Assembly: GCA_963748035.1 (NCBI GenBank)
Contig: CAVVHO010000003.1
Span: 646,500-710,499, forward strand
DNA: 64,000 nt
From: an uncultured Gemmatimonadales bacterium
Lineage (GTDB): Bacteria; Gemmatimonadota; Gemmatimonadetes; Gemmatimonadales; GWC2-71-9
Reading direction: 5' to 3'
The notes beneath the pieces are model-generated. The model had not been told where the DNA came from. It worked only from the letters and a program-made list of their open reading frames with translations, and did no database searches. This document shows, one piece after another, positions 1-64,000 of this stretch (position 1 is its first letter; each line of letters begins with the position of its first letter). A program made the position numbers and the translations under genes.

Positions 1-1
1 G

Positions 2-370
2 CTGGCCCGCGAACACGGCTATGTGGAAACGCTCTTCGGTCGGCGGCGCTACATCCCTGAGATCAAGGACAAGAACTTCAATCTGCGCGCCTTTGCCGAG
101 CGGACCGCGGCAAACTCGCCACTTCAGGGATCGGCTGCGGACCTGATCAAGATCGCGATGGTGCGAATCCACGATGTCTTGAAGGCCGAGCACTCCGGGG
201 GCCGGCTCCTTCTGCAAGTGCACGACGAGCTGGTGCTCGAAGCTCCCGAAGGTGAGGTGGATGCAGTGGCTGCGTTAGTGAAGAGCCACATGGAGGGGGC
301 GGCGACGCTGAAAGTCCCGCTGGTTGTGGACGTGGGCACGGGGGCCAACTGGCTGGATGCAAAGCACTGA
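2..370 (+). CDS. polA: DNA polymerase I, C-terminal fragment (gene starts before the window)
   Basis: GYVETLFGRRRY, AERTAANSPLQGSAADLIKIAM and LLLQVHDELVLE (motif C) are PolA polymerase-domain motifs; frame is open from base 2. Confidence 0.97.
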   Translation: MAREHGYVETLFGRRRYIPEIKDKNFNLRAFAERTAANSPLQGSAADLIKIAMVRIHDVLKAEHSGGRLLLQVHDELVLEAPEGEVDAVAALVKSHMEGAATLKVPLVVDVGTGANWLDAKH

Positions 371-379
371 GGCTGAGTA

Positions 380-2638
380 CTACTGTTTCTTGCTCCTGCG
401 CACTCCGGGCCACCAGTTCCATTCACCCGCCAGGTGCATGATCGCCGGCACGAGTACCATTCGAATAATCGTGGCGTCCAACAGCACCGCGACGGCCAGC
501 CCGAACCCCAGAAACTGCATCGCGAGAACCCGCGCGAACGCGAATACCCCGAACACCAGAATCATGATGAGTGCGGCCGAGGTGATCACGGAGGCCGTCG
601 CGGAGAGGCCCTCCTCGGTGGCCTTTTCGTTGTTTCCCGTTTTGTCGAAGGCCTCCTTCACCCGGGCCAGCAGGAATACCTCGTAATCCATGCTGAGCCC
701 GAACACCACGGCGAAGACCAGCACTGGAACCACCACGAAGATCGCCGAGGTTGGCCCCTCGAGCCTGAACAGTGAAGCGCCGAATCCATGCTGGAACACG
801 AGCACGATGAGCCCGAACGTGGCGCTGACCGATAGCGTGTTCATGATCACGGCCTTGATTGGCACCAGCACCGAACGGAACACCAGTCCCAGCATCACCG
901 CCGTGCAGGCGAGAATGAGGAAGACCAAGGTGGGGAACCGCTTCAAGAGCACATCCTGCAGGTCGAGAGACGCCGCGGTATAGCCTCCCACGAGGATTCT
1001 GGCGTCCCGGAGTTGTTTGGGTCGGTCGTGCGCCAGGGCGCGGGCCCGTCGCGAGACATCCATCCCGGAGGGAAGCGAGGTGGTGTCACGCAGGACGGCA
1101 TCAACCAGCCCGACGCGCCCATCCGTGCTCAAGTATGCGTCGAGAAACGCGCCGTACTGCGCGTGGGCGTCGGCCATGTCGCTGTAGAGCACCGAGTACT
1201 CCAGGATCGACGTCCCCGGCTCCAGGTCCACGATGCTCCGGACCTGGGCAACCCGGGGATCCGCCCTCAGGGAGTCTGAGAGTGCTCGGAGCCCACGGAG
1301 GTTGGCAGCACTGGTTATGCTCTGGCCTTCAGGTACCTCGACCAGTACCCGCACCGGGAGAATGATGTTGGCGACGCCCATTCGGTTGAGCGCCTCGACA
1401 CCCTGACCCGCCTCGGTGGCCGGTGGCCACCAGTTCCTGGAGGGAAGCCCGATCTTGAGCCAGAACACCGGGGCGGTGAGGAGTGCAATGATGGTCCCAC
1501 CGATTGCCAGCGCCCGGAGCGGATTGCGCGAGAGACCGCGCGCCCAGCGCTCCCAGGCTGTCGGCGCGTGGTACCACGTGAGCCGCCGCGCCAGCCAGCG
1601 GGGCTGATCGATCTGCCGGCCGAGCACGGCGAGGAGCGCCGGCAGCAGCGTGGTGGACAACGCCACGGCCACGGCAACCACCACCAGCCCGCCGATTCCC
1701 ACGCTCTGGGTCTCCACGAGCGGCGTGAGCAGGAGGGCCGCAAAGCCCACCACAACCGTCATGCCCGAGGTGAGCACCGCGGAGCCCGCCGTGGCCAGCG
1801 CGCGCGACGCCGCCTGCTGGCGACGCAGGCCGCGATTCAACTCCTCGCGAAAGCGGGTGACGATGAGAAGGGAATAATCGATGCCCACGCCGAGCCCGAG
1901 CATCGTCGTCATGTTCAAGACGAACACCGACATCGGCGTGTAGTCGGCCAGCAGCACCACGATAGCGAGCGTCACCCAGATGGCCAGAAACCCCACGACG
2001 AGAGGCAGGATCGCGGCGACGAGTGCACCGAAGGCGAGGAGCAGGATTCCAGCCGTGAGGGGGAGCAGTCTGATCTCGCCCTGCCGACTGTCCGCCGCAA
2101 CCACGTTGCGGACATCCAGATCCAAGGGGGAGCGGCCAGTCACCAGCACCCGGTGTGTGGTGGAGTCCACGCGGGTCTGGACCATCGCTTCGTGTACGAG
2201 CCTGCGTACCGGCAGCACCAGTTTTGAGACGCTGTCCGCGCGATCGGCGTCCACGGCCACCACGAGAAAGGTCCGGTGGCCGTCCTTGCTGATGAACGTC
2301 GAATCTTGCGTGGATCGGAACGACGCGACGGTGGCGATGTATGGCGCGCGCGCAAACTTTGCCAACAGGCTGTCGAGCAGCACCAGCGCGGGCCCGCTGT
2401 CCATAGACTCCGGCGCCTCTACCGTCACCGCGAAGAAGTCGTTCAGGGGTTTGGCAAACCGGGTGCGAAGAATTCTGTCGGCATGTGAGGCTTCGGTCGG
2501 CTCCCGCGTTCCACCGCGGACATTGAGGACCTCGACGACCTGTGGAGACTTCTTCGCGGCGAGATACCCGATCACCGTCCAGAAGACGATGATCGCCCAG
2601 CGCCAACGGATGATGACCCGCGGTACAAAGGAAGCCAC
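380..2638 (-). CDS. MMPL family (RND superfamily) lipid transporter
   Basis: 752 aa; two repeats of periplasmic loop plus TM bundle; GLGVGIDYSLLIVTRFREE and FGLSMDYEVFLLARVKE motifs. Confidence 0.92.
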   Translation of the reverse strand: MASFVPRVIIRWRWAIIVFWTVIGYLAAKKSPQVVEVLNVRGGTREPTEASHADRILRTRFAKPLNDFFAVTVEAPESMDSGPALVLLDSLLAKFARAPYIATVASFRSTQDSTFISKDGHRTFLVVAVDADRADSVSKLVLPVRRLVHEAMVQTRVDSTTHRVLVTGRSPLDLDVRNVVAADSRQGEIRLLPLTAGILLLAFGALVAAILPLVVGFLAIWVTLAIVVLLADYTPMSVFVLNMTTMLGLGVGIDYSLLIVTRFREELNRGLRRQQAASRALATAGSAVLTSGMTVVVGFAALLLTPLVETQSVGIGGLVVVAVAVALSTTLLPALLAVLGRQIDQPRWLARRLTWYHAPTAWERWARGLSRNPLRALAIGGTIIALLTAPVFWLKIGLPSRNWWPPATEAGQGVEALNRMGVANIILPVRVLVEVPEGQSITSAANLRGLRALSDSLRADPRVAQVRSIVDLEPGTSILEYSVLYSDMADAHAQYGAFLDAYLSTDGRVGLVDAVLRDTTSLPSGMDVSRRARALAHDRPKQLRDARILVGGYTAASLDLQDVLLKRFPTLVFLILACTAVMLGLVFRSVLVPIKAVIMNTLSVSATFGLIVLVFQHGFGASLFRLEGPTSAIFVVVPVLVFAVVFGLSMDYEVFLLARVKEAFDKTGNNEKATEEGLSATASVITSAALIMILVFGVFAFARVLAMQFLGFGLAVAVLLDATIIRMVLVPAIMHLAGEWNWWPGVRRSKKQ

Positions 2639-2765
2639 GCGCTGGGAAACTCCCGGAAATGGGCGGGGGGTGGAGGCGGTGCGGCTCGCGAAATTCTAGA
2701 GGCCCATGCGTCGGGACGCCAGCGGTGGCGCCCAACCGCACCAAACCCCGATATTCCGCTCCAGC

Positions 2766-3572
2766 ATGATGATTCGATTTCTGACGTCGCTCCTGGTGCT
2801 GCTTGTGGTCCTCGCCGTCGGCGCGAAGGTCCGCGAAGCCACGCGGCCTCATGCCCGTGACGCCGCGGCCGCGGCCGCGGATTCGGTGCGTCACGACTTG
2901 ACGCTTGGTGCCCACGCCGGTACTCGGCCGGTGGGCGCGAACGATTTCATGGGCGCGCCTCCCCGCCCACTCGACTCCCTCGAGCGCGCAGGTGCCCGCA
3001 TACGGCTGGGAGCGGAGCTGCAGCGCCACTACCTGGACTCTCTTTTCGCCGGCCCCGATTCGATCGTGCGTCACTGGGCGGTTGACGGCGGCGCCATCAT
3101 GATCGCGATCATCCCCGGGGGATCCGAGGGTTTCTTGCCCGAAATGACGTCGGAGGTACGCACCGCGTTCGACCTCTGGTCACCGGCAGCAGCCGGACTG
3201 CGCTTTCTGGAGCAAGACGATACCGTCGGGGCGGACATGACCATTCGGTGGGCCGACACGCTCGAGGCCGATCGCGCCGGGGCCACCGACGTCACCTGGG
3301 ACAAGGGCGGCCGCATTCATCGAGTCACGGTCTATCTGCGAACCCGATCTCCCACCACGGGCCAAACCTTTGGCGCGGAGGCCCGCCGTGCCATCGCGCT
3401 CCATGAACTAGGCCACGCGCTGGGGCTACCACACTCCACGCATCCTGAGGATGTGATGTATCCCGTGGCCACGGCCACCGCACTCACCGACCGCGATCGC
3501 TTCTCACTCCGGCTGTTGTACGAGTTGCCCACCGGCTGGATCGGCACCTCAATTCGCGCGGTGAGTCCGTGA
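2766..3572 (+). CDS. Matrixin-family (M10-like) zinc metalloprotease, exported
   Basis: HELGHALGLPHS zinc motif plus Met-turn DVMYP; N-terminal hydrophobic segment; start set at MMIRFL (ORF track opens at 2706). Confidence 0.85.
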   Translation: MMIRFLTSLLVLLVVLAVGAKVREATRPHARDAAAAAADSVRHDLTLGAHAGTRPVGANDFMGAPPRPLDSLERAGARIRLGAELQRHYLDSLFAGPDSIVRHWAVDGGAIMIAIIPGGSEGFLPEMTSEVRTAFDLWSPAAAGLRFLEQDDTVGADMTIRWADTLEADRAGATDVTWDKGGRIHRVTVYLRTRSPTTGQTFGAEARRAIALHELGHALGLPHSTHPEDVMYPVATATALTDRDRFSLRLLYELPTGWIGTSIRAVSP

Positions 3573-4702
3573 ACTTCTGCTTGACTGCCGCCGTCGCGTG
3601 CATCGTGACCGCTCAGCCGATCCTCGCCCAGCAATTCCGGTCTGCGGATTCGATTGTGAAGAGCGGTATCAGCAAGGGCATCTACCCTGGGGCGGTGCTG
3701 GTCGTGGGTCGGCGCGATCGCATTCTCTTCGCGCGGGCTTTCGGCCATCTCGAGTGGCGATCGGCTTCTCCGGTTCCCTCCCCCGATTCGACGTTGTGGG
3801 ATCTTGCCTCCCTGACAAAGGTCGTCGGTACGACGCCCGCCGTAATGCGATTGGCCGAAGAACATCGCATTGAGCTGGATGCGCCCGTCAGTCGCTACTT
3901 GCCGCGATTCTCCGGGCTCGGGAAGGAGACGGTGACGGTTAGGCAGCTGCTGGATCATTCCAGTGGATTGCCGAGCTACCTGCAGTTCTTCAAGCTTGCC
4001 CCCACCCGCGACAGCGCCATTGGGCTGCTCTACAGAACCCCTCTCAGGCGTCCGCCTGGGAAGGTGGTGGAATACAGCGATCTCAACTTTCTCCTGCTCG
4101 GTCTGCTCGTGGAGCGAGTGTCTGGGGAGCCGCTCGACCAGTATGTGACTCGAGCGGTGCTTCAGCCGGTGGGCATGAGGCAGACCGTCTATCGCCCTGG
4201 CAAATCGGCGGCGCGGTCCACGGCGCCCACCGGGCAATGGCGCGGCCATCCGGTCTGTTGTGAGGTGAACGACCAGAACGCCGTACGATTCGGAGGTGCC
4301 GCGGGACACGCGGGCCTCTTCAGCACTGCGATGGACCTGGCGCGGTATGCCCGCTTGTGGCTGAACGAGGGTACCCTCGATGGCCAACGGATCCTCGACG
4401 CCGCAACCGTGCGCGCATTTCTCAGCCCGCAGGGGATCGACGCGACCCGAGTGCTTGGCTGGGAGCGTCCCGACCCCCGCCATCGCGGCGACTCCGCCTA
4501 CGGTCATCTCCTCTCGAGCCGCGCCTACGGCCATACCGGCTGGACCGGGACGCTCCTCTGGTTGGATCCGGAGCAAGACATCTTCACGGTATTTCTCACG
4601 AATCGGTCATACAATCCCAGGATAGGCCACTCCATCCGTGCCCTGCGCGCCGTACGGGGAGCCTTGGCCGATGCATTGGTTCGAGAACTGGCCCGGCAAT
4701 GA
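3569..4702 (+). CDS. Serine hydrolase, beta-lactamase/AmpC-like family
   Basis: SLTK (SxxK), YSD and GHTGWTG motifs; signal peptide; GTGA overlap with upstream gene. Confidence 0.9.
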   Translation: MNFCLTAAVACIVTAQPILAQQFRSADSIVKSGISKGIYPGAVLVVGRRDRILFARAFGHLEWRSASPVPSPDSTLWDLASLTKVVGTTPAVMRLAEEHRIELDAPVSRYLPRFSGLGKETVTVRQLLDHSSGLPSYLQFFKLAPTRDSAIGLLYRTPLRRPPGKVVEYSDLNFLLLGLLVERVSGEPLDQYVTRAVLQPVGMRQTVYRPGKSAARSTAPTGQWRGHPVCCEVNDQNAVRFGGAAGHAGLFSTAMDLARYARLWLNEGTLDGQRILDAATVRAFLSPQGIDATRVLGWERPDPRHRGDSAYGHLLSSRAYGHTGWTGTLLWLDPEQDIFTVFLTNRSYNPRIGHSIRALRAVRGALADALVRELARQ

Positions 4703-4755
4703 GTCTCCCTTTCCCGGGTCCGGACTCTCCGCTACGTTCCCGCGAGGAGGTGGTT

Positions 4756-5055
4756 ATGCAGACGCCAGAGACCGTCCGCAAGGCGCTTCGTGGAGTGAAG
4801 GATCCGGAACTGAACTTGAACATCGTCGACATCGGGCTGGTCTACGAGATCACGGTGAGCGAAGCGGGGGATGTACACGTCCAGATGACACTCACCTCAC
4901 CGGGTTGCCCGGCAGGGGCCGAAATCGTGTCCGACGTGAAGCAGACAATCGAGGACCTGGAAGGGGTGACCTCGGTCGAGGTCGAGATTGTCTGGGAGCC
5001 TTACTGGACACCGGAGAAAATGGATCCTCGAATTCGGGCGTTTCTGGGAGGGTGA
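4756..5055 (+). CDS. DUF59 / SufT-like metal-sulfur cluster assembly factor
   Basis: DPELNLNIVDIGLVY and TLTSPGCP motifs; GAGGAGG SD before ATG 4756 (alternative coupled start at 4699). Confidence 0.9.
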   Translation: MQTPETVRKALRGVKDPELNLNIVDIGLVYEITVSEAGDVHVQMTLTSPGCPAGAEIVSDVKQTIEDLEGVTSVEVEIVWEPYWTPEKMDPRIRAFLGG

Positions 5056-5056
5056 T

Positions 5057-5084
5057 GCTGGGCGGGTGAGCGGGGCAGCCCAGC
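5057..5084. terminator. Hairpin between convergent genes, possible terminator
   Basis: GCTGGGC (5057-5063) pairs with GCCCAGC (5078-5084); no clear U-tract. Confidence 0.35.
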
Positions 5085-5092
5085 CCACGATC

Positions 5093-6256
5093 TCACCCTG
5101 CTTTCGTCCCCCGCGCTGCCTTGAGCAGATCCTCTCCGAGCAATTCACGCTGCCAGTTTCGCATTCCTTCCACCTGGTTCAATTGCTCCGGTTCCATCGG
5201 CTCCAATCGGGCGATGCCCTCGAGGATCCCGTTGGGGCACAGCACGCCAGGGGCCAACGGTATCCGCTCGGCGATGGCGTTGCGGGCGGATTTGAGTCGC
5301 TCCAGGCGGGCTTCATAGGCGGCGTCTGGCGCCTGCCGCCGGCTGCGCTCGAACACCGGAATGCTGTCCATGGGCGCCTGCATCCCGCGGGCCACCGCAT
5401 TCAGCAGGTCGCCGCCGCGTCGGCGGAGCTGATCTGGTGAGAGCGCTTTGAGTTCCCTCAATGCCGCCTCGTCCCCCGGCACCGCTTTCGCTATCGCCAG
5501 GAGGGCCTCGTTCATGAGGACACGGAACGGGGCGCGGTCGAGTTCACCCGCGACACGCTCCCGCCAAGCGTAGAGTTCACGCAGGACGGCAAGCTGGTGG
5601 CCCTTGAGACTCCGGACTCCCTTGAGTCGGAGGTAGGCCTCTTCGGGCGGCCCGGACACCGTCCACCGCACTCCCCCCAACAGGCCGAACTCCTCTTCTG
5701 CCCAGCGCCATCTGCCCTCCGCCACGAGCCGCTCTTTCATGAGGTCCCTCAGGGCGGGAAGAAAACGAGTGTCGTCGGCCGCATAGTCCAACATCCCCTG
5801 CAGGAGTGGCCGCATGGACCAGTCGGCTCGCTGGTACTTCTTGTCGAGAGCGATACCGCTGTACTTGTCGAGGAGTGCGGCCAGCCCGATTCCCGGTTCA
5901 TTCAGCAGCTGTGCGGCGATCCGGGTATCAAAGAGATTCGCGGCGGTGAACCCATAGTCCCGATTCAGGATGCGGAGATCGTAGTCCGCATCGTGGAAGA
6001 GCGTCTCGACCGCGGGATCGGCAAGCAGACGTCCCAGGCCCGTCAGATCAGACACCGCGAGGGGATCGACCACGGCGGTCAGTTCGCGGGTGGAGAGCTG
6101 GACCAGATAGATCCGATCTCGGTAGCGATGGAAGCTGGCGGCTTCAGTATCCACCGCGAGGATGGGCGTACCGACAAGCTGGGTTGCGAGATCGTCGAAG
6201 GCTGCTTGAGATTCGATGTGGAGGAACTCCCGCCCGATTGCGGGAATCTCACTCAC
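5093..6256 (-). CDS. rnd: Ribonuclease D (DEDDy 3'-5' exonuclease plus HRDC)
   Basis: AVDTEA, FHDADYDL, LFDTRIAA, ADWSMRPL, YAADD motifs; HRDC region WRERVAGELDRAPFRVL. Confidence 0.92.
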   Translation of the reverse strand: MSEIPAIGREFLHIESQAAFDDLATQLVGTPILAVDTEAASFHRYRDRIYLVQLSTRELTAVVDPLAVSDLTGLGRLLADPAVETLFHDADYDLRILNRDYGFTAANLFDTRIAAQLLNEPGIGLAALLDKYSGIALDKKYQRADWSMRPLLQGMLDYAADDTRFLPALRDLMKERLVAEGRWRWAEEEFGLLGGVRWTVSGPPEEAYLRLKGVRSLKGHQLAVLRELYAWRERVAGELDRAPFRVLMNEALLAIAKAVPGDEAALRELKALSPDQLRRRGGDLLNAVARGMQAPMDSIPVFERSRRQAPDAAYEARLERLKSARNAIAERIPLAPGVLCPNGILEGIARLEPMEPEQLNQVEGMRNWQRELLGEDLLKAARGTKAG

Positions 6257-6419
6257 GGGCGCTTACCATCTCGAAGCCGGCGGCGATTTCATCAAGCACT
6301 TTGGAGGCGGCCTTGTGAAATTCCGCGTCGGGTTCGCTCTCGCCTCCCATGGCGGCGTCCATCTGAGGCTTGCGCGCGAGTTTCGCGGCATGGCGGATGT
6401 AATCGGTGGCGGGTTTCAT
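6249..6419 (-). CDS. Small hypothetical protein (56 aa), overlapping the rnd start
   Basis: MKPATDYIRHAAK...FEMVSARE; 8-nt overlap with rnd; start chosen at ATG 6419. Confidence 0.5.
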   Translation of the reverse strand: MKPATDYIRHAAKLARKPQMDAAMGGESEPDAEFHKAASKVLDEIAAGFEMVSARE

Positions 6420-6551
6420 GTGAAGCGGTTCGTTGCTCAAGGTTGGCGTGCTCACTTCTGCGGCCCGACGCCACAATCTAGTCGGTTGGGCGGCGCGCCC
6501 GTACGGTTTTGCCCTGTACCTCAACCGCCGAAGGCCTTACGCTCCTCGATC

Positions 6552-7589
6552 GTGACTCTGCCGCTCTCCAGTTTCGTTTCTCGACTTCCGCCGCGCCTCG
6601 AGATCGGGACGTATCCTTCGCCGCTGGAGGACCGTCCCGAGCTCGCTCGTCATTTCGGTGCCGAGATCCTCATAGTGAAGCGAGAGGACCTCAACGGATC
6701 ACCCTTCGGGGGAAACAAGCTCCGGGCGATTGAGTGGCTGCTGCCGACCTGCGGACGCGCCATGGTCACCATGGGGGGCTATGGCTCTACCTGGTGTGCG
6801 GCGCTCGCCGCGGCGAGCGAACACAACCAGACCCGCGTCCACGTCGCCCTGTTCCCCCAGCCATGGTCGCCAACGGTGGCGGGAACGCTGTCCACCACCA
6901 TTGCGCGGGGCGAAGTGCACCTCGCGGCTTCGCGCTGGGGCCTTCCCGGCGCGATCGTCGCGGCATGGCGTGGGGCCCGTAGAGACGGTCCGGTCAGCTG
7001 GCTGCCGGCGGGCGGCGCAACACCGGTTGCCGTGCTGGGGAGCGTGAATGCTGCCCTGGAGCTGGTCGCACAGGTCAGTGAGCGCGGCTGGCGACGTCCC
7101 GATGCGATCGTCGTTCCGCTGGGAACCGGTGGCACAGCGGCCGGTCTCCTCGTGGGGATGTGGCTGGCGGGATGGAAAGTCAAAATCTGTGCGGTTCGCG
7201 TGACTGATCCATGGTATGCGAACCGTCACCGCGTCCTTTCGCTCGCCCGGAAGACCCTCGCTGTCCTGCGCGAGCTAGGGGCTGCCCCCACCCCCGGACC
7301 CGCCTCGCTCCGTGTCGTGGGTGACCAACTCGGCTCAGGCTATGGTCACCCGACCCCTGCGGGTGAGGAACTGCGGTCCCGAATGGCGGATGCCGGCATT
7401 ACCGTTGACCTGACCTACGGCGCGAAGGCGTGCGCCGCGATCGCCACCCTGGCGAGTTCCTTCCCGGCCATTTGCTTGTGGCATACTTTTGACGCCAGGC
7501 TCGTGTCCCAGCCGTTGCAAGAGCACCCTCTCCTGCGCAGCGCGCGCGGGCACGCGGAGATGTTGTGGCCCCACCTGAAATCGATCTGA
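6552..7589 (+). CDS. PLP-dependent enzyme, ACC deaminase / D-cysteine desulfhydrase family
   Basis: KREDL...GGNKLR (PLP lysine), VPLGTGGT, DLTYGAKA; start at GTG 6552, preceded by TACGCT 8 nt upstream. Confidence 0.85.
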   Translation: MTLPLSSFVSRLPPRLEIGTYPSPLEDRPELARHFGAEILIVKREDLNGSPFGGNKLRAIEWLLPTCGRAMVTMGGYGSTWCAALAAASEHNQTRVHVALFPQPWSPTVAGTLSTTIARGEVHLAASRWGLPGAIVAAWRGARRDGPVSWLPAGGATPVAVLGSVNAALELVAQVSERGWRRPDAIVVPLGTGGTAAGLLVGMWLAGWKVKICAVRVTDPWYANRHRVLSLARKTLAVLRELGAAPTPGPASLRVVGDQLGSGYGHPTPAGEELRSRMADAGITVDLTYGAKACAAIATLASSFPAICLWHTFDARLVSQPLQEHPLLRSARGHAEMLWPHLKSI

Positions 7590-8779
7590 CGGTCTATCCC
7601 GACGAGTGTGACGCCTACGGTCATCTGAACCAGGCGGCGTTCCTCGCGCTGTTCGAGCGCGCGCGCTGGGAAATGCTGGCTCGTGGCCCCGGGATGGACT
7701 TCTTCACCCGCCAAGGCTCATGGCCCGCGGTCCGTAAGACGCTGGTCGAATACCACGCCCCGGCCCTTCCCGGCGATGTCCTCCGCTTCACCCAGGTGCT
7801 TGTGCACCTCGGGCGCACCAGCTTCACCATCCGGCAGACAGCCCGCCGACTGCGGGATGACTCCCTGATGGCGACCGCGGAACTGGTCTTCGTCTGTGTC
7901 GACCAGCAAGGGGCGCCCGTTCCGGTGCCGGAGTCGCTTCCGCAGGTCATGGCTGACCGCCAGCTGCCAGGAAACCTCCGCCGGATTGCCGTCAACGGTG
8001 TGAACCTGGCGGTTGATGTCAGAGGCAAGGGCCCGGCCGTGCTATTCATTCACGGCTACCCGCTGGATCACACAATGTGGGAACACCAGCTTGGGCACCT
8101 GGACGGCTGGATGCGGATCGCGCCAGATCTGCGCGGGATGGGCCAGTCGGACGCACCGGACCTTGGCTACAGCATGGCCACCTACGCGGAAGATTTGCTC
8201 GCGCTCCTCAATACGCTGGGTGTCGAGCGAGTGACCCTTTGCGGCCTGTCCATGGGGGGATACGTCGCATTCGAGATCATGCGACGGGCGCCAGAACGGG
8301 TGCGTGCTCTGATTCTGATAAACACGCGTGCGGACGCGGATAGCGCCGACGCTCGGAAGGCCCGGGATTCGGCGGCGGCAGCGGCGCGGGAAGGGGGCGC
8401 AGAATTGGTCGCCGAGTCGATGTTGCCGCGCCTCCTGGCCCGCACTGCCCCGGCAAACAACCCCGAACTGGTGGAACGACTCCGGCGCATGATCGAGGCC
8501 ACACCCGTTGCCGGCATACTCGGCGCGCTCGGCGCCATGCGCGACCGGCCCGATAGCCTCGCCCTATTGCCGGCCCTCACCGAGACACCGACCCTCGTCA
8601 TCGCCGGGGACGACGATCAGATTTTGCGGCCGGATTCGTCCCAATCCATGGCCGACGCAATTCCCGGAGCTCGACTGGCGGTGCTTCCCGGCGCCGGCCA
8701 CCTCACACCGCTGGAATTGCCGGAGGCGGTCACTGCCCTATTGGCGGACTTCTTGGCCGGCGCGGGACGTTCCACCTAG
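7565..8779 (+). CDS. Fusion of hot-dog acyl-CoA thioesterase (YbgC/4HBT-like) and alpha/beta hydrolase (PcaD-like)
   Basis: N-terminal DAYGHLNQA motif; C-terminal HGYP, GLSMGG nucleophile elbow, GDDD acid and AGHL histidine. Confidence 0.85.
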   Translation: MAPPEIDLTVYPDECDAYGHLNQAAFLALFERARWEMLARGPGMDFFTRQGSWPAVRKTLVEYHAPALPGDVLRFTQVLVHLGRTSFTIRQTARRLRDDSLMATAELVFVCVDQQGAPVPVPESLPQVMADRQLPGNLRRIAVNGVNLAVDVRGKGPAVLFIHGYPLDHTMWEHQLGHLDGWMRIAPDLRGMGQSDAPDLGYSMATYAEDLLALLNTLGVERVTLCGLSMGGYVAFEIMRRAPERVRALILINTRADADSADARKARDSAAAAAREGGAELVAESMLPRLLARTAPANNPELVERLRRMIEATPVAGILGALGAMRDRPDSLALLPALTETPTLVIAGDDDQILRPDSSQSMADAIPGARLAVLPGAGHLTPLELPEAVTALLADFLAGAGRST

Positions 8780-8824
8780 CGCTGCAACCTTTCTCAGGGC
8801 TCCAACGTCTATACTTGTGAGCGA

Positions 8825-9012
8825 AGGCAACCCACTTCGGTGGCGCCGGCGCTTGAGAGACCCTTCCTTCCACGCCCCGAAACCGCGGCCAAGCAGTACG
8901 GTTCCGGGGCGCCTCTCTTTTCCCAGGTCCCCAAACCGTCTGCGCCGGAAATAAGCGACCCCCCGCCAGAGGGCGGAGGGTCGGTAAACCGGGAGTGTCC
9001 TAGGGGCTGCCT
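8825..9012 (-). ncRNA. Candidate ~190-nt structured non-coding RNA, family unassigned
   Basis: Nested helices 8825-33/9004-12, 8833-41/8988-97, 8846-52/8942-48, 8853-62/8926-34, 8872-85/8899-912 and side hairpin 8956-83; six A-C mismatches on + become G-U pairs on -. Confidence 0.5.
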
Positions 9013-9021
9013 GGCGAATTG

Positions 9022-9285
9022 CTATTTCTTCGGTTTCCCCGGCGGCGTGTCGCTGGTGAAGATGACCTTGTTCATCTCGATGTACGACTGCATGTTCGCG
9101 GGGACATCCTCCTCGGGGAAGATCGCGGTGACCGGGCACTCCGGCTCGCAGGCCCCGCAGTCGATGCACTCGTCAGGGTGGATGTAAAGCATGTCCTCAC
9201 CCTCGTAGATGCAATCCACGGGGCAGACATCCACGCAGCCGCGATCCTTGACGCCGATGCAGGCTTCAGTGATCACGTAGGTCAT
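9022..9285 (-). CDS. Dicluster (7Fe/8Fe) ferredoxin, FdxA-like
   Basis: MTYVITEAC...[11 protein letters not shown]...[13 protein letters not shown]; SD AAGAGGAG before ATG 9285. Confidence 0.95.
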
Positions 9286-9410
9286 GCCGCTACTCCTCTT
9301 GGGGAATTTCACTAGCTCGGCGAGGCCCGGTCCTGCGGACGCGGGGAGCCAAGATGCCAAGTATTACGAGGGGCTAAGGTGCTGCGCAAGGGGCGATTAA
9401 GTTACGCCTC

Positions 9411-11477
9411 ATGAACAGCGCGGTGTCCGCGTTCGTCGTTCTCCTCGTTCTCGCCCTTGGAAGTTCGACCAGATCCCTCGCTGCCCAGGCTTGTGACTCG
9501 CCTCGGCCGCTGGCGCTGGTTCTGTCCGGGGGCGGCGCGAAGGGTCTCGCTCACATCGGCGTACTGCGGGTGTTGGACAGCCTGGGTATTCGCCCAGATC
9601 TCATCGTCGGGACCAGCATGGGCTCCATCGTCGGGGCCATGTTCGCGAGCGGCTACAGCCCCAACCAGATCGAAGAGCAGGCGAGGAGCCTTGGACTGGC
9701 GCAGCTCTTCAGCGGCGAGGGGTTGCGTACACCCCGATCGCTTGGCGAGCGTCGCCCGTTGGTTGTGTGGCAACCCGGGGCGGGCGGATTTCGGACTGCA
9801 GACGCGAGCGCAAGGCAACAGGCCGTCGGGGCCGCCCTCAATCGGGTCCTGCTGAACGGCAATCTGACCGCGCGTGGCGACTTTGATTCCCTCCCCATTG
9901 CGTTCCGTGCCATCGCGACAGATCTGCGCAACCGGCAGCAGGTCGTGCTTCGCGGTGGCGACCTCGCACAGGCAGTTCGCGCCAGCATGGCGGTGCCCCT
10001 GGTGTTTGATCCCGAGCGGATTGATGGTCGCGAGCTCATCGACGGCGGCATCGCCGCGAACGTACCAGTCGAAGCGGCCCGGCGCGCGGGAGCTGCGCGG
10101 GTCATAGTCTCCGACGTGAGTTGGCGACCGCCGGACTCGGTGCGCGCCGACAATCCACTTGTGATCGCCGATCTGCTGGTTTCATATCTGTTCACGCAGC
10201 CGCTCGACTCGCTCTATGCGGATGATCGCCTGGTGCGCCCCGAGGTGGACTCCTTCGCTACCCTTGACTTCAACGCACAGAAGATCGGGACAATCATCCG
10301 GCGGGGACACGAGGCGGCCACGGCGGCTTTCGCGGGCTACCCTATCTGTGACGCTGGCGGGGTTCCGCGCGCGCGGCGCGCAGTCTATCGGATTCAGCGA
10401 ATCCGCATCGCCGAGGGCCCGGACTCCCACGATCGCCTGTTGCGCCGGCAGCTCGGCATCGAAGAGGGGGACTGGCTAGACGTTCCCGGGTTGCGAACAC
10501 GGCTCCAGACCTTGAGCGAGTCCGATGACTACCAAGAGGTCTGGATTCATCCTACCGGCCCATCGGACTCGCTCACGCTTTCCCTCGTTACGCATCTGGC
10601 CCCCGCGCGGCTGGTGGCGCTCGGGTTGAGTTACGACAACGACCTCGGCGGCCAGATGTGGTTTGGCGGAGTGGATCGGGGCACTCTAGTCCCCGGACTT
10701 GAGAGCTCCGCCCGACTTACCCTGGGTGAGCTACGCCAAGAACTCGGCTTGGGGTTCAATCCTGCCGCGATAGGGCAGCATCAGCGGCGATTCGTGCTGT
10801 CCGGCGCCATCGCGAGAGAGTCGATTCGCCGGTTCACCTCTGGCGGCGCTGCCGCCCCGGAGGTTCGCACTAGGGAGGTGACGGGGTTTCTGGGAATCGA
10901 AGGGCGATTCGGGCGCGAATGGCTAGTGGCTCTCGGTGGGTTCGGCCACGCCTGGGCTGCCCCAGGTTCCGACGGGACCAACGCCTTAGGCGGGCTGCTG
11001 CGGATTACGAGCGGACCGCGTTACCGCGGTACCGGCATTTGGGGCGAGGGAGTACTCACCAATACCTACCGCAGGGTAGAGGTGGAGGGTCGACATGCCA
11101 TTGGCATCGGGGCCGGGGTGAGACTTACGCCCAGCGTCCGATTCGGTTGGGGCAAGAACCTTCCTCTGGAGCGTACGTTCCAGTTGGGTGGTCTGGACGG
11201 CTTCCCGGGATTGAACATCGGGGAGATTCGCGGTGATCGGGAGCTGTTCGCCCAAGCGCTATTCACGCGACGTCTGGTGGGGCCTGTGGAACTTCGCGTC
11301 AGCGCGGCTAGTGGCCGCGCTGTGTTTGGGGGACCCACCCTGCCCTACGGCCATTGGCTGTCGGGCGGGCGTGTGGGGTTCGGGGCCGACACTCCGATCG
11401 GCCCAATTCGGGCCGAGTACGGAGTGTCTCGTGGGGGCAGGAACGGGGTGTTTCTCCGGCTCGGAGAGTGGTTCTAA
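9411..11477 (+). CDS. Patatin-like phospholipase fused to POTRA-like and Omp85-like barrel (PlpD/type Vd-like)
   Basis: Signal peptide; GGGAKG, GTSMG and DGG patatin motifs; C-terminal beta-strand-rich region ending in GEWF. Confidence 0.85.
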   Translation: MNSAVSAFVVLLVLALGSSTRSLAAQACDSPRPLALVLSGGGAKGLAHIGVLRVLDSLGIRPDLIVGTSMGSIVGAMFASGYSPNQIEEQARSLGLAQLFSGEGLRTPRSLGERRPLVVWQPGAGGFRTADASARQQAVGAALNRVLLNGNLTARGDFDSLPIAFRAIATDLRNRQQVVLRGGDLAQAVRASMAVPLVFDPERIDGRELIDGGIAANVPVEAARRAGAARVIVSDVSWRPPDSVRADNPLVIADLLVSYLFTQPLDSLYADDRLVRPEVDSFATLDFNAQKIGTIIRRGHEAATAAFAGYPICDAGGVPRARRAVYRIQRIRIAEGPDSHDRLLRRQLGIEEGDWLDVPGLRTRLQTLSESDDYQEVWIHPTGPSDSLTLSLVTHLAPARLVALGLSYDNDLGGQMWFGGVDRGTLVPGLESSARLTLGELRQELGLGFNPAAIGQHQRRFVLSGAIARESIRRFTSGGAAAPEVRTREVTGFLGIEGRFGREWLVALGGFGHAWAAPGSDGTNALGGLLRITSGPRYRGTGIWGEGVLTNTYRRVEVEGRHAIGIGAGVRLTPSVRFGWGKNLPLERTFQLGGLDGFPGLNIGEIRGDRELFAQALFTRRLVGPVELRVSAASGRAVFGGPTLPYGHWLSGGRVGFGADTPIGPIRAEYGVSRGGRNGVFLRLGEWF

Positions 11478-11499
11478 CCGGAGCCACCCTGGGCCATGC

Positions 11500-12075
11500 T
11501 CAGGATTGGCCCAGCAGATTCTTCTTGAAGCCGTCGCCGGGGCCGGGTTTGGGGCCGATCCAACACCCGAGCAGCGCGTCAGCGAATTCCTTTCCCGGGA
11601 TCGCGCCTTTCTCCGCTCCCGCCACCTCGACGGTGGTGCCGCGCTCGGGGATGTACGTGAAGACGAATGCCTGTCCGCTCTTGATGTCGTCCATCAGGTT
11701 GCACAGTTCGGTGAACTGTGCCTTGAGTTCGGTCGATGCGGCCGGAGTGTTCTTCTCAAGACCGTCCTCCCACGCCTCGCAGATCTTCTTCTTGTCAACG
11801 TCGCGCACAAAATGCATCACCATCCGGCGCGGTGCGTCGGCGGCCATGATCTCACCGGCGTTGGCAGACTTGGAGGCCACGTACAGCCCGGCGACGTAAA
11901 CCTTGAACACCACCTTCTTCCTCACGGCCATTCCGTTCAGGGACAAGGTGTAACCGTCCACATCGATGGTTTCGGGCATTGAAACACCACTGACGGTACG
12001 AGCAGTGTCTGCCGTTGTGAGAGGCAGGCGCGGAACCGTGGGGGTGCTGAGCAGGGCCGCGAGAAGGAGCAACAT
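11500..12075 (-). CDS. Chalcone isomerase-like exported protein
   Basis: Signal peptide; LNGMAVRKKVVFKVYVAGLY and FADALLGCWIGPKP typical of bacterial CHI-fold proteins. Confidence 0.8.
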   Translation of the reverse strand: MLLLLAALLSTPTVPRLPLTTADTARTVSGVSMPETIDVDGYTLSLNGMAVRKKVVFKVYVAGLYVASKSANAGEIMAADAPRRMVMHFVRDVDKKKICEAWEDGLEKNTPAASTELKAQFTELCNLMDDIKSGQAFVFTYIPERGTTVEVAGAEKGAIPGKEFADALLGCWIGPKPGPGDGFKKNLLGQS

Positions 12076-12159
12076 GTGAGACCCTCGCAGTACGGGTGGA
12101 TGTCTTATGTATCCGCGGCCCAAGTTGCCGCATCAGATGGCGGGGCGCAACCCGGCTCC

Positions 12160-12753
12160 TCAGGGGCCGATCAGCTCGATGTTCCCTGGAACGAGCCGCA
12201 TGCTGGCGCCCGAGGGCACTTGCACAAAGAGGTCCCGCCCCGTGGCCGTGAGCGCGGGGTACTGACGCCCGATGTCGGCGAGGATAGGAGCAAGAAAGGC
12301 TTCCGGCACGGGGATCCCTCCTATCGTGGCGCTTCGGAGATGGAAGCGCACCGCCTCACGGCCTGCGGCGGCCAGATCCACCTGAGCCTCGAGGCGTGTT
12401 TCGGGTGGTAACAGGACCACAAGCTGGGACAGGGCCTGGCGTGCCTCGCTCGGCAGATCGGCAAACCGGCCGCCTATGTGAATCAGCGTGGTGTCCACGA
12501 TAACCCTGTAGCCGAAGTCGGATGGTAGTTCCCGAATCCCCAGGCGCGCCATGAGGTAAGCGACGAAATCTCCGCCGTCCACGCTCGCCCGTGTCAGGTT
12601 GCGGTCGACGAACACCGAGTCTACCCGGGCGGAAGCGCGCAGGACTCCTGCCGGCGTGATGGGTCTCGCGCTTGTGTCGGGCAGTGTTTGTCCCACCGCG
12701 ACTGACGTGCGCAACAGCAGACTCAGCAAGAGGAAGTGTCTGAAGGGCATCAT
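12160..12753 (-). CDS. Exported hypothetical protein
   Basis: Signal-peptide-like MMPFRHFLLLSLLL; about 197 aa; no recognised motif. Confidence 0.65.
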   Translation of the reverse strand: MMPFRHFLLLSLLLRTSVAVGQTLPDTSARPITPAGVLRASARVDSVFVDRNLTRASVDGGDFVAYLMARLGIRELPSDFGYRVIVDTTLIHIGGRFADLPSEARQALSQLVVLLPPETRLEAQVDLAAAGREAVRFHLRSATIGGIPVPEAFLAPILADIGRQYPALTATGRDLFVQVPSGASMRLVPGNIELIGP

Positions 12754-12829
12754 GTCGCGAATCCCAAAGCGGCTCCATATTGCACGAGGTACCGACATCG
12801 CGGGCGCACCATTCAGGAGGGGAGGGAGC

Positions 12830-13033
12830 ATGGAGTGGTCGATCATCGGATTGAACTTTCTGTACGCCGTTCTGGGCGTTGTGTTGATGTACGTCGCCTA
12901 TCGCGTAGTGGACCGGCTGACCCCTGAGGTGAATTTCGCCGAAGAGCTGCGGAAGGGAAACATTGCTGTGGCGATCTTCATCTCGGCCATATTCCTGGCC
13001 ATCGCAATCATCATCGGCGGCGCGCTCAACTAA
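12830..13033 (+). CDS. DUF350-family small membrane protein
   Basis: 67 aa, two TM helices flanking DRLTPEVNFAEELRKGNIAVA; strong SD AGGAGGGGAGG. Confidence 0.8.
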   Translation: MEWSIIGLNFLYAVLGVVLMYVAYRVVDRLTPEVNFAEELRKGNIAVAIFISAIFLAIAIIIGGALN

Positions 13034-13665
13034 TGTGTGCGCGAGGCCGGCCCGCGGCGGTGGTGTTGCTCACGCTGCTCTCGTTGTTCATGGGAACGTC
13101 GTTGGAAGCGCAGCGATGGACCGAGCGCTACGACCCATCGTTCCGGAAGTACTCCAAGAGGTACTTCGGCGTGGGATTCGACTGGCGGCTGTTCAAGGCG
13201 CAGGGGATGACCGAGAGCAACCTCGATCCCAATGCCCACAGCTGGGTCGGGGCGCGGGGCGTCATGCAGCTGATGCCGTCGACCTTTGCCGAGATTCGGA
13301 CCAAGAACCCGGCTTGGACCTCAATCGACAACATGGAGTGGAACATCGCGGCGGGGATCTACTACGACCGCCGCCTGTGGCTGCAGTGGCGGGATTCGGT
13401 GGATACAGAGGACCATCGTTACTTCATGTTCGGAAGCTACAACGCCGGCCGAATCCCGATTCTCCGAGCGCAGGGTGTCGCTCGACAACGCACGCTCGAC
13501 CCGCGTTTCTGGGCCAGTGTCGAAATCGTCGCACCCGACGTCCGGGGATGGCGGCACAAGGAGACACTGATCTACGTGCGCCGCATCAATGCCAACCTCT
13601 CCCTCCTTGACGACCGAGGGAGACTCAGGCGCAACACCTCACTCCCCGGTTCAGCAGAACCCTGA
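13033..13665 (+). CDS. Lytic transglycosylase (SLT domain, MltF-like)
   Basis: TES catalytic Glu, GARGVMQLMP, YNAG motifs; signal peptide; TAATG coupling to DUF350 gene. Confidence 0.9.
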   Translation: MCARGRPAAVVLLTLLSLFMGTSLEAQRWTERYDPSFRKYSKRYFGVGFDWRLFKAQGMTESNLDPNAHSWVGARGVMQLMPSTFAEIRTKNPAWTSIDNMEWNIAAGIYYDRRLWLQWRDSVDTEDHRYFMFGSYNAGRIPILRAQGVARQRTLDPRFWASVEIVAPDVRGWRHKETLIYVRRINANLSLLDDRGRLRRNTSLPGSAEP

Positions 13666-13686
13666 GCGCCCAACGTCGATGAGCGA

Positions 13687-13709
13687 CGGCGGTTCGGTGG
13701 GAACCGCCG
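13687..13709 (+). terminator. Hairpin after the transglycosylase gene
   Basis: CGGCGGTTC / GAACCGCCG 9-bp perfect stem; no U-tract. Confidence 0.45.
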
Positions 13710-13745
13710 GAGTCGGGGCTGCCCAATCTGGCGAAACAACATCGC

Positions 13746-13781
13746 ACGATATATCGTACGATATGGCGCACGCTATATCCT
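13746..13781. promoter_or_regulatory. Tandem operator array upstream of the PadR gene
   Basis: Perfect palindrome ACGATATATCGT (13746-57), then ACGATATGGCGC and ACGCTATATCCT at 12-bp period. Confidence 0.65.
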
Positions 13782-13791
13782 GGAGACCAAG

Positions 13792-14397
13792 ATGCATAAG
13801 CGATTTGATGACTGGGGTTTGGGTGAGTTTCTCAACCAGATGTCATGGTGGTCCAAGTGGGGCTCTAGGCAGGGTTCTCAATGGCGAGGGCGGCCTGGGC
13901 GCCAGCAGATGTTCGAGGCCGGCGAGCTCAGACTGGTCATTCTCCGTCTGCTCAAGGAGCAGCCGCGACATGGGTACGATGTGATGAAAGCGCTCGAAGA
14001 GCGCATGGCCGGATGCTATACCCCATCGGCCGGTACCGTGTATCCGACACTGCAATTGCTGGAAGACCAGGGATTGGTACGATCCGTCGAAAGTGAAGGC
14101 AAAAAAGTCTACCACATCACTCCTGAGGGCGAAGCCCTGCTGGAATCGCGGCGGGATGATCTCGAGGAGATCATCAACCGTGTCCGTGAGACTGTCCGCG
14201 ACTTCGCGGGTGGCGCCATGGGGGAACTCAACCGCGCCTTTGGTCAGGTTGCCTCGCGCACCTTTCGTGAGGCCTTCCGACGCGGGCCCGGAGATCCGGC
14301 TGTTCGCCGGGTCGCGGAGTTACTGCGCCGCACCGCACAAGAGATCGAGCGAGAGTGGCAGTCGGACGCCGCGCCCGCCCAGGAACAGACCCCGTGA
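13792..14397 (+). CDS. PadR family transcriptional regulator
   Basis: LRLVILRLLKEQPRHGYDVM...PSAGTVYPTLQLLEDQG...KKVYHITPEG winged HTH. Confidence 0.93.
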   Translation: MHKRFDDWGLGEFLNQMSWWSKWGSRQGSQWRGRPGRQQMFEAGELRLVILRLLKEQPRHGYDVMKALEERMAGCYTPSAGTVYPTLQLLEDQGLVRSVESEGKKVYHITPEGEALLESRRDDLEEIINRVRETVRDFAGGAMGELNRAFGQVASRTFREAFRRGPGDPAVRRVAELLRRTAQEIEREWQSDAAPAQEQTP

Positions 14398-14703
14398 ATC
14401 CCGATGCAGAGTTCTGGCGGTCGCTCCTTTGGGCCTGGCTAGTCCTGGCCGTGGTCCGCTGGTGGGGTCGAGGTGGGGCTTGGAGGCGGACACGTGAACA
14501 GGTGAGCAACCTCGTACCGGCTCGACGGGTTCGAGCTCAATGAATCCGCTCAGGAAGCGCTGAGTCGACTCGATGCACGAGTGGCGGAATTGGAGAATCG
14601 GCTGGACTTCGGGGAGCGATTGCTGGCTCCCTCACTCCGAAGCGCCCGACCGGCGGACCCAAACCGACGGTCGGCGGGTCGGGCGCTCCGCGAGGTTCCC
14701 TAA
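14394..14703 (+). pseudogene. Small membrane/coiled-coil protein apparently split by a +1 frameshift
   Basis: TM part (VNPDAEFWRSLLWAW...) stops at 14543; the +1 frame is open 14506-14703 and encodes LDARVAELENRLDFGERLL, with no ATG and only a late GTG. Confidence 0.5.
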
Positions 14704-15275
14704 AGCATGAGTCCGCTTAACTGGGAGGCGTAGCTGGCCGAGCGTGGCTCGGGTTCACCATAGCGTCCCTCGTGGGCGTGCTGGCGGCTCCACTCTTCCC
14801 GCAGACAGAACGGATCGAGTCCGTGGGGTCGATCAACCGCGAGTACGCCGTCGAGGTGATCGATTTCGTGCTGCAACAACTCCGCACGATCCCCCTCCAC
14901 CTCAACGGTGTGCCATTCGGCCTTGAGGTCCTGATACCGCACTTTCACTCTGTGCGCGCGGGACACCCGAACGAGCAGGGCCGGGAACGAAAAACAGTCA
15001 TCCCACACTGTGAAGTCTTCGTTGCCAACATCCACAACTTCGGGATTGACGAGTGGCCAAGGCTTATCCATCTCGACGTAGACTACCCGCACCGGGGCCC
15101 CGATCTGGGGAGCGGCGATCGCCCGGCCGTGACCGAAACGGGATTGGAAATCACGAAGGGTCTCCCGCAGATCATCCACGATTACGCGGACCGCGGCCGA
15201 ACCGGGTTTCGCGATGGGCTCGCAGCGAGCGCGGAGTACGGGGTCTCCAAGCATGCGAATGCGGTGGATCGTCAT
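14700..15275 (-). CDS. def: Peptide deformylase homologue with divergent motifs
   Basis: GDPVLR, GRAIAAPQIG (motif 1 variant), DDCFS (in place of EGCLS), QHEIDHLDG. Confidence 0.8.
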   Translation of the reverse strand: MTIHRIRMLGDPVLRARCEPIAKPGSAAVRVIVDDLRETLRDFQSRFGHGRAIAAPQIGAPVRVVYVEMDKPWPLVNPEVVDVGNEDFTVWDDCFSFPALLVRVSRAHRVKVRYQDLKAEWHTVEVEGDRAELLQHEIDHLDGVLAVDRPHGLDPFCLREEWSRQHAHEGRYGEPEPRSASYASQLSGLML

Positions 15276-15501
15276 AGTCTCGTCCTGGGGAGCGGGCGAC
15301 CGACCCCAATCTTGTGCCAAATCACCCACTTCACAATAGAGATTCCCCTAAAGTGATGTGGCACCGATGAAATAGAGTAGTAGTATTTACAACTTTTATT
15401 GTCGCCCCCAAGGACGGTAGTTTGGCTTGCCATGGGAGACGATAGCGAAAACCATTAAGCCACAGTAGTTTACGCATTCACTCAAATTACTTGGTGTTTA
15501 G

Positions 15502-15538
15502 TTGACAAATCCCGACGGCGCTCTTAGGATTAGCGCCG
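15502..15538 (+). promoter_or_regulatory. Sigma70 promoter of the suf operon with inverted repeat over the -10
   Basis: TTGACA (15502-07), 17 nt, TAGGAT (15525-30); CGGCGCT (15517-23) / AGCGCCG (15532-38) flank the -10. Confidence 0.75.
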
Positions 15539-15540
15539 CT

Positions 15541-16269
15541 ATGGGAACCTCAATTTCCGAATACACCGCCGAGCAGGCCCTGCCGCTCGCGCACAAAGGC
15601 CCGCGGGGGCTGATTCTGGTCGCGTTGAAGCGCGCCGGATCCCTCACGGCGCGGGAACTCGGGGATCAGCTCGGCCTTTCCTCCAACGCCATCCGACACC
15701 ACCTGAAGGAGTTGGAGGCTGAAGGGGTCATCGGGTATCGCCGAGAGCAGCGAGGGGTTGGCGCACCAACCTTTGCCTGGCACCTGAGTGCCTCAGGGGA
15801 GTCGCTGTTTCCGCAGCGCTATCGAGAGTTGCTGACCGAAGTCCTGGAGCGCGTGGCCGAACAGGCCGGGCGTCAAGCGGTTGTTTCGGCTCTCCAGACG
15901 CGATTCACCGATCTGGCCATCAAGCTCCGCGGTGACCTCTCCGGAGCTTCGGCGGAGAAACGGATGGAGGTGGTGCTGCGGGCGCTGGTGGACGGTGGCT
16001 ACATGGCGGAGTGGCACGAGGAAGAGGACGGTCTGCGACTGATCGAGCACAACTGCGCGATCAGGGCCCTGGCGGAACGGTTCCCGGAAATCTGCGAAGC
16101 GGAGCGCCGGTTTCTCGAGGAAGTGCTGGGGGCTGCGGTCCAGCGGGATGCCCATATGCTGGACGGATGTTCGGCCTGTGAGTATCGGGTACGGTTTGTC
16201 GACGCCTTGGCGCCGTCGCTTACAAGATTGCGGGACGAAGCGGTTGCGTCTCGCGGGGAGCACACATGA
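15541..16269 (+). CDS. sufR: SufR-like HTH iron-sulfur regulator
   Basis: N-terminal HTH ([25 protein letters not shown]); C-terminal HNC, ICEAE and GCSAC Cys ligands; first gene of the suf operon. Confidence 0.8.
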
Positions 16270-17714
16270 GCTCGTCTGAATCCTCGGTTGAATCCCTGGT
16301 GAACCGGGAATACCAATACGGCTTCGTCACGGACATTGAAACGGAGTCCATTCCTCGCGGGTTGAGCGAGGATGTCGTCCGTCTCATCAGCGCCAAGAAG
16401 CAGGAGCCGGCGTGGATGACCGAGTGGCGCCTGAAGGCTTATCGCCGCTGGCTCGAGATGAAGGAGCCACATCACTGGGCCAACGTCACCTATCCACCAA
16501 TCGACTATCAGGACGTCATCTACTACTCGGCGCCCAAGTCGAAGAAGCCGCTTGGCAGTCTGGACGAAGTGGACCCTGAGCTCCTCCGTACCTATGAGAA
16601 ACTGGGAATTCCGCTGAGCGAACAGAAGCTGTTCGCGGGCGTGGCCGTGGATGCGATTTTCGACAGTGTCTCGGTCGCCACGACCTTCAAGGCGACCCTT
16701 GCCAAATCGGGGGTGATCTTCTGCCCGATGAGCGAGGCGGTGCGGGAGCATCCCGAGCTTGTCCGGAAGTACCTCGGCTCAGTCGTGCCGTACAATGACA
16801 ATTTCTTCGCGGCGCTCAACTCCGCGGTCTTCAGTGATGGTTCATTCGTCTATGTCCCCAAGGGCGTACGCTGCCCGATGGAGCTCAGCACCTACTTCCG
16901 CATCAACACCGCCGACGTCGGCCAGTTCGAGCGGACATTGATTGTGGCGGACGAGGGTGCCTATGTGAGCTACCTCGAGGGATGCACTGCGCCCAAGCGC
17001 GACACGAACCAGCTGCACGCGGCGGTCGTGGAGCTGATCGCCCTTGAGGGAGCCACAATCAAGTACTCCACCGTACAGAACTGGTACGCCGGAGACGCGG
17101 AGGGGAAGGGTGGCATCTACAACTTCGTCACCAAGCGGGGCAAGTGCGCCGGGAACGACAGCAAGATTTCATGGACCCAGGTCGAAACCGGATCGGCGAT
17201 CACCTGGAAGTATCCCAGTGTCATCCTGCAGGGTGATCGCTCGGTAGGCGAGTTCTACTCGGTTGCCGTGGTGAATGGCCGCCAGCAGGCCGACACCGGG
17301 ACCAAGATGATCCACCTAGGTCGTGACACCCGCAGCACGATCGTTTCGAAGGGGATTTCTGCGGGCCGCGGTAACAACAGCTATCGGGGACAGGTCAAAG
17401 TTCTCGGGAAGGCTTCCGGCGCGCGCAACTATACGCAGTGCGATTCGATGCTCATCGGCAGCACCTGCGGCGCGCACACCTTCCCCTACATCGATGTACA
17501 GAATCCTACTGCGGCAGTGGAGCATGAGGCTTCGACGTCCAAAATCGGCGAGGACCAGATCTTCTACTTGAAGCAGCGCGGGCTCAATACCGAAAACGCG
17601 ATCAGCATGATTGTGAACGGTTTCTGCAAGGAAGTCTTCAAGGAGCTCCCCATGGAATTCGCCGTGGAGGCGCAGAAGCTGCTCGGTGTGAGCCTTGAAG
17701 GCAGTGTAGGATAA
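16266..17714 (+). CDS. sufB: Fe-S cluster assembly protein SufB
   Basis: YKYGF-like YQYGF start, [44 protein letters not shown]. Confidence 0.98.
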
Positions 17715-17729
17715 CAGGAGACATCACCA

Positions 17730-18485
17730 GTGCTTGAGATCAGAAACCTGTATGCTCGTGCCGGTGACCGGCCGATCCTCAACGGCATCTCCCTTTCGGT
17801 CAAGGCGGGTGAGGTGCACGCCATCATGGGCCCGAACGGGTCCGGGAAGAGCACCCTGGCGCAGGTGCTCGCCGGTCACCCCGCCTACGAGGTGACGGAG
17901 GGCCAGATTACCTACCTGGGGCAGGATCTGCTCGAGATGGAGCCGGAAGTCCGCGCCCAGGCTGGGTTGTTCCTCGCCTTTCAGTATCCCGTCGAAATCC
18001 CCGGGGTTTCGAACGCATACTTCCTGCGTGCGGCGCTCAACGAGATCCGCAAGGCCAGGGGGCAGGAGGAAATCGATCCGGTGGACTTCATGGATCTCGT
18101 GGAGGAGAAGCTCAAACTGGTCGAGTGGGACTCGGCGATCATGTCCCGCGCCGTTAACGCCGGGTTTTCGGGCGGAGAGAAGAAGCGCAACGAGATTCTG
18201 CAGATGGCCGTGCTGGAGCCCAGGCTCGCCGTACTGGACGAAACTGATTCAGGGCTCGATATCGATGCGCTCAGGATTGTCGCAGCCGGCGTGAACAAGC
18301 TGCGGCGTCCCGACAACGCGACGATCGTGGTCACCCACTATCAGCGGTTGCTGAACTATGTCGTTCCCGATCATGTGCATGTCCTGGCCGGTGGCCGAAT
18401 CGTGCGATCGGGTGGCAAGGACCTCGCGTTGGAACTCGAGGCCAAGGGGTACGAGTGGCTGACCGAGGCGGCGGTGTCGGCGTGA
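17730..18485 (+). CDS. sufC: Fe-S cluster assembly ATPase SufC
   Basis: GPNGSGKST, FLAFQYPVEIPGV, FSGGEKKRNEILQ, LDETDSGLDIDAL. Confidence 0.98.
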   Translation: MLEIRNLYARAGDRPILNGISLSVKAGEVHAIMGPNGSGKSTLAQVLAGHPAYEVTEGQITYLGQDLLEMEPEVRAQAGLFLAFQYPVEIPGVSNAYFLRAALNEIRKARGQEEIDPVDFMDLVEEKLKLVEWDSAIMSRAVNAGFSGGEKKRNEILQMAVLEPRLAVLDETDSGLDIDALRIVAAGVNKLRRPDNATIVVTHYQRLLNYVVPDHVHVLAGGRIVRSGGKDLALELEAKGYEWLTEAAVSA

Positions 18486-19795
18486 CGGCGACCTACGTTG
18501 AGGATCACGAGACTCTTGAGAGTAATGGAGGCTCGAAGTCCGGTTGGCTCAAGGCCCTCCGGGCCGCGGCTCTGGAGCGATTCCAGGCGAGCGGTTTCCC
18601 GAGTCAGCGAGAAGAGGATTGGCGCTTCATCGACCTCGCTCCGCTGACCGGGAAGAACTTCCGCCTCGCCGAGGCCCATCGGTCGAAAGTGCGCGCGGCG
18701 GACATCGCTCCGTTCGTCTTTGCGATTCCTGGTGTCAGAACGCTTGTTTTCGTCAACGGCAGTTTTGTGCCCGCGCTCTCCAGCGTGTCGGCTCCCCCTC
18801 CGGGAGTCACGGTGACCAACCTCGCTGCGGTGCTCGCCAGCGCCCCGGAGCAGGTCGCGCGGCATCTTGCTCGATACGCAAAGCAGGAGAGCAGCGGCTT
18901 CACGGCGCTAAATACGGCCTTCGTGCGCGATGGGTTGTTCGTGAGAGTTGGGGCGGGTGCGGATGCGGGAGGGCCAATCCATGCCCTGTTCGTCTCGGAC
19001 GGTCAGGCGGATGGCGCCGCGACCTACCCGCGCAACCTCGTGTTGGTTGAGCAGGGTGGCCGGGCCTCAGTGATCGAGAGCTACGTCGGGCTCTCTCAGA
19101 ACAGCTATTTCACTAACGCCGTCACCGAAGCAACAGTGGGCGAGGGTGGCCACCTTGAACACATCAAGATCCAGCGTGAAAGCCTGAACGCGTACCACGT
19201 CGGTACGACGCACATGCAGCAGGCTCGTGACAGCCGCGGCGTGTCTCATGCGATCAGTTTCGGGGCCGCGCTGTGCCGCAACAACCTCGACGTCGTGCTG
19301 GACGGACCCGGGGTTGAGGCTCAGATGTTCGGCTTCTACATGGGCCATGGAACCCAGGAAGTGGACAACCACACTTACCTCCTCCATGCCCACCCGAACT
19401 GTTCCACCAGAGAGGTTTACAAGGGAATTCTCGACGGTCGGGCCCACGGTGTCTTCAACGGCAAGATCTACGTCACGCCGTTGGCGCAAAAAACCGACGC
19501 CAAGCAGACCAACCGTGCGCTCTTGCTGTCCGAGCAAGCCAGGATCGATACCAAGCCCCAGCTTGAGATCTTCGCGGATGACGTCAAGTGCACCCACGGC
19601 GCGACAGTGGGCCGCTTGGATCCGATGGCCGCCTTTTATCTCAAGAGCCGGGGCATCGGGGGCGACCTTGCCCAAAAGATCCTCACCTATGCATTCGCCG
19701 CCGAGGTGCTCGAGGAGATTCCGTTCGAGCCAGTTCGCGCGGACCTCGAGGCCGTCGTAATGGAGTGGCTCGAGGGTGCCAAGGGAGCTCGGTGA
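18482..19795 (+). CDS. sufD: Fe-S cluster assembly protein SufD
   Basis: FPSQREEDWRF, FTALNTAF, GVFNGKIYV, KTDAKQTNRALLL, DTKPQLEIFADDVKCTHGATVG; GTG start overlapping the sufC stop. Confidence 0.97.
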   Translation: MTATYVEDHETLESNGGSKSGWLKALRAAALERFQASGFPSQREEDWRFIDLAPLTGKNFRLAEAHRSKVRAADIAPFVFAIPGVRTLVFVNGSFVPALSSVSAPPPGVTVTNLAAVLASAPEQVARHLARYAKQESSGFTALNTAFVRDGLFVRVGAGADAGGPIHALFVSDGQADGAATYPRNLVLVEQGGRASVIESYVGLSQNSYFTNAVTEATVGEGGHLEHIKIQRESLNAYHVGTTHMQQARDSRGVSHAISFGAALCRNNLDVVLDGPGVEAQMFGFYMGHGTQEVDNHTYLLHAHPNCSTREVYKGILDGRAHGVFNGKIYVTPLAQKTDAKQTNRALLLSEQARIDTKPQLEIFADDVKCTHGATVGRLDPMAAFYLKSRGIGGDLAQKILTYAFAAEVLEEIPFEPVRADLEAVVMEWLEGAKGAR

Positions 19796-21039
19796 CCACG
19801 ACGGCACCGAGTGCTGCTCGGCTCGAGGTCGCCCGAATTCGGAACGACTTCCCGATCCTGCGTGCCCGCGTGCACGGCCGGCCGCTCGCCTACCTGGACA
19901 ACGGCGCAACCAGCCAGAAGCCGCGCGTGGTCATCGAGGCGGAAGCAGATTTCTCATTGCTCGAGAATGCCAACGTGCATCGCGGCGTTCATACTCTGAG
20001 CCAGCGGGCCACCGATGCGTACGACGGTGTAAGGGAGGATCTCCGCGGATTTCTGAATGCCTCCGAAGTGGCTGAGATAGTCATCACCAGCGGAACCACC
20101 GGCGGGCTCAACCTCGTTGCACAGAGCTATGCCCGAGCAGTCCTCAGTCCCGGAGATGAGATCGTTCTCACAGAGATGGAACACCACTCCAACATCGTTC
20201 CATGGCAACTTGTCGCTCGAGCGACCGGGGCGGTGATTCGGGTGGTGCCGGTAACGGACCGAGGGGAGTTGGATCTTTCAGGCGCCGCGAGTCTGATGAC
20301 ACCTCGGACGAAGGTCCTCGCTGTCGCCCATGTTTCAAACGTGTTGGGCACAGTGAATCCGATCCGGCAGCTTGCGGACCTCGCGCACGCGACTGGGGCG
20401 GTGATCGTGGTCGACGGGGCCCAGGCAGTTCCGCACCTCCGCGTGGATGTCACTGAACTCGACTGCGATTTCTATGTCGCCTCGGCCCACAAGATGTATG
20501 GACCGACTGGCGTGGGGTTCCTCTATGGTCGACGTCCTCTGCTTGAGATGATGCCGCCATGGCAGGCAGGCGGCGGCATGATTCAGAGTGTCACTTTCGC
20601 CGAGACGACATTCGCGGCAATTCCTTCCAAGTTCGAAGCCGGTACGCCTCCGATCGCCCAGGCCATCGGGCTCGGCGCGGCCATCCGCTACTTGCGAGGA
20701 TTCGCCTGGGCGGCAGTACAAGCGCATGAGGCCGACCTCCTGACCTACGCCACGGAGCTGGTTGGTGCTTTGCCCGGGGTTCGACTGGTCGGTACGGCCG
20801 CCGAGCGGGTCGGGGTCCTTTCGTTTGTTCTGGAGGGAATCCACCCTCACGATGTTGGCACGGTGCTCGATCTGCACGGCGTCGCAGTGCGCGCGGGACA
20901 TCACTGTGCCCAGCCACTCATGCAGCGGTTCGGGATTCCGGGGACGGTTCGGGCGGGCTTCAGCCTTTACAACACGCGGGCGGAAGTGGATCAGTTGGTC
21001 GAGGGCCTGGCCGAGGCTCGAAAGGTGTTCGGCGGATGA
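19792..21039 (+). CDS. sufS: Cysteine desulfurase SufS (group II)
   Basis: YLDNGATSQKP, MEHHSNIVPW, SAHKMYGP, RAGHHCA. Confidence 0.97.
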   Translation: MTTTAPSAARLEVARIRNDFPILRARVHGRPLAYLDNGATSQKPRVVIEAEADFSLLENANVHRGVHTLSQRATDAYDGVREDLRGFLNASEVAEIVITSGTTGGLNLVAQSYARAVLSPGDEIVLTEMEHHSNIVPWQLVARATGAVIRVVPVTDRGELDLSGAASLMTPRTKVLAVAHVSNVLGTVNPIRQLADLAHATGAVIVVDGAQAVPHLRVDVTELDCDFYVASAHKMYGPTGVGFLYGRRPLLEMMPPWQAGGGMIQSVTFAETTFAAIPSKFEAGTPPIAQAIGLGAAIRYLRGFAWAAVQAHEADLLTYATELVGALPGVRLVGTAAERVGVLSFVLEGIHPHDVGTVLDLHGVAVRAGHHCAQPLMQRFGIPGTVRAGFSLYNTRAEVDQLVEGLAEARKVFGG

Positions 21040-21485
21040 CAGACGCGAGCGAACTCTACCAAAGCATCATCCTGGACCACAATCGGGCCCCTCGCAACTA
21101 CCGTCAGATGCCTGAGGCGTCCGGGCAGGCAGAGGGATACAACCCGATGTGCGGAGACCAGCTCAAGGTCTGGCTCAAGCTGGACGGAGATCGAATCACG
21201 GACGTCAGCTTTCAGGGCTCCGGCTGCGCCATTTCGAAGGCGTCGGCATCACTGATGACGACCGTCGTCAAAGGAAAGACGCAACAGGAAGCCGCCAAGA
21301 TCTACGAGAGTTTTCACCGGATGGTCACAGGGCAGGGTGGGCCGGCGGACGATCTTCCACCCAAACTCGCAGTGTTCTCTGGCATCCGGGAATTCCCTGC
21401 CCGGGTCAAGTGCGCCAGTCTCTCCTGGCATGCGCTCAAGGCGGCATTGGACACGCCGAACGAGCACCGGATTACCACGGAGTAG
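21036..21485 (+). CDS. sufU: SufU (NifU-like SUF sulfur-transfer protein)
   Basis: NPMCGD, GCAIS, ARVKCA; carries the SufU-type insertion before the third Cys. Confidence 0.93.
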   Translation: MTDASELYQSIILDHNRAPRNYRQMPEASGQAEGYNPMCGDQLKVWLKLDGDRITDVSFQGSGCAISKASASLMTTVVKGKTQQEAAKIYESFHRMVTGQGGPADDLPPKLAVFSGIREFPARVKCASLSWHALKAALDTPNEHRITTE

Positions 21486-21538
21486 CAGCTCTGGCGCGGG
21501 TCGCTGAGCGCGCCACAACAGACAGAAGGAGCAAGGAA

Positions 21539-21970
21539 ATGCCTTACGATCCACGGATGGTCCAGCCGATGCGAGAGGAAATGGCCCGCATGGGCGCCAC
21601 CGAGTTGAAAACAGTTGCCGAGGTGGACGCGGCCCTCGGAGATGCGAAGGGGACCACGCTGGTCTTCGTCAATTCCGTATGTGGCTGCGCTGCCGGCAGC
21701 GCCCGTCCGGGACTCGCGCTTGCCCTGAGCCACGCGGTCCGGCCCCAGCAAGTTGTGACGGTCTTTGCCGGACAGGACATCGACGCGACCGCTCGGGCCC
21801 GCCAGTACTTCTCCGACTACGCCCCGAGTAGCCCCTCCGTGGCGCTGTTCCGGGATGGCGAGGTCGTGCATTTTGTGCACCGCCACATGATTGAAGGCCG
21901 GTCTGCGCCGGATGTCGCGAAGGAGTTGGTGGTTGCGTTCGACCGCCATTGCGCCACGAGTGATGTCTGA
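21539..21970 (+). CDS. BrxA/BrxB family bacilliredoxin
   Basis: VNSVCGCAAGSARP (CGC motif), TVFAGQD, PSSPSVALFRDG, RHMIEGR; SD AAGGA. Confidence 0.9.
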   Translation: MPYDPRMVQPMREEMARMGATELKTVAEVDAALGDAKGTTLVFVNSVCGCAAGSARPGLALALSHAVRPQQVVTVFAGQDIDATARARQYFSDYAPSSPSVALFRDGEVVHFVHRHMIEGRSAPDVAKELVVAFDRHCATSDV

Positions 21971-22251
21971 TGTCGGGACACGTCTTTCACCCCGGCCACG
22001 CCGAACTGCACGGGATTACGGTCGTTCTGGAAACCACGGCAGACAGCCTCTTCGTCGGACGATATCATGAGGAGACGGCGGCTGGGGTGTTGCTGCACGA
22101 TGTAGCCGAGCATCGCCCAGCTCCCGGTGGTCCATCGCGTGAAGAGTTTGTCGCGCGAACGCTCAAGTTCGGTGTGCGCGCCGATCACCGACACAAACTC
22201 GTGCCCAAGGATGAGGTACGGCGGGTGTCGCGGCTGACTGAATGGAGTTAG
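21970..22251 (+). CDS. Hypothetical protein (93 aa), His-rich N-terminus
   Basis: MSGHVFHPGHAELHG; one-base overlap with the bacilliredoxin stop; followed by a terminator. Confidence 0.7.
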   Translation: MSGHVFHPGHAELHGITVVLETTADSLFVGRYHEETAAGVLLHDVAEHRPAPGGPSREEFVARTLKFGVRADHRHKLVPKDEVRRVSRLTEWS

Positions 22252-22275
22252 GGCAGGAGGTTCGCGATCCATGAG

Positions 22276-22299
22276 GGGCGGCTAGAGGCCGCCCTTTTT
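22276..22299 (+). terminator. Intrinsic terminator of the suf operon
   Basis: GGGCGGC-tagag-GCCGCCC followed by TTTTT. Confidence 0.8.
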
Positions 22300-22304
22300 C
22301 ATCG

Positions 22305-22520
22305 TCAGGGCCAAACCCTTTCGCCACTGTCGTCAATCAGGGTGATTGCGTCTACCGGACACCCCCGCGCGGCAAGTAGGATACGTTTGTCCTTGGCGCC
22401 CTCCGGATCCAGCACCACACAAATGTCCTCGTCGTCCAGCCCGAAAACTTCTGGGGCCAGGGAGACACACTCGGCGTTGCTCTCGCAGAGATCACGGTTG
22501 ACAAAAATGCGGTAGGGCAT
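22305..22520 (-). CDS. Single-cluster ferredoxin, probably [3Fe-4S]
   Basis: CESNAEC...CP; the second Cys position is Asn. Confidence 0.85.
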   Translation of the reverse strand: MPYRIFVNRDLCESNAECVSLAPEVFGLDDEDICVVLDPEGAKDKRILLAARGCPVDAITLIDDSGERVWP

Positions 22521-22663
22521 AGGGTCCGACCGGATTGAAAGCGTATTCCCATTTACAACAGATCCCCGGTATTCGGCAAGACCCCGATCGCCGAGGGTTC
22601 CGAAACAGCCCGAGACCTCCGGGCGTAGGAGCCCGCCGGACGCCCCCACTCAGAGGGACAAAC

Positions 22664-23617
22664 ATGGCTGCCTCAGTCGTTCAGGTCGACCGCGTGACCA
22701 AGCGCTATTCCGGTCATACTGCCGTCCGTGGGCTTTCTCTCGAGGTTCCCGCCGGCGGCATCTTCGGGTTGCTCGGACCCAATGGGGCTGGCAAGACCAC
22801 GACGATCCGCATGCTCCTCAGCATCATCGTTCCCGATGAGGGGAGGGTGGTGCTTTTTGGCGGGAAGGGGACGGGTCGGGACCTCTCCGGGCGCATCGGC
22901 TATCTACCCGAGGAGCGGGGCCTCTATCCCAAAATGCGGGTACTGGATCAGTTGGCTTTTCTGGGTGAGGCCAAGGGGATCAGCCGTTGGGATGCTCGGA
23001 AGCGAGCCAAGGCCTGGCTCAGTCGGCTTGGCTTGGAGGAGTGGGCGCTCCGTAAGGTGTCGGATCTGTCAAAGGGCATGCAGCAGAAGGTCCAATTTGC
23101 GGGAGCGTTGCAGCACGACCCGGAGCTGATCATCCTTGACGAGCCATTCAGCGGGCTCGATCCCGTCAACAGCCAGGTCATGCGAGAGGTGGTCCTCGAG
23201 GTCGCGCGAGCGGGGCGCACGGTGCTGTTCTCGACTCATATCATGGAACACGCCGAGAAGATGTGTGATCGGATCGTGATTATCGCCGGTGGAGAGAAGA
23301 TCGTGGACGGCACGCTGGCGGAGGTCAGGGGCGAGGGTGGTAAGACCCATGTGGCCCTCGCCTTTACCCGCAACGCCCAGAGCGCCCTGAGGATCTTAAG
23401 CGACCGATCTCTCGCCACCCGGGTCGACGACTCGGGTGGGACTGCCGAGGTGGAACTGGCCCCTGGAGTGGACCCGGACAGGCTCCTCAAGGCGCTGGTG
23501 TCAGCCGATGTGGGGCTATCCCGCTTTGAAATAGTCGAGCCTTCACTCGAGTCCATCTTCATCGCGAAGGTGGGACCAGATGCTGCGCGTCCAGCGGCTC
23601 GAGGGGAGGTTGCATGA
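22664..23617 (+). CDS. ABC transporter ATP-binding protein (NatA/YhaQ-like)
   Basis: GPNGAGKTT, YLPEERGLY, LSKGMQQK, ILDEPFSGLDP. Confidence 0.93.
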   Translation: MAASVVQVDRVTKRYSGHTAVRGLSLEVPAGGIFGLLGPNGAGKTTTIRMLLSIIVPDEGRVVLFGGKGTGRDLSGRIGYLPEERGLYPKMRVLDQLAFLGEAKGISRWDARKRAKAWLSRLGLEEWALRKVSDLSKGMQQKVQFAGALQHDPELIILDEPFSGLDPVNSQVMREVVLEVARAGRTVLFSTHIMEHAEKMCDRIVIIAGGEKIVDGTLAEVRGEGGKTHVALAFTRNAQSALRILSDRSLATRVDDSGGTAEVELAPGVDPDRLLKALVSADVGLSRFEIVEPSLESIFIAKVGPDAARPAARGEVA

Positions 23618-24927
23618 ACAAGGTCTTTGCGGTCATTCGCCGGGAGTTTATCGAGCGGGTGCGGACCAAGGCATTCATCATCGGCACTTTTCTCGTCCCT
23701 CTCATGGCCGGCGTCGTAGGTTACCTGCCGACTATGCTGACCAAGCGGGAGACCGCTACCCGCCGGATCGTTGTTGTGGATGCCGCTGCCGGTGCGATCG
23801 CCAAGCGGGTGGACTCCGTGCTAGCGCGGCAGCGAATCGGCGCCGACTCGATCGCCAGGTACGCAGTGACCCTGCTGCCGGCGGCGGGTCGGGTGGAAAG
23901 CCTCACTGACTCTGTCGTCTCTCTCATCGGGCGTCGGGAAAGCGATGGGGCCGCCCCGGACGGTGTCCTGGTGCTCACGGACGAAGGCGTCGAGAGCGGG
24001 AAGGTGAGCTACCTCGGTTCCGACGTGACGAGCTTCCAGAGCATGAACAACCTCGAGCGGACCCTTGAGCCGCTGCTCCGCGATGAGCGTCTGACCCGCC
24101 GCAACGCGGACTCGGCTGTCAAGGCGGCAGCCACCGTGCGCCTGAATCTCGACACCAAGAAGGTTACCGGCGGGAAAGTGACAGGCGAGAGCGGCGAGAC
24201 TTCGTTCCTGTTGGCGTACATCGTCGACATGTTCATGTACATCTCTCTCCTCCTGTACGGCGTTCAGGTGATGAGCTCGGTGGTCGAAGAGAAGTCCAGC
24301 CGGGTCGTCGAGGTTCTCGTGTCCAGCCTGACTCCCTTCCAATTGCTTCTCGGCAAGGTCATCGGAGTGGGCGCGACGGGCCTGTTGCAGCTCGGCATCT
24401 GGAGCGCAACCGGTCTCTACATCACCCGAATGCTCGGCGGCCGTTCTGCCGAAGCAGCGGCGTCAGGGGGCGATGCGGCGCAGGCGGGCATGAGCATGCC
24501 CAATGTCACGCCGGACCTAATCGCAGTCATATTGGTGTTCTTCCTCCTTGGGTATTTCCTGTACTCATCGATCTATGCGGCCATCGGTTCGATGTGCAGC
24601 ACGCAGCAGGAGGCCCAGCAATCCGCCACGCCGGTCACTATGATCGTCGTGATCGGCATGATCTTCATGTTCTCGTTGATCAACGAGCCATCGGGCGCCC
24701 TCGCAAGAATCCTGACCTTCATACCACTCTTCACTCCGCTGGTGATTCCGGTTCGATACGCCATCGCGCCACTCCCCATGACTGAAATCATGCTCGGGGT
24801 CGGGGTCATGATTTTGGGCATCATTGCCGTTGTGTGGGTTGGGGCGAGGATCTACAGGATCGGGATCCTCTCCTACGGAAAGAAGCCGAGTCTGCGCGAG
24901 CTGTCGCGCTGGATTCGGGCGTCCTAG
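23614..24927 (+). CDS. ABC-2 type permease (NatB/YhaP-like)
   Basis: RREFIERVRTKAF, SVVEEKSSRVVEVL, GKVIG; six to seven TM segments. Confidence 0.9.
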   Translation: MNKVFAVIRREFIERVRTKAFIIGTFLVPLMAGVVGYLPTMLTKRETATRRIVVVDAAAGAIAKRVDSVLARQRIGADSIARYAVTLLPAAGRVESLTDSVVSLIGRRESDGAAPDGVLVLTDEGVESGKVSYLGSDVTSFQSMNNLERTLEPLLRDERLTRRNADSAVKAAATVRLNLDTKKVTGGKVTGESGETSFLLAYIVDMFMYISLLLYGVQVMSSVVEEKSSRVVEVLVSSLTPFQLLLGKVIGVGATGLLQLGIWSATGLYITRMLGGRSAEAAASGGDAAQAGMSMPNVTPDLIAVILVFFLLGYFLYSSIYAAIGSMCSTQQEAQQSATPVTMIVVIGMIFMFSLINEPSGALARILTFIPLFTPLVIPVRYAIAPLPMTEIMLGVGVMILGIIAVVWVGARIYRIGILSYGKKPSLRELSRWIRAS

Positions 24928-24951
24928 GAATCAGCGCACCGAAGGGGCAGG

Positions 24952-24990
24952 ACGGGAGAACGGGGTCGGGTCACCGTTCTCCCGTTCTTG
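24952..24990 (+). terminator. Intrinsic terminator
   Basis: 12-bp perfect stem ACGGGAGAACGG (24952-63) / CCGTTCTCCCGT (24974-85), then TCTTG. Confidence 0.65.
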
Positions 24991-25015
24991 CGTCTAGGGG
25001 GGTAGCTTGGCCTAC

Positions 25016-26902
25016 ATGGATCGCTTCGATGTAATCGTGATTGGCGGAGGACATGCGGGCGCAGAAGCGGCAAGCGCTGCCGCTCGAGCCGGTGCGCGCA
25101 CTCTGCTGCTCACTCAGAACCTCGAGACCATCGGGCAGATGTCGTGCAATCCGGCCATTGGCGGGATCGCCAAGGGCACGGTAGTTCGCGAAGTGGACGC
25201 CCTCGGCGGGATCATGGGACGGGCTACTGATCTCGCGATGATCCAGTTTCGGATGCTCAACCGCTCGAAGGGGCCTGCAGTGTGGTCCCCTCGTGCGCAA
25301 TGCGACCGAGGGCTGTATCGGCGCGCTGTTCGGACGCTGCTTGAGAGACATGACCGGCTAGAGTTTGCGCAAGGAACTATGGTTGCGCTCGAGGTGAGAG
25401 GCGGTCGAGTTGAATCAATCAGCACGCGGGAAGGCCAGAAGTTCAGGGCGCGTTCGGTTGTGGTCACTGCCGGGACCTTTCTGCGAGGCAAGATTCACCT
25501 TGGCATGGGTACCCAGATTCCGGCTGGGCGTGCGGGTGATGCCCCAGCAGTAGAGCTATCCCAAGTTATTGCGGACCAAGGGATTACATTACAACGCTTC
25601 AAGACAGGGACACCGCCAAGAATCGATGGTAGGAGCATCGACCTGGGGAAGTTCCAACGCCAGGACGGGGATTCGGAGTTGTACTGGTTTTCGTATCATG
25701 ACCGGGCGGAGCGACTGCCACAGGCCCCGTGCTATCTGGCGTGGGCTGGGTCAGAGGTGAGACGTGTGGTTGAAGATTCCCTCTCCGAATCAGCGCTATA
25801 TGGAGGCGCCATCAGCGGTCGGGGTCCCCGTTACTGTCCCTCCATTGAGGACAAGATCGTGAAGTTCGGCGGGGTCGAGCGGCACCAATTGTTCCTGGAG
25901 CCGGAAGGGCTGGAGACCCAGGAGATGTACGTCAACGGACTCTCGACGTCGCTGCCACCTGCGATTCAGCTCAGGATGCTTCGAGCAGTCCCGGGTTTGG
26001 ATCAGGTTCGCATGACTCGACCAGGGTATGCGATTGAGTACGACTACATGCCGCCCACACAGCTCCTCCCAACACTGCAGGTACGAACCATCGAGGGGCT
26101 GTACTTCGCCGGGCAGGTAAATGGGACTACGGGCTACGAGGAGGCTGCCGGCCAAGGAGTAGTTGCGGGGCTCAATGCTGCAAGCGCTTCGATGGGTACT
26201 GATCCGGTGGTGTTTCGGCGTGATGAAGCAATGATCGGGGTCCTGATTGACGACCTGGTCAGCCGGGGAGTCGATGAGCCCTACCGACTTTTCACATCAC
26301 GTGCCGAGTATCGGCTGCTCCTGCGGCAGGACAATGCACTGAGGCGGCTGCTACCGACGTCAATTCGACTCGACCTCCTGAAGACTGAAGAGCTCCGCCG
26401 CGCTGAGTCTCGACTTGACCAGGAGGAAAGAGTCCGGCAAGTGGCGGAGGAGGAGTCCGTCCGTCCGGAGGCGGCGAACGAGCTTCTCTGTCGCACTGGA
26501 ACGCAGCCTATTACGGAGCCGACCCGCTTGGCTGAGCTGGTGCGTCGGCCCGGGGTGCGGCTTTCGGACCTATTGAGCTGCATCGGCAGGGAAGGCGATG
26601 TGGCCCAAGCGGAATGGGCCGATATCGAGCTCAAGTACGAGGGGTATCTTCTGCGCGAGCGCACCAGCGCGGACCGTCTGGCGCTCATGGAGGACTTCAC
26701 CCTTCCAGCGGGCCTTCCATATCACCGGTTCGGGTCGTTGTCCACTGAGTCGAGGGAAAAACTGGCCGCCACGCTGCCGGAGTCTCTGGGGCGTGCCGGC
26801 AGAATCCCTGGAGTGTCACCGAGTGACCTCCAGAACCTCGTGTTTGAGGTACTGAAGTGGCGGCGGAATCAAGAGGAGTGCATCGGAGCGCCGATTTCCT
26901 AG
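25016..26902 (+). CDS. mnmG: tRNA uridine-5-carboxymethylaminomethyl modification enzyme MnmG (GidA)
   Basis: GGGHAGAEAA, MSCNPAIGGIAKG, RFKTGTPPR, GPRYCPSIEDK, AGQVNGTTGYEEAAGQG, EPYRLFTSRAEYRL. Confidence 0.98.
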   Translation: MDRFDVIVIGGGHAGAEAASAAARAGARTLLLTQNLETIGQMSCNPAIGGIAKGTVVREVDALGGIMGRATDLAMIQFRMLNRSKGPAVWSPRAQCDRGLYRRAVRTLLERHDRLEFAQGTMVALEVRGGRVESISTREGQKFRARSVVVTAGTFLRGKIHLGMGTQIPAGRAGDAPAVELSQVIADQGITLQRFKTGTPPRIDGRSIDLGKFQRQDGDSELYWFSYHDRAERLPQAPCYLAWAGSEVRRVVEDSLSESALYGGAISGRGPRYCPSIEDKIVKFGGVERHQLFLEPEGLETQEMYVNGLSTSLPPAIQLRMLRAVPGLDQVRMTRPGYAIEYDYMPPTQLLPTLQVRTIEGLYFAGQVNGTTGYEEAAGQGVVAGLNAASASMGTDPVVFRRDEAMIGVLIDDLVSRGVDEPYRLFTSRAEYRLLLRQDNALRRLLPTSIRLDLLKTEELRRAESRLDQEERVRQVAEEESVRPEAANELLCRTGTQPITEPTRLAELVRRPGVRLSDLLSCIGREGDVAQAEWADIELKYEGYLLRERTSADRLALMEDFTLPAGLPYHRFGSLSTESREKLAATLPESLGRAGRIPGVSPSDLQNLVFEVLKWRRNQEECIGAPIS

Positions 26903-26911
26903 GCAAGCCCA

Positions 26912-26927
26912 TGTTTCACGTGAAACA
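26912..26927. promoter_or_regulatory. parS: parS centromere site 1
   Basis: TGTTTCACGTGAAACA, perfect match to the canonical parS palindrome. Confidence 0.95.
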
Positions 26928-26954
26928 GGCTGGACAACCCTGCTCCCCCTTGGG

Positions 26955-26970
26955 TGTTTCACGTGAAACA
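26955..26970. promoter_or_regulatory. parS: parS centromere site 2
   Basis: TGTTTCACGTGAAACA, second perfect copy starting 43 bp after the first. Confidence 0.95.
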
Positions 26971-27085
26971 GCCTGCGGTTGTTTCACTATCAGCAGTCGA
27001 GGCTTATATTTGGGCCGTACCGCCATACCTTTCGAGAGTATTTTTTGTCGTTGAGTGGTAACTACTTACACAACAGAAGCTTACA

Positions 27086-27913
27086 ATGGCAAGGATAATC
27101 GCGATAGCGAATCAGAAGGGCGGAGTCGGCAAGACCACGACTGCCGTCAATCTCGCGGCCTCCCTCGCCATCTCCGAACGCAAGACCCTGCTGGTTGATG
27201 CCGATCCGCAGGGCAACGCCACCAGCGGCGTCGGGGTTCGAAAGCAGCAACTCCGTTACGCGCTGTATGATGTGCTCATCGAAGGTCGGCCCCCAACTGA
27301 TGTCATTCTCACCGACCCGACACTCCCCTACCTCGACATTCTTCCGGCGACCCAGGATTTGGTTGGCGCCGAACTCGAGCTGGTAGAGCGATCCCAGCGC
27401 GAAGGCGTGATGCGTCGTGCGCTGGAGCCGATCGTTGGTTCGTATGAGTTCATTCTCATCGACTGCCCTCCTTCGCTCGGCCTCATCACGCTGAATGTGC
27501 TCGCCGCGGCCGACGGAGTAGTGATTCCGATTCAGTGCGAGTACTACGCACTGGAAGGCATCTCGCAGCTCTTGAACACGATTAAGCTGGTACAGCAGAA
27601 TTTCAACCCGAAGCTCGCGATCGACGGCGTCCTGCTCACGATGTACGACTCGAGGGTGAACCTCTGCCGCCAGGTTGCGGCGGATGCGAAGGAGTACTTC
27701 GGCGCTCGCATGTTTCCGGCCGTAATCCCGCGCAACGTGCGGCTCGCCGAAGCGCCGAGCTTTGGAAAGCCCATCCTGCTGTACGACGTGCAGTCGGTTG
27801 GTGCGAAGAGTTACCTGGCGGTGGCGCAGGAGCTGGTGCGTAGAACTGAGGGAGGAAACGCAAAGGGTGCCGCCGTACCACCGGTTGCTGTCCCCAGCAT
27901 CGAGGCTGACTGA
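27086..27913 (+). CDS. parA: Chromosome partitioning ATPase ParA/Soj
   Basis: NQKGGVGKTTT, DADPQGNAT, IDCPPSLG, PIQCEYYALEG, RNVRLAEAPSFG. Confidence 0.97.
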   Translation: MARIIAIANQKGGVGKTTTAVNLAASLAISERKTLLVDADPQGNATSGVGVRKQQLRYALYDVLIEGRPPTDVILTDPTLPYLDILPATQDLVGAELELVERSQREGVMRRALEPIVGSYEFILIDCPPSLGLITLNVLAAADGVVIPIQCEYYALEGISQLLNTIKLVQQNFNPKLAIDGVLLTMYDSRVNLCRQVAADAKEYFGARMFPAVIPRNVRLAEAPSFGKPILLYDVQSVGAKSYLAVAQELVRRTEGGNAKGAAVPPVAVPSIEAD

Positions 27914-28782
27914 TGAGTGAGTCCAAACGGCTGGGCCGGGGCTTGGAAGCGCTCCTGGGGCCAATCTCCCGCCAGGATGCGGAGAGCAGCGGAGCGCTCC
28001 AGGAGTTGCCGATGGCGAGCATCCGGCCCAACCCGTATCAGCCCAGGTCGCGGCTGGATGAACCCCAATTCTCCGAACTAGTCACGTCGATCGAAACTTC
28101 CGGTCTGCTTCAGCCGATCGTCGTGCGGAAGCATCTCGATGGCTATCAGCTCATCGCGGGAGAACGCCGGTGGAGGGCCGCCCAGAAGCTGGAGTGGCAG
28201 AAGATCCCCGCCGTCATCAAAGAAGCGGACGATCGCACGCTTCTGACGCTTGCGTTGGTCGAGAACCTGCAGCGCGACAATCTCTCTCCGATCGAAGAGG
28301 CCACCAGCTACCAGCGATTGTTGGACGAGTTTCAGGTCTCGCAGGCCGATATCGCCAGATTGGTGGGACGGGATCGCTCTACCATCGCCAACGCCCTCCG
28401 GCTTCTCAAACTACCTCGCGAAGTCGCGGAGATGGTGGACGGCCGCCGTCTCTCGGAAGGTCATGCCCGCGCCCTGCTTGGCCTCACCGACCGGGCCCAG
28501 ATGACCAAGCTGGCCCAGGCTGCGGCGGAGCAGGGCTGGTCAGTGCGCGATCTCGAAGCCAAGGTCCGCGGTCGGCGGCCGGCGACGGCTCGCAAGGCAA
28601 CCAGCCGGCCTGCTCCGACCGGTCACCGACGGATCGAAGACGCCCTGCGCAAGCGGCTGGGAACCGACGTGAGAGTTACCGCTCGTCGTCGCGGCCGCGG
28701 CCTCATCAGCCTGAGCTATTACTCAGAAGATGATCTCGCCAGGGTCTTGGAGCTGCTCCTCGGCGAGCCGTTCGCTGGATGA
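27913..28782 (+). CDS. parB: Chromosome partitioning protein ParB/Spo0J
   Basis: LGRGLEALL, NPYQPR, GERRWRA (CTP-binding), ENLQR, HTH GRDRSTIANALRLL. Confidence 0.97.
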   Translation: MSESKRLGRGLEALLGPISRQDAESSGALQELPMASIRPNPYQPRSRLDEPQFSELVTSIETSGLLQPIVVRKHLDGYQLIAGERRWRAAQKLEWQKIPAVIKEADDRTLLTLALVENLQRDNLSPIEEATSYQRLLDEFQVSQADIARLVGRDRSTIANALRLLKLPREVAEMVDGRRLSEGHARALLGLTDRAQMTKLAQAAAEQGWSVRDLEAKVRGRRPATARKATSRPAPTGHRRIEDALRKRLGTDVRVTARRRGRGLISLSYYSEDDLARVLELLLGEPFAG

Positions 28783-29585
28783 GCACGCCGCGCGCCCACG
28801 TCACCATCGTCGTGCACATGGACGGCGCTTTGGCCACACGCACGATCCGACTTCCTCGCTGGGCATTTCGATCGGCTGTGGCTGGCGCGATCGGACTCAG
28901 TGCACTCATTCTTCTTGGACTCGCCCTCTACCTTCCAATCACCGCGGCTGCGGCGCGAGTGCCGGGCCTCGTTCGCGAGGTGGAACGGCTCGAAACCGAA
29001 AACCGGAAGGTCGGGGACTTGGTGGCGGCGCTGGATAGCGCCGAGCGCCGATACGATCGCATTCGCGCCATGCTGGGCGCCGACATCGTGCCCGATCCGG
29101 TTCAGTTGGCGGCCACGCTGCCGGTCGCGCCGGTGGTACGCGCACACCTTGCTGGCCGCGTCGGATTTCTGGAGCTTGGGCCATCCGAGCCGCGCCACTG
29201 GCCCTTGGAGGATCCCGGATATGTGACTCGGGGCCAGGCAACCGCCGGGCCCGGAGGGAATCCAGGTGCGGAGCCGCATCCAGGGATCGACATCGCGGTG
29301 CCAATTGGCAGTCCAGTCCGAGCCTCTGGCGGCGGCACGGTGCTGCAGTCGGGGGAGGAAGCCGAGTATGGTGTCTTCGTCCTGCTTCAGCACCCCAGCG
29401 GCTACCAGTCGATGTATGGTCACTTAAGCCGAGTGACGGTCGCCGCAGGTCAGGCCATAGACGCAGGGCAGGTGATCGGACTTTCCGGCAACTCCGGACG
29501 CTCCAGCGCCCCGCACCTTCATTTTGAAATTCGCCACGATGGAGAGCCCATCGATCCCCGCACGTTGGTCAAGGAGCAGAGCTGA
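28779..29585 (+). CDS. M23 family peptidase with TM anchor and coiled coil
   Basis: HPGIDI (HxxxD), YGHL, STAP-like SSAPHLHFE (HxH); ATGA overlap with parB. Confidence 0.92.
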   Translation: MSTPRAHVTIVVHMDGALATRTIRLPRWAFRSAVAGAIGLSALILLGLALYLPITAAAARVPGLVREVERLETENRKVGDLVAALDSAERRYDRIRAMLGADIVPDPVQLAATLPVAPVVRAHLAGRVGFLELGPSEPRHWPLEDPGYVTRGQATAGPGGNPGAEPHPGIDIAVPIGSPVRASGGGTVLQSGEEAEYGVFVLLQHPSGYQSMYGHLSRVTVAAGQAIDAGQVIGLSGNSGRSSAPHLHFEIRHDGEPIDPRTLVKEQS

Positions 29586-30019
29586 TGGCGATCTTCTCGC
29601 GTACCTCGCAGCCCGGCCGGTTGGACACGTCAGCGCGCCGCGGCGAGCCGGCCGGTCTCACCATCATCGCCATCGGCACCACCGTCATAGGCGATGTCGC
29701 CAGTGAGGGCATTGTGAAAGTGGAGGGCACGGTCGAAGGCACCGTGCGCGCGGGCACACAGCTCCTGGTTGCGCCCGGGGCTGTGATTCGTGGTGATGTC
29801 CACGGATCCGAAATTGTCGCCGGCGGGGAGATTCGGGGTAGCGTGAATGCCGGCGAGCGAGTTGAGATTCAGGCGGGCGCAGTTGTAGATGGCGACATCC
29901 GGACCCAGCGACTGCACATTGCGGATGGCGGCAGGGTGAATGGCCACATCACCATGGAGGCTGGGCTGGGCGAGAGGGGTGAGCGAGTTCTTGCCACGGA
30001 GCGGAGCGAAACTGCCTGA
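29585..30019 (+). CDS. Bactofilin (polymer-forming cytoskeletal protein)
   Basis: TIIAIGTTVIGD...VEGTVEG...GVVRG-like beta-helix repeats...VDGDI...IADGGRVNG. Confidence 0.92.
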   Translation: MAIFSRTSQPGRLDTSARRGEPAGLTIIAIGTTVIGDVASEGIVKVEGTVEGTVRAGTQLLVAPGAVIRGDVHGSEIVAGGEIRGSVNAGERVEIQAGAVVDGDIRTQRLHIADGGRVNGHITMEAGLGERGERVLATERSETA

Positions 30020-30140
30020 GGAGATGGAATGGGGGCACGGTCTTCCCACAATCGTTGATAAGTACCCCGAACTTGTGGAAACCGATGGGGTTCACTCCGT
30101 TACACACGGCATACTGTCGTTTCAATGTCACATAAATAGC

Positions 30141-31127
30141 ATGATACTGCCTCGATTTCTCGCCGTCGTTGGAATTGTGGTCACGCTTGGTAGTTGTGGG
30201 AAATACTCTCCTGGGGGGCAGGCGCTCCGGGTGGGATTGGTAACCCCCGGTTCGATCGCTGATGCAGCCTGGAATTCCGGCGCCTATCAAGGCTTGATTC
30301 GGGTACGCGATTCCCTCGGGGCCTCGGTCAGTCAAGTTGAGGCAAGAACTCCGGGGGAGCAGGAAGAAGCGCTCCGCACCTACGCCACCCAAGGCTACGA
30401 CCTCGTGTTCGGACACGGCTTCGAATTCCAAGGGGCCGCTGAGCGCGTCTCCGCGCAGTATCCCCGCACCGTGTTCATCGTGACCTCTGGAGAGCGGGTC
30501 GCGGGAAACGTGTCCCCGCTCATCTTCCGGTTGTCAGAGGCCAGTTACCTCGCCGGCATGGTTGCAGGCGGGATGACGAAGTCCAATACTATCGCCTTCG
30601 TAGGGGGCATCGAGCTCCCGCCGATCAAACTGGCAGAAGACGCATGGGTTGCAGGGGCCAAGGCCGTCAACCCGAAGGTGGTGGCACGGTCGACGTACCT
30701 GAACACGTTCGATGATGTCGCGGCCGGGCGCGAGGCCGCGATCGCCCTGCTGCGGACGGGCGCGGACATGTTTCATCACAACGCGGATCAGGCTGCGCTC
30801 GGAGTGTTTCAGGCGGTGAAGGAATCTCCGAACGCGTACATCTTCGGCGCGAACCTCGATCAGAAAGACCTGGCTCCCGAGCGGGTTCTTGGTTCGGCCG
30901 TAATCGACCTTCCTCGAGCCTTCCTCGCGGTGGCCAAGGAGGTGAAGGGCGGCGGGTTCCAGCCGAAAGTGGAAACGTTTGGGCTGAAAGGCGATGTGAT
31001 CCGGTACGAGCCGAACCCGGCCCTCGAGACCAACATCCCCGCTGCACTCCGCGCACGGGTGTCGGCCTCCCGCGACTCGATAATTGCCCAGGACGACCGA
31101 TCCCCCTCTCCGGCGCGATCTCCGTGA
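30141..31127 (+). CDS. BMP family lipoprotein (nucleoside ABC substrate-binding, PnrA-like)
   Basis: Lipobox LGSC; DAAWNSGAYQG, GHGFEF, SYLAGMVAG, FVGG. Confidence 0.9.
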   Translation: MILPRFLAVVGIVVTLGSCGKYSPGGQALRVGLVTPGSIADAAWNSGAYQGLIRVRDSLGASVSQVEARTPGEQEEALRTYATQGYDLVFGHGFEFQGAAERVSAQYPRTVFIVTSGERVAGNVSPLIFRLSEASYLAGMVAGGMTKSNTIAFVGGIELPPIKLAEDAWVAGAKAVNPKVVARSTYLNTFDDVAAGREAAIALLRTGADMFHHNADQAALGVFQAVKESPNAYIFGANLDQKDLAPERVLGSAVIDLPRAFLAVAKEVKGGGFQPKVETFGLKGDVIRYEPNPALETNIPAALRARVSASRDSIIAQDDRSPSPARSP

Positions 31128-31918
31128 GTTCCCCGTCGGTCCCGCTGGCGGAGTTGCACACCTACCTGGATAGCTACCTCAAGGTCCGTGAGGTCCCCGA
31201 TGATGCCAATGCTCTGAACGGCCTGCAGGTTGAGAATCGCGGAGTGGTGGCTCGCGTGGTGGGTGCGGTCGACGCTTCCCAGGTTACGATAGACGGGCTC
31301 GGCAAGGCGAGCGCATCAGGTCCCACATTACTTCTGGTTCATCACGGGCTTTTCTGGGACGGGTCGCAACCGCTGACCGGCCGACGGTACCGGCGAATCC
31401 GCGGGCTGCTCGATCAGGACGCCGCGCTTTACTCCGCCCACATTCCACTCGATGTACATCCCGAAATCGGCAACAACGCCTTACTCGCCAGGCAGCTTGG
31501 CCTGATCGACACGGAACCTTTTGGCAACCATAAGGGTGTGCTCATCGGAGCCGTCGGTCGGGCGCCACCTAGTTGCAGGACGAGGGAGAACCTAAGGTCC
31601 GCGATCGCCGCGACACTCTCGGTCGACGAGAGCGGAATTCGCCTTATCCCCGGTGGGCCCGAACAAGTCAGCCGGATCGGCGTAATCACGGGAGGTGCGG
31701 GCAGCGCGATCGGGCAGGCCCGAGACGCTGGCTGCGACGCGTTCATCACAGGAGAAGGAGCAGCGCACACATACTTCGACGCAATGGAGCTGGGGATGAA
31801 CGTCTTCTACGCGGGCCACTACGCGACAGAGACGGTTGGTGTCCGTGCCCTGGCCGAACACCTCGGGACTCGCTTCAACCTTCCGTGGGAGTTTCACGAC
31901 CACCCAACAGGCATGTGA
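31124..31918 (+). CDS. Nif3-like dinuclear metal-centre protein (YbgI/DUF34)
   Basis: NGLQVE, VHHGLFW, YSAHIPLDVHPEIGNN, FITGE, AGHYATE. Confidence 0.93.
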   Translation: MSSPSVPLAELHTYLDSYLKVREVPDDANALNGLQVENRGVVARVVGAVDASQVTIDGLGKASASGPTLLLVHHGLFWDGSQPLTGRRYRRIRGLLDQDAALYSAHIPLDVHPEIGNNALLARQLGLIDTEPFGNHKGVLIGAVGRAPPSCRTRENLRSAIAATLSVDESGIRLIPGGPEQVSRIGVITGGAGSAIGQARDAGCDAFITGEGAAHTYFDAMELGMNVFYAGHYATETVGVRALAEHLGTRFNLPWEFHDHPTGM

Positions 31919-33369
31919 CCCCGCTTCTCGAGCTGCGCGGAATCTCGAAGCGCTTCGGGGCGGTGGAGGCACTTCGAGAGGTGGACTTTACCCTCGAGCC
32001 GGGCGAGATCCACGCGCTGCTTGGAGAGAACGGCGCCGGTAAGAGCACGCTCATGAAGGCAGTCTTCGGCCTGGTCCGTCCCGATGCGGGGACGATCGCG
32101 GTCGCGGGCACACCAGTGCATCTGCGTGATCCAGTGGACGCCCGCGGTCTCGGCATCGGGATGGTGCACCAACACTTCACATCGATACCCGCCCTCTCGG
32201 TGCTGGAGAACGTCGTGCTGAGCGCCGGTTGGGGCCTCAAACGGGCCCTGGCTCGAGAACGGCTTCGCGTCCTGTCGGCGGAAACAGGACTGAGGCTCGA
32301 CCCGGACGCGAGGGTGGAACGGCTATCCGCCGGGCTCAAGCAGCGCCTCGAAGTGCTCAAGGCCCTCGCTGCCAACGCCCGGATCTTGCTGCTTGATGAG
32401 CCCTCCTCGGTCCTCTCTCCTTCCGAGACCGGGGCCTTTCTCACGCTGGTCCAGGGACTCCGCGAGCGTGGCGTCTCGTCCGTTCTGATCACCCACAAAC
32501 TGGCCGAGGCGCTCGCCGTGGCGACCCGCGTAACGGTTCTGCGACGCGGCGCAGTGGTGCACAGCGGCACAATTGCGGGGCTAACGCCCGTCCTGCTCGC
32601 CGGGTTCATGCTCGGCGAAGCAGGTCCGCCGCCAGAGCCCAGAGGTGCGTCGGTGGCTGGTGAAGTTCGCGCTCGAATGGATGCTGTGTCGGTCCGAGGG
32701 ATGGGAACGAGTGGCTCTGGGCTACAGCAGGCCACTTTCACCGCCGGAGCCGGCGAGATTGTCGGGATCGCTGCGGTAGAGGGCAACGGGCAGCGCGAGC
32801 TTCTCCGGGCACTTGCCGGACTCGCGAAACCCCAAAGCGGACAACTCGAGGTTACCCGACCGGTCTCATTCATTCCGGAGGACCGGAGCTCTGAGGGGCT
32901 TCTCGGTGAGCTTTCCCTGGCTGAGAACCTGGTTCTGAGCCAGGGGCGATCGGCACCTTGGGTGACCGGCCCGTGGGTGAACTGGTCGGTCGCTCGTGCA
33001 CGGAGCCAGGAGTTGATCAAGGCGTATGGTGTGCGCGGCGCAGACCCAGGGTCAGCAGCCAGTGCGTTGAGTGGCGGCAATCAGCAGCGGCTCGTCATCG
33101 CCGCCGCCCTTGAACGCCGACCCAAGGTTATCGTGGCCGAGAACCCCACTCGTGGACTCGATTTGCGTGCGACTGCGGAGGTGCACGAGCGCCTCAGGAA
33201 CGCAGCGAGGCAGGGCGTAGCGGTGATCGTTCACCTAGCCGATCTGGATGAGCTGCTCGAGCTGGCGGATCGAATCGCGGTTATCACAAACGGAATACTG
33301 GTCGAGCTCTCGCCGGGCGCCGACAGAGATCTGATCGGTCGGCGTCTGCTGGGTGGGAGCGCCGCGTGA
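31915..33369 (+). CDS. CUT2-type ABC ATP-binding protein (two NBDs)
   Basis: GENGAGKSTL, GMVHQHF, LDEPSS; degenerate second Walker A VEGNGQ; LSGGNQQR. Confidence 0.92.
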   Translation: MTPLLELRGISKRFGAVEALREVDFTLEPGEIHALLGENGAGKSTLMKAVFGLVRPDAGTIAVAGTPVHLRDPVDARGLGIGMVHQHFTSIPALSVLENVVLSAGWGLKRALARERLRVLSAETGLRLDPDARVERLSAGLKQRLEVLKALAANARILLLDEPSSVLSPSETGAFLTLVQGLRERGVSSVLITHKLAEALAVATRVTVLRRGAVVHSGTIAGLTPVLLAGFMLGEAGPPPEPRGASVAGEVRARMDAVSVRGMGTSGSGLQQATFTAGAGEIVGIAAVEGNGQRELLRALAGLAKPQSGQLEVTRPVSFIPEDRSSEGLLGELSLAENLVLSQGRSAPWVTGPWVNWSVARARSQELIKAYGVRGADPGSAASALSGGNQQRLVIAAALERRPKVIVAENPTRGLDLRATAEVHERLRNAARQGVAVIVHLADLDELLELADRIAVITNGILVELSPGADRDLIGRRLLGGSAA

Positions 33370-34421
33370 CAACCAGGCGCTGGGCCGGGTTGGGATCCGC
33401 CGTCCTGGCGGTCACCGCCGGGCTTGTAACGCTTGGTCTGGGACTTACGGTTGCTGGCTATGACGGTCTGGCTGCGCTTGGCGCCATGTATCGCGGCGCA
33501 TTCGGCACGCCTGACGCAGTGCTCTCGGCCTTGCTCCCCCGGGCCGTTCCGCTGATTCTGATCGGCCTCGGCATCGGTCTGGGATTCCGGGCGGGGGCGC
33601 TGAACATTGGAGCGGAGGGACAGTTCTACGCGGGCGCGGTTGCTGCCACATGGGTGGGGTTGGGGCTCGGAGGTTGGCCACGCGGCATTGCCATCCCCAT
33701 CGTCTTGTTAGCCGGGCTTGCGGCGGGATCGCTGTGGGCGCTTGGACCGACGATTCTCCGGCTTCGCTTCGGCGTGCTCGAAGTCATCAGCACGTTGTTG
33801 CTCAACTTCGTCGCCGAGGCAGGCGTCAGCTGGATGGTGCAGGGCCCACTGCAGGAGTCCAAGCACATCTACCCGCAAAGTGATCCGCTCCCGCTGGCTG
33901 CCCGCCTCCCTGGGATCCCGGGGACCCGGCTTCATCTGGGCCTGGTTCTGGCTATTTCCTTGGCTGTAGCCATGTGGGCCTTCGGGAGCCGAACCCTGGC
34001 GGGCTTGCAGCTCAAAGCGACCGGTCTCAATCCGGTGGCGGCGGAAGTCATGGGAGGCATCAACACCCGACGCATGTTCGCGGTCGCACTCCTAACATCC
34101 GGGGCGCTGGCTGGACTTGCCGGCGGCATCGAGGTCTCGGGCACGACGTTCGCGCTATTTCAGAACCTCTCGCCAGGCTACGGCTTTACCGGAATCGCGG
34201 TTGCCCTGCTTGCAAGACTCGACCCGATCGCGACGATCGCGACGGGTTTGCTGTTTGCCGCCCTGGAGGCTGGAGCCAGCGCGATGCAGCGGGAAGCCGG
34301 AGTGCCGGCGGTTGCGGTCTATGTTGTGGAGGCTACCATCACAATCGCGGTGTTGTTGGCGGAGGTCTCCCGCCGACGGAGCGCTCAGCTCTCCACGGGA
34401 AGCTCGAGCAATGAACGTTGA
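33366..34421 (+). CDS. Nucleoside-type ABC permease 1
   Basis: FRAGALNIGAEGQF, EVISTLLLNF, GYGFTGIAVALLA. Confidence 0.9.
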   Translation: MTTRRWAGLGSAVLAVTAGLVTLGLGLTVAGYDGLAALGAMYRGAFGTPDAVLSALLPRAVPLILIGLGIGLGFRAGALNIGAEGQFYAGAVAATWVGLGLGGWPRGIAIPIVLLAGLAAGSLWALGPTILRLRFGVLEVISTLLLNFVAEAGVSWMVQGPLQESKHIYPQSDPLPLAARLPGIPGTRLHLGLVLAISLAVAMWAFGSRTLAGLQLKATGLNPVAAEVMGGINTRRMFAVALLTSGALAGLAGGIEVSGTTFALFQNLSPGYGFTGIAVALLARLDPIATIATGLLFAALEAGASAMQREAGVPAVAVYVVEATITIAVLLAEVSRRRSAQLSTGSSSNER

Positions 34422-35319
34422 TCTCCTCACGTCATTTCTGTCCGCCGCGGTGCGGGTTGCTACTCCCCTACTGTTAGCAGCTTTGGGGGAGATGCTGGCC
34501 GAACGGGGTGGAGTGATCAACCTGAGCATCGAAGGCGCGATGCTCGCGGGGGCCCTCGGGGCGGCGCTCGGGGCAACGGCCGCAGGGCCGTGGGCAGGAG
34601 CAGCCCTCGCGATCGGTGCGGGCCTCTTAGTCGCAGCGATCTTCGCGGCTATCGCGGTGGGTGCGCGAGCCGACCAGATCATCAGCGGCACGGCGCTCAC
34701 TCTCGGATCCGTGGGGATGACGGGAGCGATTTACCGGAGCGCCTACGGCCCACAGGGTGTCGGCCTCAGCCTTCCCACCTTTCCTGCGCTGCCGATCCCC
34801 GGGCTCTCCAAGATACCGGTCCTGGGCCGCGCGCTTTTCCAGCAGAGCGCCCTGACCTACGTGGGTTATCTGGCGGTACCGGTCCTTTGGTGGCTTCTAT
34901 TCCGGACGTCGTGGGGACTCAAACTCCGAGCCGCCGGTGAGTCAGCCGAGAACGCTCGCGCCGCGGGGGTTCGAGTTTCCCGAGTCAGGACTGTCGGCGT
35001 ACTGGTGGGTGGGGCATTCGCCGGGCTCGCGGGTGCAAGCCTGGTGCTGGGACAGGTGGGCACATTCGCAGAGAAAATGACCGCGGGCCGCGGCTTCATC
35101 GCGATCGCGATCGTGGCGCTGGGTTCGTGGCATCCGGGGAGAGTGCTGATCGCGGCGCTGTTCTTCGGTGCGGCGATGGCGCTGCAATTCCAGTTTCAGT
35201 CGTCGACGCTCGATGTACCCTACCAGCTGTTTCTGATGCTTCCCTATCTCCTGACTCTCGTGGTTCTGGCGGGCATTGTCGGACGTACCCGCTCCCCCGC
35301 CGACCTCGGTCGCGCGTAA
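34411..35319 (+). CDS. Nucleoside-type ABC permease 2
   Basis: ERGGVINLSIEGAML, GLKLRAAGE, GRGFIAIAIV, LPYLLT; ATG 34411. Confidence 0.9.
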   Translation: MNVDLLTSFLSAAVRVATPLLLAALGEMLAERGGVINLSIEGAMLAGALGAALGATAAGPWAGAALAIGAGLLVAAIFAAIAVGARADQIISGTALTLGSVGMTGAIYRSAYGPQGVGLSLPTFPALPIPGLSKIPVLGRALFQQSALTYVGYLAVPVLWWLLFRTSWGLKLRAAGESAENARAAGVRVSRVRTVGVLVGGAFAGLAGASLVLGQVGTFAEKMTAGRGFIAIAIVALGSWHPGRVLIAALFFGAAMALQFQFQSSTLDVPYQLFLMLPYLLTLVVLAGIVGRTRSPADLGRA

Positions 35320-35348
35320 GCACCTGTTCCTGGAAGCCGACCGCCCAC

Positions 35349-36095
35349 TCAGGACTTGTTCCGGAGTTCCTGACGGGCGCGCTCGATCACCTCTCGGACG
35401 CGCTGCTTGAGGGTGCCAACATCCGCTGTGGTCAGGCCCGTCGTCTCGACCGGGGGCAGCACTCGCACCTCCGCGTTGGAGCGACCAAAACGCCAGCCAT
35501 GCTTCGGCAAGGCAGTGCCGGTGCCGCTCACGACCAGCGGAAGAATGGGTACACCCGCGTCAATCGCGAGGCGAAACGCTCCGTCCTTGAATGGCAGCAT
35601 CTCGCCGGTCGGAGAGCGAGTGCCTTCCGGGAAGATGATGACGGAGACACGCTGGGCCAGAATCTCTGCGCAGCGCCGCATCGCCTTGACTGCACTGCGG
35701 GCGGTGCCCCGCTCCACGGGAACATCACCGGCGAGCCACATGTCCCAGCCCAGAACAGGAATGCGGAGAATCTCGACCTTGGAGAGCCACTTCATCTCCC
35801 AGGGGAGGTGGCTGATGAGGAGGATGTCCACGAAGGACTCGTGGTTCGACACGACTACGAAGGGCCGCCGCGGATCGGGGGGGAACGTTCCGGAGACCCG
35901 AAAGCGCCACAACGGATTGAGCGTAGCGGTGACCACCGCCAACTTGCGGAACCAGAGGCCGGCCCAGTACCGCCCCGGATCGACTGGTGCCATGACGATC
36001 CGCAGGAGTGCCAGCATCGGCAACCAAAGCACCAGGCAAACAATGAGGACGGCCCAGGTCCAGACCGAAACGATGGTGATAAAGAGTCGCTGCAT
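35349..36095 (-). CDS. 1-acyl-sn-glycerol-3-phosphate acyltransferase family (PlsC-like)
   Basis: NHESFVD (HX4D), FPEGTRS, FKDGAF. Confidence 0.9.
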   Translation of the reverse strand: MQRLFITIVSVWTWAVLIVCLVLWLPMLALLRIVMAPVDPGRYWAGLWFRKLAVVTATLNPLWRFRVSGTFPPDPRRPFVVVSNHESFVDILLISHLPWEMKWLSKVEILRIPVLGWDMWLAGDVPVERGTARSAVKAMRRCAEILAQRVSVIIFPEGTRSPTGEMLPFKDGAFRLAIDAGVPILPLVVSGTGTALPKHGWRFGRSNAEVRVLPPVETTGLTTADVGTLKQRVREVIERARQELRNKS

Positions 36096-36463
36096 CAAGC
36101 GGATTCGGGAGTCTGATCGTCCCAGATGGCGAAGACATTGCCGTCCGGGTCCGCGATCATGGCCATAACCCCGAATGACTGGCGGGTCGGTTCGGCGATG
36201 AAACGTACTCCGCGCTCGTGAAGGCGCTCGCAGTACTCGAGGATTCCGTCGACGTAGAATGTGACGCCGGTATGGCGACCGACCAAGGCCATGGCGTCGG
36301 CGTGAACGGCGGGATGCACGCCGAGGTGGGTGGCTCCCTCGAGGAACTCCGCCCCGAAGGAACCCTCACGGACCACGGGCAATTCGAGGTCGTCGCGGTA
36401 GAATCGCTTAGCCTGCTCGATGTCAGTAACAAAGATGGCGACGGAGTGAAGAGATGGGGGCAT
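36095..36463 (-). CDS. VOC/glyoxalase family protein
   Basis: FVTDIEQAKRFYRD...L, FYVD, DPDGN. Confidence 0.88.
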   Translation of the reverse strand: MPPSLHSVAIFVTDIEQAKRFYRDDLELPVVREGSFGAEFLEGATHLGVHPAVHADAMALVGRHTGVTFYVDGILEYCERLHERGVRFIAEPTRQSFGVMAMIADPDGNVFAIWDDQTPESA

Positions 36464-36485
36464 GCCAAATTCTAGCGCGCTCGAC

Positions 36486-37403
36486 TTAGCCTCGCGACTC
36501 CCGAGCGGCCTTCCAGTTGCGGCGCATACGCTCGAGCCCTGGTCGGGCAAGGGCGGTATCCCCGAACCGTCGTTGAAACTCCGCTTCGGTCATCGCCTCG
36601 AAAAACTCCGGGTCATCGTCCGGGTATTCGCGTGGCTGGAACTCGGGAATCATTGAGGGCTGGGCAAAGCGTTCATTCCATGGGCACACTTCGTTGCAGA
36701 TGTCGCACCCGAACGCCCATTCGGAGAATCGCTCCGCGAGCGCCGGCGCGATGGACCCCTTCTGCTCGATCGTGACGTACGAGATACAGCGGGTCGCGTC
36801 CAACACCCTGGGCTCGATGAATGCCCCTGTTGGACACGCCTCCAGGCAACGTGTGCAGCTGCCGCAATGGTCCGTCTCGAACGGCCCATCGATTTCCAGG
36901 CAAAGGTCGGTCAGCACCTCTCCGATGAAAAACCACGACCCGAGACCGGGTCGAAGCAGCATTGTGTTCTTTCCGATCCAGCCCAATCCCGCTCGCTGAG
37001 CGAGCTCTCGTTCGGCGACTGGCCCAGTGTCCACATATGGCCGCGCAACCGTGGCCCCATTCTCCCGCAGAAATACAGCCAGCTCTTCCAGGCGCCGGAG
37101 AGTCACGCGATGGTAATCCTCGCCTCTCGCATAGCGCGCGATCTTGGGCTTCAGAGTACCTGTCGACTCATAGTAGTAGTTATCAAGAATAACAACTGCG
37201 CGCTTCGCGGATTGGTCGGCTAGCTGCGGGTTCTTTCGTTTCTTCGCCTGGCGATGGAGGTATCGCATGTTCCCGGCGTGTCCAACGCGAAGCCAACGAT
37301 CCAGCAGATCAGCATGCGGCAGTGGGTCGAGCGTCGTAATGCCGCAGGCCACGAAGCCGAGGCTGAGCGCCTTGGCCTTGACCCGGGCAGTTGTCGGGTT
37401 CAT
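36486..37403 (-). CDS. queG: Epoxyqueuosine reductase QueG
   Basis: ARYARGEDYH, VDTGPVAERELAQRAGLGWIGKN, CGSCTRCLEACP, RCISY, GCDICNEVCPWN; start ATG 37403 coupled to the ndh stop. Confidence 0.95.
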   Translation of the reverse strand: MNPTTARVKAKALSLGFVACGITTLDPLPHADLLDRWLRVGHAGNMRYLHRQAKKRKNPQLADQSAKRAVVILDNYYYESTGTLKPKIARYARGEDYHRVTLRRLEELAVFLRENGATVARPYVDTGPVAERELAQRAGLGWIGKNTMLLRPGLGSWFFIGEVLTDLCLEIDGPFETDHCGSCTRCLEACPTGAFIEPRVLDATRCISYVTIEQKGSIAPALAERFSEWAFGCDICNEVCPWNERFAQPSMIPEFQPREYPDDDPEFFEAMTEAEFQRRFGDTALARPGLERMRRNWKAARESRG

Positions 37404-38728
37404 GGCGAACCTGGGATTCCCTCGGGAATTTGATGCTCCGCGGTGTTTCCAGTGATGCCGATAGGCCCCCGGACCGCGCCCGCTCGCCACGGCCAGGTGA
37501 TCAAGCGCGCCCCGCGTTGATAGGTGGCGTAGGCCCACGCCCACTCGAGCAGCACTACCACCCGATTGCGGAAACCAATCAGGAAGAAGATGTGGACGAA
37601 GATCCAGATCAGCCACGCGAGCAGCCCACCGAAGCGGAAGCGCCAGATATCGGCCACTGCGTGTCCACGCCCAATGACGGCGAGCTGGCCGCGGTCCCAA
37701 TATGAGAAGGGGCGCCGGGGGCGATTGTTGAGATCTCCGATGATAACACGAGCAGCGTATTGGCCCATCTGGATTGCGACTGGGCAAACGCCCGGGAGGA
37801 TGCCGAGTCGATCGTCGCGAAAGGCGGCCGCGTCGCCCAGGACGAATACTTCAGGGTGTCCAGGGATGGTCGAGTCGGGTTCCACGATGACGCGGCCGGC
37901 CCGATCCAGAGGGACACCCAGGGTGCGGGTGAGCGGGCTGGCCGCATTGCCGGCGGCCCAGACGACATTCTGGGTCGGAATGGTCCAGCCACCTGCGACG
38001 ACATAGCCGGGCCGGATGTCGGTGACCATGGTCTCCACTCGCACCTCGACGCCGAGCCGCCGGAGCTCGTGTTTGGCGCGTTCGGAGAGCTGCGCCGGGT
38101 AGCTCGGCAAAAGCCTCGGGCCACCTTCCAGGAGCATGACTGTGGCTTCGCGGGGATCGATGTGGCGAAAGTCCTTTCGAAGCGCATAGCGCCGGATCTC
38201 TGCCAGCGCGCCCGCGACCTCGACCCCGGTTGGACCGCCGCCCACAATGATGAATGTGAGGTGCGCGTGACGACGAACCGGGTCGCTCTCACGCTCGGCG
38301 CGCTCGAACGAGAGCAGCACTCGCCTCCGGATCTCCTCAGCGTCTTCAAGGCTCTTTAGCCCCGGGGCCAACGGTTCCCACTCGTCGTGACCGAAATAGG
38401 AATGCCGGGCGCCGGTCGCCAGAATCAGATAGTCGTAGCTTATAGTACTACGATCGGTGAGGGCCACCTGACGCCGTTCGGTGTCGATGGTCGCGACGTC
38501 GCCGAGCAACACTTCCACATTCCGCTGGTGACTCAGGATTGAGCGAATAGGTGAGGCGATATCGCTCGCCGCGAGGCCGGCAGTCGCCACCTGGTACAGC
38601 ATGGGCTGAAAGAGGTGATGATTCTGGCGATCGATCAGGGTAATGCGAACCCGGGCATGGGCGAGTCCTTTCGCGGCGTACAGTCCGGCGAAGCCGCCAC
38701 CGACAATCACCACATGCAGGTCAGTCAC
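37400..38728 (-). CDS. ndh: Type II NADH dehydrogenase
   Basis: GGGFAG, HHLFQPMLYQVAT, GGGPTGVE, WAAG, GDAA, VAIQMG. Confidence 0.9.
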   Translation of the reverse strand: MTDLHVVIVGGGFAGLYAAKGLAHARVRITLIDRQNHHLFQPMLYQVATAGLAASDIASPIRSILSHQRNVEVLLGDVATIDTERRQVALTDRSTISYDYLILATGARHSYFGHDEWEPLAPGLKSLEDAEEIRRRVLLSFERAERESDPVRRHAHLTFIIVGGGPTGVEVAGALAEIRRYALRKDFRHIDPREATVMLLEGGPRLLPSYPAQLSERAKHELRRLGVEVRVETMVTDIRPGYVVAGGWTIPTQNVVWAAGNAASPLTRTLGVPLDRAGRVIVEPDSTIPGHPEVFVLGDAAAFRDDRLGILPGVCPVAIQMGQYAARVIIGDLNNRPRRPFSYWDRGQLAVIGRGHAVADIWRFRFGGLLAWLIWIFVHIFFLIGFRNRVVVLLEWAWAYATYQRGARLITWPWRAGAVRGPIGITGNTAEHQIPEGIPGSP

Positions 38729-38987
38729 TCAGGATCCTTCGTCGCCAGCGGGCGAAACGCAGAACATCCTCGACCGGAGGAAGCGCACGCTCCTCGCCGT
38801 ACGCAGTGTGGAGACGCCACGCGAGATACTCTCGGTTGGGGAGCGGCAGGAACGGGGGCTGTCGCCACCAGTCGCGCCGGCGGAACGCCCAGGAGAGCGA
38901 CAGGAGATCGAAGGCCACACGGGGACTCAAGAGAGCACGGCCCGTCAGGCGAAGGACGAGTCCACTCATACCACTCGGCTCGGGCAT
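38721..38987 (-). CDS. Hypothetical protein (88 aa)
   Basis: WWRQPPFLPLPNREYLAWRLHTAYG; 8-nt overlap with the ndh start; TATCTT 6 nt before ATG. Confidence 0.7.
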   Translation of the reverse strand: MPEPSGMSGLVLRLTGRALLSPRVAFDLLSLSWAFRRRDWWRQPPFLPLPNREYLAWRLHTAYGEERALPPVEDVLRFARWRRRILSD

Positions 38988-39021
38988 GCGACGAAGATAA
39001 CAGCAGTATATTGTCCCCTCC

Positions 39022-40170
39022 ATGACCGCCACCACCCAGGCCCGGTCGCTCTCACGCTATCGGGACGAGTTCCCGATTTTCCGGCACACCCGCTATCTCA
39101 ACAGCTGCTCGCTGGGAGCGCTGTCAGCGCGTACTCGCCTCGGGATGGCGGAGTACCTGGATTTGTGGGACCGACGCGGTGCGTCGGCATGGTACGACAC
39201 CTGGCTGCCGGCGGTGGAGACGCTGCGGGCGGGGTATGGGCGCGTGGTCGGCGCCGAGCCCGATTCGATCTCGATTCATCCCTCGATTTCGTCGGCACTC
39301 TCGGTTGTGGCGGAGTCACTGGACTACACCGCTCGGCCGCGGGTGGTGACCACCAGTCTCGACTTTCCGACAGTGGCCTACCAATGGCTCGCCAAGGCGG
39401 CTCGGGGCGTCGAGGTTGTGGTGGTCGAGAGTCCTGACGGAGTCACCGTGCCACTGGAACGTCTGAGCGACGCAATCGACGAACGAACCGCCCTGGTCGC
39501 GACGAGCCACGTGTTCTTTGCCTCTGGTGCGATCCAGGATCTCGCCGCAGTGAGTGCTTTGGCACATGCCAACGGGGCCCTATTTCTCGCGGATGGCTAT
39601 CAGGCGGCTGGGCAAATCCCGGTGGAGGTCGAACGTCTGGGGGTGGACTTCTACTGCGGCGGAGGGCTCAAGTGGCTGTTGGGTGGATCCGGTATCGCGT
39701 TCCTGTATGTGCGCCCCGAGCTGCATGAGCGGCTAGAGCCAGGAGTGACCGGCTGGTTTGCGCATGCGGCCCCCTTTCGCTTCGATGCCAAAGTGCTCGA
39801 GCGGGCCAGCGATGCGCATCGCTTTGACATGGGGACGCCGGCGATGGGCTCGGTGTACGCACAGCTCGCCGGCCTGGCGATCATCGAAGAGATCGGTCTT
39901 GCAGCGATTCACGAGGCCACGGCGGTGCTCGCTGAGGACCTGATTGCACTCACCGTGGAGCGCGGCCTCCAGCCCAGCGTTGCTCCGAGCCGCGCGGAAC
40001 GCAGCGCCATCGTGATGCTGCCGCGGCGGGATCCGCACAACGATGTGCGGCACCTGGCTGAATGCGGTTTCATCGTCGATGCCCGACCGGGACACCTGCG
40101 GATCTCCCCCTATTTCTACAATCTTCTCGAGGACCACCGATTGCTGGTGGAACACCTGAGTGGCGAATAG
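39022..40170 (+). CDS. Class V PLP aminotransferase (kynureninase/cysteine desulfurase-like)
   Basis: YLNSCSLG, DFPT, DGYQAAG, GGLKWLLGG (PLP lysine), RISPYFYN. Confidence 0.88.
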   Translation: MTATTQARSLSRYRDEFPIFRHTRYLNSCSLGALSARTRLGMAEYLDLWDRRGASAWYDTWLPAVETLRAGYGRVVGAEPDSISIHPSISSALSVVAESLDYTARPRVVTTSLDFPTVAYQWLAKAARGVEVVVVESPDGVTVPLERLSDAIDERTALVATSHVFFASGAIQDLAAVSALAHANGALFLADGYQAAGQIPVEVERLGVDFYCGGGLKWLLGGSGIAFLYVRPELHERLEPGVTGWFAHAAPFRFDAKVLERASDAHRFDMGTPAMGSVYAQLAGLAIIEEIGLAAIHEATAVLAEDLIALTVERGLQPSVAPSRAERSAIVMLPRRDPHNDVRHLAECGFIVDARPGHLRISPYFYNLLEDHRLLVEHLSGE

Positions 40171-40924
40171 CAACCCGAACGACATCCGGCACAGAGACCG
40201 GCCCCGCGGCCCGACGGCTGATGAGCAGCTGCTGGAGAGCCCCAAAGTCCCCGAACGTCCGGATGCCCTCCGGAAGACCGACCCTTGGCGGGTGCTCCGG
40301 ATCATGGGAGAGTTCGTCGAGGGCTTTGAGAAGCTGGGGGACATCCAAGATGCCGTGGCCATGTTTGGGTCGGCTCGCATTGACCCCAGCGACCCGCACT
40401 ACAGCATGGCGGTCGAGACCGCCCGACTGCTCTCGGAAGCGGGCTTCCCGATCATCACCGGCGGGGGGCCGGGGATCATGGAAGCGGCGAACAAGGGGGC
40501 GGTGGAAGGGGGCGGGGTCTCGATCGGCTGCAACATCGAGCTTCCGCACGAGCAGGGAACCAATCAGTACGTGCGCCGAAGCATGTATTTCCGCTTCTTC
40601 TTCGTGCGCAAGACCATGTTCGCCAAGTACTCCATAGCGTTCGTAGTGTTTCCCGGAGGATACGGAACGCTGGACGAGCTGTTCGAAGCGCTGACCCTGA
40701 TCCAGACCGGCAAGGTGAGTGGTTTTCCTGTGGTGCTGATGGGACGGGACTACTGGCAGGGACTGGTGGACTGGCTGCGCGACACCATGGTCCGCGAGCG
40801 GAAGATCGACAAGGCGGACCTGAAGCTGTTCCGCGTGACCGACAAGCCGGCCGAGGTTCTCAAGATCATCGAGGAGGCCCGCAGGAAAGGCCAACGCAAC
40901 GGCGGTGAAGGAGTGGATGGATGA
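40160..40924 (+). CDS. LOG family (TIGR00730-like) nucleotide phosphoribohydrolase
   Basis: [40 protein letters not shown]. Confidence 0.92.
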
Positions 40925-42051
40925 CGCGACCCAGCGCGCAGTACCTCCGTGGCAAACGCATCAATCCGCAGGCAATCACCGGCCGGGAGACTGCGGCGGA
41001 CCTGATCGATGATGCCTTTCTTGCCTATAACGCCGGTCGTCTGCGGGAAGGGTGCCTGCTCTTCACCGAGCGGATGCTGGCGCCGGACACGACGGTTGCG
41101 ATGAGTCTTACCGGCGCAATGACTCCCGCCGGACTCGGCATGAGCTGCCTGATCCCGCTCATGGAAGCTGGTTTCGTCGACTGGATCATCTCCACCGGTG
41201 CGAACCTGTATCACGATGCGCACTTCGGCCTTGGGCTCGCCCTGCATCAGGGGACTCACACCGCCGACGACGTCGAACTCCGCGACAACGGGGTGGTGCG
41301 CATTTATGACATCTTCTTCGACTACTCGGTGCTGCTCTCGACGGACGCGTTTGTGCGCGAGGTCTCAGCCGGGCCGGAGTTTCAACGGGCGATGAGCACC
41401 GCCGAATACCACTACTTGCTCGGGGGGTACCTGCGGGAGCGGGAGAAGGCGCTAGGGCTCAGCAAGCGTTCCGTCCTCTCTATCGCGCACGAGCTGGAGG
41501 TCCCGCTGTACACCAGCTCGCCGGGTGATAGTTCCATCGGAATGAATGTGGCGGAACAAGCACTGGCGGGGAGCCGGCTGCGATTCGACGTCAGCGCGGA
41601 CGTCAATGAGACCGCCGCGATCGTCTTGGAGGCGAAGCGGACGGGCGGGAAGAGCGGCGCATTCATCGTGGGCGGCGGGAGTCCCAAGAACTTTCTGCTG
41701 CAGACTGAGCCGCAGATCCAGGAAGTACTCGGTATCGATGAGCGAGGCCACGATTTCTTCTTGCAGATGACGGACGCGCGACCGGACACCGGGGGGCTCA
41801 GCGGCGCCACGCCCAACGAGGCGGTGAGCTGGGGGAAGATCGACCCCGATCAGCTGCCGGGGACGGTGGTGGTCTATATGGACAACTCTGTGGCACTTCC
41901 GCTGCTTACCGCCTACGCGCTGGCGCGCCACGCCCCGCGGCCGCTCAAGCGACTATACGCCCGCCGGCAGGCGATGATGGAACGATTGGTCACCGAATAC
42001 AAGGCAGCGTTGGCATTTCGGGATCGTCGGGCTGTGGAGGCCAAGGCCTAG
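40921..42051 (+). CDS. Deoxyhypusine synthase-like protein (bacterial; homospermidine synthase candidate)
   Basis: [42 protein letters not shown] (catalytic Lys retained). Confidence 0.92.
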
Positions 42052-42084
42052 AGCGACCCAGGCCGGGAAGGCAGTGCCCCCTGC

Positions 42085-42429
42085 CTACCGGGCCCCCCGA
42101 AACATCAGATCCACCAACTCCTCGTACATCGCCTCCGTCGCTGCCGGATCGTCCGATCGGATAGCGGCGGAAGCGCAGTGCTTCAGGTGATTTCGCAGCA
42201 GCTCACGACCAACCCCGCGGAGCGCCTCCTGTACTGAGGTCATCTGGGTAATCACGTCGGTGCAGTAGCGCTCCTCCTCCACCATTCGCTGCAGACCCCG
42301 AACCTGGCCCTCAATCCGCCGCAGGCGGGTGAGCACCCCGGCCTTGATCTCCGGGTCAACAGCCACGGCCCTCCGTTCTCCATCGGTGGTGCCGCAGGCG
42401 CAGGGAACTGTGGGCTGCAGATCACTCAT
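42085..42429 (-). CDS. csoR: CsoR family copper-sensing repressor
   Basis: RLRRIEGQVRGLQRMVEEERYCTDV...HLKHC (Cys/His/Cys ligands); extra N-terminal CACG. Confidence 0.92.
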   Translation of the reverse strand: MSDLQPTVPCACGTTDGERRAVAVDPEIKAGVLTRLRRIEGQVRGLQRMVEEERYCTDVITQMTSVQEALRGVGRELLRNHLKHCASAAIRSDDPAATEAMYEELVDLMFRGAR

Positions 42430-42517
42430 TTGGCTACCTCCAACTCAAGCGTGACCGGTGAAGGGAGAAGCGTGAAACTGTGAGAGGCGAGATAGACTTC
42501 ACGGGAGTGGGCCCGTT

Positions 42518-44824
42518 TCACGATTCAGCTTTCAGACTTGGTCTTGCCTGGCCCCTCAAACGAAGGCTGTTCGACACGACGCTAACCGAACTCATCGCCA
42601 TCGCGGCAGCGGCTAGGGCTGGACTGAGTCGCCACCCGACTATCGGGTACAGAGCGCCGGCTGCCACAGGTATGCAGATGACGTTGTAAATGAATGCCCA
42701 AAAGAGGTTCTGGCGGATGATCCTGAGGGCGGCGCGGCTCAGGCCGATCGCCGTAGCGACACCGTGCAGATCTCCGCGCACTAGCGTTATCTGCCCGGCG
42801 CTCATCGCGACATCGGTACCGGTGCCCATCGCGATCCCGACATCGGCCTGCGCCAGGGCGGGGGCGTCGTTGATGCCGTCGCCGACCATGGCTACGACCT
42901 TGCCTTCCGTCTGGAGCCGACGGATCTCCACCAGTTTCTCCTCTGGAAGGACCTCGGCCATAACCCGGCTGATGCCCACTTGTGAGGCGACCGCTTCGGC
43001 CGCCGCTCGCTGATCTCCGCTCAGCATCACGACATCGATTCCGGCGGACCGAAGGGTCGCGATGGCCTGGCTGCTGGTCGCTCTGATGGGGTCCGCGACG
43101 ACAATCTCGCCTGCGAAGGCACCGTCAACGGTGACGTAGACGCTGGTCTCGGTGGATCCCCCTGCTGCCCCAAGGCCAAGACGCTCGAGCATTCTCCTGT
43201 TCCCAACGGCGACACGGCGGCCATCCACCACGCCCCTTACCCCGACACCGGATTCGCTTTCGAAGGACTCCGGCTGGGGCAGTTCGAGACGACGATCTTC
43301 AGCGGCGCGCACAATTGCACCGGCCAGCGGGTGTTCGCTCGGCCGCTCCAGGGCGGCGGCCAGGCGGAGGAGCTCCCCGGAAGTCCACTGCTCCGCGGTT
43401 TCGATCCGGGTCACGGTCGGCTTGCCCTCCGTTATGGTCCCGGTCTTGTCCAGAAGGACGGTGTCGACCGCGCCGGCCCGCTCCAGCGATTCGCCCCCCT
43501 TGATCAAGATGCCCAGCTCCGCCCCGTGCCCCGTGGCCACCATCACGGCCGTGGGCACCGCCAAACCCATGGCGCAGGGGCACGCGATGATCAGTACTGA
43601 AACCGCTGAAACCAGCGCGTTCAGGGCGCGCGGCTCGGGCCCCAAGGCCCACCACGCCACAAACGTGGCGAGCGCAATTGCCATCACGACGGGTACAAAC
43701 ACGGCCGAGATGCGATCAGCGAGGCGCTGAATAGGCGGCCTGTTCCCTTGCGCGTCGCGGACCAGGCGGAGAATTCGGGAGAGCACGGTGTCGCGGCCCA
43801 CCCTGAGCGCCCGCATCCTCAGAGAACCGTTCCCGTTGAGGGTCCCGGCCACCACCTCGTCTCCCGCCTGGCGGGTTACCGGAAGAGGCTCGCCGGTAAG
43901 CATGGACTCGTCCACCGCACTCGTGCCGTCCACGACCAGGCCGTCTACCGGGATCCGCTGACCTGGGCGGACCCGCAGCTCATCCCCCGGAAGCACCGAG
44001 GCGATGGGGACCTCCTCCTCGGTGGTTCCCGTGATTCGGGTAGCGAACTCGGGGCGAAGGCCGGCGAGGCGGCGCACGGCAGCACCGGTCCGGTGCATGG
44101 CGCTGGTCTCGAACAAGCTGCCCAGCAGGAGGAGGGCGACAATCCACACAACTGCTTCGTAGTACACCTCGGGGGTGAGGCCGTGTGCGTGGAACCATCC
44201 CGGCCAGAATGTGGTCGCCAGGCTGAAGGCCAGGGCGACACCGGTGCCCAGAGCGATGAGTGTGTTCATGTCCACGGCCCGATGGTATGCCGCCACCCAG
44301 GCGCGAACATAGAATTGCCTCCCGGCCCATGTGACTACCGGGAGGGTTAATCCGAGCAGTAGCACGCGGAGCAGATCCGGCGAGAGACTGAAGAGGCCGG
44401 GCAACAACTGGCGCACCGGCGTACTCAACCACATCATGAGGCGCATAAACGGATCGGGCACAGCGTGCGCCGAGTCCATGAGCGGCATACTGAGCACCAT
44501 GGTCAGCACCGCCGCAACCAGACCGAACCCAACCTTCCGACGGAGCCGGCGAAGCTCGGCGTCGCGCTCGCGATCCTCCTGATCAAGTTCCGCCTCGATC
44601 GTCAGATCCGGAGCCGGCAGCTCGGCGCCATATCCGGTTTCCCGGATGACGTTCAGGAGATCTCCGGGCGAGGTTCGTACCGGATCGTAGGCGACGGTGG
44701 CGGAATTGGTCATCAGGTTCACGGTCGCCGCAGTCACACCGGGCGACTTCTCGAGCGAGCGCTGGATCCGGGCGCTACACGCGGCGCAGGTCATCCCGGT
44801 GACGTGAATCGTAGAATCAGACAC
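42518..44824 (-). CDS. copA: Cu(I)-translocating P1B-1 ATPase
   Basis: [31 protein letters not shown] and MAMSS motifs; GTG 44824 overlaps the copZ end. Confidence 0.96.
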
Positions 44825-45029
44825 CGCCCATCGCCTCGACGCGGTATCCTGCTTCCTCAATGGCGGCCTTCGCACGGTCTGCGGCGGCCGGATCAGTTAC
44901 CTTGAGCTCAGCCCGGCCGATGCGCACCGACTTCACCTCAACGCCGGCAACAGTGCCCAGTGCACGATTGACAGCGTTGAGACAGTGACCACAGCTCATT
45001 CCGGAGATCACTAACTCAATATTTTGCAT
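44817..45029 (-). CDS. copZ: Copper chaperone CopZ (HMA)
   Basis: 70 aa, GMSCGHC, AIEEAGY. Confidence 0.93.
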
Positions 45030-45055
45030 TGTTTTAGCCCCATGTCGCGTGGCAT

Positions 45056-45126
45056 TGGTACCCTACGGCTGCCTCAGCAACGTACAGTAGGAGTATCGGG
45101 TACACAAGTAGGTGGTGGGGGTATAC
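45056..45126. promoter_or_regulatory. Candidate CsoR operator sites in the copZ / GAF-gene divergent region
   Basis: GGTACCCTACGG, TACAGTAGGAGTAT and GTAGGTGGTGGGGGTATAC resemble the TAC-C/G-tract-GTA pseudo-palindromes bound by CsoR; imperfect. Confidence 0.4.
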
Positions 45127-45176
45127 GAAAACCGCAGACTAGAAACGGGGCACAGTCTCTGCTCGCGAAAGAGCTT

Positions 45177-46787
45177 ATGCCGTTGGACGAAGCCGAGTTC
45201 CGACAACTGATACCGCTGCTCCATCCGCGCACGCGCATCCACGATATGGATGTGCTGAAGGCGTGGTATGAAGCAGTGGCCGATGCGCTGCGAGGAGAGT
45301 TGCCGACGGACCTCCTGGCCATCTGGATTTTCGACGCAGACGGAACTCCGATCCTGCTTGAACCTGAAGCGCTCCTCGAGGACAACCTCGAGGTTCCCAG
45401 CGCCACTCCGATCGCCAATCAACACTTGCTGGATGCCCTCGAAATCCGTATCCGGCGGGCAGGGTATGGCTCGGTTGTGCTGCACCCTATCCGTCATGGT
45501 GGACAGGACGTCGGGTTACTGCTGCTTACCTGCTTCGCACCGCATGCCTATGGGGTGCGTGCTGCATCGCTGCTCGACGCCGCGGCGGATGTAATGGCTC
45601 CGATGCTCGCCCGGGTGGTCCGTGCGAGCACGGGACCGGAGGAACCCCACGCAGAACATCTTCCCGCCCTCCTGCAGGAACCCGAGGGACCGGTTTCCGA
45701 TCGAGTGCGGGACCGCGCCCGGGAGGGCACGCTATTCGAGACGCTCTCCGACGCGATTGGAGGGGCTGGCACGCCTCGCGACCTGATGCTCGCGCTTTCG
45801 TTCGCGTTGCAGCCAGTCCTTCCGCACGATGCCTACGAGTTGCTGCTGCCGGATTCTGGTGGCGAGAACTACTACCGGGTCGGATTGCATGGCCACGGCG
45901 GCCTTTGGGGCGACCCGAGCCTGGTCGCGGACCGATCCATCCTGGATCCGGCGACCATGTTTGGCGAGCATGAGTCGATCCTTGTGTGGGACGCATCCGC
46001 CTCGGAGATGACGCAGGTGCCGGAACTGATCACGATGCGCGGACCTGAGGAGCCGCCGCGAAGCCTCGTCGGCGTGAAACTCCGGGTTGTGGAGCGGCTG
46101 GTCGGATATCTGCTATTGGGCAGTGGAGGTCCGGGGTTCTACCGCGAGGAGGATGCGGCCCTGCTCGATCGCGTCGGGGCGCTGCTCGCGCCGCGGATCG
46201 ACAATCTCGTGCTCGCGTGGCAGTACAGCGTCCTCCGTGGCCAGCTCGATCTGCTCCGGCATGTGCCGATGCACTTGGCGCAGGCTGCGGAGTTGCTCGC
46301 GACCACGGTGTTTCTCGGGGAGGGGAGCCAGGTGTTCATGCAGCAGGTAGCTGCCGTGCTGCCGGTCAGAGCGCTGGAGTTCGCGGTGCGCCTCGCGGAC
46401 GATCAGCGGGTCGCAGTCGTGAAACCCGGAATTCCGACCCCGCTTGCCGATCTTCCTCAAGAACCAATAGAGGGGACCGGCGTGGCTCAGGTGGTCCGCG
46501 GGGAACTGCCGTTCTTGCTCTCGACTGAGGAACAGGATAGCGGAGGGCATGTGGCGGTGCTGGTGGTGCCACTGCGAACAGAGGGGCGCATCATCGGGGC
46601 GATGGCCATGACGGCGCTGGGCCTATCGCCCTTTTCGCGCAATGACCTTGCGCTGGCGCAGCAACTGGCTGATCTGGTGGCTCCTCACCTGGATCTGGCC
46701 CGACGCGCCGGCGCGGCGGCGACGCCGTTCATTCCGGGTTGGAAGCGTCCTACTCTCAGGCCCGATCGAGAGCCGAAGAACCAATAG
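45177..46787 (+). CDS. Multi-GAF-like domain protein with no recognisable output domain
   Basis: Repeated GAF-type endings (HPIRHGGQDVGLLLL...Y, GVKLRVVERLVGYLLLGS...FYREED, VPLRTEGRIIGAMAM...FSRND); start ATG 45177. Confidence 0.65.
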   Translation: MPLDEAEFRQLIPLLHPRTRIHDMDVLKAWYEAVADALRGELPTDLLAIWIFDADGTPILLEPEALLEDNLEVPSATPIANQHLLDALEIRIRRAGYGSVVLHPIRHGGQDVGLLLLTCFAPHAYGVRAASLLDAAADVMAPMLARVVRASTGPEEPHAEHLPALLQEPEGPVSDRVRDRAREGTLFETLSDAIGGAGTPRDLMLALSFALQPVLPHDAYELLLPDSGGENYYRVGLHGHGGLWGDPSLVADRSILDPATMFGEHESILVWDASASEMTQVPELITMRGPEEPPRSLVGVKLRVVERLVGYLLLGSGGPGFYREEDAALLDRVGALLAPRIDNLVLAWQYSVLRGQLDLLRHVPMHLAQAAELLATTVFLGEGSQVFMQQVAAVLPVRALEFAVRLADDQRVAVVKPGIPTPLADLPQEPIEGTGVAQVVRGELPFLLSTEEQDSGGHVAVLVVPLRTEGRIIGAMAMTALGLSPFSRNDLALAQQLADLVAPHLDLARRAGAAATPFIPGWKRPTLRPDREPKNQ

Positions 46788-46793
46788 CGGGGT

Positions 46794-47690
46794 CTAGCCG
46801 TTCAGCCCAGCGTGACGCAGGGCGTCGGGATGCACCGGCGGAGGATGCTGTTCGCCTTCCTTGGCCCATCGAAAGAAAATGACCCCAAACCCGAACCACA
46901 CCGGCAGGTCGCCAACCACTTTCATCAGCAATCCCGCCACCTGCTGATCCTGCTGGGCAGTCAGGGGATCGAAGATCCGCGGCGCCAACTCGTAGGTCCG
47001 GTAGAACGGAAACTCCGCGAAGGTCAGGAAAGCTGAAGGGATGATTGGTATCAGGGTCGAGGCAAAGAGGTAGGCCATCTTCATTGGTCTGCCCATCCGC
47101 ACAACTTCGGATGGCCCCATCACCGGCCACCACAGTAGCGCTCCTCCCACTAGCCAGCTGAGATCGATGAGCAAGGCGCCGGTCTGCGTCACCATGAGGG
47201 TGTCCACGACAGCCGGGATGTGGGTGACGAGAAGGATGGTGTTGAACCCGGCGAGCCCGATCCACGGTCTGCCGCCGTCCCGCAATACCCGGTTCAGGAT
47301 CGGGCGGCTCAACGCCTCGCGTATCCAGGAGGTAGGCACCGCCAGGATCAGGCACGGTGGCGCGACCATCACGAGGAGGACGTAGGTGATGGTGTGAAAG
47401 CTCGCGAGGTATCCGGCGCCCAGTGCGCCGATGGGCCAGTCGAGGGCGAGCCAAATGCTGACAACGCCCGCGAGGAACCACGCCTGCTGCTGGCGACTCG
47501 GTGGCTCGGCCCTTAATGAGCCCCTCACTCCCGGGTCGCGCTGGCTCGCTCCCAAGGGTTGCGCGGTCGTGGCTCGGCGGCTGGCGTACAGGTAAGAAAG
47601 TGCGAGGCACGCCACAAACAGCCAAACGCCGGGGTAGGCCTTCCATTCCCAGGTCCAGGGCTGTCCGGTCGCCGAGCACCACCACTGCAC
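46794..47690 (-). CDS. ctaG: Cytochrome c oxidase assembly factor CtaG (caa3 type)
   Basis: LDWPIG, SFHTITYVLLVMVAPP, WWP, DQQVAGLLMK; multi-TM. Confidence 0.85.
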   Translation of the reverse strand: MQWWCSATGQPWTWEWKAYPGVWLFVACLALSYLYASRRATTAQPLGASQRDPGVRGSLRAEPPSRQQQAWFLAGVVSIWLALDWPIGALGAGYLASFHTITYVLLVMVAPPCLILAVPTSWIREALSRPILNRVLRDGGRPWIGLAGFNTILLVTHIPAVVDTLMVTQTGALLIDLSWLVGGALLWWPVMGPSEVVRMGRPMKMAYLFASTLIPIIPSAFLTFAEFPFYRTYELAPRIFDPLTAQQDQQVAGLLMKVVGDLPVWFGFGVIFFRWAKEGEQHPPPVHPDALRHAGLNG

Positions 47691-47692
47691 TG

Positions 47693-48325
47693 TCAGCTGC
47701 CCTTCGCCATCAACTGCAGGTCCCTCGCCCAGTCAGTCTGACGGACCCCGAAGGGGTATATCACGTGGGCGAGATTGTCACGGGTGAAAGCCAGGACGAA
47801 CGCGCTGTGCCCGATGCTGTAGGTGCTGTCGTTCGGGCCGGCCTCTCGCTCGATCGGAGCAAGATGCAGTTGCTTCATCGCGCCGAAAATGGCGACGCTG
47901 TCGCCGGTGAGTCCTATGAAGCGCCGGTCGAACTTGTCGAGCCAGGTCCGAATAACTTGCGGGGTGTCCCGTGACGGGTCAGTAGTTACGAAGACCACCT
48001 TCACGCTCTGGTTCACTTCCGGACCAAGAGTCGAGAGGGCGGCCGCGATGTTGGCCATGTGTACGGGGCACACATCGGGACAGTGCGTATAGCCGAAGAA
48101 GAGCAGCGCGACGTAGCCGACTGTTTCCTTCCGGAAATCGTACGGCTTGCCGTCAGTGGTCGTCAGGGTGAAGTCGGGTTTGGGAATCGGTGGGTTAATC
48201 TTCGGACCGGCAAGCCCGTCCGGATTGAAGATCTTCGAGTCGGTGGGTTTGCAGCCGACACCAGCGAGTACGCCAATCGCCAGCAACAGAAACAGCCGGC
48301 GGAGGCGTGGCAGAGGCAGAAGCAC
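47693..48325 (-). CDS. SCO1/SenC family copper chaperone (paralog 2)
   Basis: FFGYTHCPDVC, DPSRDT, FIGLTG, YSIGH; lipoprotein-like GVGC; start 48325 (GTG) or 48331 (TTG). Confidence 0.92.
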   Translation of the reverse strand: MLLPLPRLRRLFLLLAIGVLAGVGCKPTDSKIFNPDGLAGPKINPPIPKPDFTLTTTDGKPYDFRKETVGYVALLFFGYTHCPDVCPVHMANIAAALSTLGPEVNQSVKVVFVTTDPSRDTPQVIRTWLDKFDRRFIGLTGDSVAIFGAMKQLHLAPIEREAGPNDSTYSIGHSAFVLAFTRDNLAHVIYPFGVRQTDWARDLQLMAKGS

Positions 48326-48327
48326 GG

Positions 48328-48963
48328 TCAACCGCCCTTCACGAGGAGCTTGAGATCGTTGGCCCACTGATCTGGACCAATCCCCGAGGGATAAGCCACG
48401 TGGGCGAGATTGTCACTGGTGAATGCGAGCACCAGCACGGTGTGATTGATCGTATAGACGGACGAGTCGGCCCTGGCAGGCACTGGCGCTATCGGATGTC
48501 CCAATCGAAGCTGCGTGAAGGCGTAAGCGACGGATGCGCTGTCGCCGGTAAGCCCGATGAAGCGATGGTCGAAATGGTCCAGCCAGGTCCGAATGACCGT
48601 CGGTGTATCACGCCCCGGATCCACTGTAACGAATACCACCTTGATCCGGTCAATTACTTCGGGATCGAGACCCTTCATCGCGGTTGCGATGTTGGCGAGC
48701 TGCACCGGGCAGAGATCAGGACAATGGGTGTACCCGAAAAACAGCAGTGTGAGGTAGCCCTCAGTTTCCGCCTTCAGGTCGAATCGCTTGCCTTCTGTGG
48801 TCTCGAGGACCAGCTCCGGTTTTGGCAGTGGCGGAAGAATCTGTGGCCCGGAAAGGCCCTCGGCATTGAAGCCGCCGGAACCGGATGGTTTGCAGCCGAG
48901 AGTCACGAAGGCGAGCGCGGAAGCCTGCCAGCAGAGCGAGCGGAATGCGAGTGGAAGGGTCAT
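48328..48963 (-). CDS. SCO1/SenC family copper chaperone (paralog 1)
   Basis: FFGYTHCPDLC, VDPGRDT, FIGLTG, YTINH; lipobox TLGC. Confidence 0.92.
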   Translation of the reverse strand: MTLPLAFRSLCWQASALAFVTLGCKPSGSGGFNAEGLSGPQILPPLPKPELVLETTEGKRFDLKAETEGYLTLLFFGYTHCPDLCPVQLANIATAMKGLDPEVIDRIKVVFVTVDPGRDTPTVIRTWLDHFDHRFIGLTGDSASVAYAFTQLRLGHPIAPVPARADSSVYTINHTVLVLAFTSDNLAHVAYPSGIGPDQWANDLKLLVKGG

Positions 48964-48968
48964 CTGGC

Positions 48969-49904
48969 CTAGAGCTTGGGTGCGGGCAGTGCCACCAGCA
49001 CCGCGGTCGTGCCGATGAGCAGGAGGCCGATCAGCAGTTCAAGTGTAGCGGAGCGGCTGAGCAGGCGGGTGGCGTCGTTGGAGCCGAGTCGTGGACTGAG
49101 CCGGCGCCAGTTCCACGCCCCCAGGGCCATCGTGCCGAAAAGAAGGCCCACCTTGATGAGCAGGGTACGTCCGTAGGTCGTGCCGAAGAGACTGCTCAGG
49201 TCGCCCACGTAGGCGTACGACATGAAACCGCCGGCGGTCACCGCGAGGCCGGCTCCAGTGAGCGCGACCGGAGAGAATGCCGCGACCATCCGGGCAACTG
49301 TGGCGGGATCTGGCGGATCGAGCCTGAGCGCAGGGCGGACCCCGGCCACGGCCATCGCAAAGAGTGTCCCCAGCCACATGCCGCCACCGATCAGGTGTAC
49401 GGCATGCAGGCCAACTCCAAGCGTGCGTCCCCACGGATGCTCAACCGCGTGGCCGGTCAGCGGAGACACCGCGGCCACGGCCACCGAGGCTGCGCCAAGC
49501 ACTGCTACGCCGGTGGCCGGGCGTCGCCTGCCCAGCCACGCGACGGGAAGGGCGAGCAGGGCGACTGCCACCTGAGCTTGCCAGCCGCGGCCCCAGGCCG
49601 TCTGGAACAGGACAGGTCGGGCTGCTGCCCAGTTGAGCGGTTCGAGTGGATCGAGAAACGAGTGCACCTGGCCCCAGGCCCGAATCAAATGCGCGACGAG
49701 GAGCAGCAACACCGCGGCGACGGCGAGCGTCCATGCCCCTCCCAGAGAACGTGCCGCAAGCGAGCGTTCGTCGTCGTCAGTTGCACGCCAACGCGGAATC
49801 AGGACGATATGAACGCAGGCACCCACCAAGGCGAGCGCGCCTATGTACGCGAGCCCGCGCCCGAAGGCGTAAAGGTCGATCGGAAGCGCTCCCTCCTCGT
49901 GCAC
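48969..49904 (-). CDS. copD: CopD family copper import membrane protein
   Basis: TGHA, HAVHLIGGGMWLG, FSPVA, YGRTLLIK; about 8 TM segments. Confidence 0.88.
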   Translation of the reverse strand: MHEEGALPIDLYAFGRGLAYIGALALVGACVHIVLIPRWRATDDDERSLAARSLGGAWTLAVAAVLLLLVAHLIRAWGQVHSFLDPLEPLNWAAARPVLFQTAWGRGWQAQVAVALLALPVAWLGRRRPATGVAVLGAASVAVAAVSPLTGHAVEHPWGRTLGVGLHAVHLIGGGMWLGTLFAMAVAGVRPALRLDPPDPATVARMVAAFSPVALTGAGLAVTAGGFMSYAYVGDLSSLFGTTYGRTLLIKVGLLFGTMALGAWNWRRLSPRLGSNDATRLLSRSATLELLIGLLLIGTTAVLVALPAPKL

Positions 49905-49905
49905 G

Positions 49906-50286
49906 TCAGGGAGCGGGCTTGCTCGCCGGATCGAAAGTGAAGTAGTAGGTCCCGCGGACCACGTGGCCGTCCCTTGAGCCCGTCTTCCACATGACCATGT
50001 ACCTGCCCGGCGCGAGGGTCACGGGCACCGGTCCTGCGATGGATAGGCTGTCCTCTGTTGCGAGCATCTTGATGACCGCGACCGGGGAGTGGTCTTCTTT
50101 CATCAAGGTGGCGCCAGAGAGAGCCACCTCAGGGCGCTCGTTAAACCAGAGTTGAACCTGCTTGGGAGCCGCTGCCACGGTATCATCCACGGCCGGGTCG
50201 GCCTTGACCAAATGGGTATGGATGTTCACCGCGGCTCCGAGCAGGAGCGCGGCGACGGCAGGGGGGATCAGAGACTTGGCAAGCAT
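49906..50286 (-). CDS. copC: CopC periplasmic copper-binding protein
   Basis: Signal peptide, N-terminal HTHL, DGH; no Met-rich Cu(I) site. Confidence 0.9.
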   Translation of the reverse strand: MLAKSLIPPAVAALLLGAAVNIHTHLVKADPAVDDTVAAAPKQVQLWFNERPEVALSGATLMKEDHSPVAVIKMLATEDSLSIAGPVPVTLAPGRYMVMWKTGSRDGHVVRGTYYFTFDPASKPAP

Positions 50287-50366
50287 CGTCCTATCCTTTC
50301 GAAGAGCGGGACGGAAGATAATCCTTCATCTGGCGGTCTGGGATCAACCTGTTACCTGGGGGCCGA

Positions 50367-50819
50367 ATGGGCCTGCGACAACTTCGTATACGCTCCTGGC
50401 CTCTCGCGGCCCTGCTTCTGGCCCTTGGCTGCAGCTCCCGACGACCGTTGGCAGAGGCCGGGGGTATCCGAGTCGAGTCGGGGTATGCCCACCCCGCTGC
50501 GGGGGACGTCGCGGCGGCCTATCTACGCGTTCGCAACACTGGCAGTTCCTCGGACACCCTTGCCGAGGTGTCCGGAGGCAGTTTCGGTCACGCCATGGTC
50601 ATGGGGACGACCGGCGGGCGTATGGAGGCAATGGCGCCGATGGTCATTGCTCCAGGACAAGTTGTCAGCATGGCGCCGGGCGGAGTCCACGTGATGCTGG
50701 AAGGGGTCACTTCGAATCCGGCGATCGGCGATACGATGCACCTCATCCTCCATTTCTCCCACGCGGGGGAGATTCCCATTGCGATCCCCGTCGTGGCCTA
50801 CGGTGAGATGCCCGAGTGA
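50367..50819 (+). CDS. PCu(A)C copper chaperone
   Basis: AAAYLRVRN; H-x10-M and HVM ligands (HAMVMGTTGGRM...PGGVHVML); lipobox ALGC. Confidence 0.85.
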   Translation: MGLRQLRIRSWPLAALLLALGCSSRRPLAEAGGIRVESGYAHPAAGDVAAAYLRVRNTGSSSDTLAEVSGGSFGHAMVMGTTGGRMEAMAPMVIAPGQVVSMAPGGVHVMLEGVTSNPAIGDTMHLILHFSHAGEIPIAIPVVAYGEMPE

Positions 50820-50872
50820 CCGACAACCCCCCGCCGCGGCCTGCATTCAGCCCAGCGGGAGGTAGAACGGCC

Positions 50873-53125
50873 TCAGAAGGTCGTGCTGATGCGCATCAGG
50901 AATGTACGACCCGCCCCTGGATTCTCGGCGTTCGTCTTGATCCGGCTCAGGAAGTTTGCGTACGCCTTGTCGAAGAGATTTCGCACGGCGAAGTCCACAT
51001 GGGGAGCATGAGGCCCGCCACCGAGCCCGAAACCCGTGCCGGCGTTGATCAGGGTGTAGGGCTCCGACTGATAGCCGCGGCCACCGAACGCGCCTGCGAA
51101 GAAGGCTGCCTCCGCTGGATCCAAACGCGTCTGCCTGGTATTGCTCTCTCCGCCCAGCGAGAGATAAGGATCGCGGACTAGTCCGTCGCGCGAAGCCTCA
51201 AGCCGTACCTCATAGGTCGCCCTGAAAGGCGGCATGGACGGGAGCGGATCGTCGTTGCTGGTGTTGGTGCCGCGGACGTAGTCCGCGGTGCCTTGGAAGT
51301 GCAGCCAGCGGGTGGGATGAAGTTGTCCCGCAACCTCGAAGCCCTGCAACCTCGCATCACCCTGGGTGACGTCATAGATCTCGAAGCCGGAGCCCGGATC
51401 GGTCGTTCCTGTGGGGACGGTGTAGATGTAATCGTTGATCCAGTTGACGAACGTACCGACTTCGAATGCGAGATTGGTCGTCTGAACCCGGATTGCCAGA
51501 TCACCGTTGAGAGATTTTTCGGTGCGGAGATTGGGGTTGCCCCGCTCGAACGCCACCGTGCCTTCATGTACGCCATTGGCGAAGAGATCGAAACTCGAGG
51601 GGGCCCGAAAGCCGCGTCCTACGTTCAGCACAAGTGCGGCGGGCTCCGCGAACTTGTACAGAATGCCCAGGTTCCCGGTAACGGAATTCCAACTCTGCGC
51701 GTCGGGGACCCCAGCGATGGTGGTATCTTCCAGTGCGAGGTGGCGGTAGTCGTACCGCGCCCCGACCGAGAGGTCCCAGCGCCCGCCGTGCAGCTGCTCG
51801 AATCCGAAGACCGCCAGGCCGCTTGTCTGGCTGTTGGGAATCAGGGTCTCGTTGCCGAATTTCTCGAATTCGGTTCGCATCCCGCTTACACCGAAGACTC
51901 CCGACAGCGACCCAATCGGCGCTTGGTGAAGGTGGGCGTCCAACGTGTAGTTGTGTGACAGGAGTCCGAGCGATACGTCGCTGGTGGTGTCATCTTCGAA
52001 CTCGCGCCGTCGATTACGCTCGAAGCCTGCACTCACCTCAAGCCGTGATCCCCCGACCGGGAAGAGGCCATCGAGCCGTGCCCGTGTCGCTGCGATCCGT
52101 TGCGTGGGCGTAGCCGCCGGATCCTCATCGGTGAGTGAAATCCGCTCATCCCGTTGGGCGAACGAGGCGGCGAGGTTTCCCCAGTCGCCTCGATCGCCTA
52201 CAGCGAAGCTTCCGCCGAGGGCGCGGTTGCCGCTGTTCCAGAGGGTGTAATCCGGAGTTTTGACATTGCCGGCCGAGCGGCCGCTCACAGTTGCGCGGAA
52301 GCCGAGACCACCGCTCGCACCGTTGACGAGGAGAGCGCCGACTGGCTCTCGCGCGTTGCTTGAATACGAAGCGGTTGCCTCGCCGTCGATCGTCGACTTC
52401 CCCGGCTCCGTAGAAGGCAACGCCCGTGGAATGACGTTCACGACGCCACCGAGCGCGTCGGATCCGTACAGAACACTGGCGGGTCCGCGAATCACCTCGA
52501 TGCGATCAGCGAGTGCGGTCTCGATGTTGGGTCCGTGCTCGTCGCCCCACTGCTGGGTCTCCATCCGCTGACCGTTGTCTAGCACCAAGACACGATTTGA
52601 AGTCAATCCGCGAATCACCGGCTTTCCAATCCCCTGACCGGTACTCAGGCTGTGGACGCCGGCGACCTGATTGAGGGTCTCGCCCAAGCTGGGGGCCTGC
52701 GCACCGCTCAGGTCGGCACCTTGAATGACGGCAGTAGGCTGGGGGGAGACAAGCGGATCAATGGTCGAGGTGGTGGCCGTGACTTGGATCGGGGGCAGCT
52801 CGACCAGCGATGGCTTGAGGGTGAAATCCTGGTTCAGGTCCTGATTCGCAAGGCGAAGAGCTCGGACCTGCGGGGCATAGCCGATGGCGGAAACGGAAAA
52901 GGTAAACACCCCTGCGGGCAGGCCTGGCACAGTGTAACGACCCTCGACGTCGGTCAGGACGACACGCCCGGCTTCGACGACCGCGATGCGCGCGGCGAAG
53001 AGAGGCGTGCCGTCGGTTGAGGTAACGCGGCCGGCGACGGTTGCGCCCGGAAGGGACGCGGCAGGTTGAAGCGGTGTGGAGAAGGCTGTGAGCGCGAGCA
53101 ACGCGCTTGTGAGACTCGCTAGCAT
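50873..53125 (-). CDS. TonB-dependent receptor, ZnuD-like
   Basis: N-terminal carboxypeptidase-like domain; plug KPVIRGL...QQWGDEHG...RIEVIRGPASVLYGS; DLFANGVHEGT..FERGNPNL; terminal Phe; SD GAGGAG. Confidence 0.9.
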   Translation of the reverse strand: MLASLTSALLALTAFSTPLQPAASLPGATVAGRVTSTDGTPLFAARIAVVEAGRVVLTDVEGRYTVPGLPAGVFTFSVSAIGYAPQVRALRLANQDLNQDFTLKPSLVELPPIQVTATTSTIDPLVSPQPTAVIQGADLSGAQAPSLGETLNQVAGVHSLSTGQGIGKPVIRGLTSNRVLVLDNGQRMETQQWGDEHGPNIETALADRIEVIRGPASVLYGSDALGGVVNVIPRALPSTEPGKSTIDGEATASYSSNAREPVGALLVNGASGGLGFRATVSGRSAGNVKTPDYTLWNSGNRALGGSFAVGDRGDWGNLAASFAQRDERISLTDEDPAATPTQRIAATRARLDGLFPVGGSRLEVSAGFERNRRREFEDDTTSDVSLGLLSHNYTLDAHLHQAPIGSLSGVFGVSGMRTEFEKFGNETLIPNSQTSGLAVFGFEQLHGGRWDLSVGARYDYRHLALEDTTIAGVPDAQSWNSVTGNLGILYKFAEPAALVLNVGRGFRAPSSFDLFANGVHEGTVAFERGNPNLRTEKSLNGDLAIRVQTTNLAFEVGTFVNWINDYIYTVPTGTTDPGSGFEIYDVTQGDARLQGFEVAGQLHPTRWLHFQGTADYVRGTNTSNDDPLPSMPPFRATYEVRLEASRDGLVRDPYLSLGGESNTRQTRLDPAEAAFFAGAFGGRGYQSEPYTLINAGTGFGLGGGPHAPHVDFAVRNLFDKAYANFLSRIKTNAENPGAGRTFLMRISTTF

Positions 53126-53205
53126 GGCTGCTCCTCAGAACTGGCGTTCGCCTCCGGCACATGCGTTTCCGGAGGTAGGCTCGGGATCTTGAATAGATTC
53201 GCAAG

Positions 53206-53544
53206 TCAGCCGAACGAGGGAGGAGCGCGAGACCGGTAGGAGGGCTGGTGACGGACTGAGGGATGCAGTTGGGGCGTCGGGAATACGGATTTCAGCCCGT
53301 AGGCCGGATGGAAGGCCGTTTCGGTGGCGGCGGCTTCAGTTGCACGCAGATCAGCGAGCAATCGGTTGAGCGGGCAGTGACCACCGTGGTCGCTGGAACC
53401 ACCCCGGCTCTCAAAGTGGACACGCTCCTCCTGGGGTTTGCCGCGGTGCTCGAGGAGAAGGTCGGCCGCTGGCAGCCCAAAGTTCCCCGCGACGTAGGCG
53501 AACGCGAGAACGAGGATTCGGGGTCGAGCTGCCATGTCGTGCAT
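53206..53544 (-). CDS. RAPP-terminated leader protein (DUF2946/CruR-like uORF) 1
   Basis: 112 aa: hydrophobic anchor, GNFGLPAADLLLEH, HGGHCPL, C-terminal SRAPPSFG; starts 4 nt after the permease stop and ends 80 nt before the TonB receptor. Confidence 0.75.
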   Translation of the reverse strand: MHDMAARPRILVLAFAYVAGNFGLPAADLLLEHRGKPQEERVHFESRGGSSDHGGHCPLNRLLADLRATEAAATETAFHPAYGLKSVFPTPQLHPSVRHQPSYRSRAPPSFG

Positions 53545-53547
53545 ATG

Positions 53548-54393
53548 CTAAGTACCGGGCACGCCTGATTTGAGCACCTTGCGACCGAGGAACGCGAGGA
53601 GGAGCAAAAGCCCGAAGACGCAAACCTCCACCGGTCCGGTGGGCAGGTCCTTCCAGAATGACACGCCGATGCCCAGTGCCGAGGCTAAGACGCCGGCGAC
53701 CCATGCGATGATTGCGAGGAGGCCGCGACGCCGAGTGAACTGAAACGCGATGGCTGCCGGGATCACCAGGAACGAGAAGACGAGCAGCACGCCGACGATT
53801 GGCACTGAGAAGGTGATCACGACGCCGAAGCTCAGATAGAACCAGAAATCCCACCAGCGGAGTTTCCAGCCGTGCGCGGCGGCCTGCTCCGGCTCGAACG
53901 AAATGGTAAGGAATTTCCGTCTGAGAACCCAATGAAACAGGCCCACGATCGTATACACGGCGGCGAGACGACCGATCGCGGGCCAGCCCACCCATAGCAG
54001 GCTTCCCACCAGAATGTCCTTGATGGCCTCCCCACCTCTCGGTGATCGATCGGCGACCAGGATGGCGGCGGCCGAGGCGACTACATACACGATGCCAATG
54101 ATGGCCTCCTGCGGCACCCTGCCCTGACCGTGCTCCGAACGTGTCGCGGCGAAAACCGCAGCGCCGGCGGTTGTGAACCCGAAGGCGTAGACGAAGGACA
54201 TCGCGGAACCGGAGTCGGCGCCAACGAGGATCGCGACCGTGGAGCCGAGCGCGGCGACCTGGGCGAGCGCCAGGTCCACGAAGATGACTTCTCGCGCCAG
54301 GACGTGAAGTCCGAGGTAGGAATGGACTGCGACGATCACCATGCAGGCTACCAGCGGCGCCAGCCAGAGGCTGTGGATCAGCTGAGCAAGCAT
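53548..54393 (-). CDS. Metal ABC transporter permease (ABC-3, ZnuB-like)
   Basis: HSYLGLHVLAREVIFVDLALAQVAALG, QEAIIGIVY, GSLLWV, VGVLLVFSFLVIPA; TGATG coupling to the SBP gene. Confidence 0.9.
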   Translation of the reverse strand: MLAQLIHSLWLAPLVACMVIVAVHSYLGLHVLAREVIFVDLALAQVAALGSTVAILVGADSGSAMSFVYAFGFTTAGAAVFAATRSEHGQGRVPQEAIIGIVYVVASAAAILVADRSPRGGEAIKDILVGSLLWVGWPAIGRLAAVYTIVGLFHWVLRRKFLTISFEPEQAAAHGWKLRWWDFWFYLSFGVVITFSVPIVGVLLVFSFLVIPAAIAFQFTRRRGLLAIIAWVAGVLASALGIGVSFWKDLPTGPVEVCVFGLLLLLAFLGRKVLKSGVPGT

Positions 54394-55433
54394 CAGGAAG
54401 CTCCCTCGCGGAACCCGGCTACGAGGCCATTGATCCAGGCGTTCATCAGATCGAAGTAGGTCTCCACGCCCGGGGCGCCATGGGTATTCTCGGGAACGAT
54501 GACCGCGTGAGCGCCGGTCTTCTCCGCAACCTGCTGAATCTGGTTGTGGTCGAAATAGTTCGAGGCGAAGAGCAGCGGGATCTTCCGCTCCTTCATGAGG
54601 GCGATCACCTCTTCGACATGTCTGGGGGTAGGCGGAATCCCCGGCTTGGCCTCGATGTAAGTGGCGCAGGTGACCTGAAAACGATGGCTGAAGTAGGCCC
54701 ACTCCTTGTGGTAACAGGCGATTTCCTTCCCCCGGAATGTCTCGCTGGTCTTGAGCCAACCGCCGAGTCGGTCGAGCAACGGCTTGCCCTGATATTTCGT
54801 AGCGGCCAGGAAGGAGGAAAGCTTGTCGCTCTTGAGGAGATCGAGGGCGGTGGCCGGCGTCAGGATCCCGACCAGTTCGGCGCCCATGGTGGCTTCGAGG
54901 ATTCGCTTCTCGAAATCCTGTTCCCGGCCGGCGAAAAAAGCCGCCTCACTTGGGGCCACGCGCTGCAGGCCGGTGAGAATATTCCGGGCGATGATGATGG
55001 CGTTCAGTGGGTCGGTATGAATGTGCGGGTTGCCATCGGCATGAATGTCACCCTCGCTGCGGTTCAGCGATGTCGGCACCTCCAGGAGCGTGATGCCGGT
55101 GTACGCGGTGACATACCCGGGGCCACCCTCTGACACCTTGCGGTTGTTGGCACGATCGAGGAGGGCAGGGACCCAGAGCTCGAGATCAAGGCCGGTGGTG
55201 ACGAACAGATCCGCGTCCCGGAGCACAGCGACGAAGCTGGGCTTGGGCTGAACAAAATGCGGATCCTCATCCCCCTGGGCGATTGAGGTCACGGTCCCCC
55301 GGTCGCCGGCGATTTCGCGCGCGATGGCGCCGTAGGTGGTGAGGCTGGTAACGATCTTGAGCGGCGGCTCGGCGACTCGGCGGCTCGGCGGCTCAGGGGA
55401 GAGCGTCGCAAGGATCAGGGCCAGGAGCAACAT
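54393..55433 (-). CDS. Metal ABC substrate-binding protein (cluster A-I, ZnuA-like)
   Basis: DPHFVQPKPS, GDIHADGNPH, YHKEWAYF, EAKPGIPPT. Confidence 0.9.
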   Translation of the reverse strand: MLLLALILATLSPEPPSRRVAEPPLKIVTSLTTYGAIAREIAGDRGTVTSIAQGDEDPHFVQPKPSFVAVLRDADLFVTTGLDLELWVPALLDRANNRKVSEGGPGYVTAYTGITLLEVPTSLNRSEGDIHADGNPHIHTDPLNAIIIARNILTGLQRVAPSEAAFFAGREQDFEKRILEATMGAELVGILTPATALDLLKSDKLSSFLAATKYQGKPLLDRLGGWLKTSETFRGKEIACYHKEWAYFSHRFQVTCATYIEAKPGIPPTPRHVEEVIALMKERKIPLLFASNYFDHNQIQQVAEKTGAHAVIVPENTHGAPGVETYFDLMNAWINGLVAGFREGAS

Positions 55434-55446
55434 TCTGTCTACCTTT

Positions 55447-55474
55447 CGGCTAACGGCTAACGGCTAACGGCTTA
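55447..55474. repeat. Heptamer tandem repeat (CGGCTAA)x3 + CGGCTTA
   Basis: Read directly in the spacer between the OMP and SBP genes. Confidence 0.9.
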
Positions 55475-55480
55475 CGATCC

Positions 55481-56833
55481 TCAGTATGTCTCATGCTTGT
55501 GCGGACCCATGGCGAATACGGCCTGCAGCAGCAACTGGTCTTGATTGCCTGCGACGCTGTCGTGGTGATGCTGGCCCTCTAGGCGCAGGAAGACGAATTC
55601 GCTCTCCCACCATGTGATCGTCGGTGAGATCTGCCATTCCGTCGAAAACGGGCCTCTGGCGGCCTCGACGTAGTCGTACCGACCACCGAGGATCCAGCGC
55701 TGGCTCAGGCGGGCGGTCAGGTCAACGAAGGCGCCATAGCGCGTTGTCTGGACTCCGAGTTCATGTGCCCGCAACCGGTACCCCTCCATCCGCAAGGTGA
55801 CTTCCTTGCGGGTGCCCGCATTAGGCGGGCGCCAGGTTAACCGGAGGTCGGCGCCGAGCACTCGTCCGCGGACGCTATCCGCGTTGTCACCGCCCAGCGC
55901 GGTGAAGCCGATCTGGCCATAGGTGCTGCGGGAGAGTTGCCAGAAGTTCTGCACCCGCCCGAGCAGGGTGCCGTGGTCACCGGTACCGTAGAGCGGCTGG
56001 CTCTCGGCGGTGGTTCCCTGCAACCAGATCTCGTGGGTGCCACCACCGATTGACAGCGGGAGCGTGGTGTAAAGCGAAACCCCGGCGCCCGACAACCCCT
56101 CGTCTCCGAGGAATCGGCGGTAGACCAGAGGGTATTCGGACTCCGGAAGAGCGTGCAGATGCCAGCGATTAAGGTCGCCGATCTGTTCACGGAAGAGCCC
56201 GACGTCGGCCCGGAGGCGACCCGGAAGCCCGGTCCAGTACAAGTACCCCTCCTCGACGCCGACAGCGTCGTGCTCAAAGGTCAGGACCACCTTGGCATTG
56301 GAGTAAGGGTCCAGCGTGGACTGGAGTGCGACTTCGAACTCGCGTGCATCACCCCGCAGACCATCGTGCCGCTGCCCGCCAAGCCGGATGTCGCCGGTCG
56401 CGCTGATCTCCGGATTCATGGCTGAGCCGCTCCGTTGGCGGCCCACGAACTTGGTTTCACCGCTGGGGGTCGTGTCCGGCGGCGCCCCCGGTGGCGCGCC
56501 CGTCGCGGCGGCGGCCGCTGCCCTGAGGGCCGCTAGGTCATCGCCACCGGTAGTGTCGGTCGGCTGCGCCACGGCTTGCCGACACCGTTGCGCGATCAGC
56601 CGTTCGAGGCGCGCGCTCAAATCGGCAATGGCCCGATGCAATGAATCCGCACCGGCGGGGATGCTCAGCGCCGGACCGGTGGGGCAGGAGCCGCGCTCCA
56701 GCGAATCCAGTCGAGTTGTCAGTCGTTCAAGCAGGCGCTGGTTGGTGTTCGCGGGCTGCTGAGCGTGCAGGGGGACGGCCGTCAGGCCTGTCAGCCCTAT
56801 GAGGGATGTCCAGATGGCATTGTTGTGCCGCAT
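55481..56833 (-). CDS. Outer-membrane beta-barrel protein with N-terminal coiled coil and His-rich C-terminus
   Basis: Signal peptide; MNPEISATGD, VEEGY, GLFREQIGDLNRWHLHALP; C-terminal HHHDS and GPHKHETY; first gene before the SBP and permease. Confidence 0.75.
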   Translation of the reverse strand: MRHNNAIWTSLIGLTGLTAVPLHAQQPANTNQRLLERLTTRLDSLERGSCPTGPALSIPAGADSLHRAIADLSARLERLIAQRCRQAVAQPTDTTGGDDLAALRAAAAAATGAPPGAPPDTTPSGETKFVGRQRSGSAMNPEISATGDIRLGGQRHDGLRGDAREFEVALQSTLDPYSNAKVVLTFEHDAVGVEEGYLYWTGLPGRLRADVGLFREQIGDLNRWHLHALPESEYPLVYRRFLGDEGLSGAGVSLYTTLPLSIGGGTHEIWLQGTTAESQPLYGTGDHGTLLGRVQNFWQLSRSTYGQIGFTALGGDNADSVRGRVLGADLRLTWRPPNAGTRKEVTLRMEGYRLRAHELGVQTTRYGAFVDLTARLSQRWILGGRYDYVEAARGPFSTEWQISPTITWWESEFVFLRLEGQHHHDSVAGNQDQLLLQAVFAMGPHKHETY

Positions 56834-56901
56834 TTCAAATGACCCGTATCGCCCCGGAGGCCCGGTGGCGGAAAGGGGAAAGCGAGTTGTGTGAGCGCCA
56901 G

Positions 56902-57243
56902 TTAGGCGCGGAAGGGAGGAGCGCGGGAGGGGGGAAGAGTGGAGTCAGACCGTCCGGTCTGAGATTCGACCGCAACGATTGGAAGCACTGAGTCCGGCGG
57001 CGTGACTTGCGCGGAGACGGCTTGGGAGACCAGGCACCCATCCGTCACGGCTGGCTGCTGAAGCGGGCACACCTGGGCGTGGGTAGGCTTCCCGCCCAGG
57101 TCGACGAGGGTCCGCTCCGAAACAGCTGCCCCGGGCTGGCCGTGGAACACCAGACTGTCGAACAACGGCAGGCCGAAGCCCCCGACCAACAGGGCGAGCA
57201 GCAGGGTAAGGGCCCGTACGCGGACGATCAGGGACCGGCTCAT
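56902..57243 (-). CDS. RAPP-terminated leader protein (DUF2946/CruR-like uORF) 2
   Basis: 113 aa from ATG 57243: hydrophobic anchor, GGFGLPLFDSLVFH, HAQVCPL, C-terminal SRAPPFRA; ends 68 nt before the OMP gene. Confidence 0.75.
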   Translation of the reverse strand: MSRSLIVRVRALTLLLALLVGGFGLPLFDSLVFHGQPGAAVSERTLVDLGGKPTHAQVCPLQQPAVTDGCLVSQAVSAQVTPPDSVLPIVAVESQTGRSDSTLPPSRAPPFRA

Positions 57244-57296
57244 CGTAGGATGAAGGTAGTAGGGGGGTCCGGGGTCCGCGAGGCCACCGGGGGGTC

Positions 57297-58898
57297 TCAG
57301 GGCCGGGCCTCGAGGATCGGGTTTACCCTCGGATACTCCGCGCTGATGCCGGGGCGCCGGCTGGGACCTTCGGCGGGTAAAATGAACCAGAAGGTCGCAC
57401 CGGTGCCGTAAATGGACTCGCATCCGATCGTTCCACCATGCATTTCGACGAATCTCCGAGCGAGCGCGAGCCCCAAGCCCGTCCCCTGCTGCTGCCGGCT
57501 GGCCGAACTGTCCACCTGGCTGAACTCGTGAAACAGTTTCGGCATGTCCTCCTGCTTTATCCCAATTCCGCTGTCTTGCACCGAGACCCAGAGGGCATCG
57601 CGCGAGACGAGGCGGACCGCCTCGCCGGGTGAGTCGACCGGAAGCGGAAGGGGTGCCCGTGTCGCGATAGCCGAGACGATCATCTGACCGCTTTGCGGAG
57701 TGAACTTGGAGGCGTTGGAAAGCAGGTTGAACAGGATTTGCCTTATCCGCGTGCCATCAGCCAGCACCGGGAGCGGTTGGGTACCGATCTCGAGCTTGCA
57801 CTCCTGCTGCTTGGAGGAGCGGAGCGGTGCGGTATCGGTGACGGCGCCAAGAATGAGCTCACGCAGGTCACTGGGCGCGAGGATGAGCGTCATCCGGCCG
57901 GCCTCGATCTTGGAGAGGTCCAACACGCTGTTGATTAGGCCGAGCAGGTGCTGACCGTTGCGGAGGATGGAGTCGAGGAACTCGCGCTGGGTCTCATTGA
58001 CCTGTCCGAGTTCCTCCGTGAGCAGCAAGTCGGAGAAGCCGTTGATGGCGTTGAGCGGAGTGCGGAGCTCATGCGACATATTGGCGAGGAATTGGCTCTT
58101 GAGCTCTGTGGCCCGCTGCAGCTCGCGATTCTTCGCGGCCAGGACCTCTTCTTTGCGACGGCTCTCCTCCAGCACATGGGCGCGGTCGAGCCCGACGACG
58201 ACCTGGTCGCCCAAGGTCTGGAGCAAATGCACATCAGCATCGGTGAACGGCTGTCCATCACGGCGATTGACCACCGCGAGAACGCCAATGACCAGGCCGG
58301 CCGAACGGAGCGGGACGGCGACAATGGTCTTGAGCGGCAGGGCCGATAAGGGATAATTCCGCGGGTCCGCCGCCATGTCCGGAGAGGTGAGGGCGGTCTC
58401 ATTCGTCACTACCCAGCCTAACAGGGAATTGTCCACCGGGAGCAGTTGGTGGCGGGTTGCCGCGATAGGCCCCGCCCCGGCCACAATTCGGACGAACCGA
58501 CCCTCCTCGACGACGAAACCGATGGCCGCGCCATCGCTGGCCAGCAGGTCTGCTGCTGCCTCCGTCACGACTTGCAGCACCTGGTCCAGGTTCTCCCCCG
58601 AAACCATGGCTTCGGCGACCCTCCGGAGCCAGTTCAGCTCGCGGTCGCGCAGTTGAACGCGGGACTCGGCGTCTCGCTGCCTCTCCTCACGCCGCAACCG
58701 GTCGCGACTGACCAGCCCGAGGCCGATGCCCATGAGGGTGATCGCCCCCGCCAGCAGCCCCCAGCCGAACGACACCCCACGGCCAACAAGCCACGCTCCC
58801 GCGACGCCCGCGGGCAGCGCCGTCAGGAGCAGTGGAGTCGCCCGGGGGATGATGGCCCGGGAAGATCGCACTGCTCTGGGGGGCGTAGGAGGCGTCAT
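57297..58898 (-). CDS. Membrane GAF-sensor histidine kinase (no receiver domain)
   Basis: Two TMs, GAF, FLANMSHELRTPL, N box NLLSNASKF, DSGIG, GTGLGL. Confidence 0.93.
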   Translation of the reverse strand: MTPPTPPRAVRSSRAIIPRATPLLLTALPAGVAGAWLVGRGVSFGWGLLAGAITLMGIGLGLVSRDRLRREERQRDAESRVQLRDRELNWLRRVAEAMVSGENLDQVLQVVTEAAADLLASDGAAIGFVVEEGRFVRIVAGAGPIAATRHQLLPVDNSLLGWVVTNETALTSPDMAADPRNYPLSALPLKTIVAVPLRSAGLVIGVLAVVNRRDGQPFTDADVHLLQTLGDQVVVGLDRAHVLEESRRKEEVLAAKNRELQRATELKSQFLANMSHELRTPLNAINGFSDLLLTEELGQVNETQREFLDSILRNGQHLLGLINSVLDLSKIEAGRMTLILAPSDLRELILGAVTDTAPLRSSKQQECKLEIGTQPLPVLADGTRIRQILFNLLSNASKFTPQSGQMIVSAIATRAPLPLPVDSPGEAVRLVSRDALWVSVQDSGIGIKQEDMPKLFHEFSQVDSSASRQQQGTGLGLALARRFVEMHGGTIGCESIYGTGATFWFILPAEGPSRRPGISAEYPRVNPILEARP

Positions 58899-58911
58899 GG
58901 TGACTTGGCGA

Positions 58912-59115
58912 CTACTCGGTGAGCAACTCGCTGAATGTTGTTTCTCCGGTGGCGAGCATCCGGCGCAGGTAGGGGCGACATAGTCCGCACTGATCCCCGC
59001 AACCGGTCTCCCGCATCACGTCGCCAAGTGTCCAGCCCTGCTCGCGCGCGCGAGTGAGCAGCTGGGCGAACGACACGCGGCGGCAGATGCACTGAGTAAC
59101 GCTAATTTGCGGCAT
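58912..59115 (-). CDS. BFD-like (2Fe-2S) small protein
   Basis: 67 aa, CIC...GCGDQCGLCRPY. Confidence 0.8.
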   Translation of the reverse strand: MPQISVTQCICRRVSFAQLLTRAREQGWTLGDVMRETGCGDQCGLCRPYLRRMLATGETTFSELLTE

Positions 59116-59187
59116 AGGGCGAATAAAGCGTCCAGCGTCCAGCGTGCGCGGAGTCGGTACCCTGCGAACGCCGAACGCGGCACTCAC

Positions 59188-59889
59188 CTACGGATTTGTC
59201 GGCCGCACATCCAATTCGCTGACCGTGGCGCGCTCGGGTAGCCGGAGGGTCGCGAGCACTGTTTCCGCGACATCCTCGGGATGGAGGATCTGGTCGAGAT
59301 TTGGCTTGAGCATGCTCTGGTTGCGAATAAGCCCCGTGTCTACTGAGCCGGGGCAGATCGTGATCACCCGAATGTTCTCCTTGCGGACCTCCAGCATCAG
59401 CGAACGACTGAAACCGAGTACCGCGTGCTTGGAGGCGGTGTAGGCGGTTCCCCCTGCGAAACCGTTCCGCCCAGCCAGACTCGCGATGTTCACGATGGCC
59501 CCATGGCGTTGCTGACGCATGCGGGGCAATACCTCGCGCGTCACCAGATACAGGCTCCGGAGGTTGGTCGCCATCGTGGTGTCCCAGTCCGCCAGCGTGA
59601 GTTGGTCGAACGGCTTGAAGACTGCCACACCTGCGTTGTTGACCAACACATCCACCGATCCGAGTTTCTCCGTGACCTGACCCACCATGTCCCGCACGTC
59701 CGCTTCCAGACCGACGTCAGCGGGGTGACCATGGGCCGTAATGCCGGCTTGGCCGAGATCATCCAGGAGGGTGCGGAGTCGGGAGGGAGTCCGGGCGCAT
59801 ACACCGATCAGATAGCCAGCGCGCCCGAGCGCGAACGCCGTAGCGCGGCCGATCCCTTCGCTGGCTCCGGTAATTAGGGCGACTGGCAT
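59188..59889 (-). CDS. SDR family oxidoreductase
   Basis: TGASEGIG, NNAG, YTASK. Confidence 0.93.
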   Translation of the reverse strand: MPVALITGASEGIGRATAFALGRAGYLIGVCARTPSRLRTLLDDLGQAGITAHGHPADVGLEADVRDMVGQVTEKLGSVDVLVNNAGVAVFKPFDQLTLADWDTTMATNLRSLYLVTREVLPRMRQQRHGAIVNIASLAGRNGFAGGTAYTASKHAVLGFSRSLMLEVRKENIRVITICPGSVDTGLIRNQSMLKPNLDQILHPEDVAETVLATLRLPERATVSELDVRPTNP

Positions 59890-59901
59890 AGAACGAATCT
59901 A

Positions 59902-59925
59902 GACGGGCGGACGGGCGGACGGGCG
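59902..59925. repeat. Octamer tandem repeat (GACGGGCG)x3
   Basis: Read directly upstream of the SDR gene. Confidence 0.85.
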
Positions 59926-59997
59926 ACAGTGGACGGGTAACGGGGAAGAAGGAAGGGGGAACGCGGGTTCTTGAATTGTGCGTTTCTCACTCCTTGC

Positions 59998-60101
59998 TTC
60001 TCACCTCTCACTTCTCACGTCTCGCTTCTCACTCTTCACGTCTTTACGTTCACGTTTCACGGCTTCACGGTACCGCTCACCGCTCACCGTTCACCGCTTA
60101 C
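59998..60101. repeat. Degenerate heptamer array (NTCTCAC grading to CGCTCAC, about 14 units)
   Basis: TTCTCAC CTCTCAC TTCTCAC GTCTCGC TTCTCAC TCTTCAC ... CGCTCAC CGCTCAC CGTTCAC CGCTTAC. Confidence 0.8.
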
Positions 60102-60110
60102 CTTCCTGTC

Positions 60111-61991
60111 ATGTCCACGCCGCTCGCCATGCCAAGGCAACGCCGGATAAAGTCGGTCGAGCCACTGCCTTGGCGCGATCGGCTGCGCGCGACCCGACGG
60201 TTGCCCCGGCTGCTCCGCCTAGTGTGGGATACAGATCGCCGGTTCAGTGTGGCGATGGTGATCCTCCGGGGACTCCGGGCGGTGCTGCCACTCGGCGTGC
60301 TGTGGGTGGGCAAGCTGATTATCGACGCCGTGGTCGGCGTGGTCACCAATCCGGCGGGGCCGACGGAAGATGCCCTGCGGCACCTGGCCGAACTGGTGGC
60401 GGTGGAATTCGGGTTCGCGGTGATCGGGGAACTGCTCGCGCGACTCTCGGCGCTGGTCGAATCGCTGCTGGGCGATCTGGTCGCCAACCGCACCAGCATC
60501 GAACTGATGCAGCACACGGCAAGCCTTGACCTGGAGCAACTCGAGAATCCCGAAATTTACGACAAACTCGAGCGAGCCCGGCGGCAGACCGTGGGTCGGA
60601 TCGGACTCGTCACCGGATTCCTGGGAACGATTCAGGACCTGGTTACTCTGGTGACCTTGGCCGCCGTGCTCACACTCTATGTACCCTGGCTCCTGTTGCT
60701 CCTCTTGGTGGCGGTCCTGCCATCTTTTCTCGGTGAAAGCCGCTTCGCGGCGCTGTCCTACTCGCTTCTCTACTCCTGGACCGAGGAGCGACGCCAGTTG
60801 GACTACCTCCGCTACCTTGGTGCGAGCGACGTATCCGCGAAGGAAGTGAAGCTGTTCGGCCTGGCCAAGTTTCTGGTGGGCCGTTACGCCAGACTCTCTA
60901 CCGAGTTCTACGAGGCCAATAAGAAACTGGCTACGCGCCGGGCCATCGTCTCCTCCCTGCTCGCGCTGATCGGTACGGTTGGCTATTACGGCGCCTACGG
61001 GGCGATCATCTATTTGACGATCAGCCATAAGCAGTCACCCGCAGGACCGTTCACCATCGGGGCTCTCACCTTTCTCGCTGCCTCGTTCCGACAGAGCCGA
61101 GACCTGATTCAGCGCACACTGCTCTCGGTGGCCCAGTTGGTGGAACAGAGTCTCTATCTGGAAGACCTCTTCTCGTTTCTGGAAGTGGAGCCCCGGATCC
61201 GCTCCGAGACCGGCGCGCCACCGGTGCCCGCTCCGCTGCGCGACGGGTTCGTGTTCGAGGACGTCGGATTCCACTACCCCGGCTCGACGCGCTGGGCCGT
61301 GCGGCACCTCTCCTTCCGCCTCACGCCCGGCGAGCGCATCGCGCTGGTGGGGGAAAACGGGGCTGGAAAGACGACGCTCGCCAAGCTCCTCGCTCGCCTG
61401 TACGATCCGTCCGAGGGTCGAATCCTGCTCGATGGCAGGGACCTTCGCGAATACGACCTCGGGAGTCTGCGTAGCAATGTGGGCGTCATCTTTCAGGACT
61501 TCTTCCGCTACGACCTGTCGTTGACCGAGAACATTGCGGTCGGAGACATCGACAAGCTCGAGAACCGACCGGCCATCGAATCGGCCGCGGAACACAGCCT
61601 GGCGGACACGGTCGCCTCCCGGCTCGAAGCGGGCTTCGAACAGCTACTGGGACGGCGATTTGAAGGGGGGGTGGACCTGTCAGGCGGAGAATGGCAGAAA
61701 GTGGCGCTGGCACGCGCCTACCTGAGGGATGCCCAGCTACTCATCCTCGATGAACCAACGGCGGCGCTGGATGCGCGTGCGGAATACGAGGTGTTTCAGC
61801 GCTTCGCGGAGCTCACCGTGGGGCGTATGGCGGTCCTCATCAGCCACCGCTTCAGCACGGTGCGGATGGCGGACCGGATCCTGGTCCTCAAGGACGGGGG
61901 ATTGCTCGAGGAAGGGAGCCACGAGCAACTGCTCAAGCTTGGCGGGCTCTACGCGGAGCTCTTCCACCTGCAGGCTGCTGGATACCGCTGA
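60111..61991 (+). CDS. Fused ABC exporter (TMD+NBD)
   Basis: Six-TM domain; GENGAGKTT, LSGGEWQK, LDEPTAALD, ISHRFSTVR; start ATG 60111 after the repeat array. Confidence 0.93.
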   Translation: MSTPLAMPRQRRIKSVEPLPWRDRLRATRRLPRLLRLVWDTDRRFSVAMVILRGLRAVLPLGVLWVGKLIIDAVVGVVTNPAGPTEDALRHLAELVAVEFGFAVIGELLARLSALVESLLGDLVANRTSIELMQHTASLDLEQLENPEIYDKLERARRQTVGRIGLVTGFLGTIQDLVTLVTLAAVLTLYVPWLLLLLLVAVLPSFLGESRFAALSYSLLYSWTEERRQLDYLRYLGASDVSAKEVKLFGLAKFLVGRYARLSTEFYEANKKLATRRAIVSSLLALIGTVGYYGAYGAIIYLTISHKQSPAGPFTIGALTFLAASFRQSRDLIQRTLLSVAQLVEQSLYLEDLFSFLEVEPRIRSETGAPPVPAPLRDGFVFEDVGFHYPGSTRWAVRHLSFRLTPGERIALVGENGAGKTTLAKLLARLYDPSEGRILLDGRDLREYDLGSLRSNVGVIFQDFFRYDLSLTENIAVGDIDKLENRPAIESAAEHSLADTVASRLEAGFEQLLGRRFEGGVDLSGGEWQKVALARAYLRDAQLLILDEPTAALDARAEYEVFQRFAELTVGRMAVLISHRFSTVRMADRILVLKDGGLLEEGSHEQLLKLGGLYAELFHLQAAGYR

Positions 61992-62104
61992 AGCCTCAGC
62001 CGGTGACCGCTCCACATTAATTGTGCGTGAATGGTGTTCTGGAGGGACCGATCGAGCAGCAAATCGGCCAGCCGCGAAGTGCGACTGGCCGATGGATTCA
62101 TCGC

Positions 62105-63709
62105 TTAGTTGGCTGGCGGAGCCACCGTCTGACCTTGCTCAGCGCGTTCCTGGCGGCGGAGCCGGACTTTCTGAACTGGGGCTCCTCCGCCGGAACTGTG
62201 GAGGAAGGCGTTGGGATCGTGCATCAGGGCACCTTCCGGCAGCCACTGGTACAGTGAGCCGAGCTCTGACTTGATCCGGTTCAGGTAGAAATCCGGTAGC
62301 TCGGTCGACTCCCCTTCCATGAAGGCCCGCACACTCTTGTCGGTGTCGAGCAGCTTGCGCATTTGGGTGTGATAGGCGATGCGTCCGAAGCCCTCGGACG
62401 AGACCGCGCGAATCACGTTCATCCACTTCGGAATCCAGGTGGGTGTCGCCGGAATCCTGCGGGCGATGGCCCGCCACGAGAACGAGTAGCGGCTCACGTC
62501 CACCAGGCCGTCGTAGAACTCCGGCCAGGTGTAGTGCAACGGCTTCACGTTCATCGCGTGATTGTTGTTCAAGAAGTGGAACGGGAAGGGCAGCACCCGT
62601 CCCGCGCGCTGGTAGTCCAGGTTCATCGGTGCCGCCCGCCCAAAGGCCGAAAGCAGCGAATAGGCGGGGAAAGCCCCCGGCGAGAGATCCAGGAACTTCT
62701 TGGTGAGCTCGAACGGCTCGGTGCCCGAATCGCCGTCCATCCCCATGACGAAATTGGTCTGGATGTAGGGGATGTACCGCAGAATCATGTTCACATGGTC
62801 GGAGACCTGGCGGACTTTCTCTATGCCGGTGTTCCGGGTCTTCGATTTGTTGCCCAAGTCGTACCACGACTCGATACCGGGGAGAATGGCCTGAAAGCCG
62901 TTCTGCCGGAGGCGCTTGAGATGGGGCTCGGAAAGCAGAGAGAGACTGCTCTCCGCGATGTGCCGCATGCCGCCCTGTGGCACCACCGACTCGATCGCCT
63001 CCATGTAATCATCGAAGCGGACGCCGAAATTCGGATCGTGCCAACCAATGATGGGGTTCTTGAACTTGGTGCGCACGAAGGCCAGATCGTCCCGCAGCTG
63101 CTGGAAGCCCAGCGGCTGGTAATCGACGGTCGAATCGATGCAGAAACTGCAGGTATATGGGCACCCCAGGCTGCCGAGCATCGGTACGATCTTGATGGTC
63201 GGTGCCTTCTCCAACGTCGCGCCGACGAATTCCCAGCGCTCTTCCAGAGTGGGCAGTTCCGCGGGCTGAGTCGCGGCGGACAGGTGCCGGCCGATGGGAC
63301 GATGCTGAGCGCAGTCGTCCAGGACGTCCTTGATGACCTGCTTGTCGGTGAACCCGACGACGTAGTCGAAGTACTTGACCGCATCCTCGGGATAGCAGCG
63401 GGCATGAGGGCCACCCAGCACGGTCACAGCCCCGCGACTGCGGAACAGATTGCTGAGGGCGTAGGCCAGCTGCGCCGATTGAGTGAACGCGCCGATGAAC
63501 AGAATATCCAGATCGGCGGGCAATTCCTCGAGTAGATTCTCGAGCCCGGTATAGCAGACGAATCGGACATCGTGCCCGGCCTGGCGACACCATACCCCGA
63601 CGGCTTGGGGCATTATGCTGGCCAGGTTTGCATTCATCACCCGACCATATATGGAGGGGTTTGGGCTCTTCGTGACGAGATCGAGGATGCCTACGCGGAG
63701 ACGAGGCAA
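62105..63709 (-). CDS. B12-binding-domain radical SAM protein
   Basis: N-terminal Rossmann-like domain (TVLGGPHA), CPYTCSFC motif, GIES. Confidence 0.88.
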   Translation of the reverse strand: MPRLRVGILDLVTKSPNPSIYGRVMNANLASIMPQAVGVWCRQAGHDVRFVCYTGLENLLEELPADLDILFIGAFTQSAQLAYALSNLFRSRGAVTVLGGPHARCYPEDAVKYFDYVVGFTDKQVIKDVLDDCAQHRPIGRHLSAATQPAELPTLEERWEFVGATLEKAPTIKIVPMLGSLGCPYTCSFCIDSTVDYQPLGFQQLRDDLAFVRTKFKNPIIGWHDPNFGVRFDDYMEAIESVVPQGGMRHIAESSLSLLSEPHLKRLRQNGFQAILPGIESWYDLGNKSKTRNTGIEKVRQVSDHVNMILRYIPYIQTNFVMGMDGDSGTEPFELTKKFLDLSPGAFPAYSLLSAFGRAAPMNLDYQRAGRVLPFPFHFLNNNHAMNVKPLHYTWPEFYDGLVDVSRYSFSWRAIARRIPATPTWIPKWMNVIRAVSSEGFGRIAYHTQMRKLLDTDKSVRAFMEGESTELPDFYLNRIKSELGSLYQWLPEGALMHDPNAFLHSSGGGAPVQKVRLRRQERAEQGQTVAPPAN

Positions 63710-63890
63710 TCGCTCTCCCGGGTTAAATGATTCCCTGTGGAGTTGGCCGCCAGAACTATTGGCGCGACCGCTCGGAGGGGGGCGGACATGAAGGATGCGC
63801 AGCGTGCCCGCCGCGCGTCAGGTAAAGTCCCCGGTCGGGCGCCCCGGGTCAAGGTCTGAGCCGATATTCAACCGAAACGCCGTCCGGGTC

Positions 63891-63932
63891 ATTTGACACC
63901 AATTTGACATGCACCGATCCGCCCTGCATGAT
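63891..63932. promoter_or_regulatory. Promoter region with ATTTGACA direct repeat (11-bp period)
   Basis: ATTTGACA at 63891-98 and 63902-09; second TTGACA is 17 nt before CATGAT, ahead of the EF-G gene. Confidence 0.5.
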
Positions 63933-63961
63933 AGCCCAACCCCTTCAAGGAGGTCGGCCCC

Positions 63962-64000
63962 ATGCGGGTCTATGGTTCAAGCGCCATCCGTAACGTGGCC
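63962..64000 (+). CDS. fusA: Elongation factor G (stand-alone paralog), N-terminal fragment
   Basis: MRVYGSSAIRNVA resembles EF-G N-termini (IRNVA precedes the G1 box); SD AAGGAGG; only 13 codons visible. Confidence 0.6.
   Translation, partial: MRVYGSSAIRNVA

Follow-up and report, generated by a model that had tools for sequence, protein, structure and literature searches.

The operon and its leading reading frame

The window analysed here, a stretch of 64,000 nucleotides from an uncultured Gemmatimonadales bacterium, carries a small upstream open reading frame (uORF) between a histidine kinase gene and a run of transport genes. The coding features concerned are:

57297..58898, minus strand: gene for a membrane-anchored GAF-HisKA-HATPase histidine kinase (Pfam GAF, HisKA, HATPase_c)
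56902..57243, minus strand: uORF of 113 codons, translated from ATG 57243 to the stop TAA at 56904-56902, with the C-terminus SRAPPFRA
56914..56925, minus strand: codons CGC GCT CCT CCC of the putative arrest motif (R107-A-P-P110), which include CCUCC (sequence)
55481..56833, minus strand: porin-like gene (450 aa), first of the putatively regulated genes, with a signal peptide, an N-terminal coiled coil and a 16-strand outer-membrane barrel (predicted structure)
54393-55433, minus strand: gene for a ZnuA-type binding protein, 3' of the porin gene (Pfam ZnuA)
53206-53544, minus strand: internal paralogue of the uORF in the same operon

The kinase gene, which encodes two hydrophobic segments at its N-terminus, stops at TGA 57299-57297, 53 nt from the uORF, and a kinase homologue lies upstream on the same strand in many genera (kinase-uORF gap of -4 to 65 nt). 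An in-frame ATG at 57423 was rejected as the uORF start, being internal to the kinase gene and falling, in the orthologues, in a stretch that the kinase covers in another frame. Identification of the porin needed a fold search, given that a PDB sequence search with the porin family returned no significant match; the AlphaFold model (pLDDT 76) gave Foldseek matches to OprO (1.3e-9) and to general porins. An ABC-3 permease (Pfam ABC-3) follows the binding protein. Transport genes always stand directly 3' of uORF family members, twice in the operon of the window, where they encode a porin, a ZnuA-type binding protein, an ABC-3 permease and a TonB receptor, with CopC/CopD next.

Residues 1-28 of the uORF product form a predicted N-terminal signal or anchor segment. 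In all family members a basic n-region can be seen by eye to lead into a hydrophobic stretch of 18 residues, with no obvious AXA cleavage site. Further on come GLPxxDxLxxH (H34), HxxxC (H55 and C59), C70, a variable linker and SRAPPFRA, and the metal-type motif of the window copy reads HAQVC plus C70. A preliminary description, made from the letters of the window, had placed the end of the uORF (SRAPPFRA) 68 nt before the porin-like gene and had noted a second cysteine that is absent from the paralogue. Both observations hold: the spacer runs 68 nt to ATG 56833, and C70 stands beside C59 in a product whose paralogue carries C57 only.

The peptide family and the sequence after its putative arrest motif

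Members of the uORF family number at least 84 and come from 77 of the 401 Gemmatimonadales genomes sampled. Counts below refer to a set of 84 non-redundant Gemmatimonadales members (the window copy and 83 relatives), 40 of which were aligned. D29, H34, H55, C59, R107, P109 and P110 are invariant among the 40 aligned members. HxxxC and RAPP/RGPP occur in all 84, the latter always 1-6 residues from the C-terminus, which is the DUF2946-type position of an arrest motif near the stop. The distance from the invariant cysteine to the arginine of this motif is 47-50 aa in every member, across a linker that evolves freely. A second cysteine 5-16 residues after the invariant one is found in 13 of 84 members (C70 itself is kept only in close orthologues), and an extra one 4-9 residues upstream of the invariant cysteine in only 32. 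The invariant motif is HxxxC in 84/84, and not the CXXC of CruR or the CxxxC of CutF.

For residues 1-70, dN/dS is 0.10-0.24 in most ortholog pairs and reaches 0.36 in the closest pair. In nearly all pairs dS is lower for codons 101-113 than for codons 1-70, in many cases by about half, and the orthologues share 89% identity in the spacer between uORF and porin gene. At the first proline of RAPP the rare codon CCT is used by 44% of members, compared with 10% at other prolines (4.6-fold enrichment), and the RAPP codons contain CCTCC in 37 of 84 members.

Membership in DUF2946 (PF11162, gathering score 23.7 bits) was considered and rejected, with scores below threshold by Pfam, six-frame and profile searches. 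The window uORF gave no match and its paralogue 17.3 bits; among 40 family members five match, all below threshold, and the score of one member, across positions 9-117 of the model, is 20.1 bits. In six-frame translations of 31 genomes nothing exceeded the cut-off, and the genome of the window gave no match. The profile search matched only hypothetical proteins that carry no annotation; where a source is named, which is the case for few, it is Gemmatimonadales.

Three features lie at and after the end of the uORF:

56870..56950, minus strand: C-rich, G-poor tract, a candidate rut site (composition scan, 45-55% C and 12-20% G)
56895..56909, minus strand: hairpin 1, GCGCC-UAACU-GGCGC, whose loop contains the stop codon of the uORF (minimum-free-energy and consensus folds)
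56843..56877, minus strand: hairpin 2, CCC..CGCC.CCGG-GCCU-CCGG.GGCG..GGG (consensus fold of six orthologues)

The tract covers the final ~15 codons of the uORF and continues for ~30 nt into the spacer; at 56945-56885 it is unpaired in the minimum-free-energy fold of the window locus. C minus G exceeds 0.15 around the uORF stop in 93% of the 84 members, and the source genome has a rho gene (690.8 bits). An unstructured C>G tract and a rho gene, the sequence features of a CruR-type attenuator, are thus both present, and a CruR-like reading by Rho is plausible. The stem of hairpin 1 is invariant in six orthologues, with no covariation.

A translational read-out of the CutF type has to be weighed against Rho. 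Here the mRNA would likewise be leaderless, and the CCUCC of the arrest codons or the C-tract of the spacer would mask the Shine-Dalgarno (SD) element of the next gene until a RAPP stall frees it, with no part for Rho. CutF is a precedent, the enrichment of CCT and the recurrence of CCTCC at RAPP fit this reading, and an SD is present before 47 of 59 downstream transport genes, compared with ~22% genome-wide. The porin gene of the window, however, has no canonical SD, and its SD-like element is GGG only (56845-56843). The preliminary description was right that this weak SD sits in a hairpin-prone spacer, since CCCC...GGGG and CCGG-GCCU-CCGG do fold into a hairpin; the base of hairpin 2 pairs the GGG, and the orthologues differ from it only in the loop. 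Yet hairpin 2 is no more stable than shuffled sequence (z -1.07) and begins 25 nt past the stop, outside the footprint of a RAPP-stalled ribosome, and the minimum-free-energy fold leaves the RAPP codons unpaired. Across the family the predicted stability of the spacer is unremarkable (mean z -0.86, 15% below -2) and no covariation was found, for which reason a stable stem-loop sequestering the ribosome-binding site was rejected as a family feature. The tract after the stall site and the rho gene favour CruR-like termination by Rho over SD unmasking, and we regard a purely translational read-out as a possible but doubtful alternative.

Promoter-like elements and the start of the transcript

Two elements lie in the gap between the kinase gene and the uORF:

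57253..57258, minus strand: -10-like hexamer TACCTT, the commonest variant in the family (read directly)
57275..57285, minus strand: 11-nt block GGCCTCGCGGA, which includes the -35-like CTCGCG (57282-57277) and is invariant in six orthologues

From a TACCTT 9 nt upstream of an ATG without SD, the preliminary description had proposed that the transcript starts at or near the uORF. Both observations are correct (TACCTT at 57258-57253; no GGAG, GAGG or AGGA in the 20 nt before ATG 57243, cccctactaccttcatcctacg), and the window copy thus has a -10-like hexamer close to the start codon, an AUG start and no SD, as expected of a leaderless mRNA. The lack of an SD is weak evidence by itself, because only ~22% of starts in the source genome use one, as also in the class, where ~78% of genes have none (PMC10783764), and the chance of TAnnnT 5-12 nt before an ATG at a single locus of this genome is ~3%.

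The comparative support for a leaderless start is strong. Of the 84 homologues, 64 have TAnnnT at a distance of 5-12 nt upstream of the start codon (mode 6-7 nt); elsewhere upstream it is rare, with only 3 matches at gaps of 13-54 nt. Family-wide, 67 matches at gaps of 5-12 nt compare with 0.6 expected (Poisson p about 1e-111), counts that do not represent independent events, given that the homologues are related. None of the 64 hexamer-bearing members has an SD and 61 of them start with ATG, whereas an SD is present in 8 of the 20 members without the hexamer (Fisher p 3e-6). The two kinds of copy provide a natural contrast: those heading operons have the -10 and no SD, while internal copies and downstream genes have the SD and no -10. 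Genome-wide, the hexamer peak at gaps of 6-10 nt takes in ~3% of ORFs, compared with 76% of the uORF family.

The hexamer also has the composition and setting of a promoter element. T1, A2 and T6 are invariant in the family and T5 is strongly preferred, the middle bases often being G or C; T1, A2 and T6 are the key positions of a sigma-70 -10. In the window CTCGCG lies 18 nt upstream of TACCTT, and the family matrix, counted from the hexamer start, shows T at -23 and C at -20, a -35-like signal at the same 18-nt spacing. The arrangement CT[CT][CG]C-N18-20-TAnnnT recurs in the same genome before mnmG, trpS, ffh and uvrB at hexamer gaps of 7 (mnmG, in the window at 25016), 6, 9 and 9 nt, with N-termini verified against family profiles. 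A scan of 56700-57500 for promoters of E. coli consensus and for terminators found nothing, which for the promoter means little because the -35 of this clade differs from that consensus. As a motif of a wider regulon GGCCTCGCGGA was rejected, since its 19 copies in the genome compare with ~10 expected and do not precede related genes.

Judged from these sequence comparisons (hexamer position, exclusion of the SD, -35, invariance and housekeeping geometry), the operon transcript very probably begins at the uORF ATG or within about 3 nt of it. At 9 nt, the gap in the window exceeds the family mode of 6-7 nt, so a leader of 1-3 nt is just as probable as none at all.

The main competitor for the start site is the promoter of the kinase gene, from which most operon mRNA would come, with the uORF as an internal cistron without SD and TACCTT as a minor internal promoter or none. 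The kinase gene is on the same strand, its homologue precedes the uORF in many genera, at times with an overlap of -1 or -4 nt, and most genes of the class manage without an SD. Between the kinase gene and the uORF no terminator-like site was found in the scan of 56700-57500, and read-through transcripts may therefore also occur. In three relatives (L036, L087 and L089) the start of the uORF lies within the end of the kinase gene and has no visible -10; hence read-through expression exists within the family, in a few relatives. The promoter-like boxes, however, are conserved as DNA whether or not the kinase frame covers them. In six orthologues that share 68-90% aa identity, both boxes are unchanged although the kinase frame ends at different points, either 53 nt or 12 nt ahead of the ATG or with a 4-nt overlap; GGCCTCGCGGA falls within the kinase coding region in two of the six and is still invariant, as is CTA[CG][CG]TT in the -10 region. 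Members with a divergent or distant upstream gene keep the hexamer, for example in one relative (L004) with 329 nt to a divergent gene, in which the uORF therefore needs a promoter of its own, and hexamer and SD never occur together. We consider transcription mainly from the kinase promoter unlikely.

The stronger claim of the preliminary description, that all control of the operon would be post-initiation, found no support. The invariant 11-nt GGCCTCGCGGA, the conserved GAF-HisKA kinase neighbour and the lack of a terminator before the uORF speak against it. The invariant block is longer than a -35 hexamer requires and could therefore be an operator.

A separate promoter for the porin gene found no support from -10-like hexamers across 59 spacers before downstream genes. 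TAnnnT occurs in only 4 of them, all at 50-57 nt and none start-proximal, and this, together with the SD before 47 of the 59 genes, argues against a separate outer-membrane-protein promoter independent of the uORF.

It is improbable that the hexamer is an element of translation initiation or an operator and that the true start lies further upstream, on a leadered mRNA as in CruR. The start site was placed from sequence, and the G or C in the middle of many hexamers would fit such a role. Searches for RNA runs containing the window found none. In one relative (L005), contigs of libraries X22, X23 and X29, whose kind is uncertain, start 83-180 nt ahead of the uORF ATG; the libraries of uncertain type cover the whole region evenly, while three true metatranscriptome runs (sludge) gave low-depth contigs over the porin gene and none over the uORF. 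Being of low depth, these contigs prove neither absence nor 5' ends. Against this reading stand the match to the sigma-70 -10, the -35-like element at 18 nt, the identical geometry before four housekeeping genes and the lack of any further TAnnnT within 60 nt upstream.

Least probable of all is a stable small membrane protein with no regulatory role (e.g., a metallochaperone or transporter subunit) and an incidental RAPP, which would account for the purifying selection on residues 1-70, the membrane segment and the His/His/Cys site, but not for a RAPP/RGPP at the very C-terminus of all 84 members, a fixed 47-50-aa ruler over a freely evolving linker, constrained synonymous sites at the 3' end or the constant position directly before transport genes, and CruR and CutF are themselves not detectable as stable proteins.

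Proposed mechanism and related systems

The best explanation of the whole, to which we assign a probability of roughly 0.6, is a leaderless operon mRNA that opens with a metal-sensing stall peptide and is read out by Rho. A housekeeping-type promoter in the 53-nt gap after the kinase gene (CTCGCG, 18 nt, TACCTT) would place the first transcribed base on the A of ATG 57243 or no more than ~3 nt ahead of it, which would make the operon mRNA leaderless. Its first cistron would be a 113-codon exported sensor peptide, and the 5'-terminal AUG, once emerged, would be loaded at once by a 70S ribosome. The N-terminal hydrophobic segment would then lead the nascent chain to the Sec translocon. With the ribosome at RAPP, the His/His/Cys site, 47-50 residues from the arrest point, would be just out of the tunnel, and its metal occupancy would set the duration of the stall. 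The stalled ribosome would sit in the middle of the C-rich, G-poor tract and block the loading of Rho, while RNA polymerase proceeds into the porin, binding-protein and permease genes. On relief of the stall the ribosome would terminate, the tract would be exposed and Rho would end transcription. This is the logic of CruR and would be fitting for an operon of uptake genes. An alternative or additional read-out may be that the SD further downstream is unmasked.

With the AUG at the 5' end, a 70S ribosome would be able to load immediately after promoter clearance by RNA polymerase. If the proposed mechanism is right, each transcript would receive one reading by a pioneer ribosome that keeps pace with the polymerase, no 5' UTR would be available for prior action by Rho, RNases or small RNAs, and promoter, 5'-AUG, 48-residue ruler, RAPP and rut site would form a self-contained co-transcriptional switch. 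A sensor ORF at the extreme 5' end of the mRNA would remove every pre-translational RNA layer and would tie the first ribosome to RNA polymerase, a requirement of a decision between Rho and ribosome. More tentatively, leaderless initiation might be a selected working part of nascent-chain metal sensors and not a habit of the genome; the leaderless-type start is found in ~76% of the family versus ~3% of the genes of the genome. The analysis also offers an annotation rule for locating such unannotated regulators, a compact cassette of ~480 nt for testing metal-responsive control, and a first working picture of sigma-A-type promoters (cTTgCc-like -35, 18-nt spacer, TAnnTT -10) for Gemmatimonadota, to our knowledge an almost unstudied phylum.

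We know of only two characterised metal-sensing arrest-peptide leaders, CruR and CutF, and only that of CruR, which is leadered, has a mapped transcription start. More distant systems share single parts of the proposed switch. ApdA/ApdP/ApcA and SecM (PMC10987492, PMC12992588) have the RAPP arrest tetrapeptide near the C-terminus and are released by pulling force from membrane targeting, as may apply here. They monitor Sec/YidC activity upstream of genes for protein localisation, whereas the window family has an invariant His/His/Cys site and metal transport neighbours, with porin, binding protein, permease and TonB receptor downstream in place of localisation machinery. The leaderless polycysteine uORFs of mycobacteria (bioRxiv 10.1101/834739) likewise use a leaderless first cistron as a translation-dependent operon attenuator, but they are very short and respond to the supply of Cys-tRNA through codon starvation, with neither the fixed ruler of the window family nor the export and metal-dependent arrest proposed for it.

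CutF of Rhodobacter capsulatus (cutFOG; PMC9973294, bioRxiv 10.1101/2025.02.05.636593) is closer. Like the system proposed here, it has a Sec-targeted nascent sensor peptide with a Pro-rich C-terminal stall, sensing during co-translational export and a spacer stem-loop that involves the SD of the next gene. It differs in that CutF induces a detoxifying oxidase at high Cu and has CxxxC, a PPP motif and involvement of EF-P, while the window locus has uptake genes as cargo, a RAPP motif, a weak spacer fold and a probable leaderless start.

The closest counterpart is CruR (Bp2923, DUF2946) of Bordetella pertussis, first in cruR-bfrG-bp2921, in which stalling at RAPP blocks Rho (PMC9426467). In both loci a small ORF stands first in an operon of outer-membrane metal uptake genes; it has a sensor motif with cysteine, carries RAPP a few residues from its C-terminus and is overlapped in its 3' part by a C>G tract that continues into the spacer. 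The proposed logic would also be common to them: a rut site is covered as long as the ribosome is stalled at RAPP, and Rho can terminate transcription once the stall ends. In contrast to CruR, which senses via CXXC, the window family has H...HxxxC and scores below the DUF2946 gathering threshold, and its operon, in the phylum Gemmatimonadota, holds a second, internal copy and combines a porin with an ABC importer. The transcription start of CruR was mapped 45 bp upstream of the start codon (PMC9426467), which gives a leader of 45 bases, whereas in the window the -10 lies only 9 nt from the ATG. As far as sequence can tell, this indicates that the window family is a variant of CruR-type leaders, leaderless where CruR is leadered.

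The uORF, its operon and its relatives

The operon genes run on the reverse strand, in the order of transcription:

57297-58898 (-): gene for a membrane-anchored GAF-HisKA-HATPase kinase, stop TGA at 57299-57297
57243-56902 (-): uORF of 113 codons, ATG 57243, stop 56904-56902, after a 53-nt gap from the kinase gene
55481-56833 (-): porin gene, 450 aa, ATG 56833, 68 nt past the uORF stop
53206-53544 (-): second RAPP ORF (internal paralogue), 35% identical to the uORF over 62 residues

The uORF translates as MSRSLIVRVRALTLLLALLVGGFGLPLFDSLVFHG...THAQVCPL...TDGC...LPPSRAPPFRA. The preliminary description had reported an ATG lacking a Shine-Dalgarno sequence (SD), a TACCTT hexamer at 9 nt, an SRAPPFRA end, a 68-nt spacer and a second Cys (C70) beside C59 that is missing from the paralogue; all were found again on re-reading, with GGAG, GAGG and AGGA absent from the 20 nt preceding the ATG and a single Cys in the paralogue. 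In a near-identical assembly the database protein P0008 shares its first 42 residues with the uORF product and is then frameshifted by one extra G (window ~57118 (-)), probably an assembly error in that sister assembly; it would conceal the RAPP ORF from annotation.

The 450-aa product has no match in Pfam or NCBIfam. Its AlphaFold model (23 homologues; pLDDT 76, pTM 0.63) places a 16-strand barrel behind a coiled coil at the N-terminus, a porin-like fold that comes closest to OprO (E 1.3e-9) and general porins. The coiled coil contains a Cys, the C-terminus ...QAVFAMGPHKHETY is conserved, and at roughly half of the family's loci a homologue follows the uORF. Past the porin gene follow a ZnuA-type binding protein, an ABC-3 permease, the second RAPP ORF, a TonB-dependent receptor, CopC and CopD. 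The paralogue's ATG (53544) lies 3 nt past the permease stop (TAG), with neither an SD nor a -10-like hexamer (53545-53560 (-)); unlike the operon-heading copy, it probably starts by termination-reinitiation.

Orthologues of the uORF (68-90% identity) occur in metagenome contigs, as do more distant homologues, and in all of those found the C-terminus is RAPP plus 1-6 residues. Every named relative is a Gemmatimonadales MAG, and a profile search places the family in 77 of 401 Gemmatimonadales genomes, often as 2-3 copies ~3.7 kb apart, as in the window. From the fetched loci we extracted a family of 84 non-redundant members. D29, H34, H55, C59, R107, P109 and P110 are invariant among 40 aligned members, and HxxxC is present in 84/84. 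For most ortholog pairs dN/dS is 0.10-0.24 over residues 1-70, so the uORF is translated and purifying selection acts on that N-terminal part, and 0.5-1.7 over the linker (residues 71-100), the least constrained part. Despite this near-free linker evolution, the separation between the His/Cys site and the predicted arrest motif stays constant: the Cys of HxxxC and the Arg of RAPP are 47-50 residues apart in all 84 (window 56902-57243 (-) and the relatives' loci L001-L104). This spacing looks like a molecular ruler, by which the metal site would have just cleared the ribosome tunnel when arrest occurs.

Start of the uORF transcript

An SD precedes only ~22% of fairly unambiguous starts in the window's genome, the figure also published for class Gemmatimonadetes (PMC10783764), so its absence alone is little evidence. 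The decisive signal is the position of the hexamer. In the 60 nt ahead of each of the 84 start codons, we counted 67 occurrences of TAnnnT at gaps of 5-12 nt (4, 20, 18, 7, 11, 4, 0 and 3 per gap) and only three at gaps of 13-54, from which 0.6 would be expected at gaps 5-12. Carriers number 64 of 84. TACCTT, the window's own hexamer, is commonest (8 members), followed by TATACT, TATATT and TAGCTT; T1, A2 and T6 are fixed and T5 is strongly preferred, the positions that define the sigma-70 -10 box. Aligning upstream regions on the hexamer reveals a second signal (T at -23, C at -20), a -35-like element of the cTT(g/c)C type separated from the hexamer by 18 nt. No carrier has an SD (0/64) and 61/64 start with ATG, whereas 8/20 members without the hexamer have one (Fisher p 3e-6); many of these adjoin or overlap an upstream gene. 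The corresponding window elements, and a control gene also within it, are:

57285-57275 (-): 11-nt block GGCCTCGCGGA, invariant in six orthologues
57282-57277 (-): -35-like hexamer CTCGCG, within the 11-nt block
57258-57253 (-): TACCTT hexamer, exactly 9 nt ahead of the A of the uORF ATG
24979-25018 (+): promoter region of mnmG (ATG 25016), TAGCTT 7 nt before the ATG and CTCCCG 18 nt further upstream

Across the six orthologues, nothing upstream of the ATG is invariant except GGCCTCGCGGA and CTA[CG][CG]TT. The kinase stop precedes the ATG by 53 nt in three with a called kinase gene and by 12 nt in one, while in another the two overlap by 4 nt, so that GGCCTCGCGGA lies inside the kinase reading frame in two. 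Because both blocks are invariant wherever the stop falls, the constraint points to a DNA signal rather than coding. At the related locus L004 the upstream gene is divergent and 329 nt away, which requires a separate promoter for the uORF; its ATG has no SD but does have TAGACT at a distance of 12 nt. At the window's 9-nt gap transcription may start at A57246, G57244 or A57243, so that any leader would measure 0-3 nt and the mRNA would function as leaderless. In five relatives from a sister family (L073, L075, L080, L085 and L090; family f3 of the order) the uORF promoter has a conserved CCAAGCGGGAACC ~18 nt upstream of TATACT/TATATT; it is another -35 region or regulator site than the CTTCC type of the window's genus.

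The same layout, CT[CT][CG]C-N18-20-TAnnnT-N5-10-ATG, precedes mnmG (gap 7), a leaderless-type housekeeping gene, and, elsewhere in the genome, trpS (6), ffh (9) and uvrB (9). These four ATGs are true starts, since NCBIfam equivalog models align from the N-terminus (profile position 1-3 at residue 2-5); the in-frame TTG 25007 in the ORF listing for mnmG is a wrong extension. Counted over candidate ATGs of coding-like ORFs genome-wide, TAnnnT peaks at gaps 6-10 (59, 47, 36, 45 and 36 vs a background of ~17), an excess of ~136 ORFs or 3%. Together these suggest that the organism uses leaderless starts, with the uORF's 9-nt gap within the normal range and the layout about twenty-fold enriched in the family (76% vs 3%). 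The proposal that the transcript starts at or near the uORF thus gains strong support from comparison: positional hexamer, -35-like signal and no SD in carriers.

Transcriptional input and downstream genes

The further proposal that all control is post-initiation goes too far. GGCCTCGCGGA extends beyond what a -35 hexamer requires, and a regulator could bind there. In many Gemmatimonadales genera the operon has a GAF kinase homologue as its conserved upstream neighbour on the same strand (gaps -4 to 65 nt), and kinase and metal operon are probably linked in function; the window's kinase (57297-58898 (-)) has no adjacent response regulator. Scanning between kinase gene and uORF revealed no terminator-like site, and read-through from the kinase gene may occur here. 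Such expression exists in the family, since at L036, L087 and L089 the kinase gene overlaps a uORF start that has no -10.

A separate promoter for the downstream gene, named beforehand as contrary to the proposal, was looked for as TAnnnT in 59 uORF-to-transport-gene spacers; no start-proximal hexamer was found, the only 4 occurrences (4/59) being 50-57 nt from the ATG. An SD precedes 47/59 of these genes, four times the genome rate. On this evidence they resemble cistrons internal to the uORF transcript that depend on an SD. The window's porin gene is among the 12/59 without an SD, and its start was rightly called weak, with only GGG present.

None of the RNA runs searched for the window locus contains the window. 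At the relative L005, contigs from three metatranscriptome runs cover the porin gene (from 4403, 4454 and 4484) and none the uORF; in libraries whose type is unclear, coverage is continuous and reaches 83-180 nt beyond the uORF ATG on its upstream side. All of these are assembler contigs of ~5-fold depth that say nothing about 5' ends. The L005 porin gene is expressed in sludge communities.

Proposed read-out after stalling, and known systems

In a CruR-type read-out the RAPP-stalled ribosome would shield a rut site and its release would let Rho terminate before the uptake gene, as described for CruR, where release is copper-induced (PMC9426467). A C-rich, G-poor tract (45-55% C vs 12-20% G; 56945-56885 (-)) covers the final ~15 codons together with ~30 nt of adjoining spacer, and the minimum-free-energy fold leaves it unpaired; C minus G exceeds 0.15 in 93% of the 84 members, and the genome encodes rho (690.8 bits). 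For almost every pair among the six orthologues, dS over codons 101-113 is smaller than over codons 1-70, frequently around half of it, and the uORF-porin spacer is 89% identical, which points to selection on the RNA itself. Tract, rho gene and RNA-level constraint would fit Rho, by analogy with CruR, and the logic would suit an uptake operon; we put this reading at about 45%.

Less probable, at under one chance in three, is a CutF-type read-out, where the ribosome, while stalled, would expose the SD of the following gene, the remainder going to both or another mechanism. The high SD frequency downstream (47/59 vs about 22% genome-wide) speaks for unmasking, as does codon use at the RAPP codons:

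56914-56925 (-): RAPP codons, with codon bias across homologues

Here 44% of members use the rare CCT for the first Pro, vs 10% at other Pro codons (a 4.6-fold excess), and CCUCC, the anti-SD core, lies inside the RAPP codons of 37/84; hairpin 2 also pairs the GGG ahead of the porin ATG. However, at the window locus the RAPP codons are unpaired and hairpin 2 starts 25 nt past the uORF stop, beyond reach of a RAPP-stalled ribosome, while the stability of the spacer folds is unremarkable (z -1.07 at this locus; a mean of -0.86 across 59 spacers) and their hairpins lack covariation. GCG is almost absent at the Ala of RAPP in the 84 members.

By sequence the family would work like CruR and CutF, yet it fails the DUF2946 test: the uORF product has no Pfam match, the paralogue scores 17.3 bits, the 5/40 members that match are all below threshold, and a genome-level search of 31 genomes gave none above the cut-off. 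Its motif is HxxxC, against CXXC/CxxxC in DUF2946. Profile matches among 5.8 billion proteins are all hypothetical proteins lacking annotation; a few have a named source, in each case Gemmatimonadales. The C-rich tract anatomy matches that of CruR; the leaderless layout is a real difference, since the CruR transcription start site was mapped 45 bp upstream of its start (PMC9426467). Leaderless regulatory uORFs are known in mycobacteria as polycysteine attenuators (bioRxiv 10.1101/834739), so the principle is not new; what is new is its combination with a RAPP arrest peptide predicted to be exported and metal-sensing.
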